Both the position numbers and the translations under genes were made by a program. Below the pieces are notes generated by a model. That model did no database searches and had not been told where the DNA came from. It worked only from the letters and a program-made list of their open reading frames with translations. This document shows positions 1 through 43,705 of a stretch of DNA of 43,705 bases, one piece after another. The first letter of the stretch is position 1, and each line of letters opens with the position of its first letter. Origin of the DNA: Candidatus Limnocylindria bacterium (lineage in GTDB: Bacteria; Chloroflexota; Limnocylindria; P2-11E); the NCBI GenBank assembly GCA_038200085.1, contig JBBPYG010000104.1, positions 1-43,705 of the forward strand, given 5' to 3'.

Positions 1-90
1 ACGAGCCCGCCGCCCACGAGCCCGCCGCCCACGAGCCCGCCGCCCACGAGCCCGCCGCCCACGAGCCCGCCGCCCACGAGCCCGCCGCCC
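1..90. repeat. Perfect 15-bp tandem repeat (ACGAGCCCGCCGCCC) x6, running off the window edge
   Basis: Six identical units read directly from 1-90; the sequence degenerates after 90. Confidence 0.97.
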
Positions 91-331
91 GCGAGGCGCG
101 CCCGTTCCGGGTGTTCCCGGCCGCTGGCCGCAAGGGCGGCGAGCGGCCCCATTCCGACGAGCGCGCCCCGCGCGTCGGCCCCGACGACGAGCGCGAGCGG
201 CCCCGCGAGGTGCGTGCCGAGCCGGAGTGATCCTCCGCGGCCTCGCATGACGAGGCCGCGCGATGAACCGCGAGGTGGCCCGCGACGTATCGTTTGCGGG
301 TCACTTCTGGAGTTCGCGTGGGGGTGATGCG

Positions 332-1924
332 GTGGGTCAGCTGACATATCGGTCGATCGCGCTGCTCGCGGCCGTCGCGCTCGTGCTCGCCGCATGCGCC
401 GGCGGTTCGCCGGCTGGCCAGGGATCTGCGTCCGGCGCGCCGACGGGCAAGCCGGTCACCGGCGGCACCGTCACGATGGCGCTCGAGGACGATCCGATCA
501 ACTTTGACCCGCTGCTGTCCCGGGCGTTCATCGACCGCAACATCCACTACCAGATCTACGACGCGCTCGTCGGCATCGATGAGAACGGGAAGATCATCCC
601 CCGTCTCGCGACGAAGTGGGACGTCGCGGCGGACGGCAAGACCGTGACGTTCACGCTGCGCACCGACGTCAAATACCACGACGGCATGCCCTTCGACGCG
701 GCGTCGGTGAAGTGGAACCTCGACCGTTACCGGACGACGCCTGGCTCCCAGCGGAGCGGCGAGCTCGCGCCGATCGACAGCGTGGCCGTCGTCGATCCGG
801 CCACGGTGAAGCTGAACCTGAAGGCACCCTTCGCGCCGCTGCTCGCCAGCCTCGTCGACCGCGCGGGCATGATGCTCTCGCAGAAGGCAGTGGAGGCGGG
901 CGGCGCGGACTTCACGCGCAAGGCCTTCAAGGCCGGCACCGGCCCCTTCATGCTCACCGAGGCCGTCAAGGACGACCACATCACGCTCGAGCGCAACCCC
1001 AGCTGGTGGGGCAAGGACAAGGACGGCAACCAACTGCCGTACCTCGACAAGGTCATCGTCAAGCCGATCAAGTCGAGCGACGTGCGCTTCACCAACCTTC
1101 GCACGGGAGACGCGCAGGTCGCCAACAACATCGCCGGCAAGGACATCACGACCGCGAAGTCGGAATCGTCGCTCACGTATCAGGAGAAGCCGGCGTACTC
1201 GTTCCGCAGCATGATCCCGAACCGCGCGAAGGGCTATCTCTTCGAGGAGGCGCGGTACGTCAAGGCGGTGTCGCTCGCCGTCGACCGCAAGGAGCTCGTC
1301 GACAAGGGCTACTTCGGCCTCGGCGCCGCGGGCTACGGCACGATCGCCCCGCCGCACTTCGCCTTCGACCAGAACTTCAAGCCGTTCGAGAAGGCCGACC
1401 CCGACGCGGCGAAGAAGCTCGTGCAAGAAGTCGGCAAGGGACCGCTGACCTTCAAGTTCCTCGTCGCCAGCGGCGACCCCGCGACGCTCACCATCGCGCA
1501 GCTCATCCAGGCGCAGCTGAAGAAGGCCGACATCACGATGGACATCGAGCAGGTCGAGTTCGCCAAGATCCTCGATCTCCAGACGGCGCACACGTTCAAG
1601 GACATGACCTTCGTCGGCTGGAGCGGACGCGTCGACCCGGACGGCAACACCTACGACCACGTCTACACCGGGCGCCCGAACAACGACTCCTCGTACTCCA
1701 ACAAGCAGGTCGACCAGCTTCTCGACCAGTCGCGCACGACGAACGACGAGGCCAAGCGGAAGGACGCCTTCCGCCAAGCGGAGAAGATCTTCGTGCAGGA
1801 TGACCCGGCCCGCGTGTGGCTCGGCTTCGGCGCCGCACAGCTGCTCACGTCCAAGAAGGTCGTGGCGCCGCCGGTGTACCCCGACCAGATCGTCCGCTTC
1901 GAGCTCATGTCCATGGCGAAGTGA
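332..1924 (+). CDS. Peptide/nickel ABC transporter substrate-binding lipoprotein (SBP family 5)
   Basis: Lipobox LAAC and SBP_bac_5 motifs (LATKWDV..DGKTVTFTLR..VKYHDG.PFDA..VKWNLDR, GTGPF). GTG at 332 follows GGGGGTGA, so it is preferred over the ORF-track start at 263. Confidence 0.93.
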   Translation: MGQLTYRSIALLAAVALVLAACAGGSPAGQGSASGAPTGKPVTGGTVTMALEDDPINFDPLLSRAFIDRNIHYQIYDALVGIDENGKIIPRLATKWDVAADGKTVTFTLRTDVKYHDGMPFDAASVKWNLDRYRTTPGSQRSGELAPIDSVAVVDPATVKLNLKAPFAPLLASLVDRAGMMLSQKAVEAGGADFTRKAFKAGTGPFMLTEAVKDDHITLERNPSWWGKDKDGNQLPYLDKVIVKPIKSSDVRFTNLRTGDAQVANNIAGKDITTAKSESSLTYQEKPAYSFRSMIPNRAKGYLFEEARYVKAVSLAVDRKELVDKGYFGLGAAGYGTIAPPHFAFDQNFKPFEKADPDAAKKLVQEVGKGPLTFKFLVASGDPATLTIAQLIQAQLKKADITMDIEQVEFAKILDLQTAHTFKDMTFVGWSGRVDPDGNTYDHVYTGRPNNDSSYSNKQVDQLLDQSRTTNDEAKRKDAFRQAEKIFVQDDPARVWLGFGAAQLLTSKKVVAPPVYPDQIVRFELMSMAK

Positions 1925-1951
1925 CGCCGGGCTGACCGGGCACCGGCCACC

Positions 1952-2908
1952 GTGGGCACCTACATCGCGCGCCGACTGGTGCTCATGGTGCCCGTCGCGT
2001 TCCTCGTCTCGGTCATCGCGTTCGCGCTCCTCCGCCTGACGCCGGGCGACCCGGTGATCGTCTACGCCGGGGAGGAGCGCGATCCCGCGACGCTCGATGC
2101 GCTGCGGCGGGAGTTCGGGTTGGACCAGCCGCTGCCATCGCAGTACGTGACGTGGGTCACGCGCGCGGTGAGATTGGATTTCGGCCGGTCGATCCGGACG
2201 CGGCAGCCCGTCGCCGAGGCGATCGTCGAGCGCTTCCCCGCGACGCTCGAGCTCGGCGGCATCGCCCTCGTGCTGTCCATCACGGTCGGACTGGTGATCG
2301 GGACCCTCTCGGCCCTTCGCAGGAACTCGCCGCTCGACCTCGCCGCGAGCGGCTTCACGCTGGCGGGCGTCTCCCTGCCGAACTTCTTCCTCGGCCTGGT
2401 GCTGATCCTCGTGTTCGGGCTGGCGGTGCGCCTGTTCCCGCCCGGCGGCTACACCGCGTTGAAGGACGATGCGGTCGACAACCTTCGCCATTTGGTGCTG
2501 CCCGCGGTGACGCTCGCGACCGCGAGCATGGCCGTCAACCTGCGGCAGGTGCGCTCGAGCCTGCTCGACGTGCTCGGCCAGGAGTACATGCGGACGGCGC
2601 GCGCTAAGGGCCTGCGCGAGGCCGTGGTCGTCGCCCGCCACGCGCTCAAGAACGCGCTGATCCCCGTCGTCACGATCTTCGGTCTCCAGGTTGGAGCCAT
2701 CCTCGAGGGAGCGGTGATCACCGAGCAGGTCTTCTCGTGGCCGGGCGTGGGCAAGCTCGCGGTCGACAGCATCGCCGGTCGCGACTATCCCGTCGTGCAG
2801 GCGATCGTGCTGCTCTCGGCCCTGTCGTTCATGTTCACGACGCTCGTCGTCGACGTCCTCTACGGGATCCTCGACCCGCGGATCTCCTACGGACGGCGCG
2901 CCGCATGA
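1952..2908 (+). CDS. Peptide ABC transporter permease (DppB/OppB type)
   Basis: YIARRL N-terminus, PGDP, DFGRSI, EAA motif TARAKGL, ITEQVFSWPGVG, LDPRI. Confidence 0.95.
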   Translation: MGTYIARRLVLMVPVAFLVSVIAFALLRLTPGDPVIVYAGEERDPATLDALRREFGLDQPLPSQYVTWVTRAVRLDFGRSIRTRQPVAEAIVERFPATLELGGIALVLSITVGLVIGTLSALRRNSPLDLAASGFTLAGVSLPNFFLGLVLILVFGLAVRLFPPGGYTALKDDAVDNLRHLVLPAVTLATASMAVNLRQVRSSLLDVLGQEYMRTARAKGLREAVVVARHALKNALIPVVTIFGLQVGAILEGAVITEQVFSWPGVGKLAVDSIAGRDYPVVQAIVLLSALSFMFTTLVVDVLYGILDPRISYGRRAA

Positions 2909-3735
2909 GGGAGTTCGCGCGGCGCAACCCGCGGATCATCGTCGGCGGGACCCTCGTGGCGCTCCTCGTGTTCGCCGCGATCTTCGCGCCGGTCATCTCG
3001 CCGTACGACCCGACGGCCGCAGATCCCTCGGTGTCGCTCGAGGGTCCCAGCGCGCAGCACTGGCTCGGGACTGACGACCTCGGCCGCGACGTCCTCTCGC
3101 GCACGATCTGGGGGTCACGGATCTCGCTGTCGGTAGGACTCATCGCGGTGGGCATCGGGCTCGCGATCGGCGTGAGCCTCGGACTGCTGGCGGGCTACTT
3201 GGGTGGCGCGTTCGACCTCATCGCGATGCGGGGCATCGACGCGCTCCTGGCCTTCCCGGCGCTGATCCTGGCCATCGCGATCACCTCCGCGCTCGGCCCA
3301 CGGATCGAGAACGCGATGATCGCGATCGGAGTGGTCGCCGTCCCGTTATACACGCGGCTGACGCGAGGCCAGGTGCTCAGCATGCGCGAGCGCGAGTTCG
3401 TCACGGCCGCCCGCACCGTGGGAGCGACGCCGTTCCGGATCGTCGCGCGCCACATCTTCCCGAACATCACGAATCCGCTGGTCGTGCAAGCCACGCTGTC
3501 GATCGCGTTCGCGATCCTGGCGGAGGCGTCGCTGTCCTTCCTTGGGCTCGGGGCCCAGCCTCCCGCTCCCACGTGGGGGTTCGACATCAATTACGGGCAG
3601 CGCTACCTCTCCAATCTCAAGTGGTGGATGAGCGTGGGGCCCGGGCTGGCCATCTTCGTCGCGGTGTTCGCCTTCAACTTCCTCGGCGACGCGCTCCGCG
3701 ACGCTCTCGACCCGCGCCTGCGCCGGAGCGTGTGA
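2905..3735 (+). CDS. Peptide ABC transporter permease (DppC/OppC type)
   Basis: ATGA overlap with the upstream permease; HWLGTDDLGRD, EFVTAARTVGA, LSFLGLG, GDALRDALDPR. Confidence 0.95.
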   Translation: MREFARRNPRIIVGGTLVALLVFAAIFAPVISPYDPTAADPSVSLEGPSAQHWLGTDDLGRDVLSRTIWGSRISLSVGLIAVGIGLAIGVSLGLLAGYLGGAFDLIAMRGIDALLAFPALILAIAITSALGPRIENAMIAIGVVAVPLYTRLTRGQVLSMREREFVTAARTVGATPFRIVARHIFPNITNPLVVQATLSIAFAILAEASLSFLGLGAQPPAPTWGFDINYGQRYLSNLKWWMSVGPGLAIFVAVFAFNFLGDALRDALDPRLRRSV

Positions 3736-4590
3736 CGCCCGGCGGGCTCGGCGGGGACCCTCCGGACGACGGACGTTCCGGAGGGCGCGGGCTTCCGACC
3801 GGCACAGTGACCTTCCTGTTCACCGACATCGAGGGTTCGACGCGGCTTTGCACGAGCTCGGCGACGCGTATGCCGACGCACTGGCCGAACACCGCGCCGC
3901 CCTGCGCAAGGCATTCGCGGCACATGGAGGAGTCGAGGTCGACACGGAGGGCGATGCGTTCTTCGTCGCGTTCGCGCGCGCTTCGGACGCGCTCGCTGCC
4001 GCGGCGGAGGCGCAAGGTTCGCTCGGTGGCCGGATCCGGGTGCGGATGGGCGTGCACACCGGCGAACCGGTGCTGACGGACGAGGGCTATATCGGCATCG
4101 ACGTGCACCGCGCGGCGCGCATCGCCGCGGCCGGCCACGGCGGCGCTCGTCGCTTCGACGATCACATCGACGATCGGCGTGCGCGATCTCGGCGAACTCA
4201 GCGATCGCGCTGCGCTGCTGGTGCTCGACAACTTCGAGCACCTGCTCGATGCCGCATCCACCGTCGGGAAGATCTTGAGCGCCGGGTCGCGCACGAAGGT
4301 GCTTGCGACCAGTCGCGCTCCCCTGCGCATCGATGGCGAGCGCGAATATCCGGTCGAACCGCTTCCGGACACCGACGCACTCGTCCTGCTCCCCGAACGC
4401 GCGCGCGCCGTGCGGGCCGATTTCATGCCCGACGCCTCGACGCTCGAGATCTGCCGCCGGCTCGACGGATTGCCGCTCGCGCTCGAGCTTGCGGCCTCGA
4501 GGCTGCGCTCGCTCGGCTCCGCCGCCCTGCTGGAACGCCTGGGACGGCGGCTTCCGGTCCTCACCTCTGGTCGCCGCGACGCCCCCGGGC
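3732..4590 (+). pseudogene. Frameshifted, internally deleted class III adenylate/guanylate cyclase-STAND NTPase gene
   Basis: LPTGTVTFLFTDIEGSTRL, then a frame change near 3848 to DTEGDAFFVAF..RMGVHTGEP..VHRAARIAAAGHGG, then another frame with LLVLDNFEHLL, ATSRAPL, ICRRLDGLPLALELAA. The Walker A region and the C-terminal TPRs are missing. Confidence 0.85.
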
Positions 4591-4806
4591 GGTGGCGCTC
4601 GCGGAAACGGCGGTCGGCCAGTGACCTGGCCGTCCGATCGAGCGGCCGTCCGACGGCTGATGCGGCTCCCGCCGGGCCCGCCCCGGCAGGGCGCTGGCCA
4701 ATTGTTCGGGATTTGACGGTGGCGGTGTTGCCCCGAGTCTGTTGCGCATTGCGTCGCGGCGTAGTCTCGCCACATACCAATAGCGAAAAAGAGAGGTACC
4801 ACAACA

Positions 4807-5721
4807 ATGTCCAGCTCAGCACTCCAGCAGGTGATCCGCCGCGCCGTCTCCGACGCCTCGTTCCGCCAGCAGCTCCAGGCCAACCCCGCCTCGGCCCTCC
4901 GGGGCTTCGACCTCACGGCCGACGAGTCGGCCGCCCTTTCGAGCCGTGACCCCGGGCGCCTCGCGGCGTTCGGTGTCGACCAGCGCATCAGCAAGGCCTT
5001 CAGCCTCGGCGGCGCCGGGATCGGCTCCGACGCCACGACCGACGTCCCGAACTCCACCGGCGGCGTGACGCGGCTCGAGATGGAGCCAGGCGACGCCACC
5101 CGCCTCGCCGTTCACGACAGCGGGAGCGCAGGGTCCGGCGCGACGAACGCCTTCGACAGCGGCAACGCCGCATCCGGCGCCACGAACAGCCTGGACAGCG
5201 GGATCGTCGGCTCCGGCGCCACGAACACGCTCGACAGCGGGACCGCGGGTTCGGGAGCGACGAACACCCTCGACAGCGGCACCGCCCTCTCGGGCGCGAC
5301 GAACACCCTCGACAGCGGCTCCGCCGGCTCGGGCGCGACCGACGTGCTCGACAGCGGCAACGCCGCCTCCGGTGCCGCCCCGGCGTGGCACGATGACCCG
5401 CAGCCCGTCGCTGCGACCTCCGACTCCAGCGCCCCGGCGTGGCGCGATGACGCGCAGCCCCTCGCGGCTTCCAGCGACGCCTCGGGCTCGGCCAGCGCGG
5501 TCCACGACGTGGCCCCGTCCGACCTCTCTCTCGGCGCGGAGGACGACGCGCCGCTCGGATCGCTGAGCGCCGTCCACGACGTGGCGCCGGTGGACCTCAG
5601 CTCCGACAGCATCGCCGCGACCGGCGGCCACGACGGACTCGAGTCGATCAGCGTCGATGGCGACGTCGACAGCGGCGCCTTCGACCACAGCCAGATCCTG
5701 CACCCGAACGAGCCCCAGTAA
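4807..5721 (+). CDS. Protein with an NHLP-clan (Os1348-like) N-terminal leader domain and a Ser/Gly/Asp-rich tandem-repeat C-terminus; candidate RiPP precursor
   Basis: RBS GAGAGG upstream and strong GC3 codon bias. N-terminus VIRRAVSDASFRQQLQANPASALRGFDLTADE..L..DQRISK, followed by 13-aa repeats and an intrinsic terminator. Confidence 0.8.
   Translation: MSSSALQQVIRRAVSDASFRQQLQANPASALRGFDLTADESAALSSRDPGRLAAFGVDQRISKAFSLGGAGIGSDATTDVPNSTGGVTRLEMEPGDATRLAVHDSGSAGSGATNAFDSGNAASGATNSLDSGIVGSGATNTLDSGTAGSGATNTLDSGTALSGATNTLDSGSAGSGATDVLDSGNAASGAAPAWHDDPQPVAATSDSSAPAWRDDAQPLAASSDASGSASAVHDVAPSDLSLGAEDDAPLGSLSAVHDVAPVDLSSDSIAATGGHDGLESISVDGDVDSGAFDHSQILHPNEPQ
5116..5376 (+). repeat. 39-bp (13-aa) in-frame tandem repeat, about 6.7 copies, consensus DSGxAGSGATNTL
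   Basis: Units start at 5116, 5155, 5194, 5233, 5272, 5311 and 5350 (the last is partial). Confidence 0.95.
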
Positions 5722-5741
5722 GGGGCGCGGACCTCGATGCG

Positions 5742-5775
5742 AAAAGGGCCCGGCACGATGCCGGGCCCTTTTTTT
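5742..5775 (+). terminator. Intrinsic terminator, probably bidirectional
   Basis: AAAAGGGCCCGGCA-CGA-TGCCGGGCCCTTTTTTT between convergent genes. Confidence 0.92.
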
Positions 5776-5828
5776 CGCGCCCGCTGTGACGCGCTCGATC
5801 GCGAACGCGGATCGGGCCCGCGCGGGCG

Positions 5829-6245
5829 TCAGAGCTCCTTGCCGAATTCCACGGTCGGCTCGCGCCGGTAGCCGAGCGCGTCCCAGAACGCCATGGCGTG
5901 TTCGTTGTCGTCCCACACGATCAGGTTCAGCTTCGGGCAGCCGAGCTCCCGCAGCCGATCCTCGATCCTGGTCACGAGCGCGCGACCGATGCCGCCGCGA
6001 CGGCGATCGGGATCCGTGGCCACGTGGTAGAGCCAGCCGCGCCGGCCGTCCCACCCGGCGAGCGCGGAACCGACGATGCGCCCATCGTCCTGCGCGAGCA
6101 GGAACAGGCCCTCGTTCCTCTCCGCGAAACGGGCCAGGGAAGCCGCGTCGTCGCCCGGCCGGATGCGCAGTCCGCAGCGCGTCCAGAACGCCAGCAGTGC
6201 ATCCGCATCCGAAGGAACGAATGCGCGGATCTCCACCGCTGACAT
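5829..6245 (-). CDS. GNAT family N-acetyltransferase (YpeA-like)
   Basis: AGWDGRRGWLYHVA..PDRRRGGIGRAL and GCPKLNL motifs; start set at ATG 6245. Confidence 0.9.
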   Translation of the reverse strand: MSAVEIRAFVPSDADALLAFWTRCGLRIRPGDDAASLARFAERNEGLFLLAQDDGRIVGSALAGWDGRRGWLYHVATDPDRRRGGIGRALVTRIEDRLRELGCPKLNLIVWDDNEHAMAFWDALGYRREPTVEFGKEL

Positions 6246-6255
6246 ACTGCGACCC

Positions 6256-7101
6256 ATGCGCGTGGGGCTGTTCGACGTGGAGATCTTCAGCGACGGCACG
6301 TTCAAGCTCGACGGAGGTTCCATGTTCGGCGTCGTGCCGAAGGTGCTCTGGGAGCGCCACAAGCCGGCCGATGAGCGCAACCGGATCACGATGGATATGA
6401 ACTGCCTGCTGATCCGCGACGCCGACGGGCACGTCGTCGTCGTCGAGACGGGCGCCGGACCGAAGCTCACCGACCGGTCGCGCGACATCTACGGCATCGA
6501 GCGCCCGCCCGCGCTCCTGACGGAGTTGGCGGCCCGCGGAGTGAAGCCCGAGGACGTGACGCTGGTGATCAACACGCACCTTCATTTCGACCACTCCGGG
6601 GGCAACACCTTCCGCGACGGCGACCGGCTCGTCGCCACGTTCCCGCGAGCCACCTACGTCTTCCAGCGCACCGAATGGGAGGATGCGATGCATCCGAACG
6701 AGCGCACCCGCGGCTCGTACTTCGCCGATGACTACGCGCCGCTCGAAGCTGCCGGGAAGCTGGAGCTGGTCGACGGCTCCGTCGAGATCCTCCCCGGCAT
6801 CCGGCTCGACCAGGTCCGCGGCCACACCCGCGGAACGCAGACCGTCCGCGTCATCGGCAAGGAGACGCTCTTCTTCTGCTCCGACTTCATGCCCGACCGC
6901 GCGCACCTGCCGCTGCCGTGGATCCCCGCGTTCGACCTCTTCCCACTCGATACGCTGGAGGCGAAGCGCACGATCCTGCCGCGCGCCGCCGAGGAACGGT
7001 GGATCGTCGGCTTCACGCACGACGTACCGCGCTTCGGGCGCATCTCCGCCGCCGACGGCAAGTACACGTACGCAGAGCTGCCCGCCGGCCAGGAGCGGTG
7101 A
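6256..7101 (+). CDS. MBL-fold metallo-hydrolase (YtnP-like)
   Basis: DGTFKLDGGSMFGVVPK, THLHFDHSGG (HxHxDH), GHT. Confidence 0.92.
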   Translation: MRVGLFDVEIFSDGTFKLDGGSMFGVVPKVLWERHKPADERNRITMDMNCLLIRDADGHVVVVETGAGPKLTDRSRDIYGIERPPALLTELAARGVKPEDVTLVINTHLHFDHSGGNTFRDGDRLVATFPRATYVFQRTEWEDAMHPNERTRGSYFADDYAPLEAAGKLELVDGSVEILPGIRLDQVRGHTRGTQTVRVIGKETLFFCSDFMPDRAHLPLPWIPAFDLFPLDTLEAKRTILPRAAEERWIVGFTHDVPRFGRISAADGKYTYAELPAGQER

Positions 7102-8327
7102 TCGGGCGCGAGCCGCTTTCGTCCGTGGATCTGCCCCGCACGGCGTCGACCGTCATCGTCGGAGGCGGCATCGTCGGGGCCGCCGCCGCCTTCTTCCTCA
7201 CCGAGCGCGGCGAGCGCGACGTCCTTCTCCTAGAGCAGGATCGGCTCGGCGCCGGCTCGACCGGCGGCGGGCTGGGCGGGATACGCCATCAGTTCGCCGA
7301 CGAGCTCGATGTCCGGCTCTCGCAGCTCGCGTCGCGATTCTGGCGCGAGTTCGAGGATCGGACGGGCGCGCGCCACGACTTTGAAGAGCGCGGCTATCTG
7401 TTCGTGGCGGAGACCGGCGAGGGCCTGGAGCAGCTCCGCGCGCCGCTGCCGCTTTACGAGAAATGCGGTCTGCCTGTGGAGATGCTTGACCGCGTCGCGA
7501 TGCGTGAAGCGGTGCCAGGGATGCGCGTGGACGATCTCGTCGGCGGCCGGCTCTGCGCGCGAGACGGCTACGGCGATCCGCTGAGCGCCCTCGCTGGCCT
7601 CTCCGCCGCCGCGGTGCTCGCCGGCGCGCGCGTCGAGGAGGGCGTTGCCGTGGAGCGTCTCGTGCGCGACGGCGAGCGGGTGACGGGGGTCTCCACGGCC
7701 CGAGGCGACGTCTCGGCCGAACGCGTGCTCGTGGCGACCGGGTGCTGGACCGCGGCACTCTGCGCGACCGCCGCCGTCGCCGTCCCCATATGGCCCTACC
7801 GCCGGTCGATCATGGAGGCCGGGCCGTACCCTGCGCTCGCGAGGATCCCGCTGGTGGTCGAATGGGAGTCGGGGTTCCACTTCCGCCCGAAGGGGCAGTA
7901 CCAGCGATTCGCCATGCCGAACCTCACCGCGGATGGAGGGATCGAGAAGCGCCCCGGGTCGCCGCCCGGCTCGTCCGCGGCGCTCGACTTCCCGCCGCTG
8001 GAGGTGCCGGCGTCGCTGGAGCCGTGGGTCAAGGCAAGAGCCGCGTGGCGTCACCCCGCGTTCGCCGACATCCGGATCGCGAGGTCCTGGTCGTGTTTCT
8101 ACGAGATGACGCCCGACGACCATCCGATCGTCGGGCGCGTTCCGGGCGTCGAAGGTCTCGCCATCGCCGCGGGGTTCTCGGGGCACGGCTTCATGCACGC
8201 CCCCGCGACGGCGCAGCTCGTCACCGAGGAACTGCTCGACGGTCGCGCGCGCACGCTCGACATCGGCGACCTGTCCCTCGACCGCTTCATCGAGGGGCGC
8301 CACGCCTTCACGCCGACCGTGCTCTGA
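7098..8327 (+). CDS. FAD-dependent oxidoreductase (sarcosine oxidase beta/DadA family)
   Basis: GTGA overlap with the upstream gene; IVGGGIVG, GAGSTG, YEMTPDDHPIVG, GFSGHGFMHAP. Confidence 0.92.
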   Translation: MIGREPLSSVDLPRTASTVIVGGGIVGAAAAFFLTERGERDVLLLEQDRLGAGSTGGGLGGIRHQFADELDVRLSQLASRFWREFEDRTGARHDFEERGYLFVAETGEGLEQLRAPLPLYEKCGLPVEMLDRVAMREAVPGMRVDDLVGGRLCARDGYGDPLSALAGLSAAAVLAGARVEEGVAVERLVRDGERVTGVSTARGDVSAERVLVATGCWTAALCATAAVAVPIWPYRRSIMEAGPYPALARIPLVVEWESGFHFRPKGQYQRFAMPNLTADGGIEKRPGSPPGSSAALDFPPLEVPASLEPWVKARAAWRHPAFADIRIARSWSCFYEMTPDDHPIVGRVPGVEGLAIAAGFSGHGFMHAPATAQLVTEELLDGRARTLDIGDLSLDRFIEGRHAFTPTVL

Positions 8328-9022
8328 TGCGCGTCCGGCGCACCAGCCTGCTCGCGGGCGCCCGCGGGGCCGTCGGCCACGTCGTGATCGTCGACGTGTA
8401 CCGCGCGTTCACGACAGCGGCGTTCTGCGTCGCGGCCGGGGCGCGCGAGATCGTCCTCGTCGCCTCGGTGGAGGAGGCCATCCGCCTGCGCGACGCTGAC
8501 CGCCATGCGGTCGTCTCCACCATGCCGATCCCTTTCCTCACGGGCGAGGTCGGTGGACGCCCTGTCGACGGCTTCGACGTGGGCAATTCGCCGTCCGCGA
8601 TCCGTTCGCTCGACCTCTCCGGACGGCGCGTCATCCAGAGGAGCAGCTCGGGTACGCAGGGCGTGGTGGCGGCGACGGACGCGGACGAGATACTCCTCGG
8701 CAGCTTCGTCACCGCATCCGCGACGTGCCGCTACCTCGCCGCCCGGACGGAGCAGGTGACGATCGTGGCGATGGGGGACGAGGGTCTCCGCCCTGCTCAG
8801 GAGGACGAGGCGTGCGCCGCGTACCTCGAGGGTCTCCTGCTGGGCCGGCCGGTCGAGCGCCCGCCCGCGCTGCTGCTGCGCTCTGACTGGGAAGACCGCC
8901 TGTGGCCAGACTGGTTCCCCCGAAGCGACGCGGAGCTGGCGTGTGACGTGGACCGCTTCGACTTCGCGCTGCCCGTTTCCCGGGAGGACGGACTGCTCGT
9001 CGCGCGCCCGGTCCGCTGCTGA
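8327..9022 (+). CDS. 2-phosphosulfolactate phosphatase family protein (ComB-like)
   Basis: TGATG overlap; VVIVDVYRAFTTA, GFDVGNSPS, SSSGTQG, EDEACA. Confidence 0.85.
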   Translation: MRVRRTSLLAGARGAVGHVVIVDVYRAFTTAAFCVAAGAREIVLVASVEEAIRLRDADRHAVVSTMPIPFLTGEVGGRPVDGFDVGNSPSAIRSLDLSGRRVIQRSSSGTQGVVAATDADEILLGSFVTASATCRYLAARTEQVTIVAMGDEGLRPAQEDEACAAYLEGLLLGRPVERPPALLLRSDWEDRLWPDWFPRSDAELACDVDRFDFALPVSREDGLLVARPVRC

Positions 9023-9183
9023 CGACGGCCCTCGAGGCGCTCCTCGGGCCCGATCGGCTCGCTACCCGCCACGGCGGCGGCTGTCGAGGCGCCGTTCGCC
9101 TCGGCTGGGAAGCGTGAAAGAGGCCCGTCGGCGCCCCTTGCAGGGATGATCCCCGCCTCGGGTCAGCCGGTACGATTCGCGGC

Positions 9184-10194
9184 GTGCCCATTCGCGTCTT
9201 CCTGACGGGCATCACGGGCTTCGCTGGCAGCCACCTCGCCGAGCGTTTTCTCGCCGACGGCCACACGGTCGACGGCCTCGCCCACGAGGCCGCACCGCAC
9301 CGCAATCTCGCCGCCGTCGCTGCCCGCATCCGGATCCATGCTGGTGACCTCGAGGACCGCGCCGCGCTCGACGTCGCGCTCCGGGCCGCGCGGCCGGACG
9401 TCGTGGTCCACCTCGCCGCCCAGGCCGTCCCGACCCACGCCGCCGCTGACCCGCTCGGCACGGTGCGCCTGAACGTCCTCGGGACGGCCGTGCTCCTGGA
9501 CGCGCTCGTCACGCACCCGGATGCGCGCCTCGTCTACGCCTCCAGCGCAGACGTGTACGGGGCGCCGGACTCGATCCCTGTGGCCGAGGAGGTCGCGCCC
9601 CGCCCGCGCAACGTGTACGCGGCCACCAAGGCGGCGGCCGAGGCGCTGGTCCGCGAATTCGGCGACCGTGGCCGGAATCCCACGGTCATCCTCCGCGCCG
9701 CCAACCAGAATGGCCCACGGCAGAGCCCCGAGCTCGCGGCCTCCGGTTTCGCGCGCCAGATAGCGCTCGCCGAAGCGGGGCTCGGGCTGCCGGTGCTGCG
9801 CCACGGCCGGCTCGACGGGCGCCGGGACTTCGTGGACGTGCGCGACATGGCTGCGGCCTATGCCGCGGCCGCGCGGCTATCGCCCGCCGCGACCGAGACT
9901 TACAACGTCGGCACCGGGCGTGCGGTGCCCATCTCCGAAGTGCTCGCCGTCCTCGTCGGTCTCGCGCGCCTGGAGATCCGCACCCTGCTCGATCCCGATC
10001 GCGTGCGGGGCGGCGAGCCGGCCGAGCTGGCTCTCGACGCGAGCCGCTTCCGAGAACGAACGGGTTGGCGGCCGACGATCAGCCTCGAAGAGTCGCTGGC
10101 GGATACGCTCGGATACTGGCGGGCGCAGACCGCCCGGGAAGCGGCCGGATCGCTTCTCGGGAGCGCCGGGCGAGTGGAAAGGGTGGACGGCTGA
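9184..10194 (+). CDS. Extended SDR, GDP-mannose 4,6-dehydratase/Rmd-like NAD-dependent epimerase/dehydratase
   Basis: TGITGFAGSHL, HLAAQA, YAATK, RDFVDVRD. Confidence 0.9.
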   Translation: MPIRVFLTGITGFAGSHLAERFLADGHTVDGLAHEAAPHRNLAAVAARIRIHAGDLEDRAALDVALRAARPDVVVHLAAQAVPTHAAADPLGTVRLNVLGTAVLLDALVTHPDARLVYASSADVYGAPDSIPVAEEVAPRPRNVYAATKAAAEALVREFGDRGRNPTVILRAANQNGPRQSPELAASGFARQIALAEAGLGLPVLRHGRLDGRRDFVDVRDMAAAYAAAARLSPAATETYNVGTGRAVPISEVLAVLVGLARLEIRTLLDPDRVRGGEPAELALDASRFRERTGWRPTISLEESLADTLGYWRAQTAREAAGSLLGSAGRVERVDG

Positions 10195-10197
10195 GGG

Positions 10198-11652
10198 ATG
10201 CCGAAGATCGTGTTCGGGACCGACGGCTGGCGAGCGAGGATCGCCGAGGAGTACACCTTCGACGCGGTCCGCGTATGCGCGAACGCGGTGGGTGAGTGGG
10301 TCGCGCGGCAACCCGACGGTCCGTCGCGCGGCGTCGTCATCGGCTTCGACCGGCGCTTCGCGTCCGAACACTTCGCCGCCGCCGCGGCGGAGGTGGTCGC
10401 GGCGCACGACGTGAACGTGCACCTGGCGTCCGCCGCGGCGCCGACGCAGACGTTCTCGTGGGCGACGATGCGGCGCAACGCGAAGGCGGGGATCGTGATC
10501 ACCGCGAGCCACAACCCCTGGCCCGACAACGGATTCAAGGTGAAGGCCGAGACCGGCACGTCCGCGGCGCCCGAATTCGTGGCCGAGCTCGAGGCGCTGA
10601 TCCATCCGATCGAGAACACGCCCGAAAAGGTCGCGCGCGTCCCTCTCGACGAAGCCAAGCGGCGCGGCCGCGTCGACGTCTTCGATCCGGCGCCGGACTA
10701 CCTCGCGCACGTCGGCGAGCTGTTCGATCTCGAGGCCTTCCGCGGGGCGGGCTACACGGTCGTCTGCGAGCCGATATACGGCTCCGCGTCGGGCTACTTC
10801 CCGCGTCTCATCGGCGGCGGAAAGACGAAGGTCATCGAGCTGCACAGCGAGCGAAATCCCTATTTCGGCGGCGTGAACCCGGAACCGATCCCGCCGAACA
10901 TCGATGAATTCCTCGCCCGCATCCCGATCGAGGGCGCGGACGTCGGGCTCGCGGTCGACGGCGACGCCGACCGCGCGGGTCTCGCCGACGAGCGGGGGAA
11001 GTTCGTGACGACGCTCACGATGTACGCCCTGTTGATGTGGTATCTGCTCGAGGTCCGCAAGCTGCGGCAGCCCGTCGTGAAGACCGTGAACATGACTTCC
11101 ATGGCCGACCGCCTCGGCGAGAAGTACGGCGTGCCCGTGCACGAGGTGCCGGTGGGGTTCAAGTACATCGCCCCGAAGATGCAGGAGACCGGCGCGATGA
11201 TGGGGGGCGAGGAGTCGGGCGGATTCGGTTTCGCGATGCACATGACCGAGCGCGACGGCGTCGTGGCGGATCTCTTCTTCCTCGACTTCATGCTCCGCAC
11301 GAAAAAGCGCCCGTCGCAGCTGATCGCGGAGCTGATGGACATGGTGGGACCCTCGTTCTACCTCCGCCGGGACGTGCGCTTCGATGCCTCCGCCTACCCC
11401 GCGGAGAAGCGGCGGATCATGGCGACCCTGGGTGGGGAGTCGCCGAAGACGCTCGCCGGCCACGCCGTCGCGAAGGTCGTGCAGCTCGACACGAAGGACG
11501 GCACGAAATTCTTCCTCGACGACGGATCGTGGCTCCTGGTCCGGCTCTCCGGCACGGAGCCGCTGGTGCGCGTCTACGCTGAGACGAAGGCCGACGGTGA
11601 GCTCGCGCCGCTCCTCGATGAGGGAACGAAGATCGTGAAAGAGGCAAGTTGA
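10198..11652 (+). CDS. Phosphoglucomutase/phosphomannomutase family protein
   Basis: FGTDGWR, ITASHNP, DGDADR, GGEESGG, RLSGTEPLVRVY. Confidence 0.95.
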   Translation: MPKIVFGTDGWRARIAEEYTFDAVRVCANAVGEWVARQPDGPSRGVVIGFDRRFASEHFAAAAAEVVAAHDVNVHLASAAAPTQTFSWATMRRNAKAGIVITASHNPWPDNGFKVKAETGTSAAPEFVAELEALIHPIENTPEKVARVPLDEAKRRGRVDVFDPAPDYLAHVGELFDLEAFRGAGYTVVCEPIYGSASGYFPRLIGGGKTKVIELHSERNPYFGGVNPEPIPPNIDEFLARIPIEGADVGLAVDGDADRAGLADERGKFVTTLTMYALLMWYLLEVRKLRQPVVKTVNMTSMADRLGEKYGVPVHEVPVGFKYIAPKMQETGAMMGGEESGGFGFAMHMTERDGVVADLFFLDFMLRTKKRPSQLIAELMDMVGPSFYLRRDVRFDASAYPAEKRRIMATLGGESPKTLAGHAVAKVVQLDTKDGTKFFLDDGSWLLVRLSGTEPLVRVYAETKADGELAPLLDEGTKIVKEAS

Positions 11653-12713
11653 TGGACGCGGGACCGATCGCATCGATCGAGAAGATCAAGGCCGCCGATC
11701 CGGGCGGGATGCTCCAGCGGATCAAGGACCTGCCGATGCAGGTCAAGGACGCCTGGCGGATCGCGCAGGGCAGCGAGGTGCCGGCGGAATTCCGCGGGGC
11801 CAGGAACATCACGGTCCTTGGGATGGGCGGCTCGGCCATCGGCGGCGAGTTCGCTGCGGCGCTGCTCGCCGACGAGCTCACAGTGCCGATGAGCGTCCAC
11901 CGGGACTACGGCCTTCCTGCGTACGTCGGGAAGGATTCGCTGGTGATCGCGTCGTCATATTCCGGCAACACCGAGGAGACGCTGTCCGGATTCGAGGAGG
12001 CTCGCGGCCGCGGCGCCCGCGTACTCGCGATCACGACCGGCGGCAAGCTCGCGGCGGCGGCGAAGGCCGCGGGGTTCCCGGTCGTCTCCTTCCAGTACCA
12101 GGCGCAGCCGCGCGCCGCGCTGGGGTACTCCCTCGCGCTGGTCCTGGGCCTGGTCGGCAAGCTCGGCTTCGCCAGCGACCAGACGACGGTCGTCGAGGGC
12201 GCGCTCGGCGACCTCGCCAAGCTCGAAGGCAGACTCGACGAGAACGCCGCGACGAACGAGGCGAAAGCGCTCGCGCTCGAGCTCTCCGGACGGGTCCCCG
12301 TGGCCTTCGGCGCCGGCGTCATGGGCGTGATGGCGCGCCGCGTAAAGGACCAGTGGAACGAGAACGCAAAGAACTGGGCAGCGTTCGACGTCATGAGCGA
12401 GCTGAACCACAACGCGGTCGTTGGCTTCCCGAACCCTCCCGTGGCCAAGGAGGCGCTGACCGTCCTGCTGCTCCGCAGCGCGCGCGACAACGCGCGGCAC
12501 AAGGTGCGCTTCGACGTGACGGCGGAGCTCCTCGACCGGGCCGGGATCGCGCACAAGACTCTCGAGTTCCCGGGCGCCTCGGCGCTCTCCGAGGTCCTCC
12601 AGATGGTGCTGTTCACCGACCACGTCTCCTTCTACATCGCGCTGCTGAACGGCGCGGACCCCTCGCCGGTGAAGTCGATCGACTATCTCAAGGACCGGCT
12701 CGCCAAGGCGTAG
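11652..12713 (+). CDS. Bifunctional phosphoglucose/phosphomannose isomerase (SIS domain)
   Basis: GMGGSAIGG, SYSGNTEET, ENAK, ELNHN. Confidence 0.92.
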   Translation: MDAGPIASIEKIKAADPGGMLQRIKDLPMQVKDAWRIAQGSEVPAEFRGARNITVLGMGGSAIGGEFAAALLADELTVPMSVHRDYGLPAYVGKDSLVIASSYSGNTEETLSGFEEARGRGARVLAITTGGKLAAAAKAAGFPVVSFQYQAQPRAALGYSLALVLGLVGKLGFASDQTTVVEGALGDLAKLEGRLDENAATNEAKALALELSGRVPVAFGAGVMGVMARRVKDQWNENAKNWAAFDVMSELNHNAVVGFPNPPVAKEALTVLLLRSARDNARHKVRFDVTAELLDRAGIAHKTLEFPGASALSEVLQMVLFTDHVSFYIALLNGADPSPVKSIDYLKDRLAKA

Positions 12714-12731
12714 CGACGGAGCGCGCCAACA

Positions 12732-13241
12732 ATGACGGCGTTCGCGTTCTGTCCGCGCGACGGCACGAGGCTCGTGCCGACTCGCATCGACGGCCGCGAC
12801 CGTCCGGCGTGCCCGCGGTGCGGCTTCGCCGATTTCCACCACGTGCAGATCGGCTCGAACGCGATCGTCGAGCGGGACGGCGAGGTGCTGCTGCTGCGGC
12901 TCAACTACGGCCCGCGCAGCGGTCACTGGGCGCTGCCGGGCGGACTCGTCGAGAACGACGAGTCGATCGAGGGCGCGGCCGTCCGCGAGACGCGAGAGGA
13001 GACCGGGTTCGACGTGAGCCTCGACGGCCTCCTTACGACATGGATGCGGCCGGCGTTCGGCATCGTCGTGGTCACGTACCGCTCGCACATCGTCGGCGGC
13101 GAGCTGCACGTGGCGCTGGACGAGGCGTCTGAGGGCTCTTTCTTTCCGAAGGGGTCGCTCCCGCCGCTCGCCGAGATCGCGTGGCCGTCGACTGCCGCCG
13201 GGCTCGACGCGTGGAAGACCTTCGAGCCCGCGCGGCCATGA
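12732..13241 (+). CDS. NUDIX hydrolase with N-terminal zinc ribbon
   Basis: FCPRDG..CPRCG and Nudix box GGLVENDESIEGAAVRETREETG. Confidence 0.92.
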   Translation: MTAFAFCPRDGTRLVPTRIDGRDRPACPRCGFADFHHVQIGSNAIVERDGEVLLLRLNYGPRSGHWALPGGLVENDESIEGAAVRETREETGFDVSLDGLLTTWMRPAFGIVVVTYRSHIVGGELHVALDEASEGSFFPKGSLPPLAEIAWPSTAAGLDAWKTFEPARP

Positions 13242-13618
13242 GCGGCGTCTGGACGTGGGAGCTCTACTACCCGGACGCAGCGGCGACCGGCATCCCCCTG
13301 GCGCGCTGCCGCGTCGACCCCGGCGATGTGCTCTGGTCCCACGCAGCGCCCGAGATCCTCGCGGTCACCGTGCGCGAGGGCGACGACCGCGTTGTCGCGC
13401 GCGGCGAGCGGCTGCGCAGGACCGGGCCGTACCTGCCTATGACGCGCCTCCGCCGGATCGGCGACAAGGTGCAGCGGGAGGACCGCTGGCCCGTCGAGCA
13501 GGACCTGGGGTGCGTGGTCGTCCTTCCAGGCGGGGAGGCGGGCATCCTCAGGGCGTGGTGGAACGCCCCCGACGGCTCATCCTGGCGATGGACCGTCGAG
13601 TTCTCGAACGCCCGGTGA
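13238..13618 (+). CDS. Hypothetical Trp-rich protein
   Basis: ATGA overlap with the NUDIX gene, coding-like codon use and a globular-looking sequence; no family recognised. Confidence 0.75.
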   Translation: MSGVWTWELYYPDAAATGIPLARCRVDPGDVLWSHAAPEILAVTVREGDDRVVARGERLRRTGPYLPMTRLRRIGDKVQREDRWPVEQDLGCVVVLPGGEAGILRAWWNAPDGSSWRWTVEFSNAR

Positions 13619-13688
13619 GGCAGCGGCCCCGCCGTATACTTCGGCCGTTCCAGACGACGGGGCAGCGTCGGAACAGGGGAGGGTCCAC

Positions 13689-13952
13689 ATGCATTCGAGC
13701 CTCATCTCCATGGTCGAGAAGGCGAAGCGGTATTCCACCGAGCCTGAACGGATCCGCTTCGAATCCCTCGAGGTGGGCTTCCGCGGAAACAACGGATCGC
13801 ACACCGTCGGCCTCTCAGGAGATGAATGGCATTGCCAGTGTGACCACTTCCAGTCGCACCGCCTCTGCGCGCACGTCATGACCCTTCAGCGCATGTTCTC
13901 CGCGCACCTTCCCGAGAACCTCCGCTACACGCAGGAGCACGTCCCCGCCTGA
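13689..13952 (+). CDS. Small SWIM-type zinc-finger protein
   Basis: CxC-x8-CxH (CQCDHFQSHRLCAH); RBS GGGAG; upstream TATACT. Confidence 0.85.
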   Translation: MHSSLISMVEKAKRYSTEPERIRFESLEVGFRGNNGSHTVGLSGDEWHCQCDHFQSHRLCAHVMTLQRMFSAHLPENLRYTQEHVPA

Positions 13953-13984
13953 CCCCCGCGGCACTCGCCGATCCCGCGCACAAC

Positions 13985-14118
13985 TGAAGACGCAGTCTCT
14001 GGAGCGAAGCCGGTGAGATTCCGGCAGGGTCCCGCCACCGTGATGGACCAGACGCGTCCGAACTCGGGTCGCCTCCAGTCGCTGCAACGGCCTACACGCC
14101 TTCGCGTGAAAGGGGTGA
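13985..14118 (+). promoter_or_regulatory. Cobalamin riboswitch (compact form) with RBS-sequestering hairpin
   Basis: GAAGCCGGTGAGATTCCGGC T-loop hairpin and CCCGCCACCGTGA; CTGGAG/CTCCAG closing stem (13999-14004/14073-14078); hairpin 14095-14117 covers AAGGGG; lies directly upstream of a BtuF-like gene. Confidence 0.88.
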
Positions 14119-14121
14119 GCC

Positions 14122-15060
14122 ATGCGACTGTTGCGCCGCACGCTCTTCGCCTCCCTCGGTCCCCTCGCCGTCACCCTCCTGCTCTCGTGCGGCGCCCCCA
14201 CGCCGCCCGCCGCCGCGGGTCCGAGCGTCGCCGCTTCGATCGATGCGTTCCCGCGCACCGTCGTGGACTTCCAGGGGCGCGGCGTGACGCTCGACCGCGC
14301 GCCCGAGCGCATCGTGTCGATCGGCCCGTCCAACACCGAGTTCCTCTTCGCGCTGGGCGCGGGGGACCGCGTCGTCGGCGTCGACGACTTCTCCGACGAG
14401 CCGGCGCAGGCGAAGGTCAAGGACAAGGTCGGCGGCGTGAAGGTCAGCCTCGAGACGGTGACGGCGCTTCATCCCGACCTCGTCGTCGCGACACGCTTCA
14501 CTGACGGAACGATCGAGCGCCTCGTCGACGTCGCCCCAGCGGTCATCGTCGTCGATCCGCAGGGCGTCGCGGACGTGGGGCGCACCGCGACGCTCCTGGG
14601 GCGGGCGCTCGGTACCGACGGGAGTGCGCTCGCGGCGCGCATCGACGCGAAGGTCGCGGCCGTGCGGGCGAAGACCGCGGCGGCCGTCAAGCCCCGCGTC
14701 CTCCACGAGGTGGACGCCTCCGATCCGACCCGGCTCTTTACCGTCGGTCCCGGGTCGTTCATCGCGGATCTGATCGAGATCGCCGGCGGGACCAACGTTG
14801 CCGCCCGCACCACGAGTCCATATCCGCAGCTGTCGCTCGAGGAGATCGTCCGTTCCGATCCGCAGGTCATCGTCCTCGGCGATTCCGACTACGGCGTGAC
14901 CGCGGCGCAGGTAGCCGCGCGGCCGGGATGGTCATCGCTCAGCGCGGTGAAGGAGCACCGCGTGTTGGGCATCTCGGGCAGCCTCGTCAGCCGCCCCGGG
15001 CCGCGGCTCGGCGAGGCCGCCGAGGCGTACGCGCGCCTGCTCCATCCGGAGCTGTACTGA
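14122..15060 (+). CDS. btuF: Cobalamin ABC transporter substrate-binding lipoprotein
   Basis: Lipobox LLSC; PERIVSIGPSNTEFLFALG, RPGPRL; riboswitch context. Confidence 0.85.
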   Translation: MRLLRRTLFASLGPLAVTLLLSCGAPTPPAAAGPSVAASIDAFPRTVVDFQGRGVTLDRAPERIVSIGPSNTEFLFALGAGDRVVGVDDFSDEPAQAKVKDKVGGVKVSLETVTALHPDLVVATRFTDGTIERLVDVAPAVIVVDPQGVADVGRTATLLGRALGTDGSALAARIDAKVAAVRAKTAAAVKPRVLHEVDASDPTRLFTVGPGSFIADLIEIAGGTNVAARTTSPYPQLSLEEIVRSDPQVIVLGDSDYGVTAAQVAARPGWSSLSAVKEHRVLGISGSLVSRPGPRLGEAAEAYARLLHPELY

Positions 15061-15166
15061 CCGGGCGCAACACCACCGCCCTCGCCGTCCTGGCGGCCGC
15101 GCGCCTGCTCCATTCGGAGCTGTACTGACCGTGCGCTTCGCCACCGTTCTCGCGGTCCTGGCGGCC
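15031..15166. repeat. 68-bp imperfect tandem duplication spanning the btuF stop and btuC start
   Basis: 15031-15098 versus 15099-15166, 8 mismatches. Confidence 0.92.
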
Positions 15167-16117
15167 GCGCTCGTGGCGAGCCTCGCGGCGGGCGTGCTCG
15201 TGGGGGCCGTCTCGATCGCGCCATCCGACGTGCTCGCGGCGCTCGGTGGTGCCGATGGCCCCTCGGCCACGATCGTGCGCGACCTCCGGCTGCCCCGCGT
15301 CCTCGCCGCCGCCCTCGTCGGCGGCTCGCTCGCGGTCGCGGGCGCGATGCTCCAGGGGCTGCTGCGCAACCCGCTCGCCGATCCATACGTGACCGGGACC
15401 TCGGCGGGCGCCTCGCTCGGTGCGGTCGGCGCCATCGCCCTCGGCGGCGCCGCCGCCGCGCCGATCGTGCCGTTCGTCGCGTTCGCGGGCGCGCTCGCCG
15501 CCGCGGCCGCGGTCTGGCGCATCGCGCGGATCGGCGGGCGCACGACCGTGCTGACGGTGCTTCTCGGCGGGATCGTGCTCACCTCGTTCGCCGGCGCGGC
15601 GATCACGCTGCTCCTGGTCGCGAACGACCGCCTCGCGCTCCGCGCCGGCACCGTGGTCGACCTCCTCGTCGGAGGGATCCGCGTGACCGACCGGACCGAG
15701 CTGGTGCTCGCGGGCGCCGTCGTGGCCGCCGGCGTGGCATCCGCGCTCATGCTCGCCCCGCGGATCGACGCATACGCCTTCGGCGAGGAGACCGCCGCCA
15801 CGCTCGGCGTGGATCCCGCGCGGACGACGACCGCGATCCTCGCGGCGACGGCCCTGCTCGCGGGGGCGGCCGTGGCGCTCGCGGGTCTGGTCGGCTTCGT
15901 CGGACTCGTGGTGCCGCACGCGCTGCGTGGGATCGTCGGCGCCACGCACCGCCGCCTCATCGCCGCGAGCTTCCTCGCAGGCGCCGCCGCGCTCGCCCTC
16001 GCCGACCTCGGCGCGCGCGTCGTTCTCGCCCCGGCCGAGCTCCCCGTCGGCGCGGTCACGGGACTCGTTGGCGGCCCGTTCTTCCTCGCGCTGCTGGTGC
16101 GCTCGGGCGCCCGGTGA
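15131..16117 (+). CDS. btuC: FecCD/BtuC family ABC permease
   Basis: LRLPRVL, QGLLRNPLADP, GEETAATLGV, GFVGLVVPH, GGPFFL. Confidence 0.88.
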   Translation: MRFATVLAVLAAALVASLAAGVLVGAVSIAPSDVLAALGGADGPSATIVRDLRLPRVLAAALVGGSLAVAGAMLQGLLRNPLADPYVTGTSAGASLGAVGAIALGGAAAAPIVPFVAFAGALAAAAAVWRIARIGGRTTVLTVLLGGIVLTSFAGAAITLLLVANDRLALRAGTVVDLLVGGIRVTDRTELVLAGAVVAAGVASALMLAPRIDAYAFGEETAATLGVDPARTTTAILAATALLAGAAVALAGLVGFVGLVVPHALRGIVGATHRRLIAASFLAGAAALALADLGARVVLAPAELPVGAVTGLVGGPFFLALLVRSGAR

Positions 16118-16956
16118 CGCGCTTGGAAGCGCGTGGCCTGCGGGCGGGGTACGGCGACCGACAGGTGCTGCGCGGCGTCGATCTCGCGCTCGATGCACCG
16201 TCCATGACGGCGCTGATCGGGCCTAACGGCGCGGGGAAATCCACGCTGGTGCGCTGCCTCGCGGGGCTGCTCCCACCGTCCGCGGGGTCGGTGCGCCTGG
16301 ATGGGGTGGAGCTCGCGCGGCTCGGACGCCCCGCGATCGCGCGTCGCATCGCGGTGGTGCCGCAGCTATTCGAGACGCTCTTTCCGCTCACGGTCGAGGA
16401 GGTGGTCGGCCTCGGCCGCGTGGCCAGGCTCGGCGCCTTGGGGCGGGCGCGCCCGGAAGACCGGCGCGCCGTGGCCGAGGCGACCCTCGATCTGGGTCTC
16501 GGGCCGCTCGCGGCTCGCCGCATCGATTCGCTGTCGGGAGGCGAGCGGCAGCGGGCGGTGATCGCGATGGCGCTGGCCCAGGAAGGTGACGTATTGCTCC
16601 TCGACGAGCCGACGGTGCACCTCGATCCGGCGCACCAGCGCGCGACACTCGCGCACATCGCCCGTCTCGCCGCTTCCAGGCGTCTCGTCGTCATGGCGGT
16701 GCTGCACGACCTCAATCTCGCCGGAGCGATCTGCGACCGGGTCGTGCTGTTGTCCGATGGCCAGGTCGCATCCGACGGCCCTCCCGCCGATGTCCTGACG
16801 GACCGGACAGTGTCCGCGGCCTTCGGCGACGGGCTGCGCGTCGGCACGAGCGACGGGGTCCCGTATGTCGTCCCGGCCCCGCTGGCCCGCTTCTCGCACT
16901 GGCAGGGCACGGCCGGACCGCGCGGCGCGTTGACCCATCGACGGGACGGCCCGTAG
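16114..16956 (+). CDS. btuD: ABC transporter ATP-binding protein (BtuD/FecE-like)
   Basis: GPNGAGKST, LSGGERQR, LLLDEPT. Confidence 0.88.
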   Translation: MTRLEARGLRAGYGDRQVLRGVDLALDAPSMTALIGPNGAGKSTLVRCLAGLLPPSAGSVRLDGVELARLGRPAIARRIAVVPQLFETLFPLTVEEVVGLGRVARLGALGRARPEDRRAVAEATLDLGLGPLAARRIDSLSGGERQRAVIAMALAQEGDVLLLDEPTVHLDPAHQRATLAHIARLAASRRLVVMAVLHDLNLAGAICDRVVLLSDGQVASDGPPADVLTDRTVSAAFGDGLRVGTSDGVPYVVPAPLARFSHWQGTAGPRGALTHRRDGP

Positions 16957-17007
16957 CATCTCGCGCCGTCGGCGCGCTACGCACGTGCCGCGCGCGAGGG
17001 GGTGGCG

Positions 17008-18375
17008 ATGTCGCGTCTGGCGCTCGTGCTGGCGTTCACCCTTGCCCTGACCGTGCCCCTGGCGGTGCTCGGGGCCGAGCCCACGGCGGCCGATCCTGAC
17101 CTCGATCCTTCGCCGTCCCCGGTCGCCGCGTGTACCCCCAGCGTCTCGGAGGGGTCACCCCCGCCCGCGCGGGTGCCGAGCGGACTGCCCGGGTACCACG
17201 CCGCCTGGTACGGCCAGAGCGGCTTCCCGACCCTCTGCCCGGGCGGGACCGCGACGCTGGCGATCGCCTACTACAACAGCGGCTCGCTGGGCTGGTACCC
17301 GCGCGGGGGCAACCCGCCGCTCCTCGGAACGTGGGACCCCGACCCCGGGCAGGATCGCCCCAGCTACCTCGGCGGCGACGGTACCGGCGGGTCGCCGAAC
17401 ACCGGCTGGCCCACCGCGGGCCGGCCCGCCGCGGTCCAAGGTGACTACGTGGGGCCGGGGCAGGTCGCGTGGTTCCAGTTCTCGGTGAAGGCACCTCCCG
17501 TCGCCGGCGTCTACCGCCTCGCGGTACGTCCGCTGATCGAGGGGGTGCGGTGGCTCGAGGACTACGGCGTGTACTGGTACGTCGTCGTCAAGACCGACGA
17601 CGCGAACGTCCCGCCGCTCCCGCCGCCACCTGCTCCGATCGGCACGGCGCCACCGCCGGTCTCGCGCACCTCCTACCCGAGCCTCGTCGGCGGATACCGC
17701 GCGATCCGCGTGCCGTCGCTGATGTTCCACTACGTATCCTGGCTGCCGCCGGCCGCCGACGCGCTGCGGCGCGACCTCACGGTGAGCCCGGCGGACTTCG
17801 AGGGGATGCTGAAGCTCCTGCGCGAGCAGGGGTACACGACTGTGAAGTCGTCGGAGCTGTGGTGGACGCTCGACCAGGGAGGCCCGCTGCCGGCGAAGCC
17901 GGTCCAGTTGACGTTCGACGACGGCTACGCCGACGCCTGGGCCGTCGTGCTCCCGCTGCTCCGGCAGTACGGCTTCGTCGGCACGTTCTTCGTAACCGTG
18001 AACCTCATCGGCCGGCCCGGGTACATGACGCGCGAGCAGGTGCGCGAGCTCAGCGACGCGGGGATGGACGTGCAGTCCCACGCCATGGACCACGTGAGCA
18101 TGGCGGCGCTCTCCGCCGCGCAGCAGCGCTACCAGATGTGCAGCGCTCGGAGCTTTCTCGGCGCGTGGACGGGCACCGACGTGCGCCACTTCGCCTACCC
18201 GTCCGGGGACTACAACGCCGATTCCTTCGGAGCGCTGGCGGCGTGCGGCTACCTCTCCGCATACAAGAAGGCAGGCGGGTCATTCCAGTCGCAGGGCGCG
18301 ATGTTCCTGCTCCAGCGCGCGCGCGTCCGGGGCCAGCAGGGCGTCGGCGCGGTCCTCCTCGCGCTCCAGGGGTAG
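17008..18375 (+). CDS. Secreted polysaccharide deacetylase (NodB/CE4) with an N-terminal Ig-like domain
   Basis: Signal peptide, Pro-rich linkers, LMFHYV, LTFDDGY, QSHAMDH, FAYPSG. Confidence 0.88.
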   Translation: MSRLALVLAFTLALTVPLAVLGAEPTAADPDLDPSPSPVAACTPSVSEGSPPPARVPSGLPGYHAAWYGQSGFPTLCPGGTATLAIAYYNSGSLGWYPRGGNPPLLGTWDPDPGQDRPSYLGGDGTGGSPNTGWPTAGRPAAVQGDYVGPGQVAWFQFSVKAPPVAGVYRLAVRPLIEGVRWLEDYGVYWYVVVKTDDANVPPLPPPPAPIGTAPPPVSRTSYPSLVGGYRAIRVPSLMFHYVSWLPPAADALRRDLTVSPADFEGMLKLLREQGYTTVKSSELWWTLDQGGPLPAKPVQLTFDDGYADAWAVVLPLLRQYGFVGTFFVTVNLIGRPGYMTREQVRELSDAGMDVQSHAMDHVSMAALSAAQQRYQMCSARSFLGAWTGTDVRHFAYPSGDYNADSFGALAACGYLSAYKKAGGSFQSQGAMFLLQRARVRGQQGVGAVLLALQG

Positions 18376-18453
18376 GTTCGGAGCCGCCGCAGACCGGTCG
18401 GACACGCATCGTGGACGCCCACGATCGCCTGACGTGGTCGCGAGCGGAGGCCG

Positions 18454-19251
18454 TCAGATCTCCTTCGGGACCTCGACCGGCGACGACCAACCCCAGTCCC
18501 AGCGCACCAGCTCCTCGATCAGCGCGTGGTTCGTGAGGTCCAGGTAGATCGGGGTGACGCTGATCTTTCCCTCGCGGAGCGCCGCCACGTCGGTGCCGGC
18601 CTCCGCTTCGTCACTGATAGCCGGGCCCCCCACCCAGTAATACGGGTTGCCGTACGGGTCCAGGCGCTCGGTCAGCTGATCGTGGTAATTCCGCCTGCCC
18701 AGGCGGGTGACCTCGACGCCCACGATGCGCTCGCGTGGCAGCGCCGGGACGTTGACGTTGAGAAGCGCGTCGGCGGCGAATCCGCGGTCGAGGATGTTGC
18801 GGGCGATGAGCGCCGCGAACGACGCGGTGGGACCGAAGTCGAGATCCGCGCCGAAGGCGCCGATCGAGATCGCGACGGACGGCACGTTCGACAGCAGGCC
18901 CTCCATGGCGGCCGCGACTGTCCCGGAGTACGTGATGTCGTCGCCGAGATTCGGGCCGTGGTTGATCCCAGCCACGACGAGGTCCGGCTTGTGCTTAAGG
19001 AAGCCGAGGACGGCGAGACGCACGCAGTCCGTCGGCGAGCCGTCCGTCATAAACGCGGCATGCCCGTTCGGAAGCCGCGTCGGGCGGCACCGCAGGGGGC
19101 GGAAGAGCGTGATGCTGTGGCTGGCGCCGCTCCAGTTGATCTCCGGGGCGATGATGTTCACGTCCCCAAGGTCCGCGAGCGCGTCGACGAGCGGCGCTAG
19201 GGAGTCGGATGCGATGCCGTCGTCGTTCGTCACGAGGATCTGCCTCCTCAC
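18454..19251 (-). CDS. surE: 5'/3'-nucleotidase SurE
   Basis: ILVTNDDG, SGASHSIT, GINHGPNLG, YSGTVAAAMEG; GTGA overlap with the upstream gene. Confidence 0.95.
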   Translation of the reverse strand: MRRQILVTNDDGIASDSLAPLVDALADLGDVNIIAPEINWSGASHSITLFRPLRCRPTRLPNGHAAFMTDGSPTDCVRLAVLGFLKHKPDLVVAGINHGPNLGDDITYSGTVAAAMEGLLSNVPSVAISIGAFGADLDFGPTASFAALIARNILDRGFAADALLNVNVPALPRERIVGVEVTRLGRRNYHDQLTERLDPYGNPYYWVGGPAISDEAEAGTDVAALREGKISVTPIYLDLTNHALIEELVRWDWGWSSPVEVPKEI

Positions 19252-20462
19252 CTCGACGCCGCCGCTTCTCTCTCCTTGACCCGCGCCGCCGCGGCGTTCG
19301 CCTCCGCTGCGGCCTGCGCCGCCCGGTCTGCCTTCTCCTTCGCGTCGGCGACGGCCGTCTCGGCATCGAGTATCAGCGACGACGCCTGCGTGCGCGCGCG
19401 CCGCCCCTGCGCGATCTCGACGAGGTACCGCAGGAATGTGTTGATGACGCCGGCGATCGGCATCGCGAGCAGCACGCCCCAGAAGCCGGCGAGGTGCGAG
19501 CCGAGCAGCAGCGCGAGGAACACGAACAGCGGATGGATACCGATGCTCCGCGAGAGGATGCGGGGCCCGAGGACGTTCAGCACGATCTGCTGGAGCGCGA
19601 TGGAAAGGAGGAACACCCAGAGCAGCCTGTCGGGGGCGCCGAACAGCGTGACGGCGAGCACCGCCAGCATCGCGATGATCGGACCGAAGAACGGGATGAT
19701 GACCGTCACCCCGGATACCAATGCGAGCACCCCTGCGAACGGCACGCCGAGCGCCGCGAGGATCACGAGCGTCGCGATCCCGTAGATCAGCCCAAGCAGC
19801 AGCGAACCACGGATGAATCCGCCGAAGGACCTGTCCGCGCTCTGACGGAGCAGCTCGGCCTCGCTGCGCAGCTCCTCCGACAGCAGTCCGGTCAGTTCGC
19901 GCCACAGCGCGTCGCCGTCGATGAGCATGATGAACGCGATGATCAACACGAGCGTGACGTTGAACAGCAGCCCCGCGGTCGCGGTCGCGACACCGAGTGC
20001 GTCCGCCGCGAAACCAGCGAGCGTGTCGGCCAGGCGCTGCGGCACCGCCCCGTAGATCTGAACGAGGTCCACGCGGATACCGACGCCCTGCAGCGCCTCC
20101 TGCAGCTGCGACACGGTCTGCGCGGCACTCACGCCGTACGCCGGGCCGCGCTGCACGAGCGCGGTCAGCTGCACCACCAGGGCCGGTATGGCCAGCGCGA
20201 GCGCGCCGGCGAGGACGACCGCGATGCCTAGGTACACGATCAGCACCGCGCCGGCGCGGTTAAGCGGCGTTCGCTCGTCGATGCGGTTCACGAGCGGCGC
20301 GAGGACATCCGAGAAGGCCCAAGCGACGATGAAGATCAGCAGGACCTCGCCGATGCGCACGACCGCGTCCCACAGCTCGGCTGTGACGCGGAGGGCAACG
20401 TATACGGTGAGCAGCACGACGAGCGCGGTGACGAGCTGGCGCTCGCGCGCGCTCACATTCAC
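19248..20462 (-). CDS. AI-2E family transporter
   Basis: Multi-TM protein; IPFFGP, QQIVLNVLGPRI, IHPL, GFWGVLLAMP. Confidence 0.92.
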   Translation of the reverse strand: MNVSARERQLVTALVVLLTVYVALRVTAELWDAVVRIGEVLLIFIVAWAFSDVLAPLVNRIDERTPLNRAGAVLIVYLGIAVVLAGALALAIPALVVQLTALVQRGPAYGVSAAQTVSQLQEALQGVGIRVDLVQIYGAVPQRLADTLAGFAADALGVATATAGLLFNVTLVLIIAFIMLIDGDALWRELTGLLSEELRSEAELLRQSADRSFGGFIRGSLLLGLIYGIATLVILAALGVPFAGVLALVSGVTVIIPFFGPIIAMLAVLAVTLFGAPDRLLWVFLLSIALQQIVLNVLGPRILSRSIGIHPLFVFLALLLGSHLAGFWGVLLAMPIAGVINTFLRYLVEIAQGRRARTQASSLILDAETAVADAKEKADRAAQAAAEANAAAARVKEREAAASR

Positions 20463-20517
20463 CGCCTCGGGACTCTCACGGCCCCATGGTAGTGACCGGG
20501 TCGTAGCATTCCGGGCG

Positions 20518-21573
20518 GTGGGCCTGCAGCCGTCTTTGATCGACCGCTACGCACACCACCTCCCCATTACTGCGAGCACGCCGCGCCTGACGCTCGGCGA
20601 GGGTTCGACTCCGCTGGTGCGAGCCGCCGCCCTCGAGCGCGAGACCGGGATCCCTGAGGTCTGGCTGAAGGTCGAAGGCGCCAACCCCACCGGCTCCTTC
20701 AAGGACCGGGGCATGGTGGTGGCGGTGGCGAAGGCGCTCGAGGACGGAGCATCGGCCGTCCTTTGCGCGTCCACGGGCAACACCGCCGCGTCCGCCGCCG
20801 CCTACGCGGCGCGCGGCGGACTGCGCTGCGGGGTGGTGCTGCCGGACGGCCAGGTGGCCCTCGGAAAGCTGGTGCAGGCGATCGCGTTCGGGGCAAGGAT
20901 CATCGCGGTCCGCGGCAACTTCGACGACGCGCTGCGGGTCTCGCGAGAGATCGGCGCCAGGGGTGGCGCGACGCTCGTCAACAGCGTGAACCCGCATCGC
21001 ATAGACGGACAGAAGACCGCCGCGTTCGAGATCTGCGAGGCGCTCGGCGACGCGCCGGACGCGCTGTGCATCCCGGTCGGGAACGCGGGGAACATCACCG
21101 CCTACTGGAAGGGATTCGAGGAGGCGGTCGACGCCGGCTTCGCGACGCGGCGCCCGCGGATGTACGGTTTCCAGGCCGCCGGGGCGGCGCCGATCGTCAG
21201 CGGCGCCGTGGTCGAGGCTCCTGAGACGATCGCGTCCGCGATCCGCATCGGCAACCCGGCCTCCTGGCAGGGGGCGCTTCACGCGCGCGACGCATCGGGC
21301 GGCGCGATCGACTCCGTGACCGACGACCAGATCCTCGACGCGTACCGCTTCGTCGCCCGGTGCGAGGGCGTGTTCTGCGAGCCCGCGAGCGCCGCGGCCG
21401 TGGCAGGACTCCGCGAGCGCGCCGCTGCGGGGACGCTCGGCGGCGCCCGCCGCGTGGTGTGCGTGCTCACCGGAAACGGCCTGAAGGACCCTGAGCGGGC
21501 GCGATCGCTCGCGGGGGCGACGACGGTGCTGGATCCGGACGCTCGGGCGATCGAGAAGCTGCTCCTCGCGTGA
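20518..21573 (+). CDS. thrC: Threonine synthase
   Basis: TLGEGSTPL, NPTGSFKDRG, CASTGNT, PVGNAGNI, TGNGLKDP. Confidence 0.96.
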   Translation: MGLQPSLIDRYAHHLPITASTPRLTLGEGSTPLVRAAALERETGIPEVWLKVEGANPTGSFKDRGMVVAVAKALEDGASAVLCASTGNTAASAAAYAARGGLRCGVVLPDGQVALGKLVQAIAFGARIIAVRGNFDDALRVSREIGARGGATLVNSVNPHRIDGQKTAAFEICEALGDAPDALCIPVGNAGNITAYWKGFEEAVDAGFATRRPRMYGFQAAGAAPIVSGAVVEAPETIASAIRIGNPASWQGALHARDASGGAIDSVTDDQILDAYRFVARCEGVFCEPASAAAVAGLRERAAAGTLGGARRVVCVLTGNGLKDPERARSLAGATTVLDPDARAIEKLLLA

Positions 21574-21577
21574 TCCG

Positions 21578-22483
21578 GTGACCGAGCTCCGGGTCCGCGT
21601 CCCCGCCACGAGCGCGAACCTCGGCCCCGGCTTCGACTCGTTCGGGGTCGCCCTGCCCCTCCTAGCCGAGTTCGCGCTCCGCGCCGCGCGCACCTGGAGC
21701 GTCACGGTCGACGGGGACGGCGACGGCATCCCGACCGGCGAGGACAACCTGTTCGTCGTCGCCGCGCGCGCTGCGGCGAAGGCCGCGCGCGGGAACCTCC
21801 CGGCACAGCACGTCATCCAGCGCTCGAGCATCCCGATCGCGCGAGGCCTCGGATCGAGCGCCGCCGCGATCGCCGGAGGAGCTGTCGCGGCCAACGCGCT
21901 GCTCGGGGACCCACTCGACCGGCGGACGGTCCTGCGCATCGCCAGTGAGGTCGAGGGGCACGCCGACAACGTCGCGGCGGCGCTCTATGGCGCCTTCACC
22001 GTCGCGCTTCCGACCGCCGATGGGCCGGTGGCGACGCGTTTCGCGTTCCCTCGAGCGTGGCGGGTCTGCGTCTTCGTGCCGAAGCGGCCGCTGTCGACGG
22101 ACAAGGCGCGCGGCGTGCTGCCGGCGCAGGTCGCCCGTGCCGACGCGGTGTTCAACCTCGCGCACGCGGCGACTCTCGTCGCCGCTCTGCTGCGGTCCGA
22201 CGGCGCCCTCCTCTCGCTCGCCATGGCCGACCGGCTGCATCAGAGCGCGCGCCTCCGGCTCGTCCCGGGCCTGGAGGAGATCGTGGGCGCGGCGCGCTCC
22301 GCCGGCGCCTTCGGTGCGGCCCTCTCGGGAGCCGGGCCCACTCTTCTCGCGGTCGCCCCCGCGCGCCTGGCCGCCCGCGTGGTCGCCGCCATGGAGGAGG
22401 CCGCCGCGACGGCCGGCGTAGCTGGCCGCGGGCGGGCGCTGCGCGTGCGCGCCGCCGGTGCGCAGGTGCGGCACGTGTCGTGA
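21578..22483 (+). CDS. thrB: Homoserine kinase
   Basis: PATSANLGPGFD, PIARGLGSSAA, EGHADN, LSGAGPT. Confidence 0.96.
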   Translation: MTELRVRVPATSANLGPGFDSFGVALPLLAEFALRAARTWSVTVDGDGDGIPTGEDNLFVVAARAAAKAARGNLPAQHVIQRSSIPIARGLGSSAAAIAGGAVAANALLGDPLDRRTVLRIASEVEGHADNVAAALYGAFTVALPTADGPVATRFAFPRAWRVCVFVPKRPLSTDKARGVLPAQVARADAVFNLAHAATLVAALLRSDGALLSLAMADRLHQSARLRLVPGLEEIVGAARSAGAFGAALSGAGPTLLAVAPARLAARVVAAMEEAAATAGVAGRGRALRVRAAGAQVRHVS

Positions 22484-22493
22484 AGGAGATACC

Positions 22494-22997
22494 GTGGACC
22501 GCGAGATGACGATGCGACCGGCGCTCGTGCTCGCCGCGACCATCCTGGCCGGCTGCGGCACCACAGGTGCGCCGATCGCCGTTGGTTCGCCGAGCGCGTC
22601 GGCGGCGACGGCGAGGCCGGCGACGCCCGCGCCGACCGCGACGCCGGCACCGACGACCGCCGCGCCGGCGACCCCGCTCGTGTCGGCGCGAGGGTCGATC
22701 ACAGTGAGCAAGCCGCTCGCGGGCGCGCGCGTGGCCTCGCCGGTCACGGTGACGGGCGACGCGAGTGTGTTCGAAGCGGCGCTGCAGTGGCGCGTCGTCG
22801 ACGCGGCGGGCGCGGTGCTGGGGCAGGGAAACGCCATGGCCTCGCAGGGGGCTCCGGGCCGGGGCACCTTCACCATCGCCGCGGCATTCACCGCGCCCGC
22901 GGCCGACACCGTCGGCGCGATCGAGGTCTTCGATCGCAGCCCGCGCGACGGCTCGATCGACGAGATCGTGCGCGTGCCCGTCACCCTGTCGAAGTAG
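22494..22997 (+). CDS. Lipoprotein with a Gmad2-like immunoglobulin domain
   Basis: RBS AAGGAG; lipobox LAGC; Pro/Thr/Ala linker; SPVTVTGDASVFEA..SPRDGS. Confidence 0.8.
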   Translation: MDREMTMRPALVLAATILAGCGTTGAPIAVGSPSASAATARPATPAPTATPAPTTAAPATPLVSARGSITVSKPLAGARVASPVTVTGDASVFEAALQWRVVDAAGAVLGQGNAMASQGAPGRGTFTIAAAFTAPAADTVGAIEVFDRSPRDGSIDEIVRVPVTLSK

Positions 22998-23039
22998 CGC
23001 ACGCCCGGCCGATCAGGCCCGCGCGCGGATAATCGACGC

Positions 23040-23816
23040 GTGCCCGATCGCCTCGCGCTCCTCGCCGAACCCGCGGTCCGCAGCGCCGTCGGCCGCGAGC
23101 TCGAGCGGGTCATCGAATACCACGCCGTCCTCGACTCGACGCAGATCCGCGCGCGCGCTCTCGCCGACGCGGGGGCGCGCGCGGCGCTCGTCGTCGCAGA
23201 GGAGCAGACGGCCGGGCGCGGGCGCCGCGGCAACGCGTGGCACGCGGCGCCCGGCACGTCGCTGCTCGCATCGTGGGTGCTCCGCCCGGCGCCCGCGCAG
23301 CCGGCGCTGGTGACGCTGCTCGCGGGGGTCGCCGTCGCGCGCGCGCTCGACGCAGCGGGCTGTCCGGGGACGTGCGTCAAGTGGCCGAACGACGTGCAGC
23401 TGGCCGGAAGGAAGATCGCCGGCGCGCTGGCGGATGCGGCCGGCGAGGGGCCAGCCGCGGCGCTCCTGCTCGGGATCGGGATCAACGTCCACCAGCGCGC
23501 GGAGGATCTCCCGGCGGACCTGTCCGCCATCGCGACGTCCTGCGCGGCGGCGGGGTATGACGTCGACCGCCTGGCGCTGCTGTGCCGGCTCGACGCCGAG
23601 CTCGTCCGCTTGGAGACGACCGCGGGTCGCGACGCCGCGATCGGGCAGTGGCGGGCGCGCTCGAGCGTGCTCGGCAGGGAAGTGGAGGTGACCGGTCCCG
23701 GCGAGGCGCTGTCGCGGGGGGTAGCCGTGGACCTCGCCGACGATGGGGCGCTCGTGGTGGAGTCGGCAGCGGGCCGCGAGCGCGTGCTGGCCGGCACGCT
23801 GAGGCTGGTCGCGTGA
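23040..23816 (+). CDS. birA: Biotin--[acetyl-CoA carboxylase] ligase without an HTH domain
   Basis: DSTQ, AEEQTAGRGRRG, KWPND, KIAG, GIGINV. Confidence 0.93.
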   Translation: MPDRLALLAEPAVRSAVGRELERVIEYHAVLDSTQIRARALADAGARAALVVAEEQTAGRGRRGNAWHAAPGTSLLASWVLRPAPAQPALVTLLAGVAVARALDAAGCPGTCVKWPNDVQLAGRKIAGALADAAGEGPAAALLLGIGINVHQRAEDLPADLSAIATSCAAAGYDVDRLALLCRLDAELVRLETTAGRDAAIGQWRARSSVLGREVEVTGPGEALSRGVAVDLADDGALVVESAAGRERVLAGTLRLVA

Positions 23817-24685
23817 GAAGCTCTCCCAGTCGCTACGCGATCGTCGTCGACGGGACGACCGCTCTCGCGCCGGAGGTCGAACGCGAGCTCGATATCCGCT
23901 GGCTCCCGCTCCACGTGAACCTCGGCCTCGATTCGTTCACCGTGGGTGTGGACCTCACGAACGAGGACTTCTACCGGAGGATCGCCGCGCCCGGCGTGCG
24001 GCCGCAGACCTCGCAGCCCTCGCTCGGGGAATGCCGCGACGTTTACGACGCGGCGGTCGGGGAAGGCGCGCGCGAGATCCTCGTCCTGACGATCGCGCGC
24101 GAGCTGTCCGGCACGCACTCCGTCGCATCGACGGCGGGAGCGCTCGTGCCGGGGGTGCGCGTCGAGGTGGTCGATACGCGCACGGCGGCGGCTTCGATCG
24201 GCTTGATAGCGGCGGCGTGCGCGCGCACCCGGCGCCAAGGCGGCACATTTTCGCAGGCCGTGGATGTCGCCCGCGCGCTCGCCGGGAGCGTCGGCATCAT
24301 CGCGCTGCTCGATACCATCGAGTACCTGAAGCGCGGCGGGCGCGCCAGCAAGGCGCAGGCGCTGTTCGGTTCGCTTCTCGCGGTCAAGCCGATCATCGAG
24401 GTGCGCGAGGGGGACGTGCACGCGGTGGATCGTGTCCGCACGCGCGACCGCGCGTTCTCCCGCTTGAAGGAGCTGATCGAGGCGCGCATCCCGGCCGGCG
24501 CACGCATCCACGCGGCGACGCAGTACACCCACGATCCCGCACCCGCCCGCCTTCTCGGCGAGTGGCTCCAGTCCCGTTTCCATTGCGTGGAGCACTGGAC
24601 CGCGGAGGGCGGGCCGGTCCTCGCGACGCACACGGGACCCGGCGCGGTCGGGCTCAGCTGGTACGAGGAGCGCGCTGCCGCATGA
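23813..24685 (+). CDS. DegV/FakB family fatty-acid-binding protein
   Basis: IVVDGT, TSQPS, LSGT, LKRGGR, VKPI, THTGPG. Confidence 0.92.
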   Translation: MRSSPSRYAIVVDGTTALAPEVERELDIRWLPLHVNLGLDSFTVGVDLTNEDFYRRIAAPGVRPQTSQPSLGECRDVYDAAVGEGAREILVLTIARELSGTHSVASTAGALVPGVRVEVVDTRTAAASIGLIAAACARTRRQGGTFSQAVDVARALAGSVGIIALLDTIEYLKRGGRASKAQALFGSLLAVKPIIEVREGDVHAVDRVRTRDRAFSRLKELIEARIPAGARIHAATQYTHDPAPARLLGEWLQSRFHCVEHWTAEGGPVLATHTGPGAVGLSWYEERAAA

Positions 24686-25533
24686 GGCTCCGGATGCCGT
24701 TCGGGAGGCAGCGCCGCGATTTCCCCAGCCACCTGTGGACGCAGTGCCCGAGTTGCGGCGAGATGCTCTTCAACAAGCAGCTCGCCCGTAACCTCGGCGT
24801 GTGCACGAACTGCGAGCACCACTTCAAGCTCGGCGCGCGCGAACGCATCGAGCTCCTCGTCGACAAGGGAAGCTTCGAGGAGCACGACCGGGACCTCGTC
24901 TCCGCGGATCCTCTCGGGTTCGTAGATCAGAAGCCGTATCCCGCGCGGGTGCTCGCCGCGCAGACGAAGACCGGCGAGAAGGACGCGGTCATCTGCGGGA
25001 ACGCGACGATCGCGCAGATCCCGGTCGTGCTCGCCGTGATGGACTTCGACTTCATGGGCGGCTCGATGGGCAGCGTCGTCGGCGAGAAGCTCGCGCGCGC
25101 GGTCGAGCGGGCGCTGGTGGAGCGGCGATCCGTCGTCATCGTGTCGGCCTCCGGCGGCGCGCGAATGCAGGAAGGCACAGTCGCGCTCATGCAGATGGCG
25201 AAGGTCGTTGGGGCGCTCGCGCGCCTCGATGACGCGGGCTTGGCTTACATCAGCGTCCTCACTGATCCGACCACCGGCGGCGTCCTCGCGTCCTTCGCCT
25301 CGCTCGGAGACCTCGTGCTCGCCGAGCCTGACGCGCTCATCGGCTTTTCCGGCGCCCGCGTGACCGACCAGACGATCGGCGAGCGCCTGCCGAAGGGCTT
25401 CCAACGCTCCGAGTTCCTCCTCGAGCGGGGGTTCATCGACCAGGTCGTACCCCGCGCGCAACTGCGCGACCGGCTCGCATTCTTCCTCGGCGCGCTGCGC
25501 CCGGACGCGGGCGACATGCGCTGGAGCCTCTAG
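24682..25533 (+). CDS. accD: Acetyl-CoA carboxylase carboxyltransferase beta subunit
   Basis: LWTQCPSC..CTNC zinc ribbon, FMGGSMGSVVGE, SGGARMQEG, PTTGGV. Confidence 0.97.
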   Translation: MRLRMPFGRQRRDFPSHLWTQCPSCGEMLFNKQLARNLGVCTNCEHHFKLGARERIELLVDKGSFEEHDRDLVSADPLGFVDQKPYPARVLAAQTKTGEKDAVICGNATIAQIPVVLAVMDFDFMGGSMGSVVGEKLARAVERALVERRSVVIVSASGGARMQEGTVALMQMAKVVGALARLDDAGLAYISVLTDPTTGGVLASFASLGDLVLAEPDALIGFSGARVTDQTIGERLPKGFQRSEFLLERGFIDQVVPRAQLRDRLAFFLGALRPDAGDMRWSL

Positions 25534-25535
25534 CG

Positions 25536-26489
25536 ATGCTCGACCGCTTCGTCGGACGGAAGCCGCCGGACGGCAATGGCCACGTCCCGGCGAGCGCCGA
25601 CCTCATCGTCACCGCCGACGCGATAGCGGGAGACCGGGCGAGCGCGTGGCAGGCGGTCCAGCTCGCGCGGGAGCTGAAGCGTCCGCATGCGCTCGACTTC
25701 ATGAGCCGCGTCTTCGACCGCTTCAGCGAGATCCACGGGGACCGCCTGTTCCGCGACGACCCCGCGATCGTCGGCGCGATCGCCGAGCTCGACGGGCGCG
25801 CCGTGATGGTCGTGGCCCAGCAGAAGGGGGCATCGACCGAGGAGAACATCGTCCGCAATTTCGGCATGCCGTATCCGGAGGGGTACCGCAAGGCGGCGCG
25901 TCTGTATCGGATGGCGGAGAAGTTCCACCTGCCGCTCGTGACGTTCGTCGACACCCCGGGCGCGTACCCCGGTCCCGAGGCGGAGGAGCGCGGCCAGGCG
26001 GAGGCGATCGCTCGCGCGATCGCGGCGTTAATCCGCCTGTCGACGCCGGTCGTCGCGGTCATCCTCGGAGAGGGCGGCTCCGGAGGCGCGCTGGCCCTCG
26101 CCGTTGGAGACGTCGTGCTGGCACTGCAGAACGCGATCTATTCGGTAATTTCGCCGGAGGGTTGCGCCGCGATCCTGTGGCGAAGTTCGTCCGAGGCAGA
26201 GCGCGCCGCCGGCGCGCTGAAGCTCGCGGCTCCCGACCTGCTCGAGCTCGGGATCGTCGACGCGCTCGTCCCCGAGCCCGTCGGCGGTGCCCATACCGAC
26301 CACGACGCGGCAGCGGCGAGCGTGAAGGCCGCGCTGCGCTCGGAGCTCGAACGGTTGGGTCGCATCCCGATCGCGGACCTGGTCTCCGCCCGCTACGAGC
26401 GCTTCCGCTCGATCGGCGTCGTCAACGAGCCCGAGCCGCCCACTCCCGCCGTTCCGGTGCGGCCGTGGTGGAAGCGCGTGGTGCCGTGA
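25536..26489 (+). CDS. accA: Acetyl-CoA carboxylase carboxyltransferase alpha subunit
   Basis: HGDR, RNFGMP.PEGYRKA, DTPGAYPG, GEGGSGGAL, YSVISPEGCAAILW. Confidence 0.97.
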   Translation: MLDRFVGRKPPDGNGHVPASADLIVTADAIAGDRASAWQAVQLARELKRPHALDFMSRVFDRFSEIHGDRLFRDDPAIVGAIAELDGRAVMVVAQQKGASTEENIVRNFGMPYPEGYRKAARLYRMAEKFHLPLVTFVDTPGAYPGPEAEERGQAEAIARAIAALIRLSTPVVAVILGEGGSGGALALAVGDVVLALQNAIYSVISPEGCAAILWRSSSEAERAAGALKLAAPDLLELGIVDALVPEPVGGAHTDHDAAAASVKAALRSELERLGRIPIADLVSARYERFRSIGVVNEPEPPTPAVPVRPWWKRVVP

Positions 26490-26887
26490 CGGACGGCGAT
26501 CGCGCGCTCGACCTTCTCGATAACCTGCTCGAGCTCGCCCGTGGGTCGGCGATCGCCGAGATCGAGGTCGAGCACGATGGAACGACGGTGTCGCTTCTGC
26601 GGACGCCGCTGCCCGCCGTCCCCGCCGCGCGCGCGGTCGCCGAGGAGGCCACGTCCGCGCCGGCCGCGCACACTGTGCAGGCACCGACCGTCGGGATCTT
26701 CAGCGCGGTGCGCGAGTGGGCCGTCGGAGACGCCGTCCAGCGCGGCGCCCCGCTCGGCGCGATCCAGTCACTGGGTCACATGGCCGAGATCAGCGCTCCG
26801 TCCGAAGGCGTGATCGCCGAGGTGCTGGTGACCGGCGGATCGCCGGTCGAGTACGGGCAGGCGCTCTTCGTCATCGCAGCGGCGTGA
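26486..26887 (+). CDS. BCCP-like protein lacking the biotin-acceptor lysine
   Basis: GTGA overlap with accA. BCCP layout (IAEIEVE N-terminus, Ala/Pro linker, APTVGIF, GSPVEYGQALF), but IQSLGH where EAMK is expected; no Lys in the protein. Confidence 0.85.
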   Translation: MTDGDRALDLLDNLLELARGSAIAEIEVEHDGTTVSLLRTPLPAVPAARAVAEEATSAPAAHTVQAPTVGIFSAVREWAVGDAVQRGAPLGAIQSLGHMAEISAPSEGVIAEVLVTGGSPVEYGQALFVIAAA

Positions 26888-26930
26888 AGGCGCAGCGCTC
26901 CACGTCTCGTCGCTCCACCGGAGCGGCCGC

Positions 26931-27860
26931 GTGATGGAGCGGGATCGAGCGCTGTGGATGTTCCCTGGACAGGGGGCACAGCAGGCCGGAATGGGCCGCG
27001 AGCTCGCCGACGCTCATCCCGCCGCCCGCGAAGTCTTCGACCGTGCGAACGAGGCGCTTGGCTTCGACGTGCGCGCGCTGTGCTTCGAAGGCCCGCAGAG
27101 CGAGCTCGACAGCACGCAGAACGCCCAGCCTGCGCTCCTCGCCACCTCGATCGCGGCACTCGCGGCCGCGCGCGCGGCCGGGATGCCCGAGGGCGACCCG
27201 ATCGTCATGGGCCACTCGCTCGGCGAGTTCTCGGCCCTGGTCGCCGCCGGTACGCTCGAGTTCGGCGACGCGCTGCGCCTCGTCCGTCGCCGCGGCGAGC
27301 TCATGCAGGCGGCCGACGACACCGGCGGGATGGCCGCGGTGCTGGGGCTCGACGCGGCAGCGGTCGAGCGCGCCATCGACGGCACCGGTCTCGTCATCGC
27401 AAATGACAACGCCCCTGGGCAGATCGTGGTCTCGGGTCCCACGGCCGCGCTGGCCGCCGCCGGCGGCGCGCTCCGGCACGCCGGCGCGAGGCGGGTCGTC
27501 GCGCTGCGCGTCTCCGGGGCGTTCCATTCGCCGGCGATGCGCCCGGTCGCCGCGGAGCTCGCGAGGGCGATCGCCTCGATCCCGATCGGGGAGCTGCGGC
27601 ATCCCGTGATCACCAATGTCGACGCGCATGTGCACGAGCACGCCGCCGACCTGCCGGCGCTGCTCGAGCGCCAGGTGTGGTCTCCGGTACGATGGGCCGA
27701 CGCCGTGCGGCGCGCGCGGGAGGAGGGTGCCTCGATCTTCGTTGAGTTCGGGCCGGGCGCCACTCTCACCGGCCTCGTGAAGCGCATCCTTCCGGATGTC
27801 CAGACCCTGAACGTTTCCAGCTCCGCGACGCTGGAGGAGGCGCTGGCTGTCCTTCGATAA
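26931..27860 (+). CDS. fabD: Malonyl-CoA:ACP transacylase
   Basis: FPGQGAQ, AQPAL, GHSLGEF, VSGAFHS, SPVRW, EFGPG. Confidence 0.96.
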   Translation: MMERDRALWMFPGQGAQQAGMGRELADAHPAAREVFDRANEALGFDVRALCFEGPQSELDSTQNAQPALLATSIAALAAARAAGMPEGDPIVMGHSLGEFSALVAAGTLEFGDALRLVRRRGELMQAADDTGGMAAVLGLDAAAVERAIDGTGLVIANDNAPGQIVVSGPTAALAAAGGALRHAGARRVVALRVSGAFHSPAMRPVAAELARAIASIPIGELRHPVITNVDAHVHEHAADLPALLERQVWSPVRWADAVRRAREEGASIFVEFGPGATLTGLVKRILPDVQTLNVSSSATLEEALAVLR

Positions 27861-29205
27861 GGTCCTCATCGCGAACCGCGGCGAGATCGCCCTGCGCGTC
27901 GTGCGCGCGTGCCGCGAGCTGGGCATCCAGACGGTCGTCGTGTACAGCGAGGCCGACGCGCACAGCCTTCCGGTGCATCTGGCGGACGAGGCGATCTGCA
28001 TCGGCCCCGCGAACAGCCGCGACTCCTACCTCAACATCCCCGCGGTCATATCCGCCGCCCTCATATCGGGCGCGCAGGCGATCCACCCCGGCTACGGCTT
28101 CCTGTCCGAGAACGCCGACTTCTCGGAGGTGTGCAAGGAGCACGGCCTCGTGTTCATCGGACCCCCGCCCGAGGTCCTCGCGCGGTTCCACGACAAGGCC
28201 GCGACGCGTGCCGCGATGAAGCGGAGCGGCATGCCGGTGATCCCCGGATCCGAGGGCCCCGTCCGCAGCGCCTCCGAGGCGCTGCGCATCGCCGAGGCCA
28301 TCGGCTACCCCGTCATGCTGAAGGCGCGGGCCGGCGGCGGCGGCCGGGGGATGCGCAAGGCGGAGTCCGCGCGCGACGTCCAGCGCATGTGGGACCAGGC
28401 CCGCAGCGAGGCGAAGGCCAGCTTCGGCGACGACGGCATATACCTCGAGCGCTGCCTCGAGGGCGTGCGCCACGTCGAGGCCCAGGTCCTCGTGGACGAC
28501 CGGGGCAGCGGCATCTGCCTCGGCGAGCGCGAGTGCTCGATCCAGCGGCGCAACCAGAAGATGCTCGAGGAGGCACCGTCGGCCTCGATCAGCGAAGAAC
28601 TACGGCTCGCGATCCAGCGCGCCGCCGTCGATGCGGCCGTGCGATTCGGCTATCGCAACGTCGGTACGTTCGAGTTCCTCGTGGACTCCGCCGGCGACTT
28701 CTACTTCATCGAGGTGAACGCCCGCATCCAGGTGGAGCACACCGTGACCGAAATGGTCACCGGGGTCGACCTCGTGAAGGAGCAGATCGCGCTCGCGAGC
28801 GGTGAGCCGCTGTCGTTGTCAGAGGAACAGATCTGGGTGAAGGGCCACGCCGTCGAGTGCCGCATCAACGCCGAGGACTCGACCGCCGACTTCGCGCCTT
28901 CATCCGGCGTGCTCACCACCTTCCTTCCGCCGGGCGGGCCCGGGATACGCATCGACTCGCATTGCTTCCAGGGCTACGAGGTCCCGCCGTACTACGACTC
29001 GCTGCTCGGGAAGGTCGTCGCCTGGGGCCGCGACCGCTCCGAGTCCATCGCGCGGATGCAGCGGGCGCTCGACGAATTCACCATCGTCGGCGTGACGACG
29101 AACATCGACGCGCACAAGAAGATCCTCGCGAGCGAGCTGTTCCGCAGCGGGCGGGTGACGACCCACCTCATCGATACCGTGGGCATCGAGGCGCTCGCTG
29201 GCTGA
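27847..29205 (+). CDS. accC: Biotin carboxylase, probably starting at CTG
   Basis: FDKVLIANRGEIA lies upstream of the first canonical start (27901); HPGYGFLSEN, GGGGRGM, ERECSIQRR, EVNARIQVEH, YYDSL. Confidence 0.95.
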   Translation: MSFDKVLIANRGEIALRVVRACRELGIQTVVVYSEADAHSLPVHLADEAICIGPANSRDSYLNIPAVISAALISGAQAIHPGYGFLSENADFSEVCKEHGLVFIGPPPEVLARFHDKAATRAAMKRSGMPVIPGSEGPVRSASEALRIAEAIGYPVMLKARAGGGGRGMRKAESARDVQRMWDQARSEAKASFGDDGIYLERCLEGVRHVEAQVLVDDRGSGICLGERECSIQRRNQKMLEEAPSASISEELRLAIQRAAVDAAVRFGYRNVGTFEFLVDSAGDFYFIEVNARIQVEHTVTEMVTGVDLVKEQIALASGEPLSLSEEQIWVKGHAVECRINAEDSTADFAPSSGVLTTFLPPGGPGIRIDSHCFQGYEVPPYYDSLLGKVVAWGRDRSESIARMQRALDEFTIVGVTTNIDAHKKILASELFRSGRVTTHLIDTVGIEALAG

Positions 29206-29635
29206 GCTCGACCGGGCCGGGATCGAGGCGCTGATCCCGCATCGCGATCCGTTCCTCCTCATCGACAGGATCACCGCTCTCGAGCCGGGCGTGCGAGCCG
29301 TGGCGGAGCACACCTTCACCGGCGAGGAGTGGTACCTGGCGGGGCACTTCCCCGGGAATCCCATCGTGCCGGGGGTGATCCTCACGGAGTCGATGGCGCA
29401 GACGTGCGCGGCCTGCGCGATGGCGCACCCCGACTTCACGGGAGGCCTCGGTCTCTTCGCGGGCATCGACGCGATGCGCTTTCGCCGCATCGTGCGCCCC
29501 GGCGATACGGCGCGCTTCGAGATCGAGATGGAGAAGCTGCGCCGAGCGTTCGGCCGCGCGAAGGTACGGACGCTCGTGGGCGACGAGGTCGCCGCTGAAG
29601 GCTCCATCAGCTTCGTCCTCCAGAAGCCGGCATGA
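29198..29635 (+). CDS. fabZ: 3-hydroxyacyl-ACP dehydratase, probably starting at CTG
   Basis: IPHRDPFLLIDRI lies upstream of the first canonical start (29291); GHFPGNPIVPGVILTESMAQ, FRRIVRPGD. Confidence 0.93.
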   Translation: MAELDRAGIEALIPHRDPFLLIDRITALEPGVRAVAEHTFTGEEWYLAGHFPGNPIVPGVILTESMAQTCAACAMAHPDFTGGLGLFAGIDAMRFRRIVRPGDTARFEIEMEKLRRAFGRAKVRTLVGDEVAAEGSISFVLQKPA

Positions 29636-30564
29636 AGGCCGTCGAGATCGTCGGCGTGCCCATGGATCTCGGCGGGAACCGCCGGGGAGTGGACATGGGC
29701 CCCTCGGCCGTCCGTTACGCGGGCCTCGTTGACCGCCTGGTCGCGCTCGGATTCACCGTCGCCGACCGCGGCAACCTGCGGGTCGCTGATCCGGCGGAGG
29801 GCCTGCGGGTCGCGCAGATGCGGCGCTTCGACGCCGCTCGAGACCACCCTGCCCGGCGCCGCGGAGCGCATTTCGCCGAGGAGATCGTTCGCGTAGCGGG
29901 GGAGCTCGCCAGCGCGGTCGAGGAGATCGAGCGCTCCGGCGCCATCCCTCTCGTGCTTGGCGGCGACCACTCCATCGCGATGGGAACGCTCGCCGGAGTG
30001 TGCCGTGCTGGCAGGCGGCCCGGTGTCGTCTACCTCGACGCGCACGGGGACATCAACACACCGGAGTCGTCGCCTTCGGGCAACGTGCACGGCATGCCGC
30101 TGGCAGTCGCGCTCGGCATCGCCGGTGAGCCCTTCCCGGAAGCGCTGCGCGGCTCGATCGACGGCCGCGCCACTGCCCTCGTCGCCATCCGCGACCTCGA
30201 TCCTGCGGAGCGTCAGCACATCGCTGACACGAACATCACCGCGGTGACCATGGCCGACATCGACCGGGCCGGGATGGCCGCCGCCATGGAGCGAGCGATC
30301 GCGGCGGCGGGGAACGGCGACGGCATCCATCTTTCGCTCGACATGGACGCGCTCGACCCCGATGAGGCCCCGGGCGTGGGAACTCCGGTGAAGGGCGGGC
30401 TCACCTACCGCGAGGCGCAGCTCGCGATGGAGATGCTCGCCGCCAGCGGGGAGCTGCGCTCGATCGAGCTCGCGGAAGTGAACCCGATCCTCGACACAGC
30501 GAATCGCACCGCGATGCTCGGGGTCGAGCTCGTCGCGAGCGCTCTGGGGCAGACGATCCTTTAA
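29632..30564 (+). CDS. rocF: Arginase
   Basis: RRGVDMGPS, GGDHS, DAHGD, SPSGNVHGM, SLDMDALDP..APGVGTP, EVNP. Confidence 0.93.
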   Translation: MKAVEIVGVPMDLGGNRRGVDMGPSAVRYAGLVDRLVALGFTVADRGNLRVADPAEGLRVAQMRRFDAARDHPARRRGAHFAEEIVRVAGELASAVEEIERSGAIPLVLGGDHSIAMGTLAGVCRAGRRPGVVYLDAHGDINTPESSPSGNVHGMPLAVALGIAGEPFPEALRGSIDGRATALVAIRDLDPAERQHIADTNITAVTMADIDRAGMAAAMERAIAAAGNGDGIHLSLDMDALDPDEAPGVGTPVKGGLTYREAQLAMEMLAASGELRSIELAEVNPILDTANRTAMLGVELVASALGQTIL

Positions 30565-30587
30565 CGAACCGCTTCCCGCCGTTCGGA

Positions 30588-30700
30588 GCGCGCTGCCGCG
30601 CGATGCGATCGCCGTCGGGCGATGCGAGCGCCGTCGCGCACTCCATAGCCGTCGCGCGCTCCGAGCGCTGCCGCACGATCCGAGCGCCGTCGCGCGCTCT
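30588..30700. repeat. Degenerate ~19-bp tandem repeat x6 in the rocF-fabF intergenic region
   Basis: Units at 30588, 30607, 30626, 30645 (18 bp), 30663 and 30682; consensus approximately GAGCGCYGYCGCRCGMTCC. Confidence 0.75.
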
Positions 30701-30848
30701 CCGGCATCGCCACGTCTGTCTGACCGGTGCCGCGCTCAAGTCAGGCAGAGCGCCAGCACGCCTCGTCACCGAAGAGCACGTCGGAGGCCGTACGCACTCG
30801 GCCGCGGGCCGTCTAGGCCGACGTGCCCTCGGTACACTCGACCGCACG

Positions 30849-32105
30849 ATGAACAATGGCGAAAGGCGCCGCGTCGTCGTGACGGGCATCGGCATGATCA
30901 CCCCGCTCGGTTCCAGCGTCGAGAAGTCGTGGGCAGGCCTGCTGTCGGGGCGCAGCGGGATCGGACCGATCACTCGGTTCGATGCGAGCGCGCTCGAGAC
31001 CCGGATCGCGGGTGAGGTCCACGACTTCGATCCCCTTGACTACATGGACCGCAAGCAGGCCCGGCGCACCGACCGCTTCGCGCAGTTCGCCGTCGCGACC
31101 GCGGGGCAGGCGCTGCACGACGCCGGTCTTGAGATCACGGCCGACCTCGCGCCGCGCATCGGCGTCGCATTCGGCTCGGGCATCGGCGGCGTCGAGACGC
31201 TCGTTGACAATATCGTCGCTCACGAGCGCGATCCGCGCCGAGTGTCCGCGTTCATGATCCCGATGATGATCGTCGACATGGCCGCGGGCGAGATCGCCAT
31301 GAAGTACGGTGCGAAGGGACCGAACATGGCGCAGGTCTCGGCCTGCGCGTCGAGCGCGCACGCGGTCGGAGAGGCCACCGAGACGATCCGGCGAGGTCAG
31401 GCCGACGTCATGCTGGCCGGCGGATCGGAAGCCGGGGTGATCAAGGTCGCGATCGGCGCGTTCAACTCGATGCACGCGCTCTCCCGGCGGAACGATGCGC
31501 CCGAGCGGGCGTCGCGCCCCTTCGATCGGGAGCGGGACGGGTTCGTCTTCAGCGAGGCCGGCGCCTGCCTGGTTCTCGAGGAGCTCGAGTTCGCGCGTTC
31601 GCGCGGCGCGCGGATCCTCGGCGAGGTCTCGGGATATGGCGCGACCGCCGACGCGCACCACATCACGGCACCCCCGCCCGGGGCGGAGGGAGCGGTGCGC
31701 GCGATGCGCATGGCGCTCGCGGACGCCGACGCCGCGCCCGATGGCATCGGCTACGTCAACGCGCACGGCACGTCGACGCAGGCCAACGATGGCGCGGAGA
31801 CCGCCGCGCTGAAGGCCGTGTTCGGGGATCACGCTCGCACGCTGCCCGTGTCGTCGACGAAATCCATGACCGGCCACACCCTCGGCGCGGCGGGCGCCAT
31901 CGAAGCCGCGGTCTGCGTGCTCGCGATGCGCAGCGGCCGCCTCCCACCCACGATCAACCAGGAGTCGCCTGACCCGGAATGCGACCTCGACTACATCCCG
32001 AACGTCGCGCGCGAGGCGAGCGTGGCGGCGTCGCTTTCGAACTCCATGGGCTTCGGCGGCCACAACGTGGCGCTCGTCCTGCGCCGCTGGGACGACGGGT
32101 CGTGA
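30849..32105 (+). CDS. fabF: 3-oxoacyl-ACP synthase II
   Basis: RRVVVTGIG, SACAS (active Cys), SRPFD, NAHGTST, KSMTGH, SNSMGFGGHN. Confidence 0.96.
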   Translation: MNNGERRRVVVTGIGMITPLGSSVEKSWAGLLSGRSGIGPITRFDASALETRIAGEVHDFDPLDYMDRKQARRTDRFAQFAVATAGQALHDAGLEITADLAPRIGVAFGSGIGGVETLVDNIVAHERDPRRVSAFMIPMMIVDMAAGEIAMKYGAKGPNMAQVSACASSAHAVGEATETIRRGQADVMLAGGSEAGVIKVAIGAFNSMHALSRRNDAPERASRPFDRERDGFVFSEAGACLVLEELEFARSRGARILGEVSGYGATADAHHITAPPPGAEGAVRAMRMALADADAAPDGIGYVNAHGTSTQANDGAETAALKAVFGDHARTLPVSSTKSMTGHTLGAAGAIEAAVCVLAMRSGRLPPTINQESPDPECDLDYIPNVAREASVAASLSNSMGFGGHNVALVLRRWDDGS

Positions 32106-32575
32106 CCGAGGGCGACGTGCTGCCGCTCGTTCGCGAACTGCTCGCGCGCCTCGAAGCGGAGGACGTGCGCGAGCTGTCGGTGTCGCGGAACGGCACGCGG
32201 GTCCGCGTGCGCAAGTCGTCGGCCATGGAGGTCGCGCCCGCTCCGCTCACGAGCGCCGCGCCCGCTTCCGCATCGACGACGGCCGCGCCCGACCCGGAGC
32301 CGCGGCGGCCGATGGTGGTGTCGGCCGCGCCGTCGGCCGACGACCGCGTCGTGAGCGCACCGCTGACCGGTGTTTTCTATCGCTCCGCGTCGCCGCAGGC
32401 GCCGGCCTTCGTCGAGGAGGGCGCCGACATCGTTTCGGGTGATGTCGTCGGGCTCATCGAGGCGATGAAGCTGTTCAACGAGATCCGCTCGACGAAGAGC
32501 GGCCGCGTCCGCCGCATCGTCGCGACGAACGGACAGCTGGTCCGTGCCCACCAGCCGCTGCTGGAGCTTGAGTGA
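32102..32575 (+). CDS. accB: Biotin carboxyl carrier protein (canonical)
   Basis: APLTGVFYRSASP thumb and IEAMKLFNEI biotinylation motif (Lys codon at 32468). Confidence 0.94.
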   Translation: MTEGDVLPLVRELLARLEAEDVRELSVSRNGTRVRVRKSSAMEVAPAPLTSAAPASASTTAAPDPEPRRPMVVSAAPSADDRVVSAPLTGVFYRSASPQAPAFVEEGADIVSGDVVGLIEAMKLFNEIRSTKSGRVRRIVATNGQLVRAHQPLLELE

Positions 32576-32754
32576 GGGACCCGAAGGCAGGCGCGTGCGT
32601 CATCTGCCGGCAGCCGCTCGGTGACACCCCGCGGCGCCTGCGCTACGAGGAACGGCTGTACGCGTTCGATCGGGACGTTTGCAAGCGCATCTTCCAGGAG
32701 AATCCTGATCGCTACCTCGACGCTGCGGGTGAGGTGCTGCCCGAGCCCCGGTGA
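32572..32754 (+). CDS. Small YHS/TRASH-like metal-binding protein
   Basis: GTGA overlap with accB; CVIC..Y..R.YAF...CKRIFQENPDRY resembles YHS. Confidence 0.7.
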   Translation: MRDPKAGACVICRQPLGDTPRRLRYEERLYAFDRDVCKRIFQENPDRYLDAAGEVLPEPR

Positions 32755-32760
32755 CAGTCC

Positions 32761-32812
32761 GGGGGCTTCGCCCCCAGTGCGCCCTAATGGCCGGCGCTGC
32801 GCGCCGGCCATT
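32761..32812. terminator. Twin hairpins between convergent genes, likely terminator
   Basis: GGGGGC-TTC-GCCCCC and the 12-bp stem AATGGCCGGCGC-TGC-GCGCCGGCCATT; no clear U-tract. Confidence 0.55.
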
Positions 32813-32854
32813 GGTCACGGAGCGGCGGACTCAGACGCCAGGCGGTGTGGTGGG

Positions 32855-34141
32855 TCACAGCCCCAGTGCCGACACGATGACGAGCGCGACCGACAGGAGC
32901 GATGCCATCCCGGCGACCCCCCAGCCGACCGCGCCCGAGAACCTCCCGTTCGCCGCGTCACCCATGAGCTCGCGGTCCGACGCGAGGCGCAGGATGAATA
33001 CCAGCACGACCGGCAGCAGCACCCCGTTGACGTTCTGCGAGACGAGGATGATCGGCAGCAGCCGCTGGTCCGGCACGAGCAGCACCACGAGCCCGCCCGC
33101 GATCAGCAGGAACGTGAAGAGGCCCATGAACACCGGTGCGTCGCGGAAGTCGTGACTGATCCCCGACTCCCAGCCGAAGGCCTCGCAGATCGCGTACGAG
33201 GTGGACAGTGGCATCACCGTTGCGGCCAGCATCGACGCGCCGAAGAGGCCGAGCCCGAAGAGCAGCGCCGCCTGCTCGCCCGCGAGCGGCACGAGCGCGC
33301 GCGCGGCATCGCCGGCGGAGCGCACGTCGACGTGGGCCGGGAACAGCACGGCGCCAGCCGCCACGATGATGAAGAAGCCGTTCAGCCCGGTCAGCACCGC
33401 TCCCAGGAGCACGTCGAGCCGGGCGAACTGGTACGCCTCCCGGTCTATTCCCTTGTCGACGATCGACGCCTGTATGTAGAACTGCATGTACGGCGTGATC
33501 GTCGTACCCACGAGCGCCAGCGCCGCGATGAGCGCGGCCTGCTCGGCAGGCAGCGCGGGTACCACGAGGCCGCCGAGGACGCCGCTCCACGACGGATGGA
33601 CGATGAGGGCCGTGATCGGATACGCCACGAAGGCGAGGATCAGCACGAAGAGCGCGCGCTCCACGATCCGGTACGTGAACAGCACCACGAGCGCCCAGAC
33701 CGCCACCGCCGCGAAGGGGACCGACACGAAGCGCGGTATGTGGAGCAGCTCGAGGCTCGCGGCGACGCCGGCGAACTCGGCCACGACGTTGCTCCCGTTC
33801 GCGACCAAGAGCGCGAGCATCGCGACGATCGTCCAGCGCACGCCGAAGCGCTCCCGGATCAGGTCCGACAACCCCTTTCCCGTGACCGCTCCCATGCGCG
33901 CGCACATCTCCTGCACGACGAGCAGGCCCGCCGTGGACAGCAGCAGGAGCCAAAGAAGCGAGAAGCCGTAACTCGCGCCCACCGCGGTGTACGTCGCGAC
34001 GCCGCCCGCATCGTTTCCGGCGAAGCCGGTGATCACGCCGGGACCCATGACCGCGAGGAACGCGAGGAGCGACGCGCGCCGCGGGATCGCTCGCCGCCGC
34101 ATGGTCCGGAGCGAGCGCCGGAGGGAGCGGCGGCCGATCAT
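32855..34141 (-). CDS. NRAMP-related divalent metal (probably Mg2+) transporter
   Basis: MGPG...GNDAGG (not DPGN), QEMCARMG.VTGKGL, GTTITPY; lies next to an MgtE-domain gene. Confidence 0.9.
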   Translation of the reverse strand: MIGRRSLRRSLRTMRRRAIPRRASLLAFLAVMGPGVITGFAGNDAGGVATYTAVGASYGFSLLWLLLLSTAGLLVVQEMCARMGAVTGKGLSDLIRERFGVRWTIVAMLALLVANGSNVVAEFAGVAASLELLHIPRFVSVPFAAVAVWALVVLFTYRIVERALFVLILAFVAYPITALIVHPSWSGVLGGLVVPALPAEQAALIAALALVGTTITPYMQFYIQASIVDKGIDREAYQFARLDVLLGAVLTGLNGFFIIVAAGAVLFPAHVDVRSAGDAARALVPLAGEQAALLFGLGLFGASMLAATVMPLSTSYAICEAFGWESGISHDFRDAPVFMGLFTFLLIAGGLVVLLVPDQRLLPIILVSQNVNGVLLPVVLVFILRLASDRELMGDAANGRFSGAVGWGVAGMASLLSVALVIVSALGL

Positions 34142-34185
34142 CGGGCAATCGACCGAAGCGACCGGACTGCGCGGCGGCCGATCAT
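34138..34185 (-). CDS. Putative 15-aa coupling mini-ORF MIGRRAVRSLRSIAR
   Basis: ATGA overlaps at both ends; arises from a 44-bp duplication whose differences over the RSLRSIAR codons are synonymous. Confidence 0.5.
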   Translation of the reverse strand: MIGRRAVRSLRSIAR

Positions 34186-35435
34186 CGCGCGATGGACCGG
34201 AGCGACCTCTTCTTCCAGCCGCGCGGAAGCATCAGCTCCACGACGTCGTCGACGGTGACGATCCCGAGGAGCCGCCGCGCGGCGTCCACCACGGGCAGCG
34301 CGAGCAGGTCGTACTTCGCGATGAGCGAGGCGACCTCTTCCTTGTCGGTGTCGGCGCGGACGCTCAGCACCTGCGGATCCATGAAGGTCACGAGCGCGGT
34401 GGCCGGTTCCGCCACCACGATGTCGCGCAGCGAGACCACGCCGTCGAGCTGCCCGTTCGCATCGACAACGTACAGGTGGTACGCGAGCTCGGGCTCCGGC
34501 TTGAGCTCCCGCAGGCGCTCGATCGCCTGGGCCGCGGTCAGGTCGCGCGGAAGCGCGATGAAGTCGGTCGTCATCATGCCCCCGGCCGAATCCTCGGGGT
34601 AGGCCAGGAGCTCCTCGACCTCCTCGCCCTCCTCGTCCTGCATCAGCTCGATGAGCTCCTCGCGCCGCTCCTCGGGCAGGTCCTGGAGAAGGTCCGCGGC
34701 CTCGTCTGGCGCCATCTCCTCGAGGATGTCGGCGGCCCGCTCTTCGTCGAGGTCGCCGACGATCGAGACCTGCATCTCGGGCTCGATCTCGCCGAGGGCC
34801 TCCGCGGCGGTCTCGATGTCCAGCTGCTCGAACACGGCGCGCCGCTCGTCCGCGGTCATCTCCTCGACGATGTCGGCGATGTCGGCGGGATGCATCAGCG
34901 CGAGCTTCGCGTGGGGGATCGTGAGCCGGACGCTCGTCTCCGCCGACTCGAGCGGCTCGACGAGGTGCCACGGGATGATGCCGCGCGGCAGCTTCCGCCC
35001 CACGATGCCCGCCGCCCGCTCCGCGACGCCCTCGCCGCCGACCCGCCGCAGGAGCCCGCGCAGTCCGACGTCAGCACCCACGAGCCGCATCTGCCCGCCC
35101 GTTTCCTCGAGCTGGAGGTCGTTGACGCGGACCACCTTCGCGCCGTGCGTGTCGACGATCTGCTTGTCCAGGAGGTCCTTCGCGAGCCGCAGCGCGTCCG
35201 CGGGCGGCGTCGCCGGCGCGAGCTCGTCCCCCGGCACTCGGAGCCGGTACCGGTCGTTCTCCGCGACGAGGTCGGCCCATCCGACCACGCGCTCGCCGCT
35301 CGGCGTCGCGAGGACCGCCCACTGCACGACCGGGAACTGCTCCCGCGGCATGACCGCGACGTCCGCAAGACGCCCGAATTCGCCTCCGTCGGGTCGGAGC
35401 ACGCGGCGATGCTGGATCTCGCTCAGGTAGGGCAC
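34182..35435 (-). CDS. MgtE-type cytosolic-domain protein (PRC-like + MgtE_N + CBS pair) without a membrane domain
   Basis: LDKQIVD..G.KVVRVND, MHPADIADI, MAPDEAADLL, SAGGMMTT, KYDLLALPVVD, GIVTVDD; no TM helices. Confidence 0.9.
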   Translation of the reverse strand: MPYLSEIQHRRVLRPDGGEFGRLADVAVMPREQFPVVQWAVLATPSGERVVGWADLVAENDRYRLRVPGDELAPATPPADALRLAKDLLDKQIVDTHGAKVVRVNDLQLEETGGQMRLVGADVGLRGLLRRVGGEGVAERAAGIVGRKLPRGIIPWHLVEPLESAETSVRLTIPHAKLALMHPADIADIVEEMTADERRAVFEQLDIETAAEALGEIEPEMQVSIVGDLDEERAADILEEMAPDEAADLLQDLPEERREELIELMQDEEGEEVEELLAYPEDSAGGMMTTDFIALPRDLTAAQAIERLRELKPEPELAYHLYVVDANGQLDGVVSLRDIVVAEPATALVTFMDPQVLSVRADTDKEEVASLIAKYDLLALPVVDAARRLLGIVTVDDVVELMLPRGWKKRSLRSIAR

Positions 35436-35514
35436 GGAGCCGGAGACTAATCCATCGGTCCCGCGTACAATCGGTCTCTGGCGCGTCCCCGTCCGCGGTC
35501 CTGGAGGAAGTGCT

Positions 35515-36363
35515 GTGCCCACGACGAGCGAGACCGGACTCCGCATCCGCGCGATGTCAGATCAGGCCGTCGCCGCTGCCCTCGACGCCGAGTGGGAGCG
35601 CGCGGTGGACCTCAACTCGAAGATCCTCGCGGAGCGTCCGGAGGACGTCGAAGCGCGCAATCGCCTTGGCCGCGCCCAACTCGAGCTCGGAAACCTGGAC
35701 GACGCGAAGGCCGCGTACGCCGAAGTCCTTCGCAGCGAGCCGAACAATCCGATCGCGCTGCGCAACAGCAGCCGCATCGCGATCCTCCTCGAGCACAAGA
35801 CGAAGCCGAACACGACGACGTCCAAGACCCAGCCTCGTCTGTTCATCGAGGACATGGGCAAGACGGGGATCCTGCGCCTTATCAACCCCGCTTCGCCGCA
35901 CGTAGTGGCCAAGTACTCGCCGGGCGCGGGAGCGGAGCTTCGCGAACATGAGGGCCTGCTCGCGGTGCACGCGCGCGACGGCGAGCTGCTCGGCTTCCTC
36001 GAGCCGAAGGTCGGCCGCCGGTTGCTCGATCTCATCCGCACGGGCAACCAGTACGTGACCGCGATGATCAGCAACGACCCGCAGAACCCGCGCGTCGCGG
36101 TGCGCGAGACCGGGCAGAGCGCCGAGAACGCGAGCCGCATCTCCTTCCCGGGGCACCACCGGCCCGCCGAGACCAAGGAGCGCGCGTACATCAAGGGCAC
36201 CTTCTTCCGCTCCGGCCGCGACGACGAGGAGGCCATGGAGCCCGAGGACGCCGAGGACGCCGTGCCCACGCCCGCGGACGACACGCTGGGGGAAGAGGGA
36301 GAGGCCACCGAGGAGCCGCTCGCGGCCGAAGACGAAGAGGAGGATGAGACAGACGAGGAGTAG
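35515..36363 (+). CDS. TPR-containing protein with an acidic C-terminal tail
   Basis: RBS GGAGG; TPR-like WERAVDLN..PEDVEARNRLGRA..AY..VL..EPNNPIA; Glu/Asp-rich tail. Confidence 0.85.
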   Translation: MPTTSETGLRIRAMSDQAVAAALDAEWERAVDLNSKILAERPEDVEARNRLGRAQLELGNLDDAKAAYAEVLRSEPNNPIALRNSSRIAILLEHKTKPNTTTSKTQPRLFIEDMGKTGILRLINPASPHVVAKYSPGAGAELREHEGLLAVHARDGELLGFLEPKVGRRLLDLIRTGNQYVTAMISNDPQNPRVAVRETGQSAENASRISFPGHHRPAETKERAYIKGTFFRSGRDDEEAMEPEDAEDAVPTPADDTLGEEGEATEEPLAAEDEEEDETDEE

Positions 36364-36366
36364 CGG

Positions 36367-38130
36367 GTGAGGGCGCTCCGCCCCATCTTCCTCATGCTCG
36401 CTCTCGCGTCGTCCTGTTCTTCGCCCGCCCCCCGCGTCGCGCCCACCGAAGACGTTCCAGAGGCTCCCCGCCTGGCCCACGATGCCGGCGCGATCCTGCT
36501 CCAGCTCTCCGCGTACGACTACGCGCTGGCCGGGGCGCTCGCGCACGAGAGGGAGCGCACGGTCGCGCCCGAGAGGTACGCGGTCATCGCGCACGCGGCG
36601 GCCAGGGCGATCGCGGACGTGGCGGCGAAGGCGGTCGGCGCCACCGCGCCGGCGAAGGGCGCGCGGCGCGATCGCGTCGTCGGCCTCGCCGATGCGTTGA
36701 CCGACCTCGCCAAAGACGTCGTGACGTACGCGGATGGTGGAGACCCGGCGTCGTTCGCGACCGCGGTCAGCGACGTGCGCAGCTGCTGGGCCCGCCTTCG
36801 CGCGCTCGCCCAGGTGCTGCCCGCGGACGACGCGCTGGCGCGCACCATCGAGCGGGGCACCTCGTTCCTCGTCGGTGCGGAGCCGAGCGCCGCGTTCGCC
36901 CTCACAGTCGGCCCTTTCGCCACCGCGACCGACGCCGCCGACGCCGCGCGCCGCATCGGTCAGACCGAGTCCGTCAGCACGGCGCCCCCCTTCATCGTCC
37001 GCATCGGCACGTTCGGGGATCGGATCTCCGCGGACGCGGCCGCCGGCGCCGCGGCCGCGAAGGGCTTCAGCGTCTCCCTCGTGAGCGAGGAGGCCCGCTA
37101 CACCTTCTCACGCGGCGGCCCATCGCCCGACGCTGAGCTGTGGCGCGAGCCCGCGCAGGCGATCGACACCCCCGCTGGGACGCGCCGCGTCGCGCTGTCG
37201 CCCGACGGGAATTGGCTGGCGACCGGCGCCGACGACGGCACCGTCGCGATCTTCTCGACCGGAGGCGCGCTCCGCGCCCTCCCGAAATTCAACGCCGGCG
37301 TGTCCCAGGTCGTGTTCGCTGACGACGGAAGCAGCGTGCTCGTCGGCGGCCAGACGATCGTCGCGCTCGCGGTGCCCTCAGGGGCGACCCTCGGCGCGAC
37401 CGCGCGTCTCACCTCGGCGGCCGGCACCAGCGTGTTCGTGAATGGCGCGCGCGCCTTCGCGGTCGCGGCGCCGGGGCCGGAGACAGGTGGCCCCGGGACG
37501 ATCGCCGGACGCGCGCCCGATGGCGCCCCGTTGGCCCTGCCCTTCCCCCTCGTCACCCCGCCGAGCGGCGCCGCGCTCGCCGCGAGCGGCGCCGGCGAGC
37601 TCCTGATCGCGACGGCGGGCGGCAACGGCACGGACGTCGAGGCGCTCAGGGTGGGGCAGGAGCGCTATCCGCGCGGCGTGCTGCACGCTGCCGGCCGCTT
37701 CGCATCTGTGGCCGTGGACGCCGCTGGCGCGGCCGCGGCGCTCGTGACGGACCAGGGGACGTTCCGCTTCGGGCCCCGCGAACCGGATCCCGCGAAGAGC
37801 ATGGTCCGAGTCGCGGGACCCGCGCGGGCCGTGGCCTTCGGACGGTCGGGCGTGATGTACGTGATGGAGGCGAACCGGGTCAGCGCGGTCGATCCGGCGG
37901 GGGCGACGCTGTGGTCGGCGCGACTGGTCGACGGACGGCGGATGGTCGTCGCGTCACGGCTGCTCGTCGTGGACGGCCCCGACCGGTTGCTCGCTTTCAG
38001 CCCGGACGGCTCCATCTCCGACGATCTGGGCGCCACCGGCCAGATCCAGGACGTCAGCGCGAGCGCCGACGGCAAGCGGATCGCCGTCGCTGTGGATCAG
38101 CGGCGGGTGCTGCTCTTCACGCTGCCCTGA
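36367..38130 (+). CDS. Lipoprotein with SPOR-like segments and a WD40-like beta-propeller
   Basis: Lipobox-like LASSC; VALSPDGNWLATGADDGTVAIF; VSASADGKRIAV; FIVRIGTFGDR. Confidence 0.75.
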   Translation: MRALRPIFLMLALASSCSSPAPRVAPTEDVPEAPRLAHDAGAILLQLSAYDYALAGALAHERERTVAPERYAVIAHAAARAIADVAAKAVGATAPAKGARRDRVVGLADALTDLAKDVVTYADGGDPASFATAVSDVRSCWARLRALAQVLPADDALARTIERGTSFLVGAEPSAAFALTVGPFATATDAADAARRIGQTESVSTAPPFIVRIGTFGDRISADAAAGAAAAKGFSVSLVSEEARYTFSRGGPSPDAELWREPAQAIDTPAGTRRVALSPDGNWLATGADDGTVAIFSTGGALRALPKFNAGVSQVVFADDGSSVLVGGQTIVALAVPSGATLGATARLTSAAGTSVFVNGARAFAVAAPGPETGGPGTIAGRAPDGAPLALPFPLVTPPSGAALAASGAGELLIATAGGNGTDVEALRVGQERYPRGVLHAAGRFASVAVDAAGAAAALVTDQGTFRFGPREPDPAKSMVRVAGPARAVAFGRSGVMYVMEANRVSAVDPAGATLWSARLVDGRRMVVASRLLVVDGPDRLLAFSPDGSISDDLGATGQIQDVSASADGKRIAVAVDQRRVLLFTLP

Positions 38131-39049
38131 TCAATCGGTGGCCAGTGTTTCCCTCGGCCCACTTGAGCACGCGGAGGGCGGCGAGCGTGATCCACCGGCT
38201 CGGCTGGCCCTCGCGCTCGCCGAGATCCACGAGCAGCTCGTCGTGGTGCGCCTGCTCGAGCGACCAACGACCTTCGGCATCCCGCTTGGACTCCACCAGC
38301 GCGACCGCCTCGGCGACCCGGTCATCCGCCGGAACGCCGGCGCTGCGCAGGTGGTCGAGCCCCCGCAGGACGTCGTAATGCCAGCCGGTCGGGAAGGAGA
38401 AGCGGAGCCAGTCGGAGACTGGCGGCTCGCCTGTCGTGAGGCGACGGAAGAGGCGGCGTTCGAGGAGGTACTCCTGCCCGCGGACCCGGGCGGCGGTCAC
38501 CTCCGCCGGGGCACCGTTGGCCCGCTCGTACGCGAGCAGGCCCTCAAGGACGTTGATCGTCGTGTCGAAAGATCCGCGCGTCGAGCCCCGCTCCTGCTCG
38601 CAGTTCCAGCCGCCGTCGGCCATCTGCTCGCTGAGGAGTCGGTCGACGATGCCGCGGACGTCGGGCCCGAAGTAGGCGCCGACCGCGACAGCCTGCCCGT
38701 TGATGCACGGCTCGACCTCGCCGTCGAAGTACGCCTCGCCCTCGTGCTCCCATCTGCTGTTGGCCTGGACGAGATCCAGGGCGTGGCGCGCCTCCGCGGT
38801 CGCCGGATCGAGGCCGAAGTGGCGCAGCAGCTGGAGCGTGGGCGTCGTCGACGTCCACTCAGGGAAATACGCCCCGCCGCGCCACTTGCCGTCGGCGCCC
38901 TGGAGGCTCAGCAGCCGGGCACCCCACCCTTCGTGGGTGACGCGCGCCCGCTCCGCCGCAACGTCCTCGGCGGACGCACCGGTCAGGTCGCGGAGGACCT
39001 GCCAGCGGATGGACGGATCGGATTCGAGGAGCCAGTCGATCACGGTCAT
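38117..39049 (-). CDS. Conserved hypothetical protein with a prenyltransferase/squalene-cyclase-like repeat fold
   Basis: IDWLLESDPSIRWQV, QGADGKW, EQMADGGWNC, SRWITL.ALRVL (QW-like motifs). Confidence 0.8.
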   Translation of the reverse strand: MTVIDWLLESDPSIRWQVLRDLTGASAEDVAAERARVTHEGWGARLLSLQGADGKWRGGAYFPEWTSTTPTLQLLRHFGLDPATAEARHALDLVQANSRWEHEGEAYFDGEVEPCINGQAVAVGAYFGPDVRGIVDRLLSEQMADGGWNCEQERGSTRGSFDTTINVLEGLLAYERANGAPAEVTAARVRGQEYLLERRLFRRLTTGEPPVSDWLRFSFPTGWHYDVLRGLDHLRSAGVPADDRVAEAVALVESKRDAEGRWSLEQAHHDELLVDLGEREGQPSRWITLAALRVLKWAEGNTGHRLIRAA

Positions 39050-39266
39050 GCCGTCATGGTGCATAAAAAGGAGGTGAGCGCTGCGGTGGGGCGTGCCCCG
39101 GGACCGAGAGACGCTGACCTGACGCCGACCGGGGTCGGGGGTCGGACACGAGCGCCCCACGGCCGTTCGCCCGGCGCCGGCCTTCGATCGGCGGAGGCCG
39201 TGAGGCGGCTCACGCGTTCGCCAGCCCGGCAGCCATGGGGCCTATCGTGGCCTCGCCGACCGCAAT

Positions 39267-39293
39267 GGAACAGGGAAGGCACCAGACTATGTT
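39267..39293 (+). promoter_or_regulatory. Putative SigR/SigH-type ECF promoter of trxA
   Basis: GGAAC-N19-GTT upstream of the thioredoxin gene. Confidence 0.55.
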
Positions 39294-39337
39294 CAACTGG
39301 TGACATCCCGAAATGAATGCAAGGAGCGAATGAACAC

Positions 39338-39670
39338 ATGGGTAAGCCAACCCCGACCAGCGACGCGACGTTCGAGCAGGACGTCCTGAAGGCCGACAAG
39401 CCGGTCCTCGTGGACTTCTGGGCGACCTGGTGCGGGCCGTGCCGCATGGTGGCCCCGGTCCTCGAGGAGATCGCCTCCGAGTCCGAGACGCTGAAGATCG
39501 CCAAGCTCGACGTCGACGCCAACCCGATCACGGCCGGACGGTTCGGCGTGCGCGCCATCCCGACCATGATCCTGTTCAAGGACGGCAAGGAAGCGCAGCG
39601 CCTCGTGGGCTACATGCCCAAGGAGCGGCTCCTCCAGCAGATCGCGCAGCACACCCACAAGGCCGCCTGA
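39338..39670 (+). CDS. trxA: Thioredoxin
   Basis: [16 protein letters not shown]; RBS AAGGAG. Confidence 0.96.
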
Positions 39671-39689
39671 CCCGAAACGCGGTGAGGGC

Positions 39690-39945
39690 CACCTGCCCTC
39701 GCCGCGAGCAGCGTCCCGCTCGTGCTCGGCGCTTTGCGCGCGATCGCGCGCCCGCACGCCTGCAGGATCTCCTGCGGGCTGCGCCCTTCCAGTCCTGGGA
39801 GGATCTCGATGACGGCGGCCGCGGCGAGCGTCAAGGTCACGCCGAGATCGCCGTCGCCCGCCGCGCTGTCGAGCCGGTTGTGGTCGTCGGCCCTGCCGCG
39901 GATCTCCGCTGCGACCCGCTCGATCGCCTGGAGTTGCGGGTTCAT
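39690..39945 (-). pseudogene. Truncated dihydroxyacetone kinase DhaL-type fragment
   Basis: LDSAAGDGDLGVT and APSTSGTL, after which the similarity ends. Confidence 0.75.
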
Positions 39946-40002
39946 CGCCGTACGAAGAACGGGGACTCGGCTGGCGCGTCGAGCGGGCCCGCCAGCTCGT
40001 CA

Positions 40003-40185
40003 TCCGTGCCTCAGCGAGCTCCGCTGCGAGCGAGAAGTTCATGATGTCGCCGCCGTAGTTGCCGTAGAGCTGGAGGATCCGCGGCCGCCGTCGATCGCGC
40101 GCACTGTGGCGAGCATGTCCTCCGCGCTGGGCGAGGCGAAGAAGTTGCCGATCGCCGCGCCGTCGACCAGCCCGCGCTGGGACCG
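40003..40185 (-). pseudogene. Frameshifted dihydroxyacetone kinase DhaK-type fragment
   Basis: GLVDGAAIGNFFASPS..RAIDGGRG, then a frame change to ILQLYGNYGGDIMNF.LAAE. Confidence 0.78.
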
Positions 40186-40261
40186 GGACCGGACCCGCCC
40201 TCCGCGGTCGCACGCATCACCCGTCCATGAGCCGTGCGGGCGACGGCCTCATCATCGAATC

Positions 40262-41398
40262 GTGGGATTCCGTTTCTTCCGCCGCATGCGTGTCCTACCG
40301 GGCGTGAGCGTCAACCTCAGCAAGTCCGGCGCTTCTGTCTCGTTCGGCGTTCGCGGCGCGCACTACACGGTCGGTCCGCGCGGGCGCCGCGTCACCGTCG
40401 GCCTGCCGGGGACCGGCATGTACTACACCGCGCACGAGGGTGCCGCGCCGCGCTCGTCGCGCCGGGCGAAGGGCGTCGCGGGGGCACCCCGCGCGGCCTG
40501 GGACTCAGGCTCGAGCAGCGCGCTCGCGGCGTCCGCTCCCGTCGCGCCCGCGGTCGCGCTTGGGGACCGGCCGCGGCTCGGATTCCTCCGCTCGCTGATC
40601 GTCGCGCCGGCGGAGCGAGAACTGGTGGCGGGGCTGCGCGCCTTCGCGTCGGAGGACCGCGACGCCGCTCTGCCGCACCTTCGCGCGGCGATCGCACTTC
40701 CCGACGCGGCGTTCATGGCCGGCATGATCCTCATCAGCCGCGACGCGCTCGACGAAGCGCGCACAGACCTCGAAAGCGCGCTCGCGAACGAGAGCGCGCT
40801 CGGGTCGATGGCCGTCAAATACAACGCCGAGGTCAGCTTCAACCTCGCCATCACGCCCGACCTGACGACGCACCTTCCGATGACGGGCGATGGGATCCGC
40901 CTTGCGCTGGCCGAGATCGCGCAACGACAGGGCCGCGCCGGCGATGCGCTGGCCATGTTGCGCGGCCTTCACGCACGCCTTCCGGACGACGTGATCGTCG
41001 CGCTCTCACTGGTGGAGGCGCTCTTCGACGCGCAGCCGGGTGATCCAGCCGCCTTGAATGAGATCGTGCGGCTCACCGCGGCTACGACCAACCTCAGCCC
41101 CGTCCACGCGGCGGCGCTGCTGTATCGCGCACGTGCCCTTCGGCTGCTTGGCCTCCCAGACGCCTCAGCCGCCACGTTGACGGCGACGCTCAAACTAAAG
41201 CAGGACCGCGACGCGGACCTCATGAAGGCGCTCCGCTACGAGCGGGCGCTGGCGCTCGACGCGGCAGGACAGCACGCACGCGCGCGCCGCGAGCTCGAGA
41301 AGCTGTATTCGGAGGATCCGGCTTACGAGGACATCGCCTCGCGACTCGGCCTCACCGGTGCCGACCCACGCGACGGCTTGGTCTCGGGAGCAAGGTGA
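40262..41398 (+). CDS. DUF4236-like N-terminal domain protein with C-terminal TPRs
   Basis: MGFRFFRR..VLPGV.VNLSKSG.SVSFG..GLPGTGMYY; TPR-like LRYERA..A...LEKLYSEDPAYEDI. Confidence 0.85.
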   Translation: MGFRFFRRMRVLPGVSVNLSKSGASVSFGVRGAHYTVGPRGRRVTVGLPGTGMYYTAHEGAAPRSSRRAKGVAGAPRAAWDSGSSSALAASAPVAPAVALGDRPRLGFLRSLIVAPAERELVAGLRAFASEDRDAALPHLRAAIALPDAAFMAGMILISRDALDEARTDLESALANESALGSMAVKYNAEVSFNLAITPDLTTHLPMTGDGIRLALAEIAQRQGRAGDALAMLRGLHARLPDDVIVALSLVEALFDAQPGDPAALNEIVRLTAATTNLSPVHAAALLYRARALRLLGLPDASAATLTATLKLKQDRDADLMKALRYERALALDAAGQHARARRELEKLYSEDPAYEDIASRLGLTGADPRDGLVSGAR

Positions 41399-41704
41399 CA
41401 CGCCTGTCGCGTCCACTTCGCGCCATCGTGGCCACCATCCTGGTCGGCGCGACAGCCTGCGCAGGCGCTGCTGGCGGCGACCGTGAGCCGCCTGTGGGCA
41501 CCCCCGCCAGGCGCCGAGGTCTCGCGCGTGGACCTTGTGTATAAGTTGGTCGCGGGCGCGACGTCGTGACCGTCGTCGACCCATCCTCAGAACGAGCCAC
41601 CGCGCTTCCGGCGCGCGCTCCGGACGGCAGCTTCGTGATCGCATTGTTCGTTCGGTAGCCGACTCCCGAGCCCGTACACTGGGCCTTCGTTCGGCGATCC
41701 CCAT

Positions 41705-41798
41705 GAGAGTGCATCTGGCCCGGTGGCTGGCGCGGTCTTCAAAACCGTTGACGGGGCGTAGCACGCTCCGTGGTGGGTCCGACTCCCATGCACTCTCG
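41705..41798 (+). tRNA. selC: tRNA-Sec (anticodon TCA)
   Basis: 8-bp acceptor stem GAGAGTGC/GCACTCTC, 6-bp D-stem with 4-nt loop, anticodon loop CTTCAAA (TCA at 41739-41741), 9-bp variable arm, 5-bp T-stem, G discriminator. Confidence 0.92.
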
Positions 41799-41835
41799 CA
41801 GTGAGACCGCATGAGCGGCGGCCCGCGCGCTCCGG

Positions 41836-43272
41836 GTGGCGCACACACGCGGGCAGCCGCAGGCTCCGCCGATCAGCTCGGATCAAGGTTCGCCCTGCAC
41901 TTGGCGAGGTGTCGCCATAGCCCGCGCCGAGGCCGCACCGCCGGCCATCGATCCCGCCGCGCCCACGGAGCCGCGTCGCACATCCGCGCTTGCGGCTCTT
42001 CGTTACCGCGAGTACCGGCTCTTCTGGTTCGGCATGCTGGTGTCGAACACCGGAACCTGGATGCAGATGTTCGGCCAAGGCTACCTGGTGGTACAGCTCG
42101 CGATCCGCGACGGCGTGCCGCAGCTCGCGCCGCTGTACCTCGGGTTGGTCGGCCTCGCGCGGGCGGTCCCAGGGCTGACGCTGGGCCTGTTCGGCGGTGC
42201 CGTCGCGGACCGCGCCGACCGCCGGCGCCTCCTGATGGTGACGCAGACCTCGGCCGCGGCGACCGCTGGGATCCTCGCGTCGCTCACGATCGCGGGCCAG
42301 ATCACCATCGTGGAGATCGTGCTCCTCGGCGCGATCAGCTCGATGATCTTCGCCTTCGACGCACCGACTCGTCAGGCGATGGTGCCGCGGCTCGTCCCTG
42401 AACGTGACCTCATGAGCGCCATCGGGCTCAACTCCGCGGCGTTCAACGGCCCGCAGATCTTCGGCCCGGTGATCGGCGGCTTCATCTTCGTGCCGTTCGC
42501 CTCGCCGACAACGGGCGCGGGCGTGCTGTTCGGCGTCAACGCTCTTTCGTACCTGGCTGTCGTCGCGGCGCTGCTCGCGATGGGACCGATCGCGAACGCG
42601 CAGCGGCGGGGCGATCTAAGCGTGCTCGAGTCGATCCGCGAAGGGCTCGGCTACATCCGGCGCGAGCCGGTCCTGCGCTGGGTCGTCATCCTTTCCGCCG
42701 CCGTGGCCCTCCTCGGCCGCCCATATCTCCAACTCCTGCCCGCGGTCGCGCACGACCGCCTGCACGTCGGCGCGGTCGAGCTGTCGTGGCTGCTCGGTGC
42801 GGCCGGGGTCGGCTCGCTCGCGGGAGCGATCGCCACCGCCGCCAGCGGCAACATGCGCCGCCGCGGGTTGCTGCTGGTCGGCGCGGGGATCGTCCTCGGC
42901 CTGCTGCTGGCGATCTTCACCATGCAGCGCGAGCTGCCCGGCGCGCTCGTCGTCCTGGTGCTCTTCGGATTCGTGACGATGCTCTTCATGGGCGTCGTCC
43001 AGACGCTCCTCCAGACGCGCTCGCCTGACCACCTCCGCGGCCGTGTCATGAGCGTGCAGACGATGCTGTTCATGGGGTTCATGCCGCTCGGGACGATGGT
43101 GCTCGGCTCGCTCGGCACCGCCGTCGGCCTCGACCGCGCGCTTCTCGCCGCGGGCATCGTCGTGGCGGCGGTCGCGCTGTTCGCGGCGATCCGCGTCGCG
43201 CCCCTGCGCAACGCCATCGCCGAGCCCGGAGCGCGGCTGCGCGCAAGGGCGACGCCCGCCAGGGCGGGCTAA
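41836..43272 (+). CDS. MFS transporter (H+ antiporter/EntS-like); start uncertain
   Basis: ALRYREYRLFW, VSNTGTWMQ, GAVADRADRRRLL, FDAPTRQA, LRGRVMS. Confidence 0.9.
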   Translation: MAHTRGQPQAPPISSDQGSPCTWRGVAIARAEAAPPAIDPAAPTEPRRTSALAALRYREYRLFWFGMLVSNTGTWMQMFGQGYLVVQLAIRDGVPQLAPLYLGLVGLARAVPGLTLGLFGGAVADRADRRRLLMVTQTSAAATAGILASLTIAGQITIVEIVLLGAISSMIFAFDAPTRQAMVPRLVPERDLMSAIGLNSAAFNGPQIFGPVIGGFIFVPFASPTTGAGVLFGVNALSYLAVVAALLAMGPIANAQRRGDLSVLESIREGLGYIRREPVLRWVVILSAAVALLGRPYLQLLPAVAHDRLHVGAVELSWLLGAAGVGSLAGAIATAASGNMRRRGLLLVGAGIVLGLLLAIFTMQRELPGALVVLVLFGFVTMLFMGVVQTLLQTRSPDHLRGRVMSVQTMLFMGFMPLGTMVLGSLGTAVGLDRALLAAGIVVAAVALFAAIRVAPLRNAIAEPGARLRARATPARAG

Positions 43273-43397
43273 AGGCGCGAGGCTGGCCGTCTGGACGGGT
43301 AAGCTCCCGGGACGTCAGGCCGGCTTGTGCCCGTACGCGCCGTGTCTCGGCCGAGCGTTGTGGCGATGCCGTCAGGCTGAGTGCTGAGTGGTCCGGG

Positions 43398-43628
43398 TCA
43401 GGCTGAGTGCTGGGGCGCGGTACGCATGGCTCCGCGTCGCGGACGAGCGGGCGCGGTCGCCGCGTCTTGGGCCTTCGCCGCCGATGCGGCGTCCTTGTCC
43501 TCGGGTGCGCGCCGGAGCGCGAAGCAGTGCGCGCACACCAGTTCGTCGGAACCGGCGAGGAGGATGTACGCATCGTCCCCGCAGTCGACGCACTGGCCTG
43601 GCGCGATCCGTAGTCGTTCGCGTCTCAC
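43398..43628 (-). CDS. Small putative zinc-ribbon protein (CxxC-x15-CxxC)
   Basis: GTG after RBS AAGGGG; CVDC..CAHC; Ala/Arg-rich tail. Confidence 0.55.
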   Translation of the reverse strand: MRRERLRIAPGQCVDCGDDAYILLAGSDELVCAHCFALRRAPEDKDAASAAKAQDAATAPARPRRGAMRTAPQHSA

Positions 43629-43705
43629 GGCGACCCCCTTGGTGTAATGGGCGCGGCATGCATGAACACGGCCACGCATGCCGGACGGTCATCCCCGACC
43701 TGACG

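Follow-up and report, generated by a model that had tools for sequence, protein, structure and literature searches.

The window analyzed here, a stretch of 43,705 nucleotides from a Candidatus Limnocylindria bacterium (contig JBBPYG010000104.1), carries on its forward strand a gene at 4807..5721 that encodes a 304-residue protein, in which an Os1348-family leader-type domain is followed by an acidic repeat tail. The reading that we favor, with moderate confidence, is that this protein acts in trans as a substrate or partner of a membrane protease with cyclic-nucleotide-binding domains, and that it would be cut near the junction of domain and tail in response to a cyclic nucleotide. In related genomes the protease is encoded in a conserved cassette together with a precursor of this kind, while in the window's own genome the cassette lies on a different contig (C110) and the precursor gene has been displaced from it.

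The precursor gene and its leader-type domain

Third-position GC of 0.91-0.93 in the frame of the open reading frame indicates that 4807..5721 (+) is coding, and the 304-residue gene described in an earlier note on this DNA is therefore real. Residues 1-63 were re-read as that note had quoted them and its GGAG segment was confirmed at residues 68-71; the stretch 4807-5010 corresponds to the domain up to G68. The gene comes with a ribosome-binding site of its own and with a strong terminator, as had also been described. A purine-rich ribosome-binding stretch (GAAAAAGAGAGG, 4785..4796, +) is read 10 nt 5' of the ATG, and relatives inside the cassette have GGAGG-type sites at the equivalent position. 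Downstream, where the precursor and GNAT genes converge, lies an intrinsic-terminator-like hairpin (GGGCCCGGC/GCCGGGCCC, 5741..5775, no strand assigned) flanked by a stretch of A and by T7. This hairpin is GC-rich, is followed by U7, and folds with a dG of -44.8 kcal/mol (z -5.1), a stability reached by 0 of 200 shuffled sequences. A scan of 3700-6600 for consensus promoter and terminator patterns returned 0 sites and left the hairpin unlisted despite its strong fold.

Contigs from four public runs in two studies together cover 3675-6600, and because one of these contigs runs from 4223 to 5416, the gene's 5' junction does not stem from misassembly. Of 10 sequencing runs listed as containing this DNA, none is recorded as RNA. 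An ortholog with 74% identity occupies the same site in a second genome of the genus (G001), with the frame kept. Comparison with this ortholog yields a dN/dS of 0.12 for the domain; the tail, at 0.39, is under constraint as well.

The N-terminal domain, an Os1348-family or LigA-like helical domain at residues 5-62 (4819..4992, +), was delimited by HMM and profile searches. The NCBIfam model NF038399 (Os1348 family NHLP clan protein) reaches 66.1 bits over residues 5-62 (cut-off 40) and 68.8 bits in a six-frame search of the genome. This HMM search, which the earlier note had proposed as a check, bears out its assignment of the N-terminus to the NHLP clan, and the gene product is an Os1348-family member of that clan. 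A profile built from 42 relatives matched the solved Os1348 chain of Pseudomonas sp. Os17 (6lk7_A) at positions 3-57 with an E-value of 6.7e-10 (42 bits); the single 304-residue sequence reached only E 0.098, and its other PDB matches, to fibrinogen and antibody light chains, were low-complexity noise. All residues that are invariant in the alignment of 42 relatives (R12, D16, F19, R20, L23, A30, L36, E40, R60, S62, and K63) are kept in the window protein.

Other leader models matched less well. The NHLP leader peptide model TIGR03793 scored 17.9 bits over residues 6-32 (cut-off 50.9), TIGR04509 scored 20.6 bits (cut-off 34), and the LigA and Nif11 models gave weak matches only. The top Pfam match is Frankia_peptide (PF14407), a family of predicted ATP-grasp-modified peptides, which is also the precomputed annotation on nearly all relatives; its score of 34.8 bits (E 2e-8) is, however, below the gathering score of 48, and no RiPP-type ATP-grasp is encoded in the cassettes or in the window, where the sole ATP-grasp is a biotin carboxylase. 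The available text of PMC12353581 links NHLP leaders to the nitrile hydratase alpha/LigA-like fold through an ECOD grouping. In the window's genome (G000), NF038399 finds one match only; a second candidate paralogue on contig C24 (11.5 bits, E 0.5) was dismissed as noise.

Homologue searches returned 2280 cluster representatives at E ≤ 1e-3, of which 369 also pass E ≤ 1e-10, and the best 150 relatives range from 101 to 539 residues with the domain N-terminal. At least 194 relatives (median 267.5 residues) share a common plan consisting of a 65-residue domain, an RxSK motif, and an acidic, nearly Cys-free repeat tail. The window protein fits this plan, with all invariant domain residues and an acidic, Cys-free repeat tail. 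Among the relatives searched, the long-tail subfamily appears to be limited to one family of Candidatus Limnocylindria. As 173 of the 194 close family members are at least 180 residues long, the proposal that the protein is unusually long is not supported; nor is its description as an orphan, in the sense of being unique, since most relatives sit in a conserved cassette. Os1348 itself differs in having only 85 residues, compared with 304 in the window protein and its 239-residue acidic tail.

Junction motif, acidic tail, and searches for maturation enzymes

Similarity across the family stops at a junction motif, R-I-S-K-A-F-S-L-G-G (residues 60-69; 4984..5013, +), which the alignment marks as a candidate recognition or cleavage site. 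RISK occupies residues 60-63 and AFSLGG residues 64-69, so that the GG pair (68-69) lies right behind RxSK. R60, S62, and K63 are invariant across the 42 aligned relatives, short forms included. In the family as a whole RxSK is found in 191 of 194 members and is frequently followed by AFxLGG, with Gly at +5 in 138/191 (72%) and at +6 in 107/191 (56%). We infer from this pattern that cleavage may take place at the RxSK/GG junction.

Beyond the junction, the 239-residue tail of the window protein is rich in Ala, Gly, Ser, Asp, and Thr, is made of short repeats, and evolves fast; it contains 34 Asp and Glu versus 3 Lys and Arg, and no Cys. A tandem 39-nt (13-residue) repeat with the unit DSGxxxSGATNxL runs for 6.6 copies over 5115..5372 (+; Tandem Repeats Finder score 278, 79% matches). 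Six units can be placed in the protein, and the G001 ortholog is two units shorter. Two repeat pairs, APAW(H/R)DDxQP (residues 191-200 and 209-218) and AVHDVAP (231-237 and 255-261), were read from 5377..5589 (+), and the protein ends in HPNEPQ. Motifs of the AVHDVAP type occur in 30 of the 194 family tails and align with the RAIHDSEP repeats of one cassette-located relative. The 304-residue protein has no hydrophobic segment, its best 19-residue hydropathy being 0.71. Family tails (194 members) are hypervariable and acidic and span 100-470 residues; Cys occurs 9 times in a total of 40,211 residues, Lys accounts for 0.5%, and the net charge per residue has a median of -0.105. A 6-mer is repeated in 144/194 of them, a 7-mer is present in at least three copies in 50/194, and His-Asp pairs are enriched about threefold (201 versus 68 expected).

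The NHLP and Nif11 precursors treated in the available text of Haft et al. 2010 (PMC2887384) have a helical leader with a Gly-Gly-type end, then a hypervariable region, and are sometimes encoded far from their enzymes. Were the window protein a classical RiPP precursor of this kind, its leader would recruit modifying enzymes encoded elsewhere and its tail would be modified, the repeats perhaps being multiple cores that give rise to many small peptides. The NHLP-clan domain, the GG at the point where similarity ends, the hypervariable sequence behind it, and the separation from enzymes all follow that plan; repeats of the kind counted above are common in the tails, and the partner protease described below is of a type that removes RiPP leaders (bioRxiv 10.1101/2023.03.08.531785, available text). 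The core of such precursors is nevertheless only about 26 residues, compared with about 240 in the window protein and 100-470 in the family. The tails are also very acidic, Gly-Gly is not universal in the subfamily, and the near absence of Cys makes a classical modified RiPP unlikely.

Searches for maturation enzymes point the same way. The earlier note had seen no maturase in the window, and a Pfam scan of the 38 further gene calls agrees, with housekeeping families only. Peptidase_C39, YcaO, and the TIGR04267 HExxH peptidase were not found in five genomes of the family (G000, G001, G002, G003, and G009, three of them at least 90% complete), nor was a C39-ABC exporter; this lack of a rival processing route is counted in favor of processing by the cassette protease. 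The SagB-type model TIGR03605 matched two of the five, G000 not among them, and also matched control genomes. Across about 50 cassettes no conserved modifying enzyme was found, and no exporter is conserved in the cassette. With these observations weighed, we regard a classical RiPP precursor as quite unlikely.

A cluster of the Os1348 type was not found either. Os1348 is presented in the available text of PMC7726476 as a precursor whose state depends on neighboring genes. Its neighbors in Os17 are a GNAT, a soluble HExxH peptidase, and a SagB-type dehydrogenase, whereas the window protein's relatives are partnered by a membrane protease of the M50 type that carries cNMP domains. TIGR04267 is found in 0/5 genomes, and the GNAT gene adjacent to the window gene was there beforehand: other genera keep the GNAT-MBL pair with no Os1348 gene beside it, which removes this GNAT as an Os1349-like partner.

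The protease cassette of relatives

Inspection of homologue neighborhoods, as the earlier note had advised, placed 14 of 18 long-type copies (from 14 genomes of the family) directly after a 71-residue gene and a protease gene. The full cassette comprises an intramembrane HExxH metalloprotease (M50, daptide-protease-like) with two cNMP-binding domains, a Cys/His-rich, DUF2180-like protein of 71 residues, one or more precursors, and a divergent Crp regulator. Most genera have the precursor genes flanked by the Cys-rich and Crp genes, with a Crp-type box upstream of them. One of the remaining four copies is beside a Crp gene at a contig end, and three are elsewhere, namely in the window, in its congener G001, and on contig C191 of G023. 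Short-type copies (84-112 residues) adjoin in 10 of 12 cases a protease with the reversed domain order, two cNMP domains and then M50.

Public contigs present the same picture. Among 50 Limnocylindria-type contigs extending at least 400 bp past the 71-residue gene, several of which come from the genomes of relatives already counted, the domain is directly downstream of that gene in 47; contig L082 carries it in a longer frame. Two public contigs have an empty slot, and their 71-residue protein is 99-100% identical to that of the window's genome. Within the family, the 71-residue gene is present in 16 of 25 genomes; 14 of the 16 also encode a long-type precursor, and none of the 9 remaining genomes does. 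As the genomes are kin, these counts do not amount to a statistical test. In more distant cassettes (Actinomycetota and other Chloroflexota) the domain follows the 71-residue gene in 0/21 cases. The core of protease, 71-residue gene, and Crp can thus occur without an Os1348 gene, both in these distant cassettes and, with an empty slot, in the window's genus, and so the main substrate of the protease may be something else, perhaps the 71-residue protein.

Residues 48-413 of the cassette protease align with nearly the full length of NF041824, the model for the daptide biosynthesis intramembrane metalloprotease (positions 23-365 out of 379), with 122 bits; NF058609 (YydH/LiaK) matches with 57 bits. 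Both scores are far under the curated equivalog cut-offs of 300 and 225, respectively. Pfam Peptidase_M50 and two cNMP_binding domains also match. In the available text of bioRxiv 10.1101/2023.03.08.531785, the daptide peptidase MpaP, which removes the leader, is a fusion of an RRE with an intramembrane site-2 protease. The cassette protease resembles MpaP and YydH/LiaK in its HExxH and LDG motifs, multi-pass core, and PqqD-like N-terminus, but differs in being fused, in either order, to two cyclic-nucleotide-binding domains. The cassette also lacks the aminotransferase, methyltransferase, and dehydrogenase of daptide clusters, and the window protein has neither the ELExMEAP motif nor the C-terminal Thr of daptide precursors as described in the preprint's available text.

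The copy encoded on C110 has HEAGH at 218, NLLPILDLDG at 310-319, and about six TM-like segments, and its catalytic motifs are, by their residues, intact. For the protease N-terminus, hhalign against two PqqD domains gave 89% (E 2e-6) and 41% (E 2.8e-4) with a shared register, while PqqD in Pfam (E 0.08-0.13) and PaaA (E 0.38) and PqqCD (E 1.1) in a PDB profile search were non-significant; these results weakly suggest a PqqD/RRE-like domain. The literature searched yielded no published description of this protease system and no work linking nitrile hydratase leader peptides with cyclic nucleotide binding; for site-2 proteases with cyclic-nucleotide-binding domains it returned only work that was unrelated, as judged from the search results.

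If the protease and the window protein act together as we propose, the leader-type domain would be bound by the N-terminal domain of the protease, and upon binding of a cyclic nucleotide the protease would cut near the RxSK/GG junction, separating the leader-type domain from the acidic tail. Site-2 proteases usually cut segments embedded in the membrane, and the lack of a hydrophobic segment in the 304-residue protein therefore counts against this proposal. An uncut protein with a regulatory or structural role could instead dock through its domain on the protease, the 71-residue protein, or Crp, with the tail serving as a tether or polyanion or mimicking metal or DNA. Such a role is suggested by the strong conservation of the domain (dN/dS 0.12) next to a tail constrained more in composition than in sequence, by the enrichment of His-Asp pairs, by the occurrence of the cassette core without an Os1348 gene in other phyla, and by the crystal of Os1348, which is a folded six-helix dimer according to the available text of PMC7726476. 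The abrupt end of similarity at RxSK-AFxLGG is, however, the pattern of a leader-core junction, and an Os1348-type gene accompanies each of two different protease architectures, as would suit an enzyme and its substrate. We consider an uncut partner fairly unlikely.

Displacement of the precursor gene in the window's genus

In the window's own genome, which is 66% complete, contig C110 carries an intact cassette, with a protease of 711 residues (58% identical to that of G003), the 71-residue gene (80%), and the Crp gene (70%), and its precursor slot is empty, measuring 40 bp. The cassettes of G001 and G002 are arranged in the same way. Gene order across the genus shows that the precursor gene has been displaced from the cassette. 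The earlier note had suggested maturases acting in trans or reuse of the leader as a targeting tag; an empty-slot cassette on another contig fits this idea, but of the enzymes listed there, YcaO and a peptidase-ABC were not found in the five family genomes.

The window gene now lies between an ABC permease gene and the GNAT-MBL pair, directly following a decayed cyclase-ATPase gene. Since the GNAT-MBL pair occurs without any Os1348 gene at 10 loci of other genera, the window site is the derived one. An MBL near the cassette of G020 was considered as a link between the two locations and set aside, being only 31% identical to the window's MBL.

A displaced gene might be no more than a relic, moved by rearrangement, freed of its regulation, and on the way to becoming a pseudogene. 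The gene is outside the cassette and without a Crp-type box, is directly behind a decayed gene, and has no counterpart found in G002, a genome of the same genus that is 83% complete. Its 304-codon frame is nevertheless intact with a GC3 of 0.91-0.93, G001 keeps both site and frame, dN/dS is 0.12 in the domain and 0.39 in the tail, every family-invariant residue is retained, and a ribosome-binding site and strong terminator are present. Decay is, on this balance, highly improbable.

We put forward more tentatively, as possible rather than probable, that an undescribed system of cyclic-nucleotide-gated, leader-guided proteolysis exists in Limnocylindria and, in a stripped-down version, in some Actinomycetota, built from an RRE-like/site-2 protease/2x cNMP protein, a DUF2180-like zinc-ribbon, and Crp. 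Its clients would be whole proteins with a LigA-like leader and 100-470 hypervariable, polyanionic repeat residues; the leader would be a detachable address tag, and the second messenger would free an acidic tail or many repeat peptides. If this is true, the window holds a client that has been unlinked from its machine and from Crp control yet kept.

NHLP-clan leaders are taken as flags of small modified peptides. Here such a leader heads proteins of hundreds of residues and is tied to a cNMP-sensor membrane protease in two independent gene arrangements. Limnocylindria are an abundant, uncultured lineage of soil and freshwater; if the protease link is functional, leader-dependent proteolysis in this lineage would be under second-messenger control and the range of leader cargo would be wider. 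For genome mining, the precursor looked like an orphan and was explained only through cross-genus comparison and the empty slot on another contig; a neighborhood search alone would have missed the C110 cassette.

Cassette copies have a Crp-type box (consensus ATGTTATCAAGATCACAT) with a PWM score above 8 in 47 of 51 upstream regions. The region upstream of the window gene scores -0.3; co-regulation is therefore unsupported for the displaced gene, and a Crp box carried along with it is rejected on this score. A TGTT-N7-TTGACGG element is common to the upstream regions of the window gene and its G001 ortholog, and resembles one variant box in contig L104, where the two boxes reach 11.1 and 2.8.

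An Os1348-type domain on a long acidic tail

The ORF at 4807-5721 (+) encodes 304 residues in a frame with a GC3 of 0.91-0.93, like the neighboring real genes of this 70% GC window. A purine-rich stretch (GAAAAAGAGAGG, + strand) stands 10 nt upstream of the ATG, and the stop codon is followed on its 3' side by a hairpin (GGGCCCGGC/GCCGGGCCC) with an A run on one side and a U7 run on the other. Its folding energy was -44.8 kcal/mol (z -5.1), a stability that none of 200 shuffles equalled; the hairpin is absent from the list of a simple terminator pattern scan. Public contigs (four runs, two studies) together tile 3675-6600 and one of them covers 4223-5416, so the 5' junction of the precursor gene is not an assembly artefact.

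The earlier note had seen an NHLP/Os1348-like leader domain at the N-terminus. Residues 5-62 matched NCBIfam NF038399, "Os1348 family NHLP clan protein", at 66.1 bits (curated cut-off 40), which makes the protein an Os1348 family member as judged by that curated model. Scores were under cut-off for TIGR03793, the classical NHLP model (17.9 vs 50.9), for TIGR04509 (20.6 vs 34) and for Pfam Frankia_peptide (34.8 bits, E 2e-8; gathering score 48), and the protein is thus placed outside the NHLP (TIGR03793) and Frankia_peptide families by their thresholds. Pfam LigA and Nif11 matched weakly. A profile of 42 relatives matched the solved Os1348 chain 6lk7_A at E 6.7e-10, followed by SonA, a LigA-domain RiPP precursor, and nitrile hydratase alpha chains at E about 2e-3. 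These matches agree with ECOD, which as described in PMC12353581 unites Frankia_peptide, Nif11 and NHase_alpha in one "LigA-like" group present in RiPP leaders, and together they confirm the leader domain.

Fifty-three further proteins, 182-488 aa long, came up in a word-indexed search and carry this domain at the N-terminus ahead of unrelated-looking tails; the source labels of some read "Chloroflexota" or "Candidatus Limnocylindria", and one reads "Os1348 family NHLP clan protein". At E<=1e-3 an exhaustive profile search gave 2280 cluster representatives, of which 369 passed E<=1e-10 and 79 passed E<=1e-30; lengths among the best 150 were 101-539 aa. The protein had been called unusually long, a description that does not hold in this lineage, where the long form is the norm: the median length of 194 members was 267.5 aa and 173 had at least 180 aa. 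In 191 of the 194 the domain closes with RxSK and continues as A-F-x-L-G-G, with Gly at +5 in 138/191 and at +6 in 107/191.

The tails of these members are almost free of Cys (9 in 40,211 residues) and hold 0.5% Lys. Ala, Gly, Ser, Asp and Thr account for 62%, and per residue the net charge has a median of -0.105. His-Asp pairs occur about three times as often as expected (201 vs 68), a 6-mer is repeated in 144/194 tails, and a TM-like stretch occurs in just one of the 194 proteins. The window protein conforms to this plan of domain, RxSK junction (RISK, residues 60-63) and acidic, Cys-poor repeat tail. Its tail of 239 residues holds 34 acidic, 3 basic and no Cys residues, with a 13-aa unit repeated 6.6 times, an APAWxDDxQP pair and an AVHDVAP pair; the AVHDVAP-type motif is present in 30/194 family tails and can be aligned to repeats in a relative whose gene lies in the cassette. 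In comparison with the same-genus ortholog, dN/dS was 0.12 in the domain and 0.39 in the tail, and the number of repeat units differs by two.

A protease cassette with a precursor slot

Among the other 24 genomes of the window's taxonomic family, 19 gave an NF038399 match; 16 genomes from different families within its order or class were searched and gave none. For 20 matches, up to 10 kb per side was fetched, and genes were called by codon-position GC and clustered. Nine loci share one gene order: a protein of ~530-1100 aa, a 71-aa protein, one or two long Os1348 proteins and, on the opposite strand, a 224-aa protein. By Pfam, the large protein has a Peptidase_M50 and two cNMP_binding domains, and the 224-aa protein is a regulator of the Crp/Fnr type (cNMP_binding and HTH_Crp_2). 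Nearly the whole of NF041824, "daptide biosynthesis intramembrane metalloprotease", aligned to the protease at 139 and 122 bits (cut-off 300); for NF058609, which models the YydH/LiaK epipeptide protease, the scores were 76 and 57 bits (cut-off 225). The 71-aa protein is under threshold for every family and DUF2180-like in the ESM Atlas (0.96), with a weak Pfam hit; 7 Cys and 3 His are invariant across 12 sequences of 87% mean identity.

We scored all 30 loci with an NF038399 match using our own profiles, giving 18 long and 12 short (84-112 aa) copies. Fourteen of the long copies directly follow the 71-aa gene, one lies beside the Crp gene at a contig end, and three lie elsewhere: in the window, in the same-genus genome G001, and at G023:C191, in a further relative. 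Ten short copies abut a second protease with reversed domain order, two cNMP domains then a daptide-type M50 core, and two are on short contigs. The short genes at L046-L049, L051, L043 and L044 share a conserved TilS-FtsH-LigT neighbourhood and are convergent with this ~650-aa protein, its two cNMP-binding domains N-terminal (for example L049:9971-10225 and 10226-12196). None was found in the window's own genome.

Within the taxonomic family, the 71-aa gene was present in 16 of 25 genomes, and the long-type precursor in 14 of those 16 and in 0 of the 9 without it; because the genomes are kin, this is a pattern and not a test. The exceptions are G002, a genome 83% complete, and G019, whose contig ends in the slot. 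The 71-aa alignment was also run against one genome per species (113 relatives, 80 kept), several contigs being from genomes already counted among the family loci. By our filter, an Os1348 domain lay directly downstream of the 71-aa gene in 47 of 50 Limnocylindria-type loci with at least 400 bp there, and L082, outside these 47, has it within a longer frame. At the other two, L058 and L059, the slot is empty and the 71-aa protein is 99-100% identical to that of the window's genome. In 21 loci of more distant origin (Actinomycetota and other Chloroflexota) no Os1348 domain followed the 71-aa gene; each of these has that gene together with the protease and a Crp-like gene.

At L116:6304-6546 and L119:2982-3197, both Actinomycetota and the two of these 21 whose slot was read, a tiny Lys/Ala-rich basic candidate frame with AKKT/KKVSR-like units occupies the slot of the acidic precursor after the 71-aa gene, with the Crp-like gene on the same strand. 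At L123:3434-3652 (non-Limnocylindria Chloroflexota), a weak Os1348-domain match (score 40, own profile) lies just upstream of a protease-like gene rather than 3' of the 71-aa gene. Giant sensor kinases of 1812-1969 aa are divergent from the protease gene in two genera (L035:860-6769 (-) and L036:2025-7463 (-)); the first has eight GAF domains, HisKA and HATPase_c by Pfam, and the second was grouped with it by clustering alone.

Cassette-located precursors are preceded by a Crp/Fnr-type palindrome, GT.A-N6-T.AC, a perfect TGTGA-N6-TCACA in several. Its distance to the start codon is nearly fixed (-86 to -117, with a single case at -58). Scores exceeded 8 in 47/51 cassette upstream regions (median 20.7) and in 3.6% of random 263-nt pieces of the window's genome, but the matrix was built from the very sites it scores, so the fixed position is the stronger argument.

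A candidate leader protease

The daptide peptidase MpaP, as described in bioRxiv 10.1101/2023.03.08.531785, joins an RRE domain to an intramembrane site-2 protease and removes the leader. By hhalign, the N-terminal 115 residues of the cassette protease aligned to two genuine PqqD domains in the same register (89%, E 2e-6; 41%, E 2.8e-4). Pfam PqqD (E 0.08-0.13) and a PDB profile search (PaaA E 0.38, PqqCD E 1.1) gave no more than hints. From this precedent and the PqqD-like alignment we propose that the N-terminal domain of the protease binds the Os1348-type domain; the protease would then cut near RxSK/AFxLGG, and its two cyclic-nucleotide sensors may control the cut.

A serious rival is that the precursor protein is a regulatory partner of the cassette rather than its substrate, because the cassette core occurs without any Os1348 gene in other phyla, the putative substrate has no membrane segment, and the cassette has no conserved exporter. 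A classical modified RiPP is less likely. Peptidase_C39, YcaO and TIGR04267 were absent from G000 (the window's genome), G001, G002, G003 and G009, three of them at least 90% complete; a SagB-type match appeared in G001 and G009 only, with a model that also matches control genomes. No alternative processing route was found among these five. A literature search across the main texts of openly available papers found none that connects cyclic-nucleotide-binding domains with either Os1348, Frankia_peptide or NHLP leaders or site-2 proteases.

Displacement of the precursor gene in the window's genus

The window's genome is a MAG of 131 contigs, 66% complete, with its cassette on contig C110. The frame of the protease there (711 aa) is intact, with the motifs HEAGH at 218 and NLLPILDLDG at 310-319, and residues 163-434 include about six TM-like segments. 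A gap of 40 bp separates the 71-aa gene from the Crp gene, and the slot is also empty in G001 (150 bp) and G002 (40 bp), of the same genus. What is new here is the cassette together with its empty precursor slot. The suggestion that partners act in trans is partly right: a trans-acting partner probably exists, encoded elsewhere beside the empty slot, but it is not one of the enzymes first listed.

Synteny around the long Os1348 gene is the same in the window and G001: a peptide ABC binding protein and two permeases precede it, and beyond it come a convergent GNAT, an MBL hydrolase of the YtnP-like kind and finally an FAD oxidoreductase. At 10 loci of other genera in the family (G007 left out), the GNAT-MBL pair had no Os1348 gene in its 1.5-kb flanks, indicating that the window's insertion site is the derived one and the GNAT a bystander. 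A parallel with Os1349, the GNAT of Pseudomonas sp. Os17 (PMC7726476), was dropped for this reason; none of the enzymes of the Os17 cluster is meaningfully shared with the window protein. Box scores upstream were -0.3 for the window gene and 2.7 in G001, and the genome's own cassette locus had no box above 8; judging from these upstream regions, the displaced gene is apparently no longer under the control of Crp. An element TGTT-N7-TTGACGG lies ~105 nt before the start codon in the window (4702-4719) and upstream of 9965 in L033, the G001 locus; it resembles the variant boxes of L104 and is low on the Crp-box matrix.

Dispersal is not unique to this genus, since in some genomes additional copies of the long type lie past the Crp gene or on separate contigs (L064:6684-7271; L079:6489-7313 and 7333-8190; L042:6769-7518). 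In the outline of Haft et al. (PMC2887384), NHLP precursors have a long leader, a Gly-Gly where similarity ends and a hypervariable remainder, and may sit far from their enzymes. The window protein keeps all four features but departs from that logic in tail length, tail composition and protease type.

Between the permease and precursor genes, 3848-4620 (+) holds a decayed gene whose pieces, in two frames, are 46% and 38% identical to a 966-aa paralog on contig C125 (Guanylate_cyc, AAA_22 and TPR); another paralog is on C76. About 35 nt lie between parts that stand ~460 nt apart in the intact paralog. G001 lacks this stretch, and its permease-precursor gap is 290 bp. The peptide ABC operon (263-3735 (+)) has no ATPase genes downstream, and the precursor gene and cyclase relic occupy the place expected for DppD/F-type genes. 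Just before its SBP_bac_5 binding-protein gene, at the 5' end of the window, the frame at 3-230 (+) spells out a run of EPAAH pentapeptide repeats.

On the other side, the longest frames of the GNAT (5829-6488 (-)) and MBL (6076-7101 (+)) genes overlap by ~400 nt. The GNAT family match covers residues 83-219 and the MBL match begins at about residue 60; together with the orthologs, these matches suggest true starts near 6242 (~137 aa) and 6256 (~281 aa); the two would then form a divergent pair with almost no spacer. In the G001 GNAT ortholog (L033:10937-11355), the alignment falls into two frames towards the C-terminus, which may reflect a frameshift or an assembly error.

Follow-up and report, generated by a model that had tools for sequence, protein, structure and literature searches.

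A carrier-dead BCCP paralogue in a bacterial acc/fab cluster, a candidate counterpart of plant BADC

Introduction

The step that commits a cell to fatty-acid synthesis is catalysed by acetyl-CoA carboxylase (ACC), a target of antibiotics and herbicides and a standard model of multi-subunit assembly. A close described parallel to the protein reported here is plant BADC, which is thought to bind both biotin carboxylase (BC) and the biotin carboxyl carrier protein (BCCP), acting either as glue or as a brake (passages in PMC11926652 and PMC12706156). Non-biotinylated BCCP-like subunits are treated as a plant peculiarity in the relevant part of PMC11926652, where BADC is called 'unique to the plant htACCase', and a passage of the same paper cites AccE as a bacterial 'glue' precedent. 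Our literature searches found no bacterial precedent for a BCCP lacking its lysine; PMC11077971 and PMC3459881 came up as candidates, and the passages concerned are irrelevant.

Here we describe a conserved candidate for a bacterial counterpart, termed X, encoded in a 43,705-nucleotide stretch of DNA (the window; contig JBBPYG010000104.1) from a Candidatus Limnocylindria bacterium of the Chloroflexota.

Results

X retains the BCCP architecture and has lost the biotinyl-lysine

The X gene and its parts are as follows, with the evidence for each in brackets.

26486..26887, + strand: X, lysine-free BCCP paralogue of 133 residues, P0001 (ORF, translation, Pfam, TIGR00531, AF2)
26486..26489, + strand: GTGA overlap of the X start GTG with the accA stop TGA (sequence)
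26486..26605, + strand: N-terminal alpha/beta/beta motif, residues 1-40 (AF2, alignment, dN/dS)
26606..26671, + strand: Pro/Ala-rich flexible linker, residues 41-62 (pLDDT, alignments, dN/dS)
26672..26884, + strand: biotinyl-domain fold with no acceptor Lys and a shortened thumb, residues 63-133 (AF2, Foldseek)
26774..26776, + strand: codon ggt of Gly97, which occupies the biotinyl-Lys site within the invariant IQSLGH hairpin (alignments)

The anatomy given in the initial annotation, that of an intact, lysine-free BCCP paralogue coupled to accA, is borne out. The GTG of X at 26486 overlaps the accA stop TGA at 26487-26489, the reading frame runs unbroken from there to the TGA at 26885-26887, and the BCCP layout of N-terminal motif, linker and biotinyl domain is complete by Pfam, AF2 and alignment. 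In pairwise alignment IEAMKLFNEI of the window AccB stands opposite IQSLGHMAEI of X, and 'slgh' of X lies opposite 'amkm' of E. coli BCCP (4HR7_B), placing Gly at the biotinyl-Lys position. The thumb is shortened by a 6-residue gap relative to both of these proteins, and the C-terminal VEYGQ.LF motif is kept, within PVEYGQALFVI. The canonical accB carrying IEAMKLFNEI lies 5.6 kb downstream and starts at 32102.

The Pfam Biotin_lipoyl model matches residues 63-130 of X (E 2.5e-10), and against the TIGR00531 BCCP model X scores 51.3 bits, below the cut-off of 115.2 (the window AccB scores 109.8). The AF2 model has a mean pLDDT of 82.5, rising to 97-98 in the biotinyl domain and dropping below 50 at residues 43-51 of the linker, which is variable across alignments. 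The closest Foldseek match is 1BDO, with an rmsd of 1.9 Å over 75 columns at 32% identity, and the further top matches are P. horikoshii BCCP entries and 4HR7_G. A helix (residues 4-19) and two strands (25-30 and 33-38) are predicted at the N terminus with a pLDDT of 65-75, and this region aligns weakly with the N terminus of E. coli BCCP (residues 26-78). The predicted motif agrees with the description in the relevant part of PMC11160672, where E. coli BCCP is alpha/beta/beta over its first 30 residues, a segment modelled as the oligomerising core of an ACC tube.

None of the 133 residues of X is lysine. The proteins of 11 neighbouring genes contain 1.8% Lys, which gives a probability of about 0.09 for a lysine-free chain of this length, so the absence is weak evidence by itself and it is the site-specific loss that counts. 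No conserved Lys column that might supply an alternative acceptor appears in 121 sequences (X and its homologues); the commonest, with Lys in 85 of the 121, falls in the linker, where X has Ala. His98 was considered as a conserved modifiable residue and rejected, being invariant in the order only and replaced by Val or Ile in the other families of the class. With Gly in place of the acceptor Lys and a shortened thumb, X can neither accept biotin nor carry CO2. X is a carrier-dead BCCP paralogue.

X is packed among the genes of ACC and fatty-acid synthesis

X lies in a tight same-strand cluster with the order birA-degV-accD-accA-X-fabD-accC-fabZ-arginase-fabF-accB-YHS, of which the genes most relevant here are listed below.

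23040..23816, + strand: birA, group-I biotin protein ligase, 258 residues (Pfam BPL_LplA_LipB and BPL_C)
24682..25533, + strand: accD, carboxyltransferase beta (Pfam Carboxyl_trans, zinc-finger residues located)
25536..26489, + strand: accA, carboxyltransferase alpha (Pfam ACCA, 7.6e-118)
26931..27860, + strand: fabD, malonyl-CoA:ACP transacylase (Pfam Acyl_transf_1, 2e-49)
27847..29205, + strand: accC, biotin carboxylase (Pfam Biotin_carb_N, CPSase_L_D2 and Biotin_carb_C)
30849..32105, + strand: fabF, ketoacyl-ACP synthase II (Pfam ketoacyl-synt N and C domains)
32102..32575, + strand: accB, the live carrier with thumb and IEAMKLFNEI (TIGR00531, 109.8 bits; synteny)

The likely start of accD is the ATG at 24682, which overlaps the degV stop by ATGA (our analyses used 24784-25533). 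There is no ATG, GTG or TTG at the expected start of accC, and the CTG at 27847 is the likely initiator. The start of accB overlaps the fabF stop by GTGA. The initial annotation had placed the pseudo-BCCP with accD, accA and accC and the true accB with fabF. The two are not in separate units: all of these genes form one same-strand cluster. A scan of 22400-33200 returned no promoter-like sites (0.5 expected) and two terminator-like sites (2.0 expected), an uninformative outcome.

X is under purifying selection

Between genomes G000 and G001 the dN/dS of X is 0.185, below 1 and not relaxed; the neighbouring genes give 0.184 (fabD), 0.351 (accB) and 0.093 (accA). Within X the ratio is 0.057 for the C-terminal domain, 0.19 for the N terminus and 0.35 for the linker. 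Orthologues likewise lack the MK, in keeping with what the initial annotation had anticipated: Gly occupies the site in 120 of the 120 best database homologues listed (54-97% identity), and the hairpin reads SLGH in 119 of them and SLGQ in one. Across 17 diverse homologues the IQSLGH hairpin is invariant, as are L8, L10, D12, I26, E27 and V28. Strong matches to X are present in 25 of 26 relatives of the same order, with the Lys-less gene beside accA and no stops within the matches, and the accA-X adjacency is found at all eight same-order loci examined. In the other families of the class a Lys-less gene lies between accA and fabD/accC in 14/14 genomes, and fabF-accB with EAMKLFNEIK follows in 13 of these, the contig ending in the fourteenth. 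A true, Lys-bearing AccB thus coexists with X, as had been proposed, both in the window and, as a thumbed AccB after fabF, wherever the stretch is covered. Within the Chloroflexota the Lys-less gene is kept in at least 15 family-level groups.

These data bear first on whether X could be what is left of a duplicated accB that is decaying or has no function. Such a reading could point to the missing Lys and the partly missing thumb, both features being needed for carrying, and to a score far below the curated BCCP cut-off. Against this, the frame is intact in every relative examined, the protein and above all its C-terminal domain are constrained, the hairpin is preserved, and the gene persists across the phylum. 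On conservation and dN/dS we reject a pseudogene, and we give the remnant reading practically no credence.

The distribution of constraint also bears on whether X might act outside the enzyme, for example by autoregulation of acc/fab expression through its N-terminal domain, or by binding a signalling partner such as PII, or BirA as a pseudo-substrate. The N-terminal motif is indeed conserved, birA heads the cluster in class relatives as it does here, in E. coli the transcription of accBC is repressed by BCCP through its N-terminal part, and BCCP is a binding partner of PII. The last of these interactions is mentioned by PMC12706156 and PMC5080355. However, the strongest constraint falls on the C-terminal domain rather than the N terminus, Pfam finds no DNA-binding domain in the window BirA, the hairpin residues that a ligase would recognise are replaced in X, and nothing that would bind DNA or RNA came to light. 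We therefore regard a regulatory role of this kind as quite unlikely.

Lys-less BCCPs occur in several phyla

The initial annotation was right that a Lys-less paralogue is present here, and too narrow in treating it as special to the source organism, since the form is class-wide and extends to several phyla. Among 61 sampled Chloroflexota genomes, 18, drawn from 10 family codes, combine a Lys-less paralogue of the PVEYGQ type with a second AccB that bears Lys, and this second AccB adjoins fabF in 16 of the 18. Nine of the 61 genomes (four family codes) have a single BCCP, and all nine keep its Lys. Armatimonadota, Eremiobacterota and actinomycete MAGs have Lys-less forms too, and in the Armatimonadota and the actinomycete MAGs the gene lies immediately upstream of accC. 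The Lys-bearing second AccBs make up one starred set of 28 rows with an SH-aLRT of 96 (tree results are those of a quick tree and FastTree). The residue that replaces the biotinyl-Lys varies between families (G, R, N, Q, D, H, A, M or T), as do its neighbours, and the thumb ranges from full length in Ktedonobacter to the shortened form of X; we see no one docking surface that is conserved across the Lys-less families. In the Armatimonadota the accC-adjacent paralogue keeps its Lys in 5/10 genomes, and a second, thumbed, Lys-bearing BCCP was seen in four of these five, so the coexistence of two BCCPs does not always entail Lys loss. A locus search with family A2 returned mostly canonical BCCPs at a best identity of 41% and did not recover the source organisms of that family.

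Could X instead serve a different complex, such as a second carboxylase or an unrelated barrel-sandwich machine, its place among acc genes being historical? The genome does encode a second biotin carboxylase, on contig C109. In the cultured Ktedonobacter robiniae and in another Chloroflexota MAG, the Lys-less gene sits between efp and xseA/xseB, where no acc gene is adjacent and the link to ACC is one of homology. A search for fusions of an X-type domain to AccC, AccA or AccD (profile A1, 8000 candidates scored) found none; its 32 matches in longer proteins, all bacterial, comprised 26 Lys-bearing proteins of the OadA or pyruvate-carboxylase-B type and six Lys-less forms fused to HPPK, and these six may also be counted for a different partner. 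Nevertheless, the second carboxylase is accompanied by a small Lys-bearing carrier of its own, X keeps an ACC-type N-terminal module that short carriers lack, and the adjacency of accA and X, or of X and accC, is conserved throughout the class and in the Armatimonadota. Service in another complex consequently seems to us very improbable.

Predicted association with AccC

Complex prediction for AccC and X, using alignments built for this analysis, gave a score of 0.53 (runs of 0.53, 0.50 and 0.57) with 0.00 for the best of three controls, weak support for binding that may reflect memory of the solved BC-BCCP complex 4HR7. The runs shared at least 43% of contacts, with a partner pLDDT of at least 70. 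In calibration, 58 of 80 solved complexes passed the mark, as did 2 of 110 mismatched pairs; among passes with a score of 0.60 or less, the range in which AccC with X falls, were only 7 of the 80 solved complexes and both of the mismatches.

Association with AccC would suit two opposed roles. X might be a competitive decoy that displaces holo-AccB on AccC and lowers ACC activity as the level of X rises, a role first proposed for plant BADC. The anatomy of X (AF2, Foldseek and the 4HR7_B alignment) is equally compatible with this, the AccC prediction lends it weak support with the same reservation about 4HR7, and a BCCP without its Lys could occupy carrier sites and be unable to turn over; inhibitor and 'glue' models are both argued for BADC in the part of PMC11926652 concerned. 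Yet the 4-nt overlaps that pack X among catalytic genes point to fixed co-expression more than to conditional control, the scan showed no promoter or terminator signal that would set X apart, and phylum-wide retention of a pure inhibitor with no evident regulation of its own would be less economical. Since X is packed together with the catalytic genes and has been retained for so long, we judge a constitutive 'glue' to be likelier than a brake applied conditionally, and we consider the brake unlikely.

Discussion

We tentatively propose the following view of how X might work. The reading we favour, and think rather probable, is that X is a non-catalytic subunit of ACC that works like plant BADC in a constitutive, structural capacity. 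X would take BCCP-type positions in the AccC/AccB subcomplex, its N-terminal motif providing one contact and its C-terminal domain docking on AccC, and would thereby hold the complex together or set the number of live carriers within it. The carrying itself falls to the second AccB, which has both thumb and Lys and whose translation is coupled to that of fabF. Binding of X to AccC and AccB, and any effect on activity, are our inference.

A related idea is that a dead carrier spares biotin, filling structural places without spending a scavenged cofactor. A search for bioB (TIGR00433) found it in none of the 41 genomes of the class, of which 27 have a completeness of 90% or more, and BioY was found in 22 of the 41. 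Among the 61 sampled Chloroflexota bioB exceeds the cut-off in two, in none of the nine single-BCCP genomes, and of 15 other genomes with two BCCPs one has it. There is therefore no contrast to draw on, and biotin-sparing is neither supported nor excluded.

On a wider scale, it is conceivable, at somewhat less than an even chance in our judgement, that dead BCCPs are an old and obligatory non-catalytic subunit of heteromeric ACC in Chloroflexota, Armatimonadota, Eremiobacterota and some Actinomycetota, which arose by division of labour. A second AccB, usually linked to fabF, would have taken over biotin carrying, and the ancestral AccB linked to accC or efp would then have lost its Lys yet remained essential for assembly. 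Were this so, the combination of a BCCP with a dead BCCP, thought to be confined to plastids, would be a recurrent and perhaps older bacterial solution.

Some consequences are practical. The annotation 'acetyl-CoA carboxylase biotin carboxyl carrier protein' overstates the Lys-less forms and hides the gene of the real carrier, and no NCBIfam model separates them from true BCCP. A conserved bacterial counterpart, present in at least one cultured species (K. robiniae), would open the glue-versus-brake question of BADC to test in a simple system and would mean that BCCP can be selected for a role independent of biotin. If the wider reading holds, cultivable Ktedonobacter would be a simple model for BADC-type subunits.

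Comparison with known systems

Canonical AccB (E. coli 1BDO and 4HR7; TIGR00531) shares with X the three modules, the biotinyl fold, the PVEYGQ-type C terminus and the acc-gene neighbours; X differs in its Gly for the biotinyl-Lys, a thumb shorter by six residues and a score below the TIGR00531 cut-off. The second AccB, usually linked to fabF, that is found in Chloroflexota, in Armatimonadota and in certain actinomycete MAGs likewise has a linker between its N-terminal motif and its biotinyl domain. Unlike X, it retains both thumb and E(A/T)MK(L/V)F, has G.LV..G.PL in place of PVEYGQ at the C terminus, and is the live carrier. AccE, the epsilon subunit of actinobacterial acyl-CoA carboxylases, is a small non-catalytic subunit for assembly or activation, as X is proposed to be. 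However, AccE is not known to be a BCCP homologue, and the enzymes it acts on are BC-BCCP fusions, not a four-subunit ACC.

X also resembles plant BADC (Arabidopsis BADC1-3, of the plastid heteromeric ACCase), which is similarly a BCCP homologue without the biotinylation motif, is not biotinylated, and coexists with true BCCPs. X differs in being bacterial and encoded within an acc/fab cluster, and its binding to partners is a prediction; the likeness proposed between the two is one of function.

A lysine-free BCCP paralogue inside the acc/fab cluster

The X gene, an uninterrupted reading frame of 133 codons, begins with a GTG that shares a GTGA overlap with the stop of accA, and its product carries a Biotin_lipoyl domain at residues 63-130 (Pfam, E 2.5e-10). 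In BLASTP its IQSLGHMAEI lies opposite IEAMKLFNEI of the window's downstream, Lys-bearing AccB, and phmmer against solved structures aligns its 'slgh' with 'amkm' in E. coli BCCP (4HR7_B), with a 6-residue gap at the thumb and a weak alignment of the N-terminal modules. Gly97 occupies the Lys position, X contains no Lys at all, and the protein ends in PVEYGQALFVI. All the sequence features listed in the initial annotation (GTGA overlap, BCCP layout, Gly at the Lys site, zero Lys, shortened thumb and a VEYGQ.LF-type end) were thus recovered by ORF reading, Pfam, BLASTP and phmmer. The window has a G+C content of 71%, and Lys makes up 1.8% of the 11 proteins neighbouring X; a Lys-free protein of 133 residues is expected by chance in ~9% of cases at that content, so that zero Lys is weak evidence by itself, and the weight lies instead on the site-specific loss and its conservation. 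X scores 51.3 bits against TIGR00531, for which the cut-off is 115.2, and NCBIfam holds no model for X-type proteins.

Pfam assignment and reading of the gene junctions place X in a tightly packed, same-strand cluster.

The acc/fab cluster around X
23040-23816, +, birA
ending at 24685, +, degV
24682-25533, +, accD (ATGA overlap with degV at 24682-24685)
25536-26489, +, accA (stop overlapped by the X start)
26486-26887, +, X
26774-26776, +, Gly97 codon of X (ggt at the Lys position)
26931-27860, +, fabD
about 27847-29205, +, accC (no ATG/GTG/TTG at the expected start)
29291-29635, +, fabZ
29632-30564, +, arginase-family gene between fabZ and fabF (Pfam 1.9e-70)
30849-32105, +, fabF
32102-32575, +, accB (GTGA overlap with fabF at 32102-32105)
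32572-32754, +, YHS-domain gene (60 aa, overlapping the accB stop)

X and accB are each translationally coupled to their own upstream neighbour, and the proposal that they sit in separate units proved too strong, since this single cluster holds both. To judge from the 4-nt overlaps of fabF-accB and degV-accD, translation may be coupled along a single long operon that reaches from degV to accB; a consensus scan of the cluster returned no promoter-like site and about as many terminator-like sites as chance would give. ATG, GTG and TTG are absent where the conserved AccC N-terminus SFDKVLIANRGEIA begins (27811-27960), for which reason an ORF lister gives a truncated start at GTG 27901; the only plausible in-frame candidate is CTG 27847, with a 14-nt overlap with the end of fabD. 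The arginase-family gene directly follows fabZ in 8/8 same-order relatives read, and fabF, where it lies on the stretch read, follows directly (in the congener G001) to several kb downstream. The YHS-domain gene is kept after accB in three relatives (G001, G006 and G013). Elsewhere in the window's genome (contig C109, L002 939-2617, minus strand) a second biotin carboxylase precedes a 152-aa Lys-bearing carrier of its own (EAMKMENEL), giving two carboxylase systems besides X.

Conservation and selection within the class

Among 575 candidates, 385 homologues of X were found at E <= 1e-3. In the 120 listed (54-97% identity) the Lys position is Gly in every one, within SLGH in 119 and SLGQ in one, and their alignment with X contains no alternative conserved Lys column. 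Across 17 diverse homologues the hairpin I-Q-S-L-G-H, the N-terminal L8, L10, D12, I26, E27 and V28, and the C-terminal PVEYGQ.LF are invariant.

We searched 40 relatives and the window's own genome, a tally that includes one unpublished genome (G007), which otherwise enters only the class tallies of bioB and BioY given below. Of the 26 same-order relatives, 25 give strong matches (E <= 1.8e-27); in the exception, G019 (91% complete), the best match is part of another carboxylase. X directly follows accA in all eight same-order loci read. Only weak matches came from the 14 genomes in the other three families of the class; locus reading showed that accA is separated from fabD/accC by a BCCP-like gene in 14/14, with a Lys-less hairpin of the form V/M-D/E-L/V/M-L-G-V/I. 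A fabF-linked AccB with IEAMKLFNEIK is present in 13 of these, the contig of the 14th having ended first. The loss of Lys is thus conserved among homologues, as the initial annotation had asked, and purifying selection is likewise apparent from comparison with the congener.

dN/dS between the window's genome and G001 (Nei-Gojobori)
X, 0.185
fabD, 0.184
accB, 0.351
accA, 0.093
accC, 0.037
X C-terminal domain, 0.057
X N-terminal module, 0.19
X linker, 0.35

The most constrained part of X is its 'dead' carrier domain. That X is a decaying gene is contradicted by its conservation in the class and by its dN/dS, and the values of 0.185 overall and 0.057 in the C-domain, together with class-wide conservation, lead us to reject a pseudogene.

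Distribution of Lys-less BCCPs

Our phylum sample comprised 61 Chloroflexota genomes (requested at >=90% completeness, the window's own, at 66%, being included), related members of which are non-independent observations. TIGR00531 matched in 44 at E <= 1e-10, and sequences were read for 40, with types assigned by visual inspection of the C-terminal motif, the thumb and adjacency to fabF, Lys not being used. A Lys-bearing type-2 AccB (the second, usually fabF-linked BCCP) accompanies a Lys-less PVEYGQ-type paralogue in 18 genomes of 10 family codes; the type-2 gene adjoins fabF in 16 of them, and the Lys-site replacements are R, N, D, Q, H, G, A and M. In nine genomes (4 family codes) the only BCCP is a canonical one, and it keeps Lys in 9/9. 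At the same threshold the type-2 gene appears alone in three more genomes and in the five sampled genomes of the window's class; in those five, locus reading shows that X is present.

None of the 41 class genomes searched yielded a biotin synthase gene (bioB), which exceeds its cut-off in only 2/61 sampled Chloroflexota; the transporter component BioY was found in 22/41 class genomes, both class tallies again including G007. Members of Chloroflexota may generally scavenge their biotin.

An X-family profile yielded 9674 matches at E <= 1e-3 among 1.84 billion representatives. In the best 150, whose ranking is biased towards Lys-less forms because the profile derives from Lys-less sequences, the site holds Lys in 66, Gly in 44, Arg in 18, Asn in 7, Ser in 6, Thr in 3, and Ala, Cys, Met, Gln and Asp in one each, with one match not covering it; Lys is absent at the site in 83. 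Among loci from named records 21/80 are Lys-less. The gene lies just 5' of accC in Armatimonadota and actinomycete MAGs, and between efp and xseA/xseB in the cultured strain Ktedonobacter robiniae and another Chloroflexota MAG; further forms occur in Eremiobacterota/Vulcanimicrobiota and one Chloroflexia MAG. Among such genomes with a Lys-less gene, 4/5 of those searched in full have a second thumbed, Lys-bearing BCCP, which lies 3' of fabF in Ktedonobacter and in another Chloroflexota MAG. Armatimonadota provide a counter-example, in that a Lys-keeping paralogue can coexist with a type-2 BCCP: the accC-adjacent paralogue of 10 genomes keeps Lys in five and has Arg in five, and sequence reading identified a thumbed type-2 BCCP in 9/10, including 4/5 of the Lys-keeping ones, the tenth genome (G048, Lys-keeping) having a 121-bit candidate match.

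Six proteins of 296-307 aa (P0305, P0309, P0310, P0313-P0315; loci L146, L155, L158) are putative fusions of HPPK (folate synthesis) with a C-terminal Lys-less BCCP-like part reading IEALGIRTPV, and Eremiobacterota MAGs have hairpins that resemble it and likewise lack Lys. A small gene with a prepilin-like hydrophobic N-terminus lies between the accB-like gene and accC in Armatimonadota (L033 6436-6807, without a Pfam match; L037 6505-6963).

Trees from FastTree (164 rows) and quick IQ-TREE (89 rows x 147 columns, hairpin columns removed) rest on short alignments and are weakly resolved; their groupings agree, and figures are from IQ-TREE. All type-2 AccBs fall into one starred set of 28 rows (SH-aLRT 96), to which the class contributes 15 and Ktedonobacter, other Chloroflexota, Armatimonadota and one actinomycete MAG together 13; the set adjoins canonical BCCPs with Lys. 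The sets formed by X of the window's order (9 rows, support 100) and of the other families (12 rows, support 98) lie in an unresolved comb alongside other Lys-less groups. The class X genes may have a single origin: the tree needs two changes, of which starred branches force only one, and the common position of these genes in the cluster supports it.

Predicted structure and possible role

An AlphaFold2 model of X (mean pLDDT 82.5, 50-row alignment) predicts an N-terminal module with a helix (4-19) and strands (25-30 and 33-38) at pLDDT 65-75, a disordered linker and a C-terminal domain at pLDDT 97-98. In the PDB, Foldseek matches the model best to the biotinyl domain of E. coli BCCP (1BDO; rmsd 1.9 A, 75 columns, 32% identity), followed by P. 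horikoshii BCCP, Arabidopsis BCCP1 and 4HR7.

By its sequence, X is a conserved BCCP-fold protein unable to accept biotin; it always has a live carrier alongside and sits within the ACC/FAS cluster. We propose that X would occupy BCCP-type places in the AccC/AccB subcomplex as a non-catalytic subunit, held there through its N-terminal module and C-domain. A single complex prediction, made with our own alignments, weakly supports AccC-X binding, with a score of 0.53 (best of three controls 0.00), at least 43% of contacts agreeing between runs and partner pLDDT of at least 70, although the score may reflect likeness alone, the BC-BCCP complex being already solved. The mark for such predictions is reached by 58/80 solved complexes and 2/110 mismatches, and passing scores of 0.60 or below come from only 7 of those 80 and from both passing mismatches.

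PMC11926652 reports arguments for plant BADC as both 'glue', a structural role, and 'brake', an inhibitory one. For X, we consider a constitutive glue role likelier than a conditional brake on ACC, given its fixed co-packing with the catalytic genes and its very long retention. Rival readings are that X regulates through its N-terminus or BirA/PII, or that it serves another complex.

Comparison with known systems

Full-text literature searches turned up no bacterial BCCP paralogue described as Lys-less; an earlier mention may stand in Salie et al. 2016 or in supplements, which lay beyond their scope. The initial annotation proposed a Lys-less BCCP beside a live carrier for this organism. The pairing itself stands, and the pattern, judged from sequence, is far wider, being class-wide, present in the 18 paired Chloroflexota genomes and represented by Lys-less forms in other phyla.

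X departs from a functional BCCP in three defining respects: it lacks the Lys, its thumb is shortened and it scores below the family cut-off. Its predicted N-terminal module agrees with the first 30 residues of E. coli BCCP, which a preprint (PMC11160672) describes as alpha/beta/beta and models as an oligomerising barrel in the centre of the ACC tube. According to PMC11926652 and PMC12706156, BADC is homologous to BCCP but lacks the AMKL motif, occurs alongside BCCP and associates with BC/BCCP; the abstract of PMC11926652 regards BADC-type subunits as unique to the plant enzyme. X, known here from its sequence, shares two of the features of BADC, as a non-biotinylatable BCCP homologue that coexists with a true BCCP, and by analogy the plant BADC would be its closest functional counterpart.
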